Below are positions 1-64,000 of a stretch of DNA of 64,000 nucleotides, one piece after another. Position numbers and translations under genes: made by a program. The DNA is from Octopus vulgaris (taxonomy: Eukaryota): positions 147,808,001-147,872,000 of the forward strand of contig OX597817.1 of the NCBI GenBank assembly GCA_951406725.2, written 5' to 3'. Below the pieces are notes generated by a model, which did not search any database, was not told the DNA's origin, and saw only the letters and a list, made by a program, of their open reading frames with translations. The stretch's first letter is position 1. Each line of letters begins with the position of its first letter.

Positions 1-543
1 CTGGATCAACAAAACAACCAACATTATCCGAAAAAAATCCTACACATGTTTCAGTCCGACAGTATATTTGAATCATCAACATTTTGGTGCGCGCGTGTGT
101 GTGTGCGAGCGTGTATGCGGGTATGTATATATTTTTATTTTTTGGCGAATATGTGAGTGAACATGTGTTTCAAGTGAGGGTGGATGAGTATATACATATA
201 GGCGCATGTACGTGGGTGTGCGGGAGCGCATGCGTATATATAAATACATGCGCGCTTACGCGACTGCTATGAACATTTTTACTCCCTTACCTCTACTCCC
301 TCCCCTTAATTAGCGGTCATTCTAATAGCTCTTTTGTCTTAATAACGGTCAACCACATAGTCATTTCCCTTTGTTTAAAGGTTTTTTTCATAGCATTTTT
401 TTCGACGGCCTGATAGCTGAAGAGATGCCGGCGTGGGTTTGCACACCGACATCCGAAACTCGGAGTTTTATCAGGGCTACCGAATAATTGTCACATATTA
501 TATTTACAGATGATTTCCTTTATTCACATAATATCGAGGTCTC
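1..543 (+). mobile_element. 3' UTR/pseudo-LTR of a Penelope-like element (PLE), cut by the window start
   Basis: About 200-543 is homologous, in inverted orientation, to 2309-2660, the 3' end of the Naiad-type PLE. Both copies end at ATATCGAGGTCTC. Contains a hammerhead motif at 409-475. Confidence 0.75.
409..475 (+). ncRNA. Type I hammerhead ribozyme motif
   Basis: Stem I CCTGATAG(409-416)/TTATCAGG(468-475); core CTGAAGA(417-423); imperfect stem II GATG-CCGG-CGTG...CAC-ACCG-ACATC; GAAA(455-458); stem III ACT-cgg-AGT; GUU triplet (465-467). Confidence 0.75.
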
Positions 544-565
544 TTAAATTTTTTTTGCTGTCTTA

Positions 566-626
<61 letters not shown>

Positions 627-663
627 CGTGCGTGTGTGTGTGTGTGTGCGTGCGTGTGTGTGT

Positions 664-858
664 TTGTCCATTCACCATCGTTTGAAAACCAGTGTTGATG
701 TGTTTACGTGTCCGTAACTTAGTTCTTAGGTAAAAGTGAACGACAGAATAAGTAGCAGACCTACAAAGAATAAGTCCTGGGGTCGATTTGTTCAACTAAA
801 AGCGGTGATCCAGCATGGCCGCAGTCAAATGACTGAAAGGAGCAAAAGAATGAAAGAA
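664..858 (+). mobile_element. SINE family A, 3' half
   Basis: Matches the 3' half of complete copies (...GGGGTCGATTTG...GCGGTGxTCCAGCATGGCCGCAGTCAAATGACTGAAA). Confidence 0.85.
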
Positions 859-865
859 ATGTATA

Positions 866-928
<63 letters not shown>

Positions 929-955
929 CAATATTATTATCATTATTATTATATA
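866..955. repeat. (ATT)n microsatellite
   Basis: Direct reading; it produces the poly-L and poly-I ORFs. Confidence 0.95.
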
Positions 956-1314
956 AATAGGTTTTAAGTCCAAGCAGTCTCGTCAAGCAGTCTCGTCAAG
1001 TCCAAGCAGTCTCGAAGCACACCCGCTGATTCCAAGTACCTATGTAGATGTATAAGTGTGAGGTATGCGTGAGCGTTGAAAATTCTGGGAATTATTTTTT
1101 GCAAAGTAAAAAGATATCATAGCACGCGATTGGTAAATATGTTGGCAATACCTATTCATAATCACACATATTTCATTTGCTAATAAGAGGTACAAAATTG
1201 TACATGTTACATAAACTTGTAAGCCATCTTCTACAAGATTTTCTTTAGAAAAATAATCAGATAACATTATATATGTTTTTATATATGCGTATATATATAT
1301 GCATATGTGTGTGT

Positions 1315-1440
<126 letters not shown>

Positions 1441-1441
1441 A

Positions 1442-1501
1442 TAGTGGTTAGAATTCATGGCTTTCATCCAGGCTGCCCGGGTTCGATTCCTGTCATGGAA
1501 A
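1442..1501 (+). pseudogene. 5'-truncated tRNA-Glu(TTC) pseudogene
   Basis: TAGTGGTTAGAATTCATGGCTTTCATCCAGGCTGCCCGGGTTCGATTCCTGTCATGGAA resembles metazoan tRNA-Glu from the D-loop to the 3' end: anticodon TTC at 1463-1465, B-box GGTTCGATTCC, T7 run at 1509-1515. The 5' acceptor strand is replaced by microsatellite. Confidence 0.7.
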
Positions 1502-1819
1502 CGTGCTCTTTTTTTCAAGGTCCCTTTGTGTGTAGTAAAGAAATAGGTTCACGCACATCTAGAGACTTTCAGACCTTAACTAACACAATTCTAGTTACAG
1601 AAACTGGTTTCCTCAAACTGGCTTGTCAGCCCTAAGAAAGTCACCGAAGTTAGTCACTTAGTAACCCAAACTGGTTTACTCAAACTAGTTACACCAAACT
1701 GTGTCACTCTAACTAGTCACACAAACTTGGGTCCATAATTTTACTCAGTGGACATGGTTATCCACCAGTATATTAATAAATGTGTTCTTCCTTTTCTTTA
1801 AACAGGTGTGATTTGCAAG

Positions 1820-2085
1820 ATACTTACTTACTTGTACTTGTGGTGACGTTCATCCAGGGCGGGTTGAGCCGGCTTTTTCTCTGGTCCTGACGGCATAGAA
1901 GAAGTTTCGTGGGAATATTGAATTCACAAGCGGTCCCTGACATAGCATATCCCGAGTGACGGGACGCCCTGTTTGCTGCGGAGTCTCCACAGACGCAGGG
2001 ACAGAACGAACTCGAAGCCGCCGGTTACCGATCAGATGCCTCTTGGAATTTTCACCATAGCCCCATTGGCCAGGCTACGGCCCTA
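1820..2085 (-). mobile_element. Possible decayed 3' end of a LINE (RTE-like) with an (AAGT)n tail
   Basis: GC-richer island; the minus strand reads ...RRLR...GRP... and ends in ACAAGTAAGTAAGTA. Weak match. Confidence 0.3.
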
Positions 2086-2308
2086 ATACCGCTCGGTGCC
2101 AGATACAAGATAAACCGATGTTGTATAGCAATGGTTCTCAACCATATTTTGCCTACGGAAACCTTTCGTTCTTATTTTACTCTGTTTCCGCCCCCTAAAC
2201 ATTCGATGTATAAAAACTAGTTTTATGGATACTTCTTTCAAAATATGTATTTTGTTTCTAACGCATTTACCTACATAATAGTAATGGTAAAACAACAAAG
2301 GAATGAAT

Positions 2309-4132
2309 GAGACCTCGATATTAGGTAAATAGCTGAATTTACCTGTAAATATAATATGTGACAATTATTCGGTTGCCATAATAAGACTCCGAGTTTCAGA
2401 GGTCGGGGCGGAAAACTGCTCAGTTATCGAGGCAATCAAAAAATGCTATGCCCGTTAAATAGAGGGAAATTACTATGTAATTGATTGTTATTAAGACGAA
2501 AGAGCTATTGGAATGACCGTTAAATAAGGTGGAAAATCCCGAAGGGGAGAAAGTAAGCAAGTAAGGAAGTAAAAATGCTCATAGAAATCGTGTAAGCGCG
2601 CATGTACATACATTCACATGTGCGCGCGCACACCCACGAACAATGGGCCCATAAGCATATGCTCACTCACACTCATGTGAAACACATGCATGCACGCCCA
2701 CACATGCGCCTATATATGCACATATATATGCAACCATGCATATACACGTATCCATATCCGCGCACACGCACACACATGTGCACATACCCATACGTACAAA
2801 ATTATATTCAAATACACGTCTAAAATACGTACATGCTATATATGTATATACTCACTCACACTCGCATGTACACCTACATATATACGCAACCATACACATG
2901 TGCATATACATGTATATACATACATACCCGCACGCGCACACACACGCACACACACACACACACGCAAAAAATGTTCATATACACGTTTATATACGCATAT
3001 GCGCAAGAAAAATGCAGGGTGAAAGGCAAACTACAGAAAAAATGTGTAAAATTATATAAAGCAATAAAAATATAAATATATATATATATGAATATGTAAA
3101 AAATATATAAAAAATTGACAGGTAAAATACTTGTACGTGGACACAATATAAAAAGCAGGTTCTATCTGATCTTGGGGGTACCAAAAACGTAACAAATATT
3201 TAACCATATGTGGACAGTTCTTGAATTCAGACATGTAGCGGTGTTTAAGCTGCTTCTCCAGATGAGCCATCTTTCCATATCACAAAGACCGCACTTTGCA
3301 CTGCCGTTGGTGTAAGGCTGACACTTGGCTAAGTCTCCCAATGGATGTTGTAACTGACACGTTTATCTTTTAAGGACCATATATGGCTGGATAATTTGGT
3401 CGTTTTTCTTTTATCCTAGTGCCTGAAGCTCAAGGTGTGATTGTTGAACCTGGCCTTAAAATTCTCCTCTGTGAGACACACATATTTCTTTATCGAAACT
3501 CTGTCCTTAGTGGTTGTAGAGTCTACGGTGGATTCATAAATGATGGTCTCGGACGTACAAGCTCCATTTAGCGGGCACGAAGTTTTATCCCTGCATGAAC
3601 AGCTGGTTTCATTTTGTGGTTTTTGTGTGTTGTGTGCGATTATTTTTTTAAAATTAGTAGTTGAGCTAAAACTGATTTTTAAGTAATGTCTATTGAAGGG
3701 CTGTCTGTAACTGAGAATGATGGGAAAATGTCTATCTATAAGTGCTATGAAACACCTATATTAAAGGTCACTTCGGGGGAATAAGGGTGTGTGAACCAGA
3801 CAGTTTTCCTATTCCTATGTTTCATTTTCTTTATTATTGGACTGGTGACTGGTGTATAGGTTATTTCCTCGCTAAATCCACTATCTTTTAGAGCATTATT
3901 TTATACTGGGGCAACGCTATTAAAATGTCCCTATCAGAGGAGAGGCAAGAAATTCTTTTTCTAATGTTTTTAACTAAATTTTTAAACACTATGGGGGATG
4001 AGAGGAGCTAACATTAATATAACTAAATCTATCGTCGGGCTTCCTATAAGGTTTGTAAATATTCTTATTTACAGCTAAGGATACATCTAGGAAACTGAAA
4101 CCGTCTGTAGTTATGCTAAGACCGAAAGTTTT
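2309..4132 (-). mobile_element. 5'-truncated Penelope-like retroelement, Naiad-type (RT C-terminus + GIY-YIG endonuclease pseudogene + 3' UTR/pLTR)
   Basis: Minus-strand translation across frameshifts: FGLSIT..FLDVS..YKPYRKP..YINVSSSHPP..RNRKTVWFTHPYS..CSCRDKTSCPLNGACTSETIIYE..KYVCLTEENFKARFNNH..LSSHIWSLK..YTNGSAKCGLCDMER..LNSRT. These are the Cys-rich linker and GIY-YIG motifs of Naiad PLEs. A degenerate hammerhead half (GAAACTCGGAGTC) lies near 2385-2397. Confidence 0.85.
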
Positions 4133-4144
4133 ATCCAAATGATG

Positions 4145-4490
4145 AAAACTATTCGTTCCATGACTTTGCTGAAGTGCGAGGTCAAAGAGATAGGTCTGTA
4201 GTTTTTTGGCCTCTGCTCTGCTACCTCCTTTATGAATAGGGCATATTTTACCCTCCTTCAGCTTGCTTGAAAGTTTGCCAGTTGCAAGGAAGCTCTGAAA
4301 AGAGGGACTGCAGTGGTCTTGCTAGGACTCGCTTACACGATTTTAGAAGGATTACTGGGAATCTATCAGGGCCAGTAGCTGAGTTTGGGTTCATTTCATC
4401 TATAGCCCTTATTACATCGTCTTCTTTTGTACTGATGTAATCAATCATCACTGCTTCTGTTTTTATATCTGCAGCGGTAAAAAGAGTCAG
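4145..4490 (-). mobile_element. CR1/L2-group LINE reverse transcriptase fragment (N-terminal RT subdomains)
   Basis: DDVIRAIDEMNPNSATGPDRFPVILLKSCKRVLARPL, then after a frameshift KICPIHKGGSRAEAKNYRPISLTSHFSKVMERIV. Confidence 0.85.
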
Positions 4491-4539
4491 CTGGAAGAAA
4501 TGACAGTGAGATGAAGAAAGATGGTGTGATGGAGTGAAG

Positions 4540-4830
4540 TAAAGATATAGAGAGGGAGAAAGAGAGAAAGAGAGAGTGTGTTTACATATTTAGAGAGAAG
4601 CAATGGAGAGAAAAGCGAGAAAAGGAGGAAGTGATGGAGAGAAGTGTGTGTGTGAGAGAGAGAGGGGAGAGGGAGAAGGAGAGAGAGAAAGGGAGAGAGA
4701 GAGGGAGAGAGAGAGGGGAGAGAGAGATGGAGAGGGAGAGAGGGGAGAGAGAGATGGGAGAGAGATGGGAGAGAGATGGGAGAGAGAGAGGGGAGAGAGA
4801 GGGAGAGAGAGAAAGGGAGAGAGAGAGAAT
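4540..4830. repeat. Purine-rich (GA)n low-complexity tract
   Basis: Direct reading. Confidence 0.9.
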
Positions 4831-5606
4831 TTATGCAAACTCTTGAAAAGAAATAGACTTGGACAGGGATATATAAATAAACGAATGAATAAATGTATGC
4901 CCGTCTGTATCTACGGGAATGGTGTTAAATTAGGAGTAATGAAAGCTAAACCTCTCTATAATAATCAATAATCTCGTAAGTCAAAAGCAAAACGTAGAGA
5001 AAAGACCCTTAGGTAAATTTATCTTTCTACTTTCGTCTAATAATAGCTTTCAATAAATGACAGAAAATGCACAAAAATACTTATGTAGATTTTCCTAACA
5101 GACGGGTATTTCCATGGCAGTGGAAGATTTTGAACCTCTTTTCAAATTATGGTATCACCATGTGCTGCTTGATACGATACACTGTGTACATTTCGTGTAT
5201 TCGTAAGGGCTTTTATTTTTTCTGTTTTTTTCTTCTATATATTACAGATGGCATTTCTTTAAAGGTGTCGTGTTGTGGTTCACTCAGAATTTATTAAAGA
5301 CTGATTTTTTTTTTCGATCGGAAATCGCAATTATTTTAGAAATTTCGTAAAATCCACGTGTTCTTATTTGTAACGCTAATACGTCTTACATTCGCAAAAT
5401 ATGTTTCTTGTTTAATATATTTCAGTTTATATTTCCTCAAATGTATTATTTATTATTCAGGAAGACATTTAGGGCCTTTTTATTTATTTATTCTTTTTAT
5501 AGAAATCGGAACCTTTTAGAAATTTCTTAGCGATTTTCTGGGAGCTTACATAAACACGTGTTGATCAGAGGCCACAAAATTTAATTATAATAATAATAAT
5601 AATAAT

Positions 5607-5643
<37 letters not shown>

Positions 5644-5687
5644 CCTTTTTTATTTTCTCTCCCTGCACACACACACACACACACACA

Positions 5688-5978
5688 GTTGATACGATCA
5701 ACGGAACAGCATGCTTGTGGAATTAACGAGCAAGTAGCTGAGTACTCTACAGACACGTGTACCCCTAACGTAGTTCTCAGGGAGATTCAGCGTGACACAG
5801 AGTGTGACAAGGCTGCCCCCCTTGAATTACAGGTACTACTCATTTTTACTAGCTGAGTGTACTGGAGCAACGTGAAATAAATTGTCTTGCTCAATGACAC
5901 AACGCATCACCGGGAACTGAACTCACGACCTTACGATAGTGAGCCGAATTCCCTAACCACTAAGCTACGCGCCTTCAC
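5688..5978 (-). mobile_element. SINE family D (tRNA-like head + CORE-like body) with tail type 2
   Basis: Reverse complement reads GTGAAGGCGCGTAGCTTAGTGGTTAGG...GAGTTCAGTTCCC...GAGCAAGACAATTTATTTCACGTTGCTCCAG. The tail is shared with 36108-36290. Confidence 0.8.
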
Positions 5979-6039
5979 AAACACTCACACCCATACACAC
6001 ACACACACACGCACACACACATATATATATATATATATC

Positions 6040-6453
6040 TTTTAATCTTTTAATCTTTTACTTGTTTCAATCATTTGACTGTGGCCATGCTGGGTCACCG
6101 CCTTTAGTCGAGCAAATCGACCCCAGGACTTATTCTTTGTAAGCCCAGTACTTATTCTATCGGTCTCTTTTGCCGAACCGCTAAGTGACGGGGACGTAAA
6201 CACACCAGCATTGGTTGTCAAGCAATGTTAGGGGGACAAACACAGACACAAACACATACACACACATACATATATATATATACATATATACGACAGGCTT
6301 CTTTCAGTTTCCGTCTACCAAATCCACTCACAAGGCATTGGTCGGCCCGGGGCTATAGCAGAAGACACTTGCCCAAGATGCCACGCAGTGGGACTGAACC
6401 CGGAACCATGTGGTTGGTAAGCAAGCTACTTACCACACAGCCACTCCTGCGCC
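6040..6453 (-). mobile_element. SINE family A, full length
   Basis: Head GGCGCAGGAGTGGCTGTGTGGTAAG, B-box-like GGTTCAGTCCC, CORE-like CTTGGGCAAGTGTCTT, internal TA/TG tract and CR1-like tail; many copies in the window. Confidence 0.92.
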
Positions 6454-6499
<46 letters not shown>

Positions 6500-7134
6500 C
6501 ATACATACATTCATACATAGATACATGCATATAGATTTGTTTATATATATAAGCATTTAAGGATGTGCGCTAACACATCACAAGCGCACACAAGCAGACT
6601 AAATAACAGGCTGGAAATACAAGCAATTCGATGTTAGCTTATATTGCAGCCGTCGATCAGATTAGGACCAATTGTAAATCAATTGGTTTTAGTAACTTCC
6701 TATGCCTAGTTCGAATGCATTTATTCTATCTACGCTTCTTGTCATTGAACCGAGTGTCAGTACCGACGTACTATACCCATGATTAAAAGCATTCAAGCTT
6801 TATCATTTTTGGTATCATTATGCATGTGTAGGACTACAGGCACCTAGTGTATTATTTCGTTCATTAACACGTTAAGGAGTGATTTGAGGGAGATTTCGAT
6901 AATATTTCTAGCCTTTCGAGTAAGCACATAGGCGCTCACACATTATTCGTTGGAATTCCTTTCTGATAGCGAACGGAAGAGATTTGTCTACAAAGACAAT
7001 AACTAAAATATAGACAGAATATATGTCAGCAAAGATACACACACTTACGCACCGCCCTCTCTCTCTCCAGTGAGTGGACAGACGAAAGTAAGTGGCGCTC
7101 AAAATACGTGGTCTTATCTATCTATCTATCTATA

Positions 7135-7180
<46 letters not shown>

Positions 7181-7413
7181 CCTATCTATCTATCTAGCTG
7201 TCTATCTATCATTCTATTTATTTATTTATTTATCTATCTAGCTATCTATCTGTGTGTCTGTCTTTGTGTGTGTCAGTGGATATGTAAGGCAATTTGGATT
7301 TTGTAAAATCTGTGCATTCCTTAAGCATCACTCGAAAGCAATACTCGGCAATCTACGTATTAAGACATTGTCTTGTATTTTTCTCATTTATATGTGTGTG
7401 AGAGAGAGAAGAA

Positions 7414-7469
<56 letters not shown>

Positions 7470-7994
7470 GAGCAACAACATTGTATCCACGGAGAATCTC
7501 ATGTATCATGTCGACAACTTTGAGTCTATGACAAATCAGCATATTTTGCTTGAAAGAAACAAGAATAAATAAATAAATACATTTTTGCGAGTTATAAACT
7601 TACATTTTCTTTCACTTGAAGAGCGATTCCTTATCCAGAACATCATAGTAATGATCATGTTCAAAAGAAGAAACAGAACTGTTAGGCAGACCAAGAAGCA
7701 TGACACTCTTGTGTCAGTTTTGCAAAAGGCAGGAAAAAAAAATGAAATGACTTTGTCATGTGACACGCACGACACCCTATTTGTAGTGAATGTGCTCATA
7801 AGAGGACAAAATCTCGGTAAAAGAAATACATGAAAGGAACCAATATGAACGAATAGAGCAACATCAGAGAGAAAGATGGTAGAAATCTTGAGTTTGGGTG
7901 GGTGGCTGGGAAATATTAAGAGGGGAAGTTTTGTCTTTTTCTCTGCATCAATGGCTTCTCGAGGTGAAGGAGTTAGATTTAAAGAGCAATTGGA

Positions 7995-8210
7995 GGCAGT
8001 GAGATGTCGGAATCGCTATTACGCCGAACGAAATATTTAACGGTATTCCTCCCGGCTCCTTGCATTCTGAGTTCAAATTACTCCGAGGACCACTTCACCG
8101 TTCGCTCTTTCAGGATCGATAAAATAAGTACTAGTTGAGCCTTGGGGTCGAAAGAGTCAACTTAGACCTCCTCTCAAAATTCCTGGTTTTGGGCCAAAAA
8201 TTAGAAATAA
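7995..8210 (+). mobile_element. SINE family B, degenerate
   Basis: GAGTTCAAATTA...TTTCAGGATCGATAAAATAAGTACTAG...TGGGGTCGA matches family B. Confidence 0.6.
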
Positions 8211-8462
8211 TTAGAGCAATTGATCTTTTTCTCGCTTTTGTTTATTGTTATTAACGACGAATCCCGATGTAAAAGATCGAATAAATAACATGGGAATTTT
8301 TTTTTTGCCTGTTCAATCGAAATATGATTTTTATTAAAGTTTTCTTATCAGACTGAGAATAAGCTAATGCAAATATTATCCATTGCCTTCAACGTTGCAG
8401 TATTTAATGCCGAGTCTTAATACACCGAGGGGGTTTCAATGTAGATTTTAAAAATATAAGTA

Positions 8463-8843
8463 CAGAAAAAAGCACTCAGAGAGCGAAAATCTCCGCTAAG
8501 TCGAAAACCAACATTCTCTCAACGATCATCCAGGCATGATTTTAAAAACGAGAATATCTTAAAAAACTCCACTGCTTTCAAGAATGAGAATACTATAAAT
8601 GAACCCGACCGCTCTCAAAGATTAAGCTAAAAAAAAAAAAAAAAAAAAAAAAATCCAGAATCCTTGTCCGGTACGGATCAATCCCAAAATCTAAGCAGTT
8701 CGTGCAAGTCATGAGGCCTAACACCCCTGAAAGTGCCATCTGAATCAATCCAGCGGTTCTTGAGTTATCCTGTCCAAGGACAAACAACCAAACAAACGCG
8801 ACCGAAAACTATACATCTGCTTTCGCTAAATCGGAGAGACTAA
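8463..8843 (-). mobile_element. Non-autonomous Helentron/HINE (DINE-1-like) element
   Basis: The minus strand starts TTAGTCTCTCCGATTTAGCG...GTTTTCGGTCGCGTTTGTTTG, contains the GATAACTCAAGAACCGCTGGAT core, and ends CTTAGCGGAG...CGCTCTCTGAGTGCTTTT (subTIR + short hairpin + T-run). Confidence 0.65.
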
Positions 8844-8929
8844 GTACTTGCCAAAACTAGTGATCAATTCTATTGATAACACGTTCTGTTCTATCTCAAA
8901 CTACTGGATAAACAAGTAACTTCCTTCAA

Positions 8930-9362
8930 GGCGGCGAGCTGGCAGAAACGTTAGGACGCCGGGCGAAATGCTTAGCAGTATTTCATCTGTCGTTACGTTC
9001 TGAGTTCAAATTCTGCTGAGATCAACTTTGCCTTTCAACCTTTCGGGGTCGATAAATTAAGTACCAGTTACGCACTGAGGTCGATATAATCGACTTAATC
9101 CTTTTGTCTGTCCTTATTTGTCCCCTCTATGCTTAGCCCCTTCTGGGCAATAAAGAAATAAGAAACGTTAGCACGCCTGGCGAAATGCTTAACCGTATTT
9201 CGTCTGTCTTTACGTTCTGAGTTCGAATTCCGTCAAGGTCAACTTTGCTTTTCTTTCATCCTTTCGGGGTCGATAAATTAAGCACCACTCCCATACTGGG
9301 GACGATCTAATCGACTGGCTCCTCCCCCCAAATTTCGGGCCCTGTGCCTAGATTAGAAAAGA
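8930..9362 (+). mobile_element. SINE family B, tandem dimer
   Basis: GGCGGCGAGCTGGCAGAAACGTTAG (A-box-like), GAGTTCAAATTC (B-box) and GCCTTTCATCCTTTCGGGGTCGATAAATTAAGTACCAG (resembles the Meta-SINE central domain). A second unit starts at about 9161 and has a different tail. Confidence 0.88.
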
Positions 9363-9863
9363 ATATTTAATTGTCTGTTATTGGTATCAAAAAAATAAAT
9401 ACCGGGCATGTTCTGTTATCGATTTATCATCTCCATCTTTCCATTTTAATTTTCATCTAATTTTAATTATGTATAATTCAATGTTAAATGTATTTGAAAC
9501 ACCAGCCTTATCTTCCCATGTATGAGGCTATTATGAACTCACACCACTTTAATTTTGTGATTTCCATGGAGTTTCAAAGATAGGCTCAGTCTATTGGACT
9601 TGGTGTCAGTGTTTGGCAAATAAAATTGCGGCTGGTGATACCAAAGTAAAGTAAAAAAATTGGAACACAGAATGGAAAAGAAAGCAGGACCAAATATCCT
9701 TAGACACGCCAAAAGTTCCAGAAATCCTGTACCGGTATTTCATTACTCAACCTCGAAAGGGGAGAAGGAAATTTTAATCATTGTGGGATTAAACAATCAT
9801 TGTGGGATTGACAACTGGAACTAAATAGGCAAGATATTTAATCCGATGCGGCATTGATAATAC

Positions 9864-10095
9864 CTATTTCTTTTACTACCAACAAGGGGTTAAACACAGA
9901 GAGGACAAACAAGGACAGACAAACGGATCAAATCGATTACATCGACCCCAGTGCGTAACTGGTACTTAATTTATCGACCCCGAAATGATGAAAGGCAAAG
10001 TCGACCTCGGCGGAATTTGAACTCAGCACGTAGCGCAGACGAAATACTGCTAGACATTTCACCCGGCGTGCTAACGATTCTGCCAGCTCGCCGCC
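9864..10095 (-). mobile_element. SINE family B, full length
   Basis: Reverse complement of the 8930-9160 unit. Confidence 0.88.
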
Positions 10096-11010
10096 GTGCG
10101 GCAATGGTAATAGCAATTCAGCATAAATACGTGCCAAAAGCATAAAGATCGAAACCATTATATAGAATTTAGAATATACAAAACGTAACATTGTTGGGTG
10201 AGATCAGAAGTGGAGCCTTTGGTTCAAAAGCTCCATTTTCGACTGAATACAGAAAGATTGAACTGCCAACTTAGGAATCGTAAGTTCAAATGTATTGTGT
10301 CTATTTTATTTGTTTCGTAGCTAGCGTTTTATATTTCCAGATTTTCTCTTTCATACAGTCAAATACTTACTACTTCGCCAAGAAAACCTATCAAAAGTAA
10401 CTATCAACATTTACTATACATTCTGTAACACTTATCTATTCATTGTACTAATCTTGTTCTTTCTTTTCGTTTGTTCAGCTGCTAAATTTTTTCATCGTTT
10501 TATTTACTTCTTTATTTGTCGTTTTTCTTATCCGTCTCATTTGTGGGACTCTTTTTCATCAAAACATTTTTTCTCTGAAGGTCACAAAAACCATCTTTCC
10601 TGAGATTCATAGATGTAACCCTTAAACACTGGCTTCCTTTAATCTACATAAAACACAACTCTAGATTTCTTTAACCTACGTAAAAACAACTTTCTACCCT
10701 GTGGGGATAAAACGTCTATATCTTCTTACAAAATCTATTTATTTTGTTTACATGTTTTTTTCTTCTTTTTATCCTTCAATAATCTTATTCAACAAATTTA
10801 TGGCTTCTCATAAAACCTTTTTTATTCATTGCTTGGCGTTGCTCTTGCGAATTATAGTAGCTCTTTAAATCATCAAATATATTATGATTCCTCCCTGGCG
10901 CAGAAAGAAATGAAAAAGAATCTTGTATTACATTGCTGTAATAATCTTTTATACTCTACCTCTACAAAATCGAAGAAGTCATTCAACTGAGAAATACGAA
11001 GAACGCACAC

Positions 11011-11054
<44 letters not shown>

Positions 11055-11580
11055 CTAATAATAACAACTAATAATAACAATGATAATAACAATGATAATA
11101 ATGATAACAACTACACTGATTTCTCTAAATTTGTGTAAGACATTTAATATAAAAGAGCAAAATAACATTTTGAAAGCAATACAATAAAAAACAAAATAGA
11201 AAAAATGCATTGTTTTCCCTTTTTTTCACTTCGCTCTCCCAAAGTACTTTCAACACAAAGCATTTTCGAAATTGGTGTCAACACGAAACCATAAAACTTC
11301 TCTGAAAAATCCTTATCATTTTAAAAACAAACAAACAAAAAAAAGAGCAGAAGTGATCCCTGAAATATTTCGATATTTATTAGAAGGAAGGATTCCCTGA
11401 AGGTGTTTTTTTTTTGTTTCCGGAGAGAATGCTTCAGGAAAATTTTAATTCGGAGATTTTTGGAATGGGATACAGCAGGAATGAGAAAAAGATGAGAGGC
11501 ACTATCGCGAGTATGTTAGGCGGAACTTGTACCATTGTAAATAATTCAAAAGAGACGTTGTTGTTGTAGCCTTGCGAGGG

Positions 11581-11583
11581 AGA

Positions 11584-11646
<63 letters not shown>
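11581..11646. repeat. (GA)n microsatellite
   Basis: Direct reading. Confidence 0.95.
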
Positions 11647-11648
<2 letters not shown>

Positions 11649-11825
11649 CTAATGGATGCTGAGAATGACCAATCAACCAGATGACGTTCTGATGTATGTG
11701 GTAATGTTTGCATTTGTAGTAGCAGGAAGAGGATGAAAAGCTACAGTGGTAATAGTAGCTGCAGCAACAATATTAGTAATAGTAGCAGCCGAAGAGGTTG
11801 TAGTAGTAGCAGCAGCAGCAGCAGT

Positions 11826-12050
11826 AACACCTAAAGCTCCACGAGGCTTCGGCAGGGGGTGGTGGTGACCCCTGTTGTACTCTTTCGCTCCAACTTTCTC
11901 TCACTCTTTCTTCCTGTTTCTTGTCCCCGACTTCCTACGCAACCGCAACCGCTGAGCCTGGATACGCAGTCATCCACCCGTCGATGCTCTTGGTGTTGGG
12001 GTTTGACCTGCTTTCTCCTCTGCGGGTCTTACGAATAGCAAAGGACCACT
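11826..12050 (+). mobile_element. SINE family C body (no head) with a distinct tail
   Basis: AACACCTAAAGCTCCACGAGGCTTCGGCAGGGGGTGGTGG...AACTTTCTCTCACTCTTTC is shared with the 38601 and 48918 copies. Confidence 0.65.
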
Positions 12051-12134
12051 ACAGACAATCCTGAGGCGCGATCTTGCGAGCACTGAGACGAAGACCGCTT
12101 CGCTCAAGTAACAAACAAACAAAGCAGTAATATT

Positions 12135-12322
12135 GGCTTGACATTTTGGCACAAAGCCAGCAGTTCTGGAGGAGGAGGAGGAATCGATTACATTGATCGA
12201 AGTGCTCAACTGGTAACTTATTTTATCGACCTCGCGAGGATGAAAAGCAAAGCCGACTCCATTTGAACTCAAAAGTCAGAAGAAATACCGCTAAGATAAC
12301 GATTCTGCCAGCTCACCGCCTT
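12135..12322 (-). mobile_element. SINE family B, degenerate
   Basis: Contains CTGGTAACTTATTTTATCGAC...GGATGAAAAGCAAAGCCGAC...TTTGAACTC...GATTCTGCCAGCTCACCGCC. Confidence 0.7.
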
Positions 12323-12757
12323 AGCAACAACAGTGATAGTAATAGTTGGTTTTGTTGGTTTTGCTGTTATCTTGGTGTGGGTGAGCACAGATTCAGGGCT
12401 GATCAAATTTCTTTAAAGCGGAGTTTAGTATTTGGGACACAGTTTTACAATGTTATGAAATTCTGAGGCCGTTATGCATAAACGCTCATATGAGATTATG
12501 AAATCCAAGACCTATAACGAGTTTGATGGTATAATATGGATATTACCCGTGCCTGGTGAGGATGTAGTGCTTTATATGTGCATGGATTGTGTCTCGTTCA
12601 GTTGAAGTTAAGCTGTGTCCATGTTGACACATCTTTGGAGATTTCTATACATGTAATCAGTACAAAACTGGAGCTTGGGACAGAAGTTGCTTGATACTGT
12701 ATACGGAACGTTAATGGTGTATGAAGATTGTTGTGATTCATGTACGAATATTACGTT

Positions 12758-13220
12758 TGTAGTGACGCCATCTTGGAAATCTCCAGCGCGCTTGCGCAGA
12801 GTTGGATTCTTCCGGGAGGCCTGCCGGAAGTTCCCACATGCGCATGCGCAGAAAATTAGCAGCAGCGAAATTCACTCGTATCATTCTCTCGAACGCCGGC
12901 AGCTGAACAAGACAGTCGTGTTTTTATCAGCTCTCTCAAGCTGCTACCTTGTGGTGTATCTCCGCTATGCTTGAACGGACAGGATTTGGCTCACTCCACT
13001 TGACTACTGCGATAAGCTCCTAGGCTGCCAATTCGCCCAGAAAGAAGAAATAAATATTTATTCTGTTGAAGTTGATCGGAAGTCTTGACTCTTTCCTTCG
13101 ATTAATATTCAATGTAAAGGATGCGAGCTGCACGTTTCCAGTGCGGGGACCTCTCATCCTGTTACAATTGGTGACCCCGACGTGATTCTAACACGCAGCC
13201 TTCTGATATGGCCTGTTACA
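12758..13220 (+). mobile_element. LTR retrotransposon remnant (probably Gypsy-type): one LTR + extended tRNA-Trp PBS + 9-bp LTR end, flanked by a CGTT duplication
   Basis: TGTAGTG(12758)...AATAAA...CCTGTTACA(13166); AT spacer; TGGTGACCCCGACGTGAT (classic tRNA-Trp PBS, 13169-13186); second CCTGTTACA at 13212-13220; CGTT at 12754-12757 and 13221-13224. Confidence 0.85.
13169..13211 (-). pseudogene. 3' half of tRNA-Trp(CCA), including the CCA end (positions 34-76)
   Basis: The reverse complement CCATATCAGAAGGCTGCGTGTTAGAATCACGTCGGGGTCACCA matches the recalled metazoan tRNA-Trp with two mismatches. The encoded CCA end indicates it was copied from mature tRNA. Confidence 0.85.
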
Positions 13221-13676
13221 CGTTGTGAGAAGACACCAAGGCACAGAAAGAAGAGCCAAAGTGATATATGGGGTATATTTGAACCACGAGTTAGTTCCGA
13301 ATTGATAGAATAAGCATTCATAAGACGCATATCAACTGACTATGAGTTGTTATTATTTGATGCAGCTTACTGTCAGGGAACATATTGTGTACTATCATGG
13401 CAGACACAATTAAATATTTTGTTCACGTCGAGGGCAACTGGTATCACTTCCCGTAAATTTTCAAAGGAGAGAAATAGCTGGTGAATAACAAAACAGAAAG
13501 GAAATCCAAAGTACATGTTGCCCCACAGAATCTCTACCGGGTTCTAATAAGAAGGAAACTGCAAAGAGATATCGTTGAAGGAGCAGTGTAAAATGCATTT
13601 TTCATCTTTGAAATACTGGAACGAATAGAAGTAACTGGTATTTGTAGTGGGCAAAGCTTTCAGGCAAATCAATATA

Positions 13677-13885
13677 CAGGGTATCCACAAAGTCTGGGTA
13701 CATGCAGTAAATAAAATCATAGCATAAACAATTAAATACAAGAAATAATAATTTCTTAAAGTATGTGTTAATCCCCATGTGGGTACATGGAGTAAATAAA
13801 ATCATAACATATATAATTAAATATAAGTAGTAATTTCTTAAAGTATGTGTTAATCCCCATGTACCCAGACTTTTCGGACACCCTG
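13677..13885. mobile_element. Tc1/mariner-type MITE with an internal tandem duplication
   Basis: TA|CAGGGTATCCACAAAGTCTGGGTACATG ... CATGTACCCAGACTTTTCGGACACCCTG|TA; the interior is two copies of an ~83-bp unit. Confidence 0.85.
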
Positions 13886-15054
13886 TACAATGGTTTCTTT
13901 GGATTATCATGGTGGAATAACGCTTTGCAGTGGGTGATAGTAAAAATTCTGCGCCAAGTAAGCAGATATCTTGTTATGACAAGCAGAGTTAGGTAATCCA
14001 AATAAACGACATGGAGTTTGGAGGGTGTAGATTTAGTTATATGGAGGGCATCTGGGGAAATATCTTGGAAGAAGACAGAGTAAATTTGTTTGGCTGTCCG
14101 TGTTCGAGGCGATAATGTTTTCAGCAGAAAATATACTGCATGTGAGTTATCACGTAGCCTAACCTTTTTGAAAACATATGTACATGACGTACAACATGAC
14201 GTAATACTGACGAAGAAAAATATATATATATATTTATCTTTTGATTTACACACAGCCTCTGACATCAGAATGTCTTCCATATATTACTTAGTATATTCAT
14301 ATCCAGTCTGACTTTACATTTATCTCATGCCTCATACATACATACATACATACATACATACATACATACATACATACATACATACATACAATTACGTTGA
14401 TATATTTAACGTTGATACTTCTGTAAAGAATCAGCAACGTTTTCTTTTATATGTGTTAGATGGAATATGTATGCATATACCAGTAAATAAATATTCATGC
14501 ATCTGTTTTGCAAGGCAAGGAGGCATTAATAAAATAAGGGCATTAAATGAATTTGTGAGAATGGGCTTGTTGTTTGGATGAATAACGTGTTAGATATCAT
14601 TGCCATTTATATGCCTTATAACGTTCCTCGTAACAAAATTATTAAACAAATATTGAATTTAATCAACTAAAGTGTAATTCGTTGTGCGGGTTAATGTTTC
14701 TAGATAACACAGTGAAAGACATTCAGGATTCAAAAACGAACTGAAAAGAAGGAAACGTCTTAAGTCGATGAAATGCATGTATTGAATATTCATGGGTAAT
14801 TGCTTTCTATATATTCATGCATGTAAGTTCGATCTTAGATGACTAACACTAACAATTGCATTGCGAAAGATATAGAAGTATAAGAGACAAGTTACGTAGC
14901 CTATACTCGTAAAGTGAATCATATAACACTTTAAAAGATTGTATTGTTGGGGACAACATGGAAGCTATTGGCTTTACGTAGTAAGGGAGATAATCATTAC
15001 AGAAATTATTTAAACTCAGTGAAGATTTAGCTCTAAATATATTTAAAAAACAAA

Positions 15055-15305
15055 GTGGAGGCGCGTGGCTTAGTGGTTAGAGTGTCAGCATCATGTTCGT
15101 AGGATTGTGGTTTCGATTCCTGGGCCGGGCGACGCGTTGTGTTCTTAAGCAAAACACTTCATTTCACATTGCTCCAGTCCACTCAGCTGGCAAAAATGAG
15201 TAACGCTGCGATGGACTGGCGTCCCGTCCAGCTGGGGAACACATACGCCATAGAAACCGGGAAACCGGGCCCATAAGTCTGGTTAGGCTTTAAAAGGGCG
15301 CATTT
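15055..15305 (+). mobile_element. SINE family D with tail type 1
   Basis: Head GTGGAGGCGCGTGGCTTAGTGGTTAG...GGTTTCGATTCC; CORE-like body; tail CTGCGATGGACTGGCGTCCCGTCCAG...GAAACCGGGAAACCGG. Confidence 0.85.
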
Positions 15306-15734
15306 ATTTATATTTTTTTTTATATTTAAAAAACACACACAATAATTTTGTAATACTTTGTAAAATATTATGCGGAATTGGGACTTCGAAGAGACAGTAT
15401 CAGCAATAGTTAAAGACATTCATAAATGACATGTTGGCTATCGTTCGCCAGGCTCACTTTGTAACTTGATCAGTTCCAGCATGGCGGTAACACAATACCC
15501 TACATCTATCACATAAACCCATCCGTGAACAGCCCCTCTCAAGTAAAAGAAGTACAGGAAAGTCACAAATGAGGCTGGTAGAACAGCATAAAAAAATAAC
15601 AGGGAAAAGATGGTAGAAATCTTGGACTTGACTGAAGTGGTGACTCAGTTTGTTAAATACAGAAACTAAATTTCATAATACCGAAACGTTGTCGTTATAA
15701 ATGAGGAAGAACCGTTATATAAAGCGGTTCTGAA

Positions 15735-15935
15735 TATAATTGAAATTTATAGAAAAACAAAAGACGAAGATGGGTGTATGAACAACAAGTAAGTGTATTA
15801 GTTTGACGCTCGGGAATGTGAGAAAGTCTTTTACATTTCGAGTCTACGCTCTTCAATAGAAAGGAATAAGAGAAAACAAACAGAGAGAGAATAAAAAAAA
15901 ACTTGTGGATATAGCGATCAAGCATGGCAACTGAA
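15735..15935 (-). mobile_element. PLE pLTR-like repeat carrying a degenerate variant hammerhead
   Basis: Homologous to 29415-29605, 29740-29920 and 61925-62070. Confidence 0.6.
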
Positions 15936-16378
15936 TATAAGCTGCTTAAATTAAAAGCGACAACTTGGCTACATTTAATCATAAATCTTTGCAATCAGCG
16001 CTACGTTGGAACTAAGAATAACAGAAAGAACTACTCCGACTAAACAAACTGCAATAACAACAACCAAAAAGGCAAGAACGAACACTAAGACAATGGCAGC
16101 AATAATAGCAGCAGCCGTAGCAGCAGAAATAACAATAGCAGTAAGGAATAGTAGACATTCCTAAAAAATAGGACCATCATGGGGTTGGGTGGAGGAATTT
16201 TGAACAGAGGTGAACTGGGTTGAGGTGGTACAACTGGAGCAAAAAACAACAGCAGCAGCAATCAAAACATCATTAACAACAACTAGAAGAAACTCAGCGT
16301 CAATTTAACAAACGGTTTCATTTTCTAGAACACAAACACAAAACATGTGTGTGTCTACACACACACACACACACACAA

Positions 16379-16432
<54 letters not shown>

Positions 16433-16489
16433 CATACATTTATACACTCATATATATATATATATGTATATGTGTGTATATATATATTT

Positions 16490-16623
16490 CTTTTATTCTT
16501 TTATTTGATTCAGTCATTTGACTGCAGACATGCTGGAGCACCACCCTTAATCCAACAAATTGACCACAGGACTTATTCTTTGTAAGCTTACTATTAATTC
16601 TACTGGTCTCTTTTGCCGAACCG
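16490..16623 (-). mobile_element. SINE family A, 3' fragment
   Basis: Contains CAGTCATTTGACTGCAGACATGCTGGAGCACCACC...CTCTTTTGCCGAACCGC. Confidence 0.8.
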
Positions 16624-18217
16624 CCTCAGACATCATAGCAGCAATAAATGAGGTCAAATACTATTCTGCTGTAGGTCCTGATAGATTCCCCGCTAGTCTC
16701 CTGAAGGAATATAGACACAAACCTGCAGTCCCTCTGAACATCTTCTGGAGAAATTCTTTAGAATCAGGTTATATACCGAAACAACTCCAATCCCAGTCTA
16801 TCATCTCGGTTTCCAAACAGGGAAACAGGGAAATCTCACTCACCTACCACATCATTAAAGTGTTTGAAAGAGTGGTAAGATCAAGGATAGCTAACTTCCT
16901 GGATACCCACACACTCATAAATGCAAATAAGCATGGCTTTCGCTGGGGCAGGGATTGTTCAACACAGCCCTTACACCACATTGAAGATTTACAGGTTCGA
17001 ACTCTGATGTCATATATCTTGACTTCAGTAAAGCGTTCGACAGGGTTGACCATAATATCTTACTATCAAATTTGACAAATGTTGGAACCTGTGGAAAACT
17101 TCTAAACTAGATTAAGTATTTCCTGGCGAATAGAAAACACAAGGGGTTGTGGTCGCTGGAGTCCACTCAAGCTCAGCAAAAGTCACCTGTGGTGACCCTC
17201 AAGGACCTGTCTTGGGCCTGCTCCTCTTTATAATTACATAAATGACCTTTCCAGCGTCGTAAATCACTGTAAAGTGAAAATATTTACTGATGACACTAAG
17301 CTCTAGAAAATCATGAATTAAGAAGACCGAACTAAACTCCAGTCTGATCTATATGCTCTGAGTCAATGGGCAGACAAAAACAAAATGCAACTGAACGAGG
17401 GAAAATTTGAGCTCATGCATTTTGGAAGAAAGTCTATACTAAAACAGCCATACACTCACGGCTTCTAATATTATCAGAGACCTGGGTGTAACTGTTGATA
17501 ACAATCTCAGTTGGAGTGTCCACATAAACAATAAGGTCGATATAGCTCGTAGGTTTTTAAGAACCAGAGAACAAGGTGTCACCATTCCACTTTTCTCCTC
17601 CTTTGAACGGCCACACCTCGAATACTACTGCCCCTTGTGGTCTCCCCATACAAAACAAAACATTTCAAAGATTGAATCACCCCAGAGGGCACTCACTAAA
17701 CGAATTGAAGGCATGACTGATCTTGATTATTGGGACCGCCTTAAAGCCTTGAAACTCTACTCTCTCCAGTGCCGCCGCAAGCGGTACATCATTTGTACGA
17801 TGTGGAGAATATATACCGCCAGCATTGCCCAAACGACCTGAACATTAATTTCAAGGTTCATCCAAGGCTGGGACCACGGGCCATACATCTCCTGCCCAAT
17901 TGAGGATCACAGCATATAGGTACACTGCGACATAAATTTTTTTCCTCAACAAGCCCTGCCCTGTTTAACATTATCCCTAAAGTGATCAAAGCGGAAAGTC
18001 CAGATCACCTTTATATGGAGTCTGGACAGATTTCATCAAAGAATACCGGAGAAGCTACCCATACCTGGATACAACTCAATCAACAAGAACTCACTACTTG
18101 AATGGACCATAAACAAAACTTGACTTAAACAGGATTTAGATAATCCAATCCGGTGGTGCAATTAAGTTAGACATGGCCTGGACCAGTGTTTGGTCGAAAC
18201 ATATCTAAGCTTATCTA

Positions 18218-18220
<3 letters not shown>
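16624..18220 (+). mobile_element. 5'-truncated CR1-group LINE (RT pseudogene + 3' UTR)
   Basis: SAVGPDRFPASLLK..KVFERVV..KHGFRWGRDC..YLDFSKAFDRVDH..PQGPVLG..FTDDTKL..RDLGV..RPHLEYYCPLWSPH..LYSLQCRR, with stops and frameshifts. The 3' UTR GGTGGTGC..CATGGCC..GAAAC is followed by a short TATCTAAG repeat and (TA)n. Confidence 0.92.
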
Positions 18221-18291
<71 letters not shown>

Positions 18292-18547
18292 TATACACAC
18301 ACACATCTACGTATCGAATTTAAAGAGGGAGAGAGCTGCTGTTGATTACTTTTTGCCTATTACTTGTTCGGTTGTTAATGGTTTATTTGTTTATTTATGG
18401 GATATATATTTGATAATTTATATCCGTTGCTAAATAAAACTGTCAATAATATAATTCCTCAAGTGGAATATTGTTAAGAAGTAACCGTGATTTGTGTCAG
18501 TAAGCAACAATATATTTCTTTCCATCTTTTGTTGTACTTACGTGCAT

Positions 18548-18683
18548 TCATACATAGATACATACATACATACATACATACATACATACATACATACATA
18601 CATACATACATACATACATACATACATACATACATACATACATACATACATACATACATACATACATGCATGCATACATACAT
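18548..18683. repeat. (TACA)n microsatellite
   Basis: Direct reading. Confidence 0.95.
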
Positions 18684-19239
18684 AGAAAAGAATAAAATGA
18701 AATAAAATAAAAATCGAAAATTAACCTTCTTCCGAACTCTATAAACAAAAACGAAAACGTGTATGATATAAGACCACCACATGGTTTCGCAGCTAGTGAC
18801 ATTCCAATAGATTCCATAGTGCCTGCCAGCCGAACAATATTACTGGCTCAAGCAACTGACCACTGCCCACTACTACGACTATGGTAAATAGCGGGGACAA
18901 TCGCAACGATTATTGAAGTAGTAGTGGTAGTCAGGATTATATGCCGGTGAAATGTGCCCTTACCGAGACAAAATAACTTTGGCTTTGAAGGTCTTTCTCG
19001 AAGAGAGAGTATTCTGTACCAAAGTAAGTAAAAAACCAAAGCTGTTAACGAAATTGGTGATGAGTATTTACAACAGTGTGATGAACCCACATACTGGCAG
19101 ATTAACACCTGTCTATATGCTCTGACTACTACTATAAAACGGTACATGTATGATATTCAAAAAGTAAGCAAAAACCGAAATAACAAAGAAAGTACCATCT
19201 TGGGTTTCGAAGACAGAGAAAAAAAGATAACTGGTTTAC

Positions 19240-19540
19240 CGTCTACGTATTGATACGAGATGAATAATGTTAATGAGATCAATATCACTGAACTTCTCAC
19301 GATTTGAGGCAATATTTCTTGTACATTAAACGACTCTAGTTCATCCAGCCTTAATTCACGTCTAATGGTGCAAATCTCATAAATAAATGTGGCCATTTGT
19401 TGGCTAATTCCTTGAAAATTATTCATGCAGTGTAGCGAAATTTCTTCCCTCAAAGCCCCCATATTCCTTGACGTCATTCGGTTCCATAATGCTCGAATGT
19501 TTTCAATTCCATATTTAATACTGAATTTCATTCAGAATTC
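19240..19540 (-). mobile_element. Possible C-terminal fragment of a non-LTR retrotransposon ORF2
   Basis: The non-repetitive ORF segment FIYEICTIRRELRLDELESFNVQEIL resembles the C-termini of Proto2/RTEX-like ORF2 as recalled. Weak. Confidence 0.25.
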
Positions 19541-20509
19541 AATTACTGAAACTGAGTTATCCTTCACAGTAGCTTGTATATATTATGATTATTAGCTTTG
19601 AACTGTGTAATTGCATCAAGATTCATAGAATGAAAAATAGATAAGTTTTTTTTTTCTCTTCTTAAGTGGTGGGGCGGTGAAGTACAAAAGCCCAATTTTC
19701 ACATTTTTGCCTAAGTCATACGTAGAAGGAGGGTGGCCAGAAACCATATCTAAAAGCTACAAAGCTTTCAAAGTAAGATTGTTTGCACACAGTTTTATTT
19801 CCATTTGCTTCTAGACCCCAAAAAGACTTTAATCAATCTAGGGAAAGGGAACTCGTCCTTAACATATTTCTTCTGAATTCTTTGAGTGCCAGGTGATTGA
19901 GCATATTTCTTGATTGTAGCCTCTCAGTGCCTTTGGATTTTATGTACGGTTTATTACCATAAGTTTAGGGCTTAAATCTCTATCAGCATTTCCTTCAATT
20001 AAAATCGAGTTTTATGACTAAGGAACTGCATTTTTTTCTTTAACAGTATTTCCTTCTTTAACATTATTTTCTTCCTTAACAAGTGTTTCCTGAATATACT
20101 CTCATACATTAAAGCCACATGAAAAATCCACATGAAAAATCTGCCTGTCATTATGGCTGTCCTCTACTACAAACCTTTGAATTTCAATTTTAAATATTTC
20201 TGAGGCTCCTTTATCAGTGTTGGGATATTCTCTTTGAATTCTTACTCTTTGTTAAACAAAATGCTTTCTGAAGCGTTCAAAGCATCCTGAACTATCTATA
20301 ATATTTTTCCACTTTTCCTTCATTAAATTCTCTCAAGGTAGAGAATCAATTCAAAGCCTTCCTTTGATGCTGTCATTATTCAATGGAATGCTGTTATGAT
20401 CACAGACATTAAGCCATATAAGTAACAAGAATATCATTATAATCAACTTCCCACACTTAATTCCTGTTGAATCCATTGCTGGTGAAAATATCCCATCCTT
20501 TTTCTTTAT

Positions 20510-20625
20510 AACCTTTACCTTAATCTCTTCGTTCCCAATGCAGTAAAAACCACCGACAACTTTTGTCCATTTTTCTCGACTTTGAGCTATCTCTCTCCCA
20601 TGTAATACTAGTGTTGGTTTGTGCT
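20510..20625 (-). mobile_element. RTE LINE extreme 3' end
   Basis: The minus strand encodes TWER..AQSREKWTKVVGGFYCIGNEE, typical of an RTE C-terminus. Confidence 0.5.
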
Positions 20626-21232
20626 ATTGCTTCTTTAACTTTGCTTTTCACTAGGTAGGTGTTGGCCATATGCAGATCCATTTTAATCCTGGGAAAAGGA
20701 GGTCCATATCCTTCGGCCTGTTTAGCATGGGATGTTCTACAGGATCATACGCTTGTGCTCCACAAGTATACTTCTTAGGTCCACAGATTCACACAAGCTA
20801 CCACACCGTAACAAGAACTGAATACTTTGGTAGTTATAATCTTCAGAATATTTTAACGTAGTGCACGCAGTTGCTTCCTTCAATCTAAATGAGCAGACGA
20901 CATCTAGCAGAAGACATCTAGCTTTCTCGCGTTATTATCGAAACTTAATATTTTCACGTTTCTCCATTAAAGTGGATAGTTTTTTACAATGCAGTCATTT
21001 TTTAGTTTTATTTTTCCACTTAACCATTTTAACGAGGAAAATATTGAAAATAAAAATGAAAAGTATACTATATCACGTGGAGAAGATCATGAAATAATGA
21101 GGGCATCTGCTTCCAGCTGCTGTCGTTTCTATGATAACAGTAAATGCTCTCGATGACATATTTTTTTTTATCTACATAGGATTCTGTCGTGTGAAATTTA
21201 GATCGTTTTATATAGAGTTCAAAATGAATAAA

Positions 21233-21388
21233 CTGTATAAATTGAAAAAAAAAACACGTAATCTAAACGGTGTTAAGTTAGATAGTACACACTCACTGTA
21301 TGTATAGGTGTGTGTTTGTGTATACATATTTGTGTACTATCTAACTTAACACCGTTTAGATTACGTGTTTTTTTTTCAATTTATACAG
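21233..21388. repeat. Near-perfect inverted repeat (~58-bp arms, ~40-bp spacer)
   Basis: 21233-21291 is the reverse complement of 21331-21388 except for A/T run length. Confidence 0.95.
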
Positions 21389-21414
21389 CTTATATACAGG
21401 CGATATATATATAT

Positions 21415-21998
21415 ATCATTAATATTAATTTATCTCCCTCATTATTTAAACATTGAAATAAATACGTTCTCTAGTAGCAAGCACTAACCGCAGTGAATTA
21501 TTTACTGCAGTTCTTCGCTTCAGGAATTCTTTAGCGCGCCGGAACTAAGACATTTGAAATTTTATACCTAATGTAATCGGTAAAACTAAACACGTGTCTG
21601 TTTTGGCACAGAAAGCTGGCGTTAGTTTTTCAAATTGCATTTACACTGAACGATTGTACTGACGAGGCCACGGACATTTGAATTATGTAAGTAATTCTTT
21701 TGTTAAAGGCCGAAACCGAGGTATGCAATTAATTCTGTTTTTATATAAATTTTCATCTGTCCTGCCCGCCAAATTTGGTTCTGATGTTCGCTGAATTTTT
21801 CCTCTAGAGAACTTTCTTTGTAGTTTGATCGTTGATGATCTATTTCTAGCATACGGCCGACTATCTAGCAGTCTTGCCCTGCCAATATACACATATATTA
21901 GAATTTTCTCTGATTTCTCAGATTTTTTTGTATATAAGACTACTGGTTTTAAATTGATATTAAAATTGATATTAATTTATCTCACTCATTATTTAAAT
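21415..21998 (+). mobile_element. Non-coding hammerhead-bearing PLE pLTR/retrozyme-like unit
   Basis: Bounded by a direct repeat (ATATTAATTTATCTC[C/A]CTCATTATTTAAA at ~21422 and ~21969); hammerhead at 21654-21728; 3' part homologous to 23625-23780. Confidence 0.65.
21654..21728 (+). ncRNA. Type I hammerhead ribozyme motif, intact core
   Basis: Stem I TTGTA/TGCAA; CTGACGA(21659-21665); stem II GGCC/GGCC extended by GAATTAT/GTAATTC; GAAA(21712-21715); stem III AC-cgag-GT; GUA triplet (21721-21723). Confidence 0.8.
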
Positions 21999-22014
21999 AT
22001 ATATTATAGATATG

Positions 22015-22100
22015 AGGCACAGGCGTGGCTGTGTGGTAAGAAACTTGCTTTCCAATCACATTGTTCCGGGTTCAAACCCACTGCGTGGCACCTTGGGCCA
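22015..22100 (+). mobile_element. SINE family A, head only
   Basis: GGCACAGGCGTGGCTGTGTGGTAAG...GGTTCAAACCC...CACCTTGGGC. Confidence 0.8.
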
Positions 22101-22239
22101 ACTAACACATTTTTCAATGTAGATTAAAGGAGATTCACTCTGAAGAAATTTCCCCATTTTGTCTTGATTTTTTGTGAATTCTCACTACATATTTATATAC
22201 CCACACACACACACATATATATAAATGTATGTATATGTA

Positions 22240-22270
<31 letters not shown>

Positions 22271-22544
22271 TTTTATATACATACATATTTATATATATAT
22301 ATATATACACATTCATATTTATATGTCTATACATATTCATGTATGTATATACATATATATATATATATTTATATATATATATATATATATATCCTTGGAT
22401 AATGGAACTGCAAATATGACATCTTCATTTATTCTTATTTCTACATTCTACCTTCATTCTCCTATTTCCCTATATACTTCATTTTCCAAAATAACTCCTT
22501 ATATCGAACTCTAATATTTCCTTCTATTTAACAATCTCATAACA

Positions 22545-22592
22545 TCTCAGATGAAAGGATATCCATAATATCCCAGAAACAGCTGTAAGACT
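22545..22592 (+). ncRNA. Degenerate minimal hammerhead motif in a pLTR-like repeat
   Basis: TCT-CAGATGA (U4 changed to A)-AAGGATAT...ATATCCCA-GAAACAGCTGTA-AGA, with a palindromic stem III ACAGCTGT. Confidence 0.5.
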
Positions 22593-22992
22593 AACCTTCA
22601 CTTTATAAATATCCTGAAAATTCCACACAGCCTTGGCTTTATTGTCTCACTTTATTTAACACACACACGCATACACACATATATATAAATACGTATGCAT
22701 ATACATATATAAATGTGTTCACACACACATACACACACGCGCACGCATACACATATAAAATAAAGATCACCTTTTGGTAGTAGTACTGCTTCCGTTGTTA
22801 ATAATTTCTAAAAAGACTGCTGGCTACGAGAGACAGTGATGAGTAAAAATACGATGATATTCTATATATCGTGGCAACAAAATTTGACGGCCATGCGGTG
22901 ACCAGACACCCTTCACTTATGATTTTCAGTAAAATGAAATCCCGTAATATGGGAGCTCCGGCGCCCATTATAGGCGATTCTTGTCTACAACG

Positions 22993-23055
<63 letters not shown>

Positions 23056-23061
23056 TATATA

Positions 23062-23290
23062 CAGTTGCGGCCAAAATGTTCAGAACGGCATTGTTTTCGT
23101 CAGAATAGTAGATATAATTTTTTTAACAAAGTTGTTTTATATTCTATAATTTTCACAGACAATAAATACGATATTATTTGTTATTGCCTGAGATTTTGGT
23201 GTAATTTGAGAGGATAATACAAAAGTTATGGATGAGTTAGTGATTTACTGCAAAACCCATGGCGGCCAAAATGATCAGAACGGTTGCTTT
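23062..23290 (+). mobile_element. Left end of a Tc1-like (IR/DR-type) transposon
   Basis: TA|CAGTTGCGGCCAAAATGTTCAGAACGG, with an internal direct repeat GCGGCCAAAATGATCAGAACGG at 23262-23283. Confidence 0.55.
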
Positions 23291-23480
23291 TACTCCGTGT
23301 TTTTTAGTATATTTAACCGGCGAACTCTAATGTTTTGAATTTGTTTACTTGACGGTTCGTTTACGAAACATTAATAAAGGCATTTGAAAGATATATTCGA
23401 ATGTAATAGGCTGAACTCCATGCACGCGATACTTCGGTATCGTGTTTGCATCTAGTCCAGTAAATTGCATTTATAACGGA

Positions 23481-23544
23481 CCATGCTGATGAAGGTTGCA
23501 GTTATCCTTGCGGAAAATAACAGCCGAAACTGATCAGTACATGG
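23481..23544 (+). ncRNA. Type I hammerhead ribozyme motif, intact core
   Basis: Stem I CCATG/CATGG; CTGATGA(23486-23492); stem II GGTTG..CAGCC; GAAA(23526-23529); palindromic stem III ACTGATCAGT; GUA triplet (23537-23539). Confidence 0.8.
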
Positions 23545-23778
23545 GTAATTATTTTATTTCGTATATTTTCACTTGTTTATTGCTATGGTTTTGTGCTGAG
23601 TTTGATCTGAGAAAATAATCTTTTGTGGAGAATGGCGATTTGACGTCTATATCTAGCATGTTGACTTTCTACTTTTCGTGTCCAGTCCTTAATTGGTATA
23701 TATAAATATTTTAATCTTCGGATTCTTTTTTAATATGCTAGACCACTGGTCTTAATTGATAAATATCAATTTCTACCC

Positions 23779-23832
<54 letters not shown>

Positions 23833-23940
23833 TTAAATAATAAGGGTGAAATATTGAATATTAATTTGTAAAATGTAAATTTAAAAACAGTGGCCTAGCA
23901 CATTTAAAAATCTGAAGATTCAGAAAAATTATATCACATA

Positions 23941-24382
23941 TATATAAGAGAGATGACCAATAAGAGGACATCCATTATGCTAGATGTAGACCCCATATGG
24001 TCTGACTACTAAGAAAAAAATTGTTCTCAAGAAAATTCAACAATCGCCAGAACGTAAGCGAGCAAGACAAATGAAAAGATAAATATATAAAGATTAATCA
24101 CAAACCCAATTTCATTGTTACCACTTACGTAATACTTATGTAAATGTCCGCAAATCATCAGTGTGATCGTCATAGCAAAATATAATATGCAGAACTATAC
24201 GTAAGTGGTAACAATGAAACTGGGTTTGTGATTAATCTTTATATTTTTTATCTTTTCATTTGTCTTGCTCGCTTACGTTCTGGCGTGTGCTGAATTTTCT
24301 TGAGAACAATGTTTTCTTAGCGCTCAGACCATATGGGGACTACATCTAGCATAATGGATGTCCACTTGGTGGTCATCACTCT

Positions 24383-24388
<6 letters not shown>
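23941..24388. repeat. Long inverted repeat of pLTR-like units (~190-bp arms, ~66-bp spacer)
   Basis: 23941-24131 is the near reverse complement of 24198-24388. The same family occurs at 28480-28620. Confidence 0.9.
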
Positions 24389-24413
<25 letters not shown>

Positions 24414-24974
24414 GCGTGTGTGCGTGTGTGTGTGCGTGCGTATGTGTGTGTGTATGCGTGCGTGCGTGCGTGCGTGCGTGTGTGTGTGTGTGTGTGTGTG
24501 TGTTAACACACGAGAGAGAAAGCAGGCAGTAAAGAAGAATAGAAAGATAAATATGTGGCGATAAAGATATCAGCAATGATATGCTGAAACATGAGCCAAT
24601 CTCCATTATGACGGAACAGAATGATAGTTTTAAGAGTCTGAGAGGACCACATGCTATATGATACTCTAATTTAACTGGCTTGAATAAGTAATTTGTAGAG
24701 ATATATTTCAAGTGTGTATAGAAAAGAAATGAAATAGCAGGCAGCAGTTTAGATCGAGACTTGATTACAAGTACGGAAAAAATGTCATACTGATTTTATT
24801 AGCAGTACCGCTATTGAAAATGGTTTACAGTCTGACTTTAAATTATTTTAGACGTATGACAAACTTTCAGAAGTAAGCGCCATTTCAAATTACTGTTGTA
24901 ATCGAATGTAGATTTCCATTATATGCGTGATTTACTGCAATATCCGAACTGACCGTAATAGAGCATGCCAATTT

Positions 24975-25835
24975 TTGTATTCACTTGGTGTCAGCATAGG
25001 GCATCCTGAGACGAGATGGTCTATTGTTTCAGGAAACGTGTCGCAGAATCTACATTTAGGGTCAGAGCCGTTTTGAAGAACGTTAGCCTGGTAGTTTTTT
25101 GTAGGCAAGCTTTGATCTTGTGCTGCCAGTATGAGACCTTCAGTCTCTGCTTTCAGTCCTGAACTTCTCAGTCATTGATGACTTGTTGCCTGGTCTACAT
25201 CAGCGTTTCAACTTCGAAGTATTTACTATCAATGCAGAGGCTTCTCGATCCACCGCTCCTCAATTTGTTTCTGCCCGTTCTTTTTTGCAGTCTGCTTCAT
25301 CCGTTTTCCTTGTTTTGTGGTTGCAGGCTCTTGATATATTTCAAGGATGATGCCAAGTTCCCTTGGAAATTTGCAAGCTTCCTTGACAATCGAATGTGAA
25401 ATTTTGCTGCCTTCGCGTTTGCACACAAACCGCAGCATCCAGTCCTCTAGACTAGATAAGTACTTGTTGATTGCTATTGGGGAGGTCTTATAGCACAGTT
25501 CTACCTGCATCATTCCTCTTCCCCCATTACTTCTAGGTAGGTACAGACGATCAACGTCTGCGTTTGGGTGGTGCATGTTAGTAGTTTATTTGACTTCCTG
25601 TCCAGGTTTTGGAGTTCTGTAAGATTCCAGTTAATGATGTTAAAGCAATATTGGACTACTAAAACTGTCAAGGTGTTAATGACTTCGATGCGATCTTCGC
25701 AGTTGAGTTCAGTTTTTAGTATGAGTCTTATTCTCCTGTAATACTCCTTTCTTATTCTTTCCATCATAGTAGCATGTTTTATACCATCCCCTTCGTTTAT
25801 CCCCAGGTATTTGTAATTTTCTGATGGGTCAAGCC
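24975..25835 (-). mobile_element. R4/Dong-clade non-LTR retrotransposon fragment (RT end to CCHC finger)
   Basis: YKYLGINEG..KEYYRRIRLILKTELN..INWNLTELQNLDRK..MHHPNADVDRLYLPRSNGGRG..LKAETEGLILAAQDQSL..CRFCDTFPETIDHLVSGCPML. Confidence 0.9.
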
Positions 25836-26020
25836 GCGTACCTTCACTGCACCACCGAATGTAGTTCTCTGTGCTTTGGATATGAGCTGTGGCTTATTGT
25901 GGTGTTTTAATTTTCACTGTATTGAAAATGCTTTACGTAAGATCTGTGCGGTGGCTAGTAGTGTTATTTTCTGTATCTTATATGCACTTATAATTCCTGG
26001 TGTTTATGTATTTGTCTGAA
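25836..26020 (-). mobile_element. R4/Dong ORF C-terminus + 3' UTR
   Basis: The minus strand encodes PGIISAYKIQKITLLATAQILRKAFSIQ*, typical of an R4/Dong ending. Confidence 0.65.
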
Positions 26021-26779
26021 TGTTTTAATTATTCTTATTTGGTGTCGAAACTAAATTTCTTGAGAAGCATCGCCTTCGAACTGGGAGGCGGTTGAGATGT
26101 GTCGATGTATGCGAATAACATCACGCCCAGGGTGTCAATCACCGCTGAAATGCACGTTGTCGATTCTGTTTTAAAGAAATACAAGGCGATGGCAAGAGTT
26201 AAGATAAATCTGAATAATAAGTTAGCCGGCTGCTCGGCAACTGGAGGGGCATGACTATGCTAACAAGCATTGTAGATGGTCGACGGACAGATGGACTAGT
26301 GAAATTGCACAGTGTCTGGTTTGGCTCAGACATTCAGATGAGCAAAAACTGCTCAGAAAATTATCCCTGAATGGTCAAGGCGAACGGGAGCGTTCACTTT
26401 TCCTCTTTCTCTGGAAAGAACGCGTTTGCACTGGTCAGGCGGTCGATCTTTTGCCAGCACCTTTTGTTACCATGACGACTAATGCTCAGACAGGTGTTGT
26501 AGCTACGCCACTTACAAATTTTCTTGGACGGTGAGCCGGTGTGATCTCCGTTCGTAAAACATGCTTTTCCACGTACACACGCACACACACATTGATTGGT
26601 TAATTGAAATGCATGTTCCCCCTTAACTTTTAGTAAATATGAAACACATGCCATACATAATTGAATACATAGCAAACAGACACACACGTACATATGAACA
26701 TAATATTTACATGGTCAGTTAAATTATCTATATATGCATACACATATATAAATGCATGCATGCACACATACGGCCTTTA

Positions 26780-26970
26780 TTTATTACTGTTTTTAGTTTG
26801 GGTTGCGGCCATGTTGGGGCACCGCCTTCAAGGGTTTAGTCGGACAAATCGAGTGAGCAAATTTTATGCTGGTATTAGTTCTGTCGGTCTCTTTTGCTGA
26901 ACAACTCGAGTTATGTGAATATAAACAAACCAACACCGGTTGTCAAGTGTTGGTACTAGACAAACACACA
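26780..26970 (-). mobile_element. SINE family A, degenerate 3' half
   Basis: TGCGGCCATGTTGGGGCACCGCC...TCGGTCTCTTTTGCTGAAC...CACCGGTTGTCAAG. Confidence 0.65.
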
Positions 26971-27186
26971 GAGGACGATGTAATCGACTCATCCCTTCCA
27001 CCAAGACTCCGGCCGTTGTTGTTTTAATTTGAAACAGTTATATAAATTAATCTCGTAAATACGACGCGAATTTTACATCGCACGTTCACACTTTACGTTC
27101 CTCAATATATTTATAATTTTATGTGATACACTATGTTGCTTTTTTTGTGTGTATATGATGTCTTGGGTGTAAGTTCGCGCAGACGT

Positions 27187-27855
27187 AGGCAGGCATGGCT
27201 GTGTAGTAAGAAGCTTGCTTCCCAACCATATGATTTCGTGTTCAGTCTTATAGCGTGGCACACTAGGTACGTGTCTTCTTCTATAGCCTCGCGCCAACCA
27301 AAGCCTTGTGAGTGAATCTGGTAGACAGAAACTTAAAGATGTCCTTCGTATATATGTGTATATATATATATATATTTGTTCCTTCTTAAGCCATGCGTGG
27401 CACACAGGGCCGGTTTCCCGGTTTCCTTGGCGTATAAGTTCCTCACCTGGACGGGATGCCGGTCCGTCGCAGGTGAGCTAAGTGATGCAGGAGGAAAGAG
27501 TGAGAGAAAGTTGTGGCGAAAGAGTCAGCAGAAGTTCGCCACTACCCTCTGCCGGAGCCGCGTGGAGCTAAGGTGTTTCCCTCATAAACTCACACATCGC
27601 CCGGTCTGATGTTCGAATTCGCGATCCCTCGCCCGCTAGTCCGCTGCACTAACCATTATGACTGACTGTCTGAGTTTATCCCCCTACCATCGCTTGACAA
27701 CAAATGTATTGGATACATCGCCGTACTTAGCATCTCCGATAAAATAAGTACTAAGCTTATCAAGAATAAGTCCTGGACTCGATTCGTTCGAATAAAGGCG
27801 ATGCTCCAGCATGGCCGCAGTCAAATGACTGAAACAAATAAAAGAATAAAAGAAT
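27187..27855 (+). mobile_element. SINE family A split by a family C insertion
   Basis: 5' half at 27187-27350 and 3' half at ~27665-27855, separated at the internal TA tract. Confidence 0.75.
27377..27660 (-). mobile_element. SINE family C with tail type 1
   Basis: The reverse complement matches 48918-49200. Confidence 0.85.
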
Positions 27856-27989
27856 GTTTGATATTCTATCCACCATAATAAATCCTAATCTTTACATACA
27901 CCAAGACTTCAATTATAACCAAGTTTTCATTATTGCATGTAACTGTTATTAACCGTTTTTATTGGTTATATTTTATTTCCTGTTAGATT

Positions 27990-28105
27990 TCTTGCTGCAT
28001 GCTTGCTCAAAACAGTTAATGAGCCTTTGGAGGGCTTCTTCTGTGTGTGTTACCAGAGCGGCATCATCAGCAAATAAAATCTCCTTGATCAGGACGTTTC
28101 TGATT
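27990..28105 (-). mobile_element. RTE-clade RT fragment
   Basis: LIKEILFADDAALVTHTEEALQRLINCFEQACSK contains the catalytic xADD motif in an RTE context. Confidence 0.8.
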
Positions 28106-28479
28106 AGCAGTATACGAAATACTGTGCAATAAGCGGTATTATTGGCTTTTCTGTGCAACATTTTTATTCATAAGTGACTGCCCGAATACGTTTCTATAGA
28201 ATTATTTCCAAAGATAAGGCTTGTTCTTTTAAACCAATTATTTTAGCTGCTATTTAGACTTGAACATTCAAAGATTCACTATCGACATTTCGCAGTCAGT
28301 TATGTATTAATCATCCGATATTCACATAATATTGAGGCAAATATTAGTTTAATATTGGTGTAGGTAGATGTGCACACGCGTATTTGTCTCTTCGAGTGTT
28401 TTCATGCGTATGCATGTGTGTATGTGTATGCGTGCATGTATACACTCATTATATATATAATAAAATATATGTGTATATT

Positions 28480-28620
28480 TAGGGATAAACCACTAGGTAG
28501 ATAACCATTACGCTAGAAGAAGATCACATACGATCTAACTACCAAGAAAAGAATGTTCTCCAGAGAAAATTCAGCAAACACCAGAACATAAGCGGGTAAG
28601 ACAGATTAAAATTTTAAAAT
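28480..28620 (-). mobile_element. pLTR-like repeat fragment (same family as the 23941-24388 arms)
   Basis: CCATTACGCTAGAAGAAGA...CTACCAAGAAAAGAATGTTCTC...AAAATTCAGCAAACACCAGAACATAAGCG. Confidence 0.7.
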
Positions 28621-28893
28621 AGTATAATAAAATATATGCATTTATCTAAACTCAAGATCTTCTCTATCTCTGACTCCGTCGCTCTCTCTCTCTCTCTCGC
28701 TCTCTCTCTCTTTCTTGTGTTTACAATTAGCTATACGTCTACTACTATATGCGTTACAACTCACGTTAGGTATCATGTAGAAAACATTCAGCTGTAATTT
28801 GTCGTATTACTAGTTATGTCATACAGAGTATATATGTATGCTCATATGCATATATATATATATGCATATACATACATACACAAACAGACACAC

Positions 28894-28928
<35 letters not shown>

Positions 28929-28940
28929 TATATATACATA

Positions 28941-29014
<74 letters not shown>

Positions 29015-29021
<7 letters not shown>

Positions 29022-29386
29022 GGCAGTTTGTCTGTGCGTGTTTCTGTGTGTCTGTTTGCTTGTACCCTCACCCTGACCACAGCTTTCAACCGATTCTGAT
29101 GAAACTTGACACACACACATAGCCCAATGTCAATTCAAAACTAACGCAGCGAAAATTTTGAAAAGTTCCCCCAGTTCTGAAAAAATCGATAAATTCGACA
29201 TGGGGTCGAGAATCAGAAACACAAACCATAAACTGTCTAGGGGACGCAACTCCACCTTTTTTAAATCTCAAAAAAAATTTACCATCATTTTTTTCCATTT
29301 TTTTGCTATTTTTTGGCTATAACTCTCTAAAAATTCTTTATAGTTATTTCCCTTACAAACCTGAGCAACGCCGGGCGATACTGCTA

Positions 29387-29387
<1 letters not shown>
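29015..29387 (+). mobile_element. Non-autonomous Helitron
   Basis: The 5' end is embedded in (TA)n. Contains the CAACCGATTCTGATGAAACTT core and a 3' imperfect hairpin CCTGAGCAACGCCGGG followed by CTAG|T. Confidence 0.8.
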
Positions 29388-29414
<27 letters not shown>

Positions 29415-29420
<6 letters not shown>

Positions 29421-29605
29421 GGAGAATTCACGAAAAAACACAAGACGAAGACAGGTGGTGTAGAAAACAAACAGAGGTATTAGTATAACGCTCGGGAATT
29501 GAAAAAAGTCTTTTACGTTTCGAGCCTACGCTTTTCCACAGAAAGGAACACAGAAAGAAACAAGGAGAAAACAATGTGTGTAGTGGCTACCGATCTATCA
29601 TGGCG
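29415..29605 (-). mobile_element. PLE pLTR-like repeat with variant hammerhead (29510-29545)
   Basis: Minus strand reads CTTT-CTGTGGA-AAAGCgtagGCTC-GAAACGTA-AAAG. Confidence 0.65.
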
Positions 29606-29739
29606 ACTCTTTACTATATATATATATGTATACACACACGCACAAACACACACACACACAAATATATATACTGGTGGTGCCTCGGCATGGCCATATTCTC
29701 AAAGCTGAAACATGTAAAAGAATATATATATATATTTAT

Positions 29740-30400
29740 ATAGTTGAAATTTACAAAAAAAAAATAAAAGACGAAGACAGGTGTATAAACAACAAGCAAA
29801 TGTAATCGTTTGACACTCTGGAAGGTGCGAAAGTATTTTACGTTTCGAGCCTACGCTCTTCAATATAAAGAAACTCAGAAAGTATAAAAATTTTGGATTT
29901 AGCGGTTAGTCATGGCGACTGGCTGGACAAAGGTAGTTAGACAGGAAAGCCAGGTAGTTAGAAGGGGAGAAAATAGAGTATTGGTGATCCCAAAACGAAG
30001 GTGTGTATGTGTGTATGTGTGAGTGTGTGTGCGCGTGTGGAGAGGGGCTGGTGACTTTGACGTGTGAATGTGTTCGTGTGTAAGTGTGTGCGTCTATAAT
30101 GTGTGGTTGTGTGGATAATGGTGTGGGTGCTGGGAAGTGGTCAGTGCTAGTGCGTGCGGGGTGGTGTGATGTGGTGTGGTGTGGCGTGATGTTGTGTGAT
30201 GTGGCGGTGTTGGGGTGTGGGGATGAGAGGATGGTGTGTGGGTTTGGGGTGAGAATATGGGGTAGGGGTGGTTCTGTGGGAGTGATATGTGTGGGGTGTG
30301 GGAAGAAGGGGTATTGGTGAAAGGTGATGGGAAGAAGCGAGGAGTGGAAGTAGACGTGAGATGAAGAGGGGAGGGGAATTAAACCCATGTGCATTTACTT
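29740..30400 (-). mobile_element. 3' end of a PLE (possibly Neptune-like): ORF tail, C/A-rich UTR, pLTR
   Basis: AHGFNSP near 30375-30395 resembles the PxGLN end of a PLE GIY-YIG domain; hammerhead-like motif at 29835-29870; homologous to 15735 and 29415. Confidence 0.55.
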
Positions 30401-30899
30401 TGCATTGTTTTGGCCTTACCCACGATCCTTTATACAATATATTCTACACAGTGCTTCATGGTAATTATTCTATTATATATATATATATATGAATTTTTTG
30501 CGTAATGAGATAAAAAAAACCAAGGCTGTATAGATATTAGAGCATTTATAGATAGGTCTTACATATATATATATATATTACATATATATATATACATGAA
30601 GGGTGGGAGAGGGAGACAGAAAGGGAGAGAGAGAGAGAGAGAGAGATGAGTGAATATATATATGTGTATATACATCCACTCATTTATGTAATATCTATAG
30701 GTGTGGTTGTTTTGAAGAAAAAATTTGGTTGGCAAAATGATTTTTTTTTATATTCCGAAATATATCTGTAGCTGTTGCTAAACTGTAATTACCAAACTAA
30801 TTACCATTAACATTAATTGCGTTGATAATTCCATTGAAAGATGAATGCATACAGTATACATAATCTTCAGTGTCATCGATAGATGTGTAGATGTTTGCT

Positions 30900-31103
30900 T
30901 GCATTGGAGACTACACTGGTACCCGCGCGAGAGGAAACGACCACCCGGAAGACCTCCACGACGGTGGAGTTACGATTTCAGGAGGACGATTGGGATCACG
31001 TGGATGAGAAAGGCGCGATGCAGAGAGGAATGGACAACGTGCTGTGACCAGCGGTGTCAAATAGACGCCTGACGGACAGGTCGGTCAAGGTGATCAAGGT
31101 GAT
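30900..31103 (+). mobile_element. RTE LINE 3' end
   Basis: WYPRERKRPPGRPPRRWSYDFRRTIGITWMRKARCREEW, followed by a (TCAAGGTGA)2 tail. Confidence 0.85.
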
Positions 31104-31608
31104 ATGTATTCCCAAAGACAATACGTGCTTATACCTGTCTCGTCTCATAAGCTTGTCCTCTTAGCGTTCATAATAATTTTTCTACCGTCTTGGTTTAACG
31201 GTCCTCATCGTTAGTTTTTACTGTCTTGTTCTCACTGTCCTGTTCTTGTTACCACTTCCAACCTCCGCAAAAAATCCAAATTTTATTTAGTTGGCTTTGC
31301 TGGAAGGACTGTTTCAACGAAGTCGTGTATCATACTTACCTTCGAGACGCAGAATAGATGAAACAGGGACAACTGATGAAGGGGAATATTCTTTATGCTG
31401 CATGTCTCGTTTCTATGTTTGTGCTTTTCGTTGTTCGAAAAAAAGTTCGTTTTCTATGTTTTTGTTTTTGTTTTCGTTTCTCATTGTGTTCAACGTTTTT
31501 TTGATGCCCTGTACCTATATATTCATATATATATAGATATATATGTAGGTATGTACACATATATATATATGCATATATTTATATTATATTATACACACAC
31601 GCACACAC

Positions 31609-31645
<37 letters not shown>

Positions 31646-31649
31646 AACT

Positions 31650-31880
31650 GGTTTCAAATTTTGGTACATAACCAGCCAATTCGGTTAAGGGGTAAGTCGA
31701 TTGCATCGAGTGCACAGTTTAGCTGGTACTTATTTTCCTTGACCCCGAAAGGATGAAACACAAAGTCAACCTCGGCGAAATTTCAAATTGGAGAAGGTAA
31801 AGACGGACGAAATACCGCTAAGCATTTTGGCATAAGGTCAGAAAATTCGGGGTCGGAGGTAAGTCGACCCTCAGTGCTCA
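31650..31880 (-). mobile_element. SINE family B, degenerate
   Basis: CTGGTACTTATTTT..GACCCCGAAAGGATGAAA..AAAGTCAACCTCGGC. Confidence 0.7.
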
Positions 31881-32029
31881 ACACCGCAACGAACCAGTGT
31901 CCTATTCACAGCTGTGTTGGGATTTTAATCATCTATACACCATGCAAATCGGGTATACAATTTTAGGAATCCTAGTGACCATTATGTATACATTTATAAA
32001 TATATAGGCATAATATTAATTCTTATACT

Positions 32030-32440
32030 GTTTACTCTCTCTTTTACTCTTTTACTTGTTTCAGTCATTTGACTACGACCATGCTGGAGCACCACCTTTA
32101 GTCGAGCAAATCGACCCCAGGACTGATTCTTTGGAAGCCTAGTACTTATTCTATTGGTCTATTTTGCCGAACCGCTAAGTTACGGGCACCTAAACACCAC
32201 CATCGATTGTCAAGCGATGTTGGGTGGGACAGAAACAGACACACTAACGTATACACATACAAATATATACATATATACGACAGGCTTCTTCCAGTTTCCG
32301 TCAACCAAATCGACGCATATGGCTTTGGTCGGCCCGAAGCTATAGTAAAAGACACTTGCCCAAGGAGACGAGCAGTGGGACTGAAATCGGAACCATGTGG
32401 TTCGTAAGCAAACTACTTACCACACAGCCAATCCTGCGTC
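32030..32440 (-). mobile_element. SINE family A, full length
   Basis: Colinear with 6040-6453. Confidence 0.9.
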
Positions 32441-33204
32441 TTATAGCTAATATTTACTACAATATTAGGCAGCGAGCAGGAAAAATGCTTAACGCCATTT
32501 TCTCTTCTTTGCGCTCCGAGTTCAAATTCCTCAAATTTACTGGCCTGGTGCCAAACTTTGAAATCAATGTATTTAAGGAATATATGACATAATATATATC
32601 AAACTTAAGATGCTGGTCGTTGAGAAACATATGTGAAGCTGTATTTCAGCAAGTGGGAATATTAAAACTGTCCCGTAAACGATGGAAAACATTAATCAAT
32701 GTCACGTATTATTTATTGTAAAATATGTCTTGCATTTTTATTCGAAGGATGTTTGTATTTAAACTGTTATGGCTGTCAGTTAATAACAATTTAAAAAAAA
32801 AAGTTCGTGTAATTATTGTTAAACAAATATTATAATTAATTTACTATTTTTTTATGATTCAATCTAGACACTGTTACGTTGCAGCATGCCAGAAGTATTG
32901 ATGGATTATGTGTCGCTTTGTGTATTATAAAATTCTATTAATTAAACATGATTTAAATAGACTTTTGCTTCCATTTATTCCCTGCTATGTAAGATGCATC
33001 TGAAAGAAGTGTTATCTAGTTATCTATTTAATATTAAACATTAGCTTTCTCTGCGTCAAGCAGTTTAGAAACATATCTGCTGTTTAAAATATAGACGCTT
33101 ATTCAAGAGAGATATCGCGTGATCGGGAGCTAAAAAAATTCTATTCACATAAATAATATATCCTGATGGCACATATATACATAACGATGGCAATAGAACA
33201 AGCA

Positions 33205-33718
33205 TTTTTCTACTCTAGGCACAAGTCCTGAAATTTTGGGGAGGGGGCCAATCGATTAGATCGACCTCAGCACGCAACTGGTACTTAATTTATCAAACCC
33301 GAAAGGCTGGAACGCAAAGTCGACGTCGGGGGAATTTGAACTCAGAACATGAAGACAGACGAAATATCTATTTCTTTACTACCCACAAGGGTCTAAACAC
33401 AGAGGAGACAAACAAAGACAGACAGACGGATTAAGTCGAGTATATCGCCCCTAGTGCTTAACTGGTACTTAATTTATCGACCCCGAAAGGAGGAAAGGCA
33501 AAGTCGACCTCGGCGGAATTTGAACTCAGAACATGACGACAGACGAAATATCTATTTCTTTACTTCCCACAAGGGGCTATACACAGAGGGGCCAAACAAG
33601 GACAGACAAACGGATTAAGTTGATTATATCGACCCCAGTGCGTAACTGGTACTTGCTTAATCGACCCCGAAAAGATGAAAGGCTAAGTCAACCTCAGCGG
33701 AATTTGAACGCAGAACAT
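33205..33718 (-). mobile_element. SINE family B, tandem trimer of partial units
   Basis: Three repeats of AACTGGTACTT..GACCCCGAAAGG..AAAGTCGACCTCGGCGGAATTTGAAC. Confidence 0.85.
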
Positions 33719-35392
33719 GCCTTAATGGAACATGCTGTCGTTATCCGGTTTAGCGCCAGACACATTCGCTTGTGTGTACTTCTAGCAGAGTCCACTCTGT
33801 TGCAAGATGCAGGAAAGATATCCTACTGAGCAACCCTTCTCATCAGAGTCAGAGGCCCCATGAAAGTCGCTGGCTTTCTTCCTCCAACAAAGAAAGCTAC
33901 TAAGTATAGGTCCAGTAATAATGGGGTTTGCCTGAGTGATAACAGCTATGATGATAACACGAACATTTTACAAATTGAAAATCCATCTTAGTAGCAGAAT
34001 GATATATAATTTTAGTAAATTCAAAATATGCAGTTGCATAATGAAGCTGGAAGTACACTCTATTAGATTCTGTTATTGCATCGAATGTCTACTTTTTTGT
34101 TCGAACTGTTACACCCCACGAAACTCAATTTTACATCTTCCTCTAAAATCTGGGGCTGGATAACTTATCGAAAGGAAATCAATCTAATGTATAAAACCAC
34201 TGTTGGTGTTTAAATTGTAACAGTATTGCATAAAAGCTTTGCATGGTAAAAAAAAAAGAAAAGAAGCATGTAAAAATACTTATTAACATTATAAGTATTA
34301 CCTCCATACCTAAACCACGACTAAGATAAGAATGAGAAAAACATTCTCGACTATTCTGTTTACATTTATCAAATGTTAATAGTAAAAGTTAGGAAACACT
34401 ACGAGAAAAATAGCTGGCTTTATTCTCTCGTCTATATTATAGGAGAAATAATATGAGATGAGTATCACGTCTTGAGTAAAGAATAAATATTGGGCTTTAA
34501 GGCAAAAGTTGTACAATGATATATGCTCTAACTTTAATTATATCTGTTTTAAACACCAATACGTGCATTTCTCTTCGATTTTTCGTATGATACCGCTGTC
34601 TTGAATATCTAATATGTACAATATGAGAAAAGAAAGTAAAAAACAAAGTGAAATACTTTATCAAGTTCTCAATCGATTTTATTTATATACGTATTCTTCA
34701 AGAATACTACATACAGCATTTGCATTTGGATCCTTTGTTCCAAAAATATACTAGACATTTTCGCTCGCAGAAATCTCCGTGGAATAGTTTACTATATCCA
34801 TATTATTCTCAATATCTCCGTTTCCCTTCCTTTTCACTCTCTCTCTCTCTCTCATTGCCTGTCATCTCTCTTTCACCCTCTGTTATTCGATCACTTTTTC
34901 ATTTTATATTAATTTAACAATTATCTGCGTATTAAATACTGCCTTACCAAAGTAGATAAAGAAAAATACACTTGAATGTTCAGCTAATCATATTAATAAT
35001 GTGCGATTATATTCAGATAATGTTGTACAACTCTTCATAATTACAATCCTCTTTAATTTTTTTCTTTTACTTATTATTAAGCATTTTAACTCAATGCCTT
35101 ATTCTAATTAATTTATCTTTAATTTCGTGAATATGTTTTCGATGTCCTGTCTATATTACTGATTTCAAACTTTGGTACGAGGTCAGCAATTTTGAGGGAA
35201 GGAGTAAGTACTCACCTAATTTTTATCGATTATTTTATCGATCCGGGAAGGACGAAACGCAAAGGCAACCTCACCTCCTAAAGTCGGAGGAAAAGTTATC
35301 AAGCATTTTTTCGGGTGCAGTAGCGATTCTGCCAGTTCCCCGCCCTTATTCTACCTAGGTTTTTTTTTAATGTCAATGTCTTGAAATAATTA

Positions 35393-35608
35393 ACTCTTTT
35401 ACTCTTTTAATTGTTTCAGTCATTTGACTGTGGCCATGCTGGAGTACTGCCTTTAGTCGAGCAAATCGACCTCAGGACTTATTCTTTGTAAGCCTAGTAC
35501 TTATATTATCGGTCTCTTTTGTTAAACCGCTCAGTTACGGGGACATAAACACACCAGCATCGGTTGTCAAGCGATGCTGGGGGGACAAACACAAACACAC
35601 AAACATAT

Positions 35609-35640
<32 letters not shown>

Positions 35641-35822
35641 CAATATATATATATATATACATATATAAGACGGGCTTCTTTCAGTTTCCGTCTACCAAAT
35701 CCACTCACAAAGCTTTGGTCAGCCCGAGGCTATAATAGAAGGCACTTGCCCAAGGTGCTACACTGTGGGACTGAACCTGGAACCATGTGGTTGGTAAGCA
35801 AGTTACTTACCACAGAGCAACT
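35393..35822 (-). mobile_element. SINE family A, full length
   Basis: Colinear with 6040-6453. Confidence 0.9.
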
Positions 35823-36107
35823 ACGAAGATTTTACTTTGACTCATATTTAAAAAAGCAACGTCCACACTTTTCCTTCACCCGCTTTTTGCTGTTGTTGAA
35901 ATATTAGGATATTTTCCTTTTCCCCCCAGCTAAAAACCTTTATTAAAACCCGGAGGAGTTCTCGCGTTACTATGTTTTCTTTCAGAATGATCAGTCACTC
36001 ACACAAGACCTGTTGTTGAAGCAGCCTTTGACGAGAATAAGGAAATTTAAAATTATTATTTTGTCAAAGCAAACATGTTAAAATATATATATATACGTAT
36101 TGTAAAA

Positions 36108-36492
36108 TTCGTGGCACTCCATCGATTACGACGACGAGTGTTCCAGCTGATCCGATCAATAGAACAGCCTGCTCGTGAAATTCACGTACAAGTGGCTGAG
36201 CACTTCACAGAAACGTGTACCCTTAACGTAGTTCTCAGGGAGATTCAGCATGACACAGAGTGTGACAAGACTGAACCTTGGAAATACAGGTACAACAGAA
36301 ACATGAAGAAAGATTGAGAGAAAGCTGTGGGGAAACAGTACCACAGAGTTCGCCACTACCCCCTGCCGGAGCCTCCTGGAGTTTTAGGTGTTTTCGCTCA
36401 ATAAACACTCACATTGCCCGGTCTCGGAATCGAAACCGCGATCCTACAACCGCGAGTCCGTTGCCCTAACCACTGGGCCATTGTGCTTCCAC
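36108..36492 (-). mobile_element. SINE family C with tail type 2
   Basis: tRNA-like head GTGGAAGCACAATGGCCCAGTGGTTAGGGCAACGGACTCGCGG..GGTTTCGATTCC; tail shared with 5688-5835. Confidence 0.85.
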
Positions 36493-36562
36493 ATTGTAAA
36501 ATATATAGTGTTTAAATACTACAGCCGTCATATAATATTGATGATGATAATGATATTGATAA

Positions 36563-36907
36563 AGGCGGCGAGCTAGCAGAAACGTTAGCACGCTGGGCGA
36601 AATTCGTAGCCGTATTCCGTCTGCCGTTACGTTCTGAGTTCAAATTCCGCCGAGGTCGAGTTTGCCTTTCATCCTTTCGGGGTCGACAAATTAAGTACCA
36701 GTTACGCACTGGGGTCGATATAATCGACTTAATCCGTTTGTCTGTCTTTGTTTGTCCACTCTATGTTTAGCCCCTTGTGGGCAGTAAAGAAAGAAGAAAA
36801 ATTAAGTACCAGTTACGCATTGGGGTCGATATAATCGACTTAATCCTTTTGTCTCTCATTGTTTTCCTCTCTGTGTTTAGCCCCGTGTGGGTAGTAAAGA
36901 AATAGGA
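36563..36907 (+). mobile_element. SINE family B with a duplicated 3' half
   Basis: A full unit followed by a second AAATTAAGTACCAG...GTAAAGAAATAGG segment. Confidence 0.88.
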
Positions 36908-37797
36908 TAATGATATTGATAATGATACTGATGATGTCGATCGCAAGGATGAGGAATATGATGACGAAATTCAGGTTGATAGTTGTAATGTTGTGACAAT
37001 TGTGTCACTGACGAATGTTAGGGGAGAAAAAAAGTAAAGCTAACAACAGACACATCAAATAAGAAAACGAAATATATACTGAATAAATAAAAAAAAAGAA
37101 ACAAACATGAATTAAGAAACACCACCACAACCAACCAAACAACCATCCACCACCACCGCCGCCGCCTCTGCAGCCGACACCTCCACCACCATCACCAACG
37201 CTCCCAACAACAGCAAAACAACAATAATAGCAACAGGAGGAACAGAAACATGAACGAGAATAACAACAGTGAATCTTAACAAATGGTAAAGACAGGACAT
37301 ATGGTATTGTGTAGTCAAATTAAGGAAGTCAATGGAATCTGACGATATTACGGATGGATCTAGAAAATGGACAATTGTACATCGATGAGAAGATATAAAA
37401 GAATGCTGATTAAGCTCTTGTCAACGTTATTGAAGGACCAGTAGAGGTTGCGGTGGCTGAGCCTATATAATAAAACCACAGTATTGGAGGGACTGCCATT
37501 TCTAAGCAGATGTCATAGGATATAATGGCGGTATTTGAAATGGTATACAAGAAAAAAAAAACGATTGGGGGGAAGATGGGAGATGGAAAGAGGAGAATAG
37601 AGTGAGGGAGGAGGAGTAGAATGAGAGTAGGAAAAGGAGGAATATGAGTAGGAGGGAATCGTGGTTGAGATATGGAGCTGTCTGAATTAGAAGTGAATTG
37701 AATATGAGCGAGAGAAGCTGAAAATCTTGACGAGTAAAATAGAAACAGATAAAGAAATGTATAGTGAAGGGAACAGAATGAGTGAGTGAGTGAGTGA

Positions 37798-37844
<47 letters not shown>

Positions 37845-37991
37845 TGAGAGTGTGTGTTTGTGTGATAGAGAGAGACATAGAGAGAGAAAGCGAGAAAATG
37901 AGAGTGGAAAAGAGAGACAGAAAGAAAGACAGAGCACGGGAGAGAGAAAGAATGTGGAAAACAATTGTAGAAATTAATATATATATGTATT

Positions 37992-38070
<79 letters not shown>

Positions 38071-38122
38071 GTGTGTGGGTATATATGTGTGTGTGTGTGT
38101 GTGTGTGTGCGTATAGGTGGGG

Positions 38123-38173
<51 letters not shown>

Positions 38174-38600
38174 GTGTGTGTGTGTGTGTGAATTTATATA
38201 TGCACAGCTATAAAGGAAAGCGGAATAAATTATTAGAGAGAAAAGAGAAAGAGAAAGAGAATTTGAGATGGAAATGGTGCTACAAACACATATACAGAGT
38301 GAGAAATTGAAAGAGAGAGAGAGAAAGAAAGAGAGAGAGAGAGAGGGGAGAAATAGAAAAAGAAAATAGGCAAGAATGATAAAGGGAAAGATAGAGGAGC
38401 TGTGATGACGGAAAGGAACAAACCGACACAAAGGAAGAAAGAAACCAAGATAAAGAGAAGATGTGAAATAAATGTAAGCGATAATAAAGGGTGAAAGACA
38501 GAAAAATGGAAATGAAACCGAAAATATGAAAAGAAGGAAAATAGAGCGAATGAAGTAAAGAAAAGAAATTGAAAAATAATTTATGCATATACCTTGGTGT

Positions 38601-39155
38601 GTGGAGGTAGATGGCCTAGTGGTTAGAGCAGCGGACTCGCGGTCGAGAGATCGCGGGTTCGAATCTTAGACCGGGCGTTGTGTGTGTTTATGAGAGAAAC
38701 ATCTAAGCTCCACGCGGCTCCGGCATAAGGTAATTTATTTCTTTACTACCCACAAGGGGCTAAACACAGAGGGGACAAACAAGGACAGACAAACAGATTA
38801 AGTCGATTATATCGATTCCAGTGCGTAACTGGTACTTATTTAATCGACCCCGAAAGGATGAAAGACAAAGTCGACCTCGGCGGAATTCGAACTCAGAACG
38901 TAATGGCAGACGAAATACCGCTAAACATTTCGCCCGTCGTGCTAACGTTTCTGCCAATTCACCGCCCTTCTGCTCCGGCAGAAGGTAATGGCGAACTGCT
39001 GCCCACTCTTTCGCCACAACTTTCTCTCACTCTTTCCTCCTGCATCTTGTAGCTTCACCTGCGATGGACCGGCGTCCCATCCAGGTGGGGAACCTATACG
39101 CCAAGGAAACCGGGAAACCTGCCCTTATGTGCCAGGCATGGCTCAAGAAGGAACA
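38601..39155 (+). mobile_element. SINE family C (tail type 1) interrupted by family B
   Basis: Head GTGGAGGTAGATGGCCTAGTGGTTAGAGCAGCGGACTCGCGG; the element resumes at 38972. Confidence 0.85.
38735..38971 (-). mobile_element. SINE family B nested in family C with an 18-bp TSD
   Basis: Flanked by GCTCCGGCA[T/G]AAGGTAAT at 38717-38734 and 38972-38989. Confidence 0.88.
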
Positions 39156-39469
39156 AACATCTTGGTGTACGTGCGAACATGCGTTTCTGCATGTGGGCGT
39201 GGGAGTATATGTGAATGTATATGTGCGTCCATGTGTAGATTTGTGCACGTGTTTGTCTGTGTGTATGTGTGTAAATATAGGCGCATGCATAAAAGTTTAT
39301 ACAAGAAACTGTTGAACGTATGTTTTTTTCTTTTTCATTGATGATTTTAAAGTCTTTAACTTTCGTTTTAATATAAGGCGAAATATTGGAAAAGAAAAGA
39401 ACTCCACGAAGGGCATAGTACCCATAACATGGCAGCATTCGTAAATTTGGAAATTTAAATTTACAAGCT

Positions 39470-39825
39470 TTTCTTTTGTTATTTTATTCTTTTACCTGTT
39501 TCAGTAACTTGACTGCGACCATGCTGAAGCACCACCTTCAGTCAAGTAAATCAACCCCAGGATATTTTGCCGAACTGCTAAGTTATGGGGACGGAAACAC
39601 GCCAGTATCGGTTGTCAAGCGATGGTGGGCGGACACAGCCAAAATACACACACACACACACATATACGACGAACTTCTTTCAGTTTCCACCTACCAAATC
39701 CACTCACGAGGTTTTGGTCGGCCCGAGGCTATAGAAGAAAACACCTGCTCAAAGTGCCACGCAGTGGGACTGAACCCGGAACTTATGATTGGGGAGCAAG
39801 CTACGTACCACACAGCCTCTCCTGC
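39470..39825 (-). mobile_element. SINE family A
   Basis: Colinear with other copies, with an internal deletion. Confidence 0.85.
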
Positions 39826-40299
39826 AAAAATGATTACTATGAGTGGAAGTTGATAAATATAAAAATGTAAGAGGTTATATCTTAATATCCTAATTATAAT
39901 TACAAACATCCTCCTCCTCTCCTTCCATCTCCAACTCACTCTCAGCCACTTCTTCTGTTGTCGTTCTCCTTTGCTTCGTACACCTTTAAATTTCTACCTT
40001 GTATTAATCCCTGTCGACGTATGCAGCTTACGTTTCCCTGCGTTCCTCATCAGTTGCAGCCAATTTCTCAGTCTGGGGATATAAAACTCTTCCGTTGTTC
40101 TCTTCTTTTTTTGCAACTCAAATTTCCCTTCAAGAAGTACTATTGCCGACATATTCGATGTTCTCTCCACAACAATTTCACTGTAATCTTTCTGTCGTTT
40201 TTTCTTTCAATTAATAAATAATTGGAAAGTAATAAATCCATAATAGAATCAACAAATTAGAGAATGAATGGTTCTAAATTTACTGCCGTTTCAAAAAAG

Positions 40300-40644
40300 T
40301 TCATCAGCACCATTATCATCAAAAATATCATCAACAGCAACGTAGACACGGCAGCCACTCCCTTCATCGTAATCATCAACATCATCATCAGCAGCAGCAG
40401 CATCGTCAATATCATCATCATCATCATCATCATCACCAGTATCATCAAATCCACCACCACCATTATCATCATTGGCATCATCATCATCACCCCTAGGATA
40501 ACTACTACCACCTCCATTATGATAATTATTATCGTCATTATTGACATCATCGTCACCGTCATCATCATCATCACCATCATCATAACCATCATCATAACCA
40601 TCATCGTCACCATCATCATAACCATCATCACCAACACCACCACC

Positions 40645-40677
<33 letters not shown>

Positions 40678-40945
40678 TTACAGATCTCTTACACATTTTT
40701 GGACAGATTGATTAGGAATGGCTGCAGAATTTAAATTAAACGGAACATAGGTTAATGAATTGATAATTCTAAACATCTAAAGCTTAACTATATTTACCAG
40801 CATTTTTCTCGTCATACTCATCATCATCATCATCATCATCCTCAACATCAACATCGTTATCATCATCATCGTCATTATCACATTATTCTTCCCTTTTACC
40901 TCGAACACCTCGTTATCATCATCATCATTAATCTTCATCAACATC
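40300..40945. repeat. Degenerate (CAT)n/(CAC)n trinucleotide blocks
   Basis: Direct reading; they produce the poly-I and poly-M ORFs. Confidence 0.9.
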
Positions 40946-41636
40946 ATCTCTCTCTACGGAAAATTGGCGACCCATTAAATCAGGAAGCAATTTAAAAATT
41001 TACACCATACAAATTAAGTCAAAGCTAATTTTCTCTTGTTAATAATATTTAATGATTATAACATTTAAATCATTAAGAAATTGTAACTTGTAAACAGTAG
41101 AACATTGTGATCCGAATTAAACATTGTTAGGGTTGTTTAGTAAATGAATACACCACTTTATTCGAAAGAATAAAAGAATGTTATTCCTTTAATCGTTATT
41201 ACTTCCTTGATTTACCTTGATTTACCTTGATTGTGTCCTTTGGGTAACACCTAGAAAGGTTTAGTCGATGGATTCAAAATTCATTACTAATGTATTTTTA
41301 AGGTTTGATCTTTATTCTATTTTGCACATTTTACTGAAATTAGGGGAATATGAACAAACCAGTCCTGGTTGTTAAGCAAGGAGAGACAAACATATATACA
41401 GGTACACACAGGAGTGTACACATGCATACGCGAACCTACACCTCCACACACACACACACACACACACATACATATACATACATAGACTATATATATATAT
41501 ATGTAAAATCAAAATAGGCAACAGGATATCCAGAGGTTATGCAGTACGACCGTTTCAAGCGACTCCATTTAATTGAACAATGCAATCATTACATCAATGT
41601 AAATGTAGGCCTATATATAATATATAATATAATATA

Positions 41637-41680
<44 letters not shown>

Positions 41681-42739
41681 CCAAAATGGAGACCAACATC
41701 ACTCCTTCATGTGATCGGCTTGAAATATTAAAATTGTAACATATTTTCTACTGTTGCCGTGGTGCAACATCCTAACTACTAGGTCTCTCTCTCTCTCTCT
41801 CACACACACACGCGCGCGCGCGTTTTATCTCTTATCTTTTACTAGTATCAGTCATGAGACTGCGGCCATGCTGGAGCACAGAGAATTTAAATAAACAAAT
41901 AAAAACTAACAGCGGTTATTTTTTATTTGCAATAGAGACCGATAGAATAAGTACTGGGGTCGATTTGCTCGGCTAAAGGTGGTGCTCCAGCATGACCACA
42001 GTCAAATGCTTGAAACAAGTAAAAGAGTAAAAAGTGTAATGAAAACCAACGTGAGAACATGCACAAGAAATGGATTAGCTTGGTGCTCGGTAAAAAAGCG
42101 AGAGTTTGATGTTTCGAGCATAGCTCTTCATCGGAAAGGAGAAAGGGAAAAGTCCAAAGAAGGAAAAGAAATCGCCAACGGAAGACGTGTATATATGGCT
42201 GGATTACGTTAAGATTTCGATACTCTATTTACCCACGGGTATTTGTCAACCCAGTATACGGCAGAAAAGCACGTGTTCATACAGCTGTGCAGTGTGGAAG
42301 TGATACCGAAACCACATAGAGGCTAATCAAACCTTTTAATCACATACAAACACCCACGCCTACGCATGTAGACCGAAAAGATAAATTGATATTTGTTAGC
42401 TGTGAACACTACCGGCCATTATAGAGAGACATTTTAAATAATAATAAAGAGAACATACTCATGTATGTAAGAGGATGATACGATAAAGAAGACAGCAACC
42501 AGAACAAGAACATTAGCAATATCCCATTATAGTATAAACTTATTAAATGAGAGTGGGAATTATGTTAGATAGTAATTAACTACAAGTAATTATTGATTTA
42601 TTTACTTTCTTTCCCTGACTAAAATGTTTAAAATTAATTAATTTTTTTAATTCATAAAAATCTTCTGTACATTAAACTTATTTATCATTAAATTTAAATT
42701 ACATATCTACTTTTTATTTAACGATTCGATATTTCCCAC

Positions 42740-42884
42740 ATGATGATGATGATGGCAATAATGACGATGATGGTGGCGGTGGTGTGGTAGAGGTAGTGGT
42801 CGTGGTGCTGCTGGTGATGGTGGAGGTGCTGGTGGTTAGTCGCGGAAGTGATGATGAGGGTAGTTGTGGTGGTGTTAATGCAAG

Positions 42885-42935
<51 letters not shown>

Positions 42936-43152
42936 CGATGATGATGACGATGATGATGATGATGATGATGATGATGGTGGTGATGAAGATTATGATGAAG
43001 TGTTGATGGAAATGTTGGTCATGGTGGAGGTGATAGCAGTGAATATGATGATGATGATGATGCTGATGCTGATAATGAAGACGATGATGATGGTAAGGAT
43101 AATGAATGAAGGTTATGGTGAAGATGATTATGGTGTTGGTGGTAGTGGTGGT
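42740..43152. repeat. Degenerate (GAT)n/(GGT)n trinucleotide block
   Basis: Direct reading. Confidence 0.9.
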
Positions 43153-43617
43153 TAAGGCAGTGCGGATGAAGGTAATAATGGCTGCTAAGACGATTCTGGC
43201 CCTAACGATGCTGCTGCCACTGATGTACATGCTACTAACCATAACTATCACAAATTGATAGATCGAAAGAGGCCTTTACGTTCTGAGTTAAAATCTAGTA
43301 CAGAAAGACAAGAGGGTAAAGCCCTTAGTAGAATGGTAAGAGCGGCTGTTGGAAAGAAACAGGGAAAGCTATGCTATGAGAAGATAAGCTGAATTAGGAG
43401 GAATGAAGGACAGCTTAACTTCTCTTAGCAATTGCGTCCCCTTTTCTCTCCGACACCCAATCTCACCATCCTACTAACGGCGTTACCCTTTTGTCTCCTT
43501 GTACTACACCACAATTATCTTACCTGAAATACACCGGTTCCCTTAACTCGAGTTCAAATCATTCAAAGACTGAATTCCGTTATCTGTGGCCGATAATATA
43601 AACACGAGTTAAATATA

Positions 43618-44085
<468 letters not shown>

Positions 44086-45249
44086 GAGAGTAAAAAAGAT
44101 TAGGGTCGATCTACTCCAATAATAAACCTCCACCTGAAATGTAATGAATTGTGCTTTTGATAGAGATCAGTGTTATATATCATTCCAGTAAAAGATTGCG
44201 GCGAAGACAAGGCTTATACGCAGCGAGTATGATATTCACGATTTCACCAAGGAATTGTTTCAACTTGACATCAATGGATAAGATATAATGTCTAAGAATT
44301 TTCCGAAAAGAACTTATATTTATCTACGACAACTAATTAGATAAAAAGACTTGTTTAAAATCATCTTGATACACGCTGATAATATTTGAACTCACACCTC
44401 GTAAGTAGAGCCATCAAAGACGTTATCCAAACAGCGAGTTTGGTACGTGAGTTTCAAATTAGATTTATTTAAGCATAGCAGCGAAAGTATTCTGTGTTGT
44501 TTATGAGGGTTGATGGCTGTTTGAGTCTATTAATAGTTGTTATAAGCTACATCCTTTTACTGATTCGCTCCATAAAGTTTTTCCTTAGTTTTTTTTTTAT
44601 TCTGGTCATCAAAACGTCTTATAGCTACGTTTTCTATTTTGAGTGTTATCGTTAGATATTAAATTTGTCCGTTAGATTATCTGATTTTGGTATAGTTTGT
44701 AATGAATTGCCAAGGAAATTAGTGGCTGCTTGGGAAAACACACACACGCATACACATACATATACATGCACTCATAGGTTGTTACTGTGTAACTTCCAAG
44801 TTAAACATAATACAATAGACATACTATCAAATAAAAACATAGACGTATCATCTAATGCATTCGAAATGCGGTTATCTCCCCTTTTCGAGATGTGTAACAA
44901 CATTATTATTATATTTTGTGATTTCAGGTCGGTTTCACAGCCATTTCTAGTAGAGTGAGAGACCACATAGGGGTATTTGTTGTTGCTTCTGTAAAGAGAT
45001 CTTAACTTCATTAGTGATACCCGATATTGAACATGTGAACCGATGCCATACGTTGGTTGCGGTTTCCAGTAAAATGTATTACGCTTGTTTCGTTGAATCT
45101 ATTGGGTTGTCCGGAAAGTTCGTGCCGATTTATAGTAGCTTACCTTTCGACTTATTTTAGAACCTCCATTTAGAGCACAGTTTAAGCTGTCTTTTCGTGG
45201 AAGAAGGTCTATGCTCCTATAACCTGTGTTAATTCTGTAACCCTTTAAA

Positions 45250-45477
45250 ATGGAAGCCAAGAAGGTTCATTTTCGGCACTTGATGCTTTTCTTTTTCCGT
45301 AAAGGGAAAAATGCCTCACAAGCAACCAAAGAAATATGCGCAGTTTACGGTGATGTTTCTTTATTTGAAAGAACTGTACGGAAGTGGTTCGCAAGGTTCC
45401 GAGCTGGAAATTGTAGCCTTATTGATAAAGAGCGATCAGGCAGACCATCCACTACAGATGATGACCAAATCAAGTAA
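45250..45477 (+). pseudogene. Mariner transposase N-terminal HTH fragment
   Basis: MEAKKVHFRHLMLFFFRKGKNASQATKEICAVYG..RTVRKWFARFRAGNCSLIDKERSGRP, then a stop codon and a SINE insertion; the catalytic domain is absent. Confidence 0.9.
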
Positions 45478-45499
45478 TTAATTGAGAATAACCCACATA

Positions 45500-45912
45500 G
45501 GCGCAGGAGTGACTGTGTGGTAAGTAGCTTGCTAACCAACCACATGGTTCCGGGTTCAGTCCCACTGCGTGGCATCTTGGGCAAGTGTCTTCTGCTATAG
45601 CTCCGGGCCGACCAATGCCTTGTGAGTGGATTTGGTAGACGGAAACTGAAAGAAGCCTGTCGTATATATGTATATATATATGTATGTGTATGTGTTTGTG
45701 TGTCTGTGTGTGTACCCCTAGCATTGCTTGACAACCGATGCTGGTGTGTTTACGTCCCCGTCACTTAGCGGTTCGGCAAAAGAGACCGATAGAATAAGTA
45801 CTGGGCTTACAAAGAATAAGTCCCGGGGTCGAGTTGCTTGACTAAAGGCGGTGCTCCAGCATGGCCGCAGTCAAATGACTGAAACATGTAAAAGAGTAAA
45901 AGAGTAAAGAGT
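45500..45912 (+). mobile_element. SINE family A nested in the mariner
   Basis: Full-length copy nearly identical to 6040-6453, with a (GAGTAAAA)n tail. Confidence 0.92.
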
Positions 45913-46401
45913 ATGGCAGAACACGAGAATTGGCAGAAAGCCGCAACCTCCTAACAAAATCTGTCGTTCATGAGCACCTAGTAAAGCTTGGGTAATGGCA
46001 AGTATTTATTGACCTATTTCTTTCCTTTAAAAATCGGCACGAACTTTCCGGACAACCCAATACTTTACAAGGAAAACGATCGAAGAAAATGTATGAACGA
46101 CTCAATTATTCTTTGTTCTTTACTAAGAGCATAGCGTCACCAGAAACCAGTGACGGCATTATGGATAGCGTTAAATGTAAAAGCGGCCATTGAAAAATCA
46201 CCTTCTTTAACAGTCACGCGTAAAACCATGTAGAAGCACCTTACCCTCTTTCTTTCTCATAAACTCAGTTTTTCGCTCACACACACGTAAAGATACACAT
46301 ACACGTATATGCATATCGAATATACATATATACATACATACATACACTGACATAGACACACACACATACATACACACACACACATATATATATATATATA
46401 C

Positions 46402-46572
46402 TCGGAGACCCCCTTCGGTCATGACTGACCATGGGATTGCACCTAGAAAGTTACCCTCCCAGGCATAAGTCCGGGCAAGGTTGTTTGTGGAAGGCCAGCA
46501 GTCGCCCATGCATACCATCCTCCCCTCTCCACGCCACCGATGTTATCCAAGGGAAAGGCAAAGACCGATACT
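46402..46572 (-). mobile_element. SINE tail module (RTE 5'UTR-like), also at 61750-61900
   Basis: GGTATGCATGGGCGACT..CCTTCCA.AAACAAC.TTGCCCGGACTTA is present in both copies. Confidence 0.65.
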
Positions 46573-46715
46573 GCTTTTTTTTGCCTTTGCCTTTGTACAT
46601 TCGGTGAAGCTTTACTATGGCGTCGTACGGTTATCGACTGTTAGTTCCAGCAAACATTTGGTACCTTGTTGTGCCACTATTTCCTATATACATGTAGCCA
46701 CACACACACACACAT

Positions 46716-46756
<41 letters not shown>

Positions 46757-47373
46757 ATCGTTTGTGTCTCAGTTTGATGAAGGCCTAACAAATTTAGATG
46801 CTAGAATAGTGCTGGATAATTTTGTTAAAGCGAACAAGACCCGCACTCAAGTTTACCCCTCATTCGTTTCCGCACAATAAGGCCGGTGGCAACCAAATGG
46901 GATGCGAACTGAGATTATATGAGAACGCAGAGAATAACCAACATTGCTCCATACCTCTCAGTTCCATCCAACTTGTGTGTTCAGATCCTAAATCAGATGT
47001 ATGTCTTGTATCGCGCTTTCTGGCCCAGCCTAGCGGTATGTTGTTCCCTACTTCTTTCTAATGATTTACTCGCTGCTGCAGGTTCGATACTCTGGAGGTG
47101 AAGGTTGCTTATTTCTTTCCATGCCTCATATACATGAAATACGAGCATGTCATCATGTCACTAAACATACACGCTCAGATTCAACGTGTGAATGTGAATA
47201 TTGTTGGGTGGCAATTGACGTCATTGAGTTTATCTGATCTTTGATGAAGCTTGTTTTTCATCTGGCAGGCTATGAAAATGAACCTCCTCACCAAGCATGC
47301 AAAGCAAGCAAGCAAGCAAGCTTAGTTGAGTTCTCAAATTAGTCACCGTCAACGAGGCTATGCTAAAGGTTTT

Positions 47374-47605
47374 AGGCGAGCTAGCAGAAACGTTAGCACG
47401 CCGGGCGAAATGCGTAGCCGTATTTCGACTGCCGTTAAGTTCTGAGTTCAAATTCCTCCAAGGTCAACTTTGCCTTTCATCCTTTCGGGGTCGATAAATT
47501 AAGTACCAGTTACGCACTGGGGTCGATATAATCGACTTAATCCGTTTGTCTGTCCTTGTTTGTGCTCTCTGTGTTTAGCCCCTTGTGGGTAGTAAAGAAA
47601 TAGGT
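47374..47605 (+). mobile_element. SINE family B, full length
   Basis: Colinear with 36563-36795. Confidence 0.9.
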
Positions 47606-47743
47606 TTTACTGGGTTACATGTAGCGATCAAAAGGAACCAGATACACATAGACTTATAAGTGTAAATATAAACCTACACATTATACAGAAAATCCCCTAC
47701 TATGAAATGCCGATACAAACAGATCTTTCCCCATCAAATATAA

Positions 47744-47776
<33 letters not shown>

Positions 47777-48693
47777 TACACGCACACCCACACACTCACA
47801 TATTTCTACACTATTGAACCGAGAATATAGAACACGGTGCTAGGTTTTCTCTGGAATAAGACTCCTAGTCACTATAGGGTTTGAGGCATTCCACTAACCG
47901 GGTATCTGATAAAAGATACTGTCTAAAGTTGATTTGCAGTGGAATCGATCCCAGAAGACGATGTTCTTATAGCAAAACTTTTAGTAACATAACCATTAGA
48001 TTTCCACTGCAGACGTTGAAATATTTTCGACAACTTCAAACCCCTTTTGTTTGCCATTAAAAATTTATTGATTTTTATTTTCCCGTGACTAAGATAAGTA
48101 AATCAACTATTTTAAAATTCAATAATACTTTGTGTAGCCCCATATCTGGTTTTAATCTCATTCATACTTTGTGAAAATTTGATTCGGCCATAAATTATTG
48201 ATTGCATAGCGTGATATCGATTTAGTAGAACATGATTTTTTGTTTTTATTTTGCAATCTAAAATGCAAAATAAAAATGTATTTTACACTGTACTAATTCA
48301 ATAAAAGTTGAAGTTAATTATATTATTGAAAATTTATTTGAGGATTTTCTAAAATTTGTTTCGTAAATGATCAATTATTTGGTTTATGTTCACTAGCCAG
48401 GCTGATAACTGTTTAATCTCTTAAATAAATTGAGGTTATTCCCATCTCTATTTGTTGATTTGTCTGTAATCTTAGTTAAATTATCGGCTACTGTTTCCCT
48501 AAAACCACTGTCGTTTGCTGACCAAAATTATCTTTTTGTTTATATATCTTATTTATGAAAGTCATTAGGAATCTAATTTGAATAAAATATTTCAACCCTT
48601 AAATTTTGTGTTCGTTTCTTGCCTCTGAAAAGCATCTTGTCAAGTTGGTAGGGTTACACAACAACTTGTTGAGTATCTGTTCTGTCTCTTCCC

Positions 48694-48728
<35 letters not shown>

Positions 48729-48917
48729 TTCTCTCACACAGAATTCTGTTTTAATATTTCTCTGTTGAAGGACATAAACTTTACGCCGTCATCGACGTAG
48801 CATTCATTAGTCATATAGTGTCTCTGTTTTCTTTATAGGTTGTCATAATCGAAAAGGGAACAATTAGATCGTCATTCTGCTAAAAATAACTCTTAAATCT
48901 CGCTCGAAACACACCTT

Positions 48918-49200
48918 GTGGAGGTACATGTCCCAGTGGTTAGAGCAGCAGGCTCGCGGGGTCGAATCTCAGACCGGGGAATGTGTGTTTATGAGCGAAA
49001 CACCTAAGCTCCACGCGGCTCCGGCAGAAGGTAATGGCGAACTTCTGCCCACTCTTTTGCCACAACCTTCTCACAATCTTTCCTCCTGCATCTTGCAACT
49101 CACCGATGACGGACCGGCGTCCCGTCCAGGTGGGGAACCTATACGCCAAGAAAACTGGGAAACCGGCCCTATGAGCCAGGCGTGACTCGAGAAGGAACAA
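48918..49200 (+). mobile_element. SINE family C with tail type 1
   Basis: Head GTGGAGGTACATGTCCCAGTGGTTAGAGCAGC; body and tail as in the 38601 copy. Confidence 0.85.
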
Positions 49201-49852
49201 AATCACACCTTACCGTCCTAGGAAGCAAGAGAAACATTGAATAATGTAGTCCTAAATACACTATATCAAATTAAAAACTAAAAGATAGCCATTTTTGGAA
49301 CGCCTTTGTTTATAGGCTGGCTCAATAAGAGCTGACATAGGACTAAGCAATATCATCAACAGCAAAACCGAATATCTCAATATCTTCATGTTATTTTATT
49401 ACAGCTACGTAAAACGGGCGCTGAGAGATAAGCGATTTCGCGGTTGGACATACTGCAATGGCGCCATCGATGACTTATTAACGGTCAACGTTATTAACCT
49501 AGAAACCGAACGTGTCATATCTCTGCCATTTGTATTTATCAATTGCGTACTCCAATGAAAACATACTGTGTTGTAAGATTCGGTGTATTGTGTACGCAGG
49601 ACATCAAATATTCTGGAAGTGGGAATGAAAAAAACACAAAATAAATAAATAAATAAATAAAGTCTATGTAAATACGAAAACTTATTTTAAATTGTGATTC
49701 GTTTCAATGTTTAATTCATATTAAGGAGCCAAAGGAAAGAGATTTACTGAGTGTCGCTTAGTCGCTTAGGAATACAGTGGTTGGACAAAAAAGAGAAACA
49801 TTTATTGAAATATTTTTTCTATTAGCAATATGACAAATTAAAATTGCACACG

Positions 49853-49918
<66 letters not shown>

Positions 49919-49984
49919 CCTATCCATTGTGTATGCTTTGTACTTCATAATATAACCCTATGTGTTTATGCTTAGCATATAGGT

Positions 49985-50397
49985 TTTTATTCTTTTATTC
50001 TTTTACTTGTTTCAGTCATTTGACTGCGGCCATGCTGGAGCGCCGCCTTTAGTCGAACAAATTGACTCCAGCACTTATTCTTTGTAAGCCTTGTACATAT
50101 TATATCTGTCTCTTTTTGCCAAACCGCTAATTTACGGGGACGTAAACACAACAACATTGGTTGTCAAACGATGCTTGGGCGGAAGAGGGAGGCAAACAAA
50201 CACACAAACATATACATATATACACATGTATACGACGGGCTTCTTACAGTTTCTGTATACCAAATCCACTCACAAGGCTTTGATCGGTCCGTGGCTGTAG
50301 TAGAAGACACTTAGCCAAGGTGCCATTCAATTCAGTAGGACTGAACTCAAAACCATGTGGTTGGGAAGCAAGCTTCCTACCACACAGCCACGCCTGT
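49985..50397 (-). mobile_element. SINE family A
   Basis: Colinear with 6040-6453. Confidence 0.88.
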
Positions 50398-50584
50398 GTG
50401 TAATGTAAAATATGTTACAATGTTGCGCTATCTGATTCCCAAAGAGAACAGGTCGATGGAGCGCAGGTGATTGAAGCTTCAACCACTAAAAGCACTGACT
50501 TGTATATTGTTTCCTTCCTTCTCGAGTCATATAGACGTTTTGCATATATCCCTCCTTGGAAGGAACTAGAGTCCGTCGATAGAA

Positions 50585-50731
50585 TACGTATTTTTGCCAG
50601 CTGAGTGGACTGAGCAACGTGAAATAAAGTATCTTGCTCAAGAACATAATGCGTCGCCCGGTCCAATAATCGAAACCACAATCTTAGAATCGTAAGTCTA
50701 ACACCCTAACCACTAAACTATGCGCCTCCAC
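50585..50731 (-). mobile_element. SINE family D, head and body
   Basis: Reverse complement reads GTGGAGGCGCATAGTTTAGTGGTTAGG..GGTTTCGATT..TTCTTGAGCAAGATACTTTATTTCACGTTGCTCAGTCCACTCAGCTGG. Confidence 0.8.
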
Positions 50732-50734
50732 TTC

Positions 50735-51560
50735 TATTGTTTCGGAAGGCACTGTCTCTAAAATCAAGCTTGCATAAGAAAAAAGGTAAAACCCGCTCTA
50801 GCAAGCAAAATTCTGAACAGATGGCAAAGATCACAGAGAGAGACCGCAGACTAGTGAACCGCATTTTGTATAAAAACGATCGATCGGCCTAGGGTTGCAA
50901 AATTTATTGCAGAGCTAAATTGCCACCTTGCCAACCTTATATCATCCACAACCGTTCGTCTTGCGCTCCACAAAGCTTGGTAACATGTGATGGCTGCAAC
51001 TGCGAAATCTCTCTTGTTTACCATCAACATTGATAAGCAGAAAAAAATGGTAACTACACTTTCAGTGGTGGTCAATGGCTCAACGGATCAATAACGATTC
51101 CGATGAATCATCAATCACACATTTTCCCAGATCGAAGCAAGTTTATGTCTGGAGACAGCTTAATAAAGCCTTCAACTTTGACTGTTCGGCCTCTAACCGT
51201 GAAGCATCGAGGTGTGTCTGTGGATAGACAACCATATTACTGAATTATTTTGTCCCTTTCGTTGTTCTACATGGCCGTGTTATCACCGAGGACCATCCCA
51301 ATATTTCTATTAATCATGTCAATTCTAGTTTACAAATATTCTTCCTAGGTGATGCAATGCTCCCTGTCGATAATGCGCCGATTGGAACGCCTATTACTAG
51401 TCAAAATTGATACTAAGAACACAAACGTTAATAGCCCCCACTTCCATGGCCGAGTCCCATTGAGCAAGTGACGTGCCGTTTCATTCCACTATCGTCACTT
51501 AACGAGCTAAATCAGTTTTCAATTGAAAAATAGCTCAAAATTTCCCTGATAATCATTATG
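50735..51560 (+). mobile_element. Decayed Tc1-like transposase relic
   Basis: Fragments VSEGTVSKI..KITERDRRLVNRIL..AELN..TTVRLALHK..SDESS..TVKH..DNAP. Confidence 0.7.
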
Positions 51561-54500
51561 ACGATATAATTATATCACTGGAATATGCTCGTTGTTTGTA
51601 GCAGAATATCAGTCACCCAACGGTACTGTCATCTTTTCGAGTGCGTCGAGAAAGTTTAGCATATGAGCTATAGGTTAGTTTAGGTCACAGAGACGAAGTC
51701 ACAATTCAACAGTTGAGAAGTGCTTGCAGTGTTAAATAATAGTGACCCATCTAACAGGCGAGGAACACTTTCTTGGATGCACCCTATACTGAGTGCACAA
51801 AGACATCTATGTATCTGTGTACATATGTGCATATGTATGTGTGTATGACTGTTTGTGTGTGAGAGTGTGTATTTAGTGGATGGTGTGCCTAATGGTTTAC
51901 GAATGTTTTATGCACTGTGCAAGAAATGTGAATATTACTAGAAAATGACTTTCAATCAAATTTTGTTAATAATTAGAAGTTTCATTCTACCTGGAAGTAA
52001 GTAGTTTTGTCCCTATAGTGAATATTTAGACTTTAGGGAAAATTCTTGACAAAATAATCTAATCCAGTTAAACACCACGTTCCTGGCCCCTGGCTGCTTT
52101 TAACCTACTTTATACTTAGAAACACAGGGGTCCGGTTTTGGGTTTAGTTAGACCCTCATTACTTTTACTCATCAGCAAGAAACAAGTGATGGACGTTGCC
52201 CGACTACTAATAGCTAACTCATTAAAATAAATGTAATTAAAGGCCCTTATTGAGCTGATGTCAAATGTGATTTTAAGCTGTCATGATAAAATATGGAATA
52301 TGAAACAGTATTGTTGGAGAGTAAAAATTGGATTCAGGATTTTTAAACATCCAATATAGTATTATTCCAATGAGATAATCATAGCATGTGATTAAACGTA
52401 CCTAGTGAGACGGTTTCCTCATCAAATTCATTTGAATATACGTATTATGCATTAAGATTTACATAGACCTTATCAACGTTCTTATGCCGCACTTCATTTT
52501 TATTAGACAATACATTGAATCTTGAAACACAAGTCATTGGAACAGGTGTAGAATAAAACATGAAATCATTGAGATCCTTTTATGTCCTCACCCCTCACCC
52601 ACACAAATGTGCATTAGGTTCAAGAGCGAGAGAGAGAGATAGAGATAGAGAGGAGAGAGAGAAAGAGAGAGAGAGGGAGAGAGAGAGAAAGAGAGAGAGA
52701 GAGAAAGGGACAGGGATTCTTTTCTTTGGTAAAAAGAATTTTTTATCCTGTAGTTTAGAGTTTAGAGGCAGGCAACATTTCTAGATGTTTACAAGGGCCA
52801 GAAATAGCCAAAGGTTTATACATTAACTCCTTTTCCGTCCAAGATCCCAATAGCAACAGTTCACCAGTGCGTGAAGGCAACCTCCTTCTGGATATCAAAT
52901 TTAATGACATTTTTTATGTATTACAAACAATTTCGGTAATACTGCAAGCATTTCATTAGATTTCTTTAATAAAGTATAATTAAAATATAATTCAAAATGA
53001 CAAATATTTTTCAGAACATCTACAAATTTGTAAATCATTCAGAATTGAGAAAGATATTAAGTTACTAGAAAATAAGTTGAAAATAAAAATAAGAATGCGT
53101 AAATGAAGATAATATAAAGTTGGTATCGAGATTGATTTGTACAATTGCTATGACATCTATTGAAACGGAGATATATTTCAATTTTGCGTTTTCGTAAACA
53201 AGTAGTTTTTTTTTTAATAACAAAGAAATATTCTCAATAAGAGTTTGATATCAATAGCTAACATTGTGAAAGGAAAAACGAAGACAAATAAAAAATAGAA
53301 TAATATGTAACCTGATAGTATCCAATCTGAGAAATAATATTTCCCGTAGTATCTATGGAGCCGTGTAAACAGATATCTTGATTCGAGTTAAATTCTAGTG
53401 ATGTAAACCCATTTTGAACGATCATTAATTATATTAAATGGAGGCAGTAAATTTCCTCGCATCTGAAATGTATTTTCATAATGGCGATGAAATATTCCCT
53501 TCGCATCCATGTCATTCATTTGAAATGATGGGAAACCTAAGCTTCGTTTATTGACCCCAAAATGATGCTATGAAAGGTAAAAAAAATAAAACCGTAGTAA
53601 AATATTTTAACGTTTTTATTTGCTGTATTTTCGTTCATTATTTCTACATAATATTTCTTTTCATATGTATTTTTCTACCTTCTCTTTATCCACAGCATTT
53701 CATTTCAATACTTATTCAATTTTCGCTTATTTTTCTATTTCTCATCATTTACCTGATTCTTTGAATATTCCCTTTCCTTATTTTTTTCTAACACTAAGAT
53801 ATATTTCTCACATAATATGTTCAAGCTTTCTGTCAAAAACTCTGGCTCCCTAGCTTCAGACCATTTTAGAATTTCTTTTCCGTTGAATTACTTTATTTAT
53901 ATATTATCTATCACACTTCTACAATTCATTCTGGTATCCCACATTCTTCTAGGTTTATCTGTTTTTCCCAAATGTCTTCCCTTATTTCATGCAACTATAA
54001 TTCTGCGTTAAATATTTATTTTGAAGAAAAAAAAACGACATTATCCTAATGAAAAATAACATCTTTTCCAATCAAACTGACAATCTCTATTCCGAGACAA
54101 AATTTTGCAGTTAAAAATACTAATGATATTTGAATAGTTTAATTCAATTTTGAAAATATATCGAAAGAATTATGGACCTATCACAATTTCCTGTTCACTA
54201 CAATATTTTTGAACAAGTAACCAAAAAAAAAAAAAAAAAAAAAGGGGAAGATTAAAAAATTGCATTACATTCCATCGGATTTTTATTTTCTTGAAATTCA
54301 GAATACAGATATTATAAACATAAAATTTACACAACTGAAATTATAAAAATAACAGGAATAGTAATTTAATTGGCTTTTCACTGCTATAATGTGGAAACAA
54401 ATTAGATTAAATCTGGAAATTTCTCTGAGAAAACTCAAATTAAAATATCTCAATAGTAAAGTAAAATTGATATACATCAACATAGTAGGGAAGATTTCAA

Positions 54501-54724
54501 TGCAACAAGGTATTGAATTCCAATTAAGACTGCCTTATAAACGGGCAACTCCAGCTGTGTATATTCTCTTTCAGTGGTAATAATAAAGAATATTTGTTCC
54601 TTGTCAATATTTTCAGTTGCGTGTTGATGGAATCAATCGTATTCATATTTCAGTAGTCCTATGATGTACATATGTGTAATCTCCACTTGGATGATTAGCT
54701 GACTGTCCACATTCCCCTGTTGGC

Positions 54725-55045
<321 letters not shown>

Positions 55046-55063
55046 CTCTTTTCTATCTATATA

Positions 55064-55602
55064 CATGGGCTGGACAAAATAATGGAAACACTTAGCATCA
55101 TAGCATTATAATTTTGAAATATCTATAAAACCGTGAAAAGCTTGTTTATTTTTGTTTTTTATTTATTATTAGTGTTACTTAATATGTTTCGCTAAAATTG
55201 CTGCTTCTTTGCAGATATCAGAAAAAGGTAATTAAAATTTATTAAAATGACAGATTTATCGGATTTGCAAGGTGGTCAAATTGTTGGTGCTCGTATGACA
55301 GGCGCTATGTAACGAAAATAGTCGAAATGTTTGCTGTATCAAGAAGTACTGTCTCGAAAGTAATGACAGCCTTTGAGAAAAAAGGAAAACCTCCTCGTTG
55401 AAACAAAACTCCGGAAGAAAACCAAAACTTTCAGATAGGGACCGTCGGATTCTTACGCGAATAGTTAGAAAGGATCACTAAAGTACAGCTCCCAAAATAA
55501 CTGCAGAGCTTCATGACCACCTCAAGAATCCAGTTTCCACAGAACCTGTTCACCGGGAGCTGTACAAAACCAGATTTCAAGGAAGGGCTGCATTCAGAAA
55601 AC
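55064..55602 (+). mobile_element. Tc1-like transposon, left end + transposase N-terminus (pseudogene)
   Basis: TA|CATGGGCTGGACAAAATAATGGAAACAC; from ATG 55247: MTDLSDLQGGQIVGARM..VSRSTVSKVMTAFEK..SGRKPKLSDRDRRILTRIVRK..TAPKITAEL. Confidence 0.85.
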
Positions 55603-55635
55603 GTCGTAATTTATATATATATATATATATATATA

Positions 55636-55930
55636 AATTAAGAAATGGAGTTAAACGCAGGTGTTACTCAAATATTTATAATTCCGAGATATGTTTCGAA
55701 GAAAACATTAGTATTATTCGTGAGGGAATGAAATGTAAAACAATGTATTCATCTCGCCAGGGAATGGCTTATTGAGGTGTTTTGTTTCTCTTTTTTTTCT
55801 CTGACGAGATGATTACATTGTTTTACACCATTTTAGAGCCTCAGGAATAATACCTATGTTTTCTTCGAAACATATGTCGGAAGTATACAGATTTGAATAA
55901 CACTTGCGTTTAACTCCATTTTTTAATTTA
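55636..55930. repeat. Inverted repeat of pLTR-like units (~125-bp arms)
   Basis: 55636-55762 is a diverged reverse complement of 55799-55930. Confidence 0.85.
55797..55882 (+). ncRNA. Type I hammerhead motif with a long stem II region
   Basis: TTCT-CTGACGA(55801-55807)-G...C-GAAA(55867-55870)-CATATG-TC-GGAA; palindromic stem III ACATATGT; GUC triplet (55876-55878). Stem II pairing is weak. Confidence 0.6.
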
Positions 55931-56077
55931 TCTATGCTATTAAAAAAATTTCACTAAACCTTAGAAATTCTACCTTTATAAGTAGGCTGTTATATCCTTG
56001 GCCCTTACGTGAATTTTTGCTACTCTGGTAACTATCTATATATTTTTTCCGTGTTATTTGTACACATTGAAAAAATA

Positions 56078-56145
<68 letters not shown>

Positions 56146-56194
56146 AAGGTGGGGCTTCAGTAGGGCCGCTGTTAAATGACTGAAACAAGCAAAA

Positions 56195-56245
<51 letters not shown>

Positions 56246-56248
<3 letters not shown>

Positions 56249-56411
56249 GACGGGCTTTTTTCAGTTTCCGCCAATGAAATCAACTCACAATGTTTTGGTC
56301 TGCCCGAAGGTAGAGTAGAAGTCACTTACCCACGGTATCATGCAGTGGAACTGAACCCGGAGCCATGTGATATGGAAGCAAGCTTCTTACCAGATAGCCA
56401 CCCTTACGCCT
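56246..56411 (-). mobile_element. SINE family A, 5' half
   Basis: TACGACGGGCTTTTTTCAGTTTCCG...GAACTGAACCCGG...CTTACCAGATAGCCAC. Confidence 0.8.
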
Positions 56412-56444
56412 AATACATATACACACATATATACACACACACAC

Positions 56445-56479
<35 letters not shown>

Positions 56480-57559
56480 ATGTGCGTGCACACAAACACA
56501 CACACACACACACACGCATATATACATGTTTGTGTATATATACATACATACACGTGTACAGAGACACACACTTCTTATTTTAGCACTATGCATCATGATA
56601 TATTCTGCGTCTTCAATATTTATCAATTTAAAATTATTACTTTATTATCTTATATTGAATTTTGATGTTAGCCGTAGGAATGCACGAAAGAAGAAGACAA
56701 TAAAGCAACCGAGTTGGATTTGAAACAGTAATTTTAAAGCTTTACCATATTTGAAAAAAAAAAACTCAAAAAACCAACAAAACAAAAGAACCAAAACAAA
56801 AACAAAACAAAACAAAAAACCGACAAGCATAGACTCGTCTTTAAACCATTGCAGCATCTTTCAATAATTTTCCTGTTCCCAACATATTCCTCTCTTCTTA
56901 ACGTAGATTCGTCATAGATAACTAGAATAATTTTCAATAAGTTTCACTAAACCATATTCAAATTTATTTCTTCGTCTTCTGAGCTTTTATTCCATACTGG
57001 TTATGCATTCCTTCTTTTCATCTTAACATTCCTTTATTTGTCCATCGTTTAGTGTTTTCTTTTGGCAATCTTCATCTTTTATATTTTATTGTTTTGTCAT
57101 TTTCAGCTATTTCTATTATTTCTTAATTGTTATTCCATAATTTCACGATTTTATCCATTATTCATTCATTATCAGTCTTATTTTTTTTTCTCGTTTCTTT
57201 CACACTTTCGTCTTATTTGAATATCTCATCCTTTCTTTAAGCTAAAATGTGTTAGAGACACCTCCAGTGTAACTTGGGAGGGCATTCACCATAGTTACAC
57301 TATTGGGATGCATAATAAAGCAATAATTATTGAAAGTGGGGCGGGACAAATGCTATGGAAGCAGATGTTAGGACAAAATATGGCAAGACGGCGAAAACAG
57401 AGAAAGCAACAAAATAAACAGAATTTAAGCGGTAGCTACTGCTGTGGTGTTGTCGTCACGTCATCGATGATAAAAGATTTGAAGAAAATAAATTTATTGT
57501 ATTGAAATGACAATTGCTGAATGTCTAATGGAATTGGGAAAATATGAGCTGTAATAAAA

Positions 57560-58350
57560 ACTTCGTGGAAGTATGCATAAATAGAGGTTGAGAGAAGGGA
57601 AGATAGGCAAGGGGGATGGAGAGAGGAGGAAACAGAGAGAAGGGGGTGCGATAAAACAGAAAGAATGGGAATGAAAGGGAGAAAGTGAAAGGATGAGAGG
57701 TATTTGCGAAATATATAAGCTGCATATAATAAACATGGTAGACAAGTCAATGGAGAAAGAGGCAGGGATATATAGAAAAGACAAGAGGTGAGAGAGATAG
57801 AGAGAGTGAAGGTGTGTGGGGAAAGGGCGGGAGAGAGAGGAAGAAGAGTGTGAAAGAGAAATTAAGAGAGAAGTTAAAAGCATAAAGAAGGGGAGAAGAG
57901 AGATGAAATGATAAACAGAGATATATAGGATATAGGAAAGACGTTATAAAATATGATATAGATGGATGAATAGAGAAGAAGGGAGTGAGAGAAAGGAGAG
58001 AAGGGGAGGGACAGGTATGGGTATATAAAGACAAGGCATTTTAAATAGAATGCCGGGAGTAAGTGTGAGTGATGAAGAGGAAGAGGAAAAAAACAAAGAA
58101 TCATATGGAAAGGGAAAGAGAGTAAAAAGCAGGAGGAAGTGAGATAGTAAGGGAGAGTAGAAATATGAACAGTGGAATAATCGAAAGATATGATGGGAAA
58201 GGAAAGGGAAAATAAACAGATTTTTAGGAAAGATGATCTATCATAATGAAAGACTGCAAATAGTGAGGGAGCAAAGCGCGAGGGAGCACGAAAGAAGAAA
58301 GAAAAGGGATATAAAGTCTAAGGTAAGTGAAAGTGGGGAAAAACTGAGGG
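57560..58350. repeat. Purine-rich low-complexity tract
   Basis: Strong G/A strand bias. Confidence 0.8.
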
Positions 58351-58879
58351 GTAGAACAAATTTATGAAATGGCATAAAAGATAAAATATGTTATACACAA
58401 ACAAACGCGCGCACACAGAGATATCTCTATCCGATTATGTGTATAAACGAAATAAAGTGTAAAGTGATGATGTACAATCTATATTTATTAGAAAAATTGA
58501 TAATGATTCTCTTGTTCCTTACTCAGAGTTTTACACTATACGCAGGAGGTTTATATGCAGGATCATTTGGAGATCCTTTGTGTTATCTCCCTTGGGTACT
58601 TGTAAGGTCATTCTATTTAGTCACGACTGATGATGCGATGGCATGTGTTTCAAATTTATGAATAGATAAATAGCAGCGTTTATAATATTTTCGTGTTGTA
58701 GTGGTGAAGCGGCAGATAACCTAATCCGAGTTTATTGGCATCAAGGAAAAGTACTTCACGTAGGTGAATGGAGCAGGCGAGAGTCAACAGGTATGAATTG
58801 TGATCTTCGAGTGTTTGGAAGTGTTTTCTAGTAGCCTTCGACGATGTTGGCAATAGATCACATCTCTTTTAAAGAACTG

Positions 58880-59690
58880 TAGCAGGTTGCGCCAGAATTT
58901 AAAGTCTTTCAGTGAGACAGAGTCTACATTTCCGAGATAGGTTTATGCAAAAGTGTTTTTGAATGATATTTCAGTTGTCGGTTTTAGACTCTTTTGGCGA
59001 ATTGCAATGAAGAAATATGTCTTTCAAATTTCTTTCACCTGAACGAATGGAAATGTTGTAGGTAGGAACGTTGAAAGTGCTTGCAACGAGTAGTGGTTCG
59101 ATTGCTTCTTATAAACTTTCTTTAGAGTTATTATTATATTAGATGTTGATAATTACAAAATGATCAATAGAACGATAGGTGTATGCTCTGAACAAGGAAG
59201 TTGTGCTGTCCATATAGAAATAACTAACCATAAGGTTTTGTGAGATGAAGACCTTAAGTGGTTTATTAGCATGTGAGAAAAGATATCTAATAGGAGGGAG
59301 CAAATTACTGGCTACGCGCGAGAAGACGTCTACGCCATATTAAAGGGAAAATCACATTGGTGTCCTCCTTCATGATCTGCCATGATTTCTGGACTGTGTT
59401 ATTTGTGGTTTTATTCACACAAAATAGATTTGCATTCATGTTGCTCCAAAGAAAAGTCATTTATGTTAGGGGCTTCAATGTTCAAGATATGCATGGCTTA
59501 GAATAAAACAGATATTCTCCTAGGTATTTCGGGTGCAATGTTCTGATGTGGGTGGAATATTATGTATTTTTTCCACGTACACATTATTCAATATCGATCT
59601 TTCGTTTCACATTTCTACGCATTTACCCGCTGCTTTACAGTCTGACTATGTACCATTTGTTAGCCTCATAGCTCCCTCACAATCTTACCT
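58880..59690 (-). mobile_element. Heavily decayed Naiad-type PLE (RT C-terminus to GIY-YIG)
   Basis: Minus-strand fragments ..NIPP..RRISVL..; HANKPLKVFISQNLMVSY..; RKCRLCLTE occur in the same order as in 2309-4132. Confidence 0.6.
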
Positions 59691-59738
59691 GTCTTATATG
59701 CTTCTATGCGTGATTTTTTCTTCCTTCCTCTCTCTCTA

Positions 59739-59794
<56 letters not shown>

Positions 59795-59795
<1 letters not shown>

Positions 59796-60168
59796 TCTTT
59801 TATTCTCTTTTACTTGTTTCAGTCATTTCACTGCGGCCATGCTAGAGCACCGCCTTTAGTCGAGCAAATCGTCCGCAGGACTTGTTCTTTGTAAGCCTAG
59901 TACTTATTCTATCGCTCTTTTTCGCCGAACCGCTAACTTATGTTGGGGGGGGGGGGGCAAACACAGACACACAAACATACACACACATACCTATATATAT
60001 ATATACATATACACGACAGGCTTCTTTCAGTTTCCGTCTGCCAAATCCATTCACAAGGCTTTGGTCGGCCCGAGGCTATAGTAGAAGACACTTATCCAAG
60101 GTGCCACGCAGTGGGACTGAACCCGGAACCATGTGGTTGGTAAGCAAGCTACTTACCACACAGCCACA
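59795..60168 (-). mobile_element. SINE family A
   Basis: Colinear with 6040-6453. Confidence 0.9.
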
Positions 60169-60882
60169 GAGTCAATATATATATTCCTGGTCGAGACTTA
60201 AAACTTCATCAGTGTTGTATTTACCAAAAAATTTCTTGATGCTCTGAAAACATGTTATATTGTAGCTCTATTGTAGTTTCTACAAATACACATATAGTAT
60301 AACAAGTGTTGCTATATGGTAGTAAATCTTACTTCCAAATCATACATTTTTGGGTTCAGTCCCGAGGGTAACTGTTATAGAGTGACTTTGTTCGTTCCTA
60401 GTGTTCTATAAGTCATTCCTGGCCATGGGGAAGTATTACCTCATTTGGAAAGAGCCGAGGGTTGACGACAGGAAGAGCAGTAATCTGCATCAAAAAATTC
60501 CGTCTAACCCATACAAGTATGGAAAAGTTTATGTTGATTAACGTTTATGATGATAATATCATGACATGTTTACACAATCACATTTCTGATTAGAAGAAAA
60601 CATACATTAAATGCAATCTGAACATATACGGCACTAAACGTGGAAATCACAACGGTAGATAGAAATCATTAATTCTTACGTTTTAATTAAAAATTCCTCG
60701 GGTATATTTTAAATGAATAGTCAATAAGACTCGTATATATTATATATTTACTTCCGCAGAGCATTTCCTAACAATTTATCTAAATCTGTAGCTTGAAGTT
60801 CTAAATTAATGGAGAATGTTCATTCATTGATATATTCATGTAAAATTCGTATTAACGTGCCTATATGTATGTACGTACAAAC

Positions 60883-60928
<46 letters not shown>

Positions 60929-61109
60929 ACATCCGACTTGAAATAGTTACTTCCTGCACACGTAGGATTCTAAGGCGATGGAGTTATATGTACAAAACAA
61001 CCTTATACAAATATATGCGCACTATTCATAATTACGTATATACAGGTATAAAATACGTGTACATTTATATACGAGTGTAAACTAGTGCAATATAGACGCA
61101 CACACACAC

Positions 61110-61176
<67 letters not shown>

Positions 61177-61184
61177 CATATATA

Positions 61185-61555
61185 GGCGTAGGAGTGGCTG
61201 TGTGGTAAGTAGCTTGCTTGCCAACCACATGGTTCCGTGTTCAGTACCACTACGTGGCAACTTGGGCAAGTGTTTTCAACTATAGCCTCTTCGACCAAAG
61301 CCTAGACGGAAACAAAGGATCCCGTCGTATATATATATATATGTATGAATGTATGTGTGTGTGTATGTTGGTGTGTCTGTGTTTGTCCCTCCAGCATCGC
61401 TTGACAACCGATGCTGGTGTGTTTACGTGCCCGTAACTTAGCGGTTCGGCAAAAGAAACCGATAGAATAAGTACTAGGCTTACAAATTCCTGGGGTCGAT
61501 TTGCTCGAATAACAGGCGGTGCTCCAGCATGGCCGCAGTCAAATGGCTGAGACAA

Positions 61556-61558
<3 letters not shown>
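61185..61558 (+). mobile_element. SINE family A
   Basis: Runs from the head GGCGTAGGAGTGGCTGTGTGGTAAG to the tail GCAGTCAAATGGCTGAGACAAG. Confidence 0.9.
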
Positions 61559-61589
<31 letters not shown>

Positions 61590-61910
61590 CCAATGCGCAT
61601 AGCTCAGTGATTTGAAGGACGGACGCTAACCACAATAAGGAACCAAGCTCCCGGATGGGCTGTGTGCGTGTGTTCCTGAGTAAGGCACTTTATTTCACGT
61701 TCCTCCAGTTCACTCATCTACAGAAATAAGTTGCGACGTCACTGGTGCCAAGCTGTATCAGCCCATGTGTTTCCTGTGGTTAACATCGCTGGCATGGGGA
61801 GGGAAAGCTGGTATGCATGGGCGACTTCTAACCTTCCATAAACAACTTTGCCCGGACTTACACCTCAGAGGGCGCAATCTCGCGGTCACTTATAAACGGA
61901 GGTATTTACC
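61590..61910 (+). mobile_element. SINE family D-like (degenerate head) with an RTE-like tail
   Basis: CORE-like GAGTAAGGCACTTTATTTCACGTTCCTCCAGTTCACTCA plus the module shared with 46402-46572. Confidence 0.7.
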
Positions 61911-61924
61911 GTTTATATATATAT

Positions 61925-62070
61925 AACGGGAAGGTTTACGAAAATAACCAAAGACGAAGGCAGGTGGAGTATAAACAAACAAATGTATCAGTATGGCGCT
62001 CAGGAATAGAAATAGAACAAGTCTTTTACGCTCTTCGACAGAAAGATACACAGAAAAGAAACAAGGCGTA
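61925..62070 (-). mobile_element. pLTR-like repeat (variant-hammerhead family; 13-bp deletion in the motif)
   Basis: Homologous to 29415-29605. Confidence 0.65.
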
Positions 62071-62640
62071 CATAATAAATCTCTGAACGAGGTATAAACA
62101 GTAGCTACATGACATCGTGAAGTATAATTGCGACCTAAATGTGGCTAACCACTAAGGGTGGATGCTACTGCAGCTTTTGCCCCAGGAAGACATCTCTTCC
62201 TGCTGGCTATTAACACACTTTCTGTGCTCTGTCAGTATTTGAAAAGGGAAGTCATTCTCCCCATCTTCAGCCTGACGTGATACACATGGACCCATGTCTC
62301 TGAATATTGACTCCTCGTATCTTTAGATTAATCCACCGTTCATTCTTCTACTCTCCCTTATTATTTTAGTTCCTCCTGCTTTTTACTCTCTATGATTCTC
62401 CACATGATTCTCTCTCTTTTCCTCTTCCTCACTTTCATTTACTCCAGGCATTCTATTTAAAATGCCTTATCTTTATATACTCACACATGGCAATGGCAAG
62501 TGGTTCTCAATGCAAATATATATATACTTTTTCCAGTGACGAAATGTCACTGATCTCGAAAAAGTGGAAACAAGCAATAATAAATCTCTCTATATATATA
62601 TACGTGAGTATGTGCGTCTTTATTGCATTATCTTGCACTC

Positions 62641-62721
<81 letters not shown>

Positions 62722-62739
62722 TATATATATATATATATA

Positions 62740-63228
62740 AATATTGTTATATTTCGGAATGGTCATATTGCCAGTTTAGCCAATAAAAACACACGCACTA
62801 TATATTTGGTGTTATTTTGCTTCAGTGATATTTAATTTTTACATTAATCTTAATCTTATTTCGGCCAAAGTTCTTTCGTCACACTCCTGTGACCGCATCA
62901 GTGGTCCTTTGTTTTCTTCTCACTTATTTGTGTCTCTCCTTACTAACCGTCAGCCATTTTTATTGCATGTCTTCATTTGCGCATGCTTATATCTCTATGT
63001 GCGTCTTTGTTTATTTAGTGTGTGTGTGTGGGGGGATGCCTGTAATATTTGTATCTTCTGTTTATATACATTCTTGTAATTCGTATTTTGTTTTTGTTGT
63101 TGTTGCTTTTGTTCTAATTTTGTTCATGTGTTTACATCCACCCATTATTATCATTACATATGCTTGTATGTATGTATAACAACAATATTAGTAATAATAA
63201 TAATAATAAATCTAATCGAAAAAAAAAC

Positions 63229-63276
<48 letters not shown>

Positions 63277-63442
63277 ATATATATACACATATACATACAT
63301 AGATATATATACATATATATAGTTATTCATTTCTATCTGTTTATTTATCTGTGTATTTATTATGTTTTCAGGATCCTCTATCGTCATATGTTGTGGTGTG
63401 TGCTATTGCTCCATTCTAGTTTTCTATTCAGGCTAGGTTTAT
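62740..63442 (-). mobile_element. Inverted PLE 3' segment (ORF end + 3' UTR + pLTR with hammerhead-like motif)
   Basis: Minus strand encodes YKPSLNRKLEWSNSTHHNI*, then a UTR, then CCA-CTGATGCG-GTCAC..GTGAC-GAAAGAACTT-TGG (62863-62906); ends at (TA)n. Confidence 0.6.
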
Positions 63443-64000
63443 AGACTACCAGTACTAGACACTGAACTCTGGCTAGAAATTGTGAAAAATAAAACCCAAA
63501 TCCTTCATTCATACTATGCAAAACCTATGGCCTCAAAATACCTGATCCACCGGAACTCAGCCATTGCGGGCAATGCCAAATTCAATATTTTGATGGCAGA
63601 CCTCGTCAGAATAATGAGAAATGTGTCACGCATGTGCGAGCCTACAGAATTAAAGAGACACATACAGTATTTCATTCACCGCATGCAGTTCTCAGGTTAC
63701 AGCCATAAAGAAAGGATCAGAGTATACAAAGGAGCCATGAAGAAATTTGATAATATATTATGTAATGATAGGAATGGGATTTGCCCAATCTATAGGAACA
63801 AGTCATGGAACACTATAGAAAGGACAAAAAAGAAAATAGGGAAGGCCAACTCTTGGTATGATAGCCATAAATACCAGAGTGTCATGTTCGTTGACACCAC
63901 CCCTGGAGGTGAACTGGCGTACCGCTTTAGAAGGACCCTAGATAAACTTAAACTAAGAATTAAGGTTGTTGAAAAGCCAGGCAACCCTATCAGATCTATA
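63437..64000 (+). CDS. Penelope-like element RT C-terminus/thumb/linker, uninterrupted frame running off the window
   Basis: 188 codons without a stop: RLPVLDTELWL..YYAKPMASKYLIHRNSA..LVRIMRN..RMQFSGYS..CPIYR..WY..SVMFVDTTPGGELA..IKVVEKPG. The motif pattern is recalled for Hydra-type PLEs. It is missing from the ORF track because it has no stop in the window. Confidence 0.8.

Follow-up and report, generated by a model that had tools for sequence, protein, structure and literature searches.

Plus-strand strong-stop DNA normally ends before m1A58 of the primer tRNA (PMC13191261, PMC8599865). Minor products end at position 55, 54, or 37 or at the tRNA 5' end, and only ends at 54 to 58 are reported to transfer (PMC13191261, PMC8599865). 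The minor product P5, which ends at position 37, was described in in vitro HIV-1 assays with tRNA-Lys3 (PMC13191261), and reverse transcriptase (RT) goes beyond position 58 when m1A is missing (PMC8599865). The over-extended HIV-1 products (P1 and P3 to P5) share with the octopus element described here an LTR end, a colinear primer copy running past position 58, and an end in the anticodon loop; they are in vitro or cell culture intermediates reported to be unable to transfer and integrate (PMC13191261, PMC8599865). Unlike these products, the octopus element is chromosomal, lies between target-site duplications (TSDs) in an invertebrate, involves tRNA-Trp, and carries a regenerated 9-bp LTR end.

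Deleted proviruses arising from errors in plus-strand transfer were reportedly described by Pulsinelli and Temin in 1991. Such deleted proviruses and asymmetric-LTR HIV-1 proviruses resemble the octopus element in having an intact 5' LTR, a faulty transfer at or after the primer-binding site (PBS), loss of the internal part and 3' LTR, and normal integration (PMC9278108). Unlike such proviruses, the octopus element has lost all but the last 9 bp, contains 25 extra tRNA bases, and is germline-fixed under two organism labels.

Among Ty3/Gypsy elements, a 4-bp TSD together with a tRNA-Trp PBS is the signature of the CsRn1 lineage (PMC2582038, PMC3630058). Members of this lineage (PwRn1, AgCR, and CsRn1_Cv1) share the tRNA-Trp PBS, the 4-bp TSD, and TGT...ACA-type ends with the octopus element, and the LTRs are of similar size (381 bp in PwRn1 versus 409 bp here) (PMC2582038, PMC3630058). 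For yeast Ty1 and Ty3, the RNA, and not the copied tRNA, is the reported source of the PBS that is passed on (PMC7472051), which calls for caution in applying retroviral rules to Gypsy elements. In the octopus element, the tRNA-Trp PBS and 4-bp TSD of this single copy, which has no coding region, point to the CsRn1 lineage of Gypsy as its putative source. There is no coding part in the element and hence no CHCC Gag motif, GPY/F integrase motif, or RT to place, and no gag or pol frame was recognized by eye among the long frames of the window, by which we mean the whole 64-kb stretch of DNA that was analyzed.

Terminal-repeat retrotransposons in miniature (TRIMs) and other miniature nonautonomous LTR elements are short and noncoding, with an LTR, a PBS, and a TSD. 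The octopus element is likewise short and noncoding and has an LTR, a PBS, and a TSD. Unlike TRIMs, it has neither a second LTR nor a polypurine tract, and the parts needed for recopying are missing. Our literature search, in which older virology was thinly covered, recognized no germline fossil with the layout of an LTR, an overshot tRNA, and an LTR end.

Layout of the insertion

The insertion at 12754 to 13224 consists, in order, of CGTT, a 409-bp LTR, a 2-nt spacer, a 43-nt stretch that is antisense to the 3' half of a tRNA, a 9-bp repeat of the LTR end, and a second CGTT. This is the layout that the first-pass annotation of the sequence had described, and all of its coordinates are exact. 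The features are as follows.

12754..12757, + strand: left target-site duplication, CGTT (read from the sequence)
12758..13166, + strand: LTR of a high-copy family, 409 bp, with TGT...ACA ends (TGTA...TACA) (sequence and contig depth)
13167..13168, + strand: 2-nt spacer (AT) from the LTR end to the PBS (sequence)
13169..13186, + strand: 18-nt primer-binding site, antisense to tRNA positions 76 to 59 (subthreshold RSV_PBS match with 18 contiguous identities)
13187..13211, + strand: 25-nt extension antisense to tRNA positions 58 to 34 (Rfam for the T-arm and position 56; assumed tRNA-Trp reference for position 37)
13212..13220, + strand: repeat of the LTR's final 9 bp (CCTGTTACA), with a CA end (sequence)
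13221..13224, + strand: right target-site duplication, CGTT (read from the sequence)

The 3' terminus of the LTR is CCTGTTACA, and the same 9-mer recurs at 13212 to 13220; these are its only two occurrences on either strand of the 64 kb. The chance that this 9-mer and the 4-mer would both fall at fixed places is ∼1e-8. An alternative reading of the CGTT flanking repeat is ACGTT, 5 bp long, which would overlap the terminal A. The second terminal repeat is only 9 bp long, and the element therefore does not have two full terminal repeats. Further, there is no polypurine tract before the 3' repeat, which is directly abutted by the tRNA copy. Inspection of the sequence upstream of 12758 likewise found no purine tract, on which ground we rejected the reading of the LTR as a leftover 3' LTR.

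The LTR segment has a G+C content of 48%, with CpG not depleted, compared with 38 to 39% in the flanks, and contains an AATAAA at 13049. Near its 5' end lies an imperfect inverted repeat of 62 bp (12788 to 12849), and the segment from 12758 to 12880, taken as RNA, has a folding z of -2.66. A BLAST search of the element against the 64-kb window returned only the element itself and this internal inverted repeat, and the same layout with other TSDs does not occur elsewhere in the window.

The tRNA-derived segment

The copy of the tRNA begins with the CCA end, 2 nt past the terminal CA, is in PBS orientation, and remains colinear beyond position 58. In an Rfam scan of 81 bp, its first 18 nt matched the PBS part of the RSV_PBS model without a difference (14.5 bits; E, 1.2), and the 3' part of the tRNA model aligned on the minus strand (12.3 bits; E, 3.1). 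Both matches score under the gathering threshold, and a scan of a wider 801 bp returned nothing. The primer of RSV is tRNA-Trp. ARAGORN found no tRNA gene in the 64-kb window.

The 25-nt extension spans the T-arm, the variable loop, and the 3' part of the anticodon stem and loop. In the alignment to the tRNA model, the 5-bp T-stem is fully paired, and its two halves are split between the PBS part and the extension. This pairing identifies the extension as tRNA derived independently of any assumed tRNA-Trp sequence. When compared with an assumed tRNA-Trp with G at position 37, which we take as the reference in place of the species' own gene, the extension matches at 23 of 25 positions (chance, 2e-12). 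One of the two mismatches, opposite position 56 (13189), is a single nonconsensus T-loop base in the Rfam alignment. The other is opposite position 37 (13208, located by counting from the CCA end), where the base reads U; tRNAs carry a purine at this position. The copy can be read as ending at position 34 or, equally well, at position 38; in the latter case four additional letters come next, of which three agree with the tRNA (chance, 1 in 64). Under either end point, something happened at position 37.

The first-pass annotation had pointed out that the mismatch at position 37 falls opposite a base that is usually m1G, a known site of RT misincorporation. The mismatch is present and reads G to T, one of the identities with which m1G37 is read. 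The case is weaker than originally put, given the age of the copy: at 2.4 to 6% divergence, a 43-nt stretch is expected to carry 1.05 to 2.6 mismatches, with a probability of 0.28 to 0.74 that age alone yields two or more. The probability that one of two mismatches strikes a named site is 0.047. Moreover, the mismatch at position 56 has no explanation in terms of modification, which speaks against misreading. The presence of m1G37 in tRNA-Trp is presumed here, being carried over from what is known of vertebrates. Thus, the base opposite position 37 fits m1G misreading, and as one base in an aged copy it is suggestive only.

Two group II intron RTs read m1G37 as a mix of G, C, and T in a source whose available text does not cover tRNA-Trp (PMC11770116). 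In two others, whose available texts do not extend to cytosolic tRNA-Trp, m1G37 blocks AMV RT and is 14 to 80% stoichiometric (PMC8062790), and zebrafish m1A58 varies by isodecoder and stage (PMC11417395). Both modifications can be substoichiometric (PMC8062790, PMC11417395).

LTR family, copy age, and allele data

Among 24 listed sequencing runs, 15 hold part of 12200 to 13700, under four organism labels. Contigs of four runs (X1, X2, X4, and X9) were aligned to 12200 to 13168. The left flank is single-copy, with depths of 64, 22, and 41 in X1, X2, and X4, respectively; in X9, the left flank is without cover at 85%, which is not evidence of absence. Summed LTR depth is ∼180 to 810 times that of the single-copy flank, and the family is present in all four runs. 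Summed depth is not equal to copy number, and we describe the LTR family as large, with roughly hundreds of copies.

Depth jumps from single-copy to hundreds-fold at 12758, where other copies also start, and two pieces from X9 (organism C) cease matching at 13166 to 13167 (the orientation of the multicopy piece stopping at 13166 is ambiguous, and it was set aside as a source for the parent PBS). Together, these starts and stops support both LTR boundaries independently. The contig running from the flank into the LTR is unbroken and at single-copy depth, with 0 of 486, 3 of 486, and 13 of 485 differences in X1, X2, and X4, respectively. X4 carries a second organism label, and the left junction is thus common to both labels. 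It is important to note that the junction contigs extend 27 to 28 letters into the LTR, which is under the 31-letter bridging rule, and that X1 is possibly the assembly's own source. The three runs covering the flank contained no empty allele and no branching at the TSD, and such contigs show presence, not absence. X1 and X2, which come from different studies, hold 0.89 and 0.79, respectively, of the sampled words from 12200 to 13700. Searches with exact 22-nt LTR patterns gave no matches in metagenome contigs and none in viral contigs.

At least 10 LTR sites are private to this copy, set against more than 80% of the family depth in all four runs, and the copy is therefore at least 2.4% diverged (at least 10 private differences in 409 bp). 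With these differences and its occurrence under a second organism label, this LTR copy is old. The window letter at 12874 is missing from all aligned contigs in all four runs; the aligned contigs thus probably exclude the LTR interior of this copy, an observation that is neutral on sister copies.

At 13134 to 13136, a block of three neighboring bases lying 22 nt upstream of the 9-bp repeat departs from 85 to 100% of the family depth in all four runs. This block could be the result of one template-switch event and not of three point changes.

Origin of the element

The element is likely a dead one-off reverse transcription product of a tRNA-Trp-primed element, and this parent was probably a Gypsy element. 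We are confident of one step in particular, that RT would have overshot into the primer tRNA, past the m1A58 stop and into the anticodon loop. Read-through past position 58 had been proposed in the first-pass annotation, and the PBS geometry, the colinear T-arm, and the end in the anticodon loop, a known place for RT to stop, bear it out. The generally hypomodified tRNA invoked there does not fit as well, since the mismatch at position 37 argues for a tRNA modified at that base. The end of the copy at position 34 (or 38) lies near the P5 stop at position 37, which counts for overshoot. Judged from the copy, an intact tRNA primer and a 3' half would look alike; for HTLV-1, an 18-nt fragment primes in vitro, and full-length tRNA is reported as the primer in virions (PMC11251516).

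We give an even chance to a route in which overshoot, a jump to the end of U5, and integration all took place in a single cycle. Plus-strand strong-stop synthesis would have run through the LTR into the primer and beyond position 58 before stalling in the anticodon loop, with a modified base 37 probably misread. The over-long 3' end, unable to proceed at the PBS, would then have settled again on minus-strand DNA, at a point 9 nt within the end of U5. The landing template may have been the element's own minus strand, in which case the internal part would have looped out and dropped away, or else an abortive minus strand of short length, joined end to end. Copying of the last 9 bp, with the two terminal bases, would have given two integrase-competent ends, and integrase would have inserted the product with a 4-bp duplication. 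Once inserted, such a product would be unable to move again by itself.

Sequence at the presumed jump offers partial help. Of the six letters up to and including tRNA position 38, 5 agree with the six immediately upstream of the 9-bp landing site (chance, ∼0.05 over 7 offsets); four letters separate this match from the landing site, and the extreme 3' end of the tRNA copy has no homology. Both joined parts end in GG on their own strands, a pattern noticed post hoc. Some RTs add untemplated C's, and the GG ends would suit joining through two of them. Some points weigh against the single-cycle route. Landing in the last 9 to 11 nt of a template of several kilobases would be a coincidence, and this is better explained if the element is a solo LTR with a tRNA module (see below). 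In addition, products extended past position 54 are reported to be unable to complete transfer and integrate (PMC8599865, PMC13191261). The reported RNA origin of the PBS in yeast Ty1 and Ty3 (PMC7472051) counts against it as well.

Alternative explanations

The main rival, which we consider unlikely, takes the whole 463 bp as a solo LTR of a subfamily that carries the tRNA-half module in U5. An overshot strong-stop product would have returned to U5 by a slip of 54 nt, copied the LTR end a second time together with a normal 18-nt PBS, and then undergone normal transfer; the next cycle would have put the module in both LTRs, and LTR-LTR recombination would have left the solo copy, which requires at least two cycles. 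This sequence of events accounts for the landing just inside the LTR end, since only products that land there regain an end and a PBS, and a local slip agrees with the 5-of-6 match. Solo LTRs are, moreover, the usual end state of old families. Against this, the history needs more steps, together with priming at the second site despite the longer first site, and no sister copy is present in the 64-kb window, which was the scope of the search. The 409-bp LTR, whose end at 13166 is backed by other copies, does not itself lie directly between the TSDs, and the element would be a solo LTR only given a 463-bp subfamily.

An origin in two steps is quite unlikely in our view. In one version, an internally deleted overshoot provirus integrated and was later trimmed to 9 bp of its 3' LTR, for which asymmetric HIV-1 proviruses with deleted 3' LTRs offer a precedent (PMC9278108). 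In the other, a solo LTR already in place suffered a break 9 bp from its end, and tRNA-linked strong-stop DNA served as the template for the patch, much as Ty1 cDNA is reported to be captured at double-strand breaks (PMC7175516). The age of the copy allows for secondary events of this kind. Either version nevertheless places two rare events at one locus and requires a break or a deletion boundary that falls precisely 9 bp short of the LTR end. Overshoot into the primer is common to the single-cycle route, to the solo LTR with a module in U5, and to the two-step histories; it is absent from the three other rivals below.

If the parent family carried a 43-nt tRNA complement after its 5' LTR, the copy would be a plain internal deletion that spared only the final 9 bp of the 3' LTR. 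PBS complementarity extended to positions 54 to 55 is indeed conserved in lentiviruses (PMC13191261, PMC8599865), but such known extensions amount to 3 to 4 nt versus 25 nt here. A deletion would also have to begin at the exact end of the tRNA match and stop 9 bp inside the LTR, a double coincidence, and we regard this explanation as very unlikely.

That the right part is an assembly artifact is highly improbable. The aligned contigs reach 13168, short of the tRNA part and the right junction, which leaves room for such an error; however, the TSD matches on both sides, and X1 (maybe the assembly source) and X2 contain most of the sampled words of the region, as given above.

Retroposition by a LINE enzyme, in which a tRNA 3' half entered a solo LTR at its end and the 9-bp repeat is the TSD of that event, is scarcely credible: the element is formally a 45-bp insert between 9-bp direct repeats, but the insert has the exact position, orientation, and spacing of a PBS, derives from the tRNA typical of Gypsy elements with 4-bp TSDs, and has no poly(A) tail, only a 2-nt spacer.

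Two further candidates were rejected. The first-pass annotation had suggested a propagating nonautonomous family of ∼460 bp comprising the LTR and the tRNA half; a self-propagating element of this form is implausible, with the second R region and the polypurine tract both missing. Retroviral circle junctions can contain tRNA inserts, and a 2-LTR circle junction would be followed by the start of the LTR and not by its end.

Implications

A reverse transcription product that overshot its primer and was inserted once is probably a variant form of a known RT accident, and inert. Primer overshoot has been described as a dead end, and an inherited copy flanked by a TSD would show its rescue through a jump to the LTR end and germline fixation. 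A genome-wide set of such fossils would map in vivo RT stops and misreads on the primer and, through them, the past state of germline tRNA modification. One old copy cannot supply such a map; nothing about it suggests a function, and it is most probably an inert accident.

In a further reading, which we estimate to be unlikely, overshoot and slip-back brought the 3' half of the primer tRNA into the U5 of an LTR subfamily, which remained mobile and distributed tRNA-half modules across the genome. Were it so, this would be a natural route by which an LTR element could gain tRNA-derived sequence bearing a B box, and the base passed down opposite position 37 would preserve, in the germline, a trace of a tRNA modification. 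A strong-stop-plus-primer intermediate was once proposed for the origin of the cephalopod tRNA SINEs, and the absorption of a module into U5 comes close to that proposal.

Flanks and surrounding window

The flanks at 12365 to 12757 and 13225 to 13670 look coding-like and are without microsatellites, with the left flank single-copy in three runs. Six-frame Pfam scans of both flanks, with stops translated as X, gave no match at the cutoff in any of 12 frames. Farther to the left, 12184 to 12344 is a diverged copy of a very high-copy short repeat, with a depth thousands-fold over single copy and several copies in the window; we take it to be an octopus tRNA-type SINE. To the right, 13695 to 13862 is a two-copy tandem repeat of ∼85 bp, 90% alike, around which short inverted copies lie at 13666 to 13704 and 13858 to 13896. 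Two open frames at 16551 to 17838 look by eye like decayed LINE reverse transcriptase fragments and have no Pfam match at the cutoff. Finally, a 188-codon open frame at 63437 to 64000, likewise with no Pfam match, continues past the end of the window and presumably resembles the C-terminal region of a Penelope-type RT.
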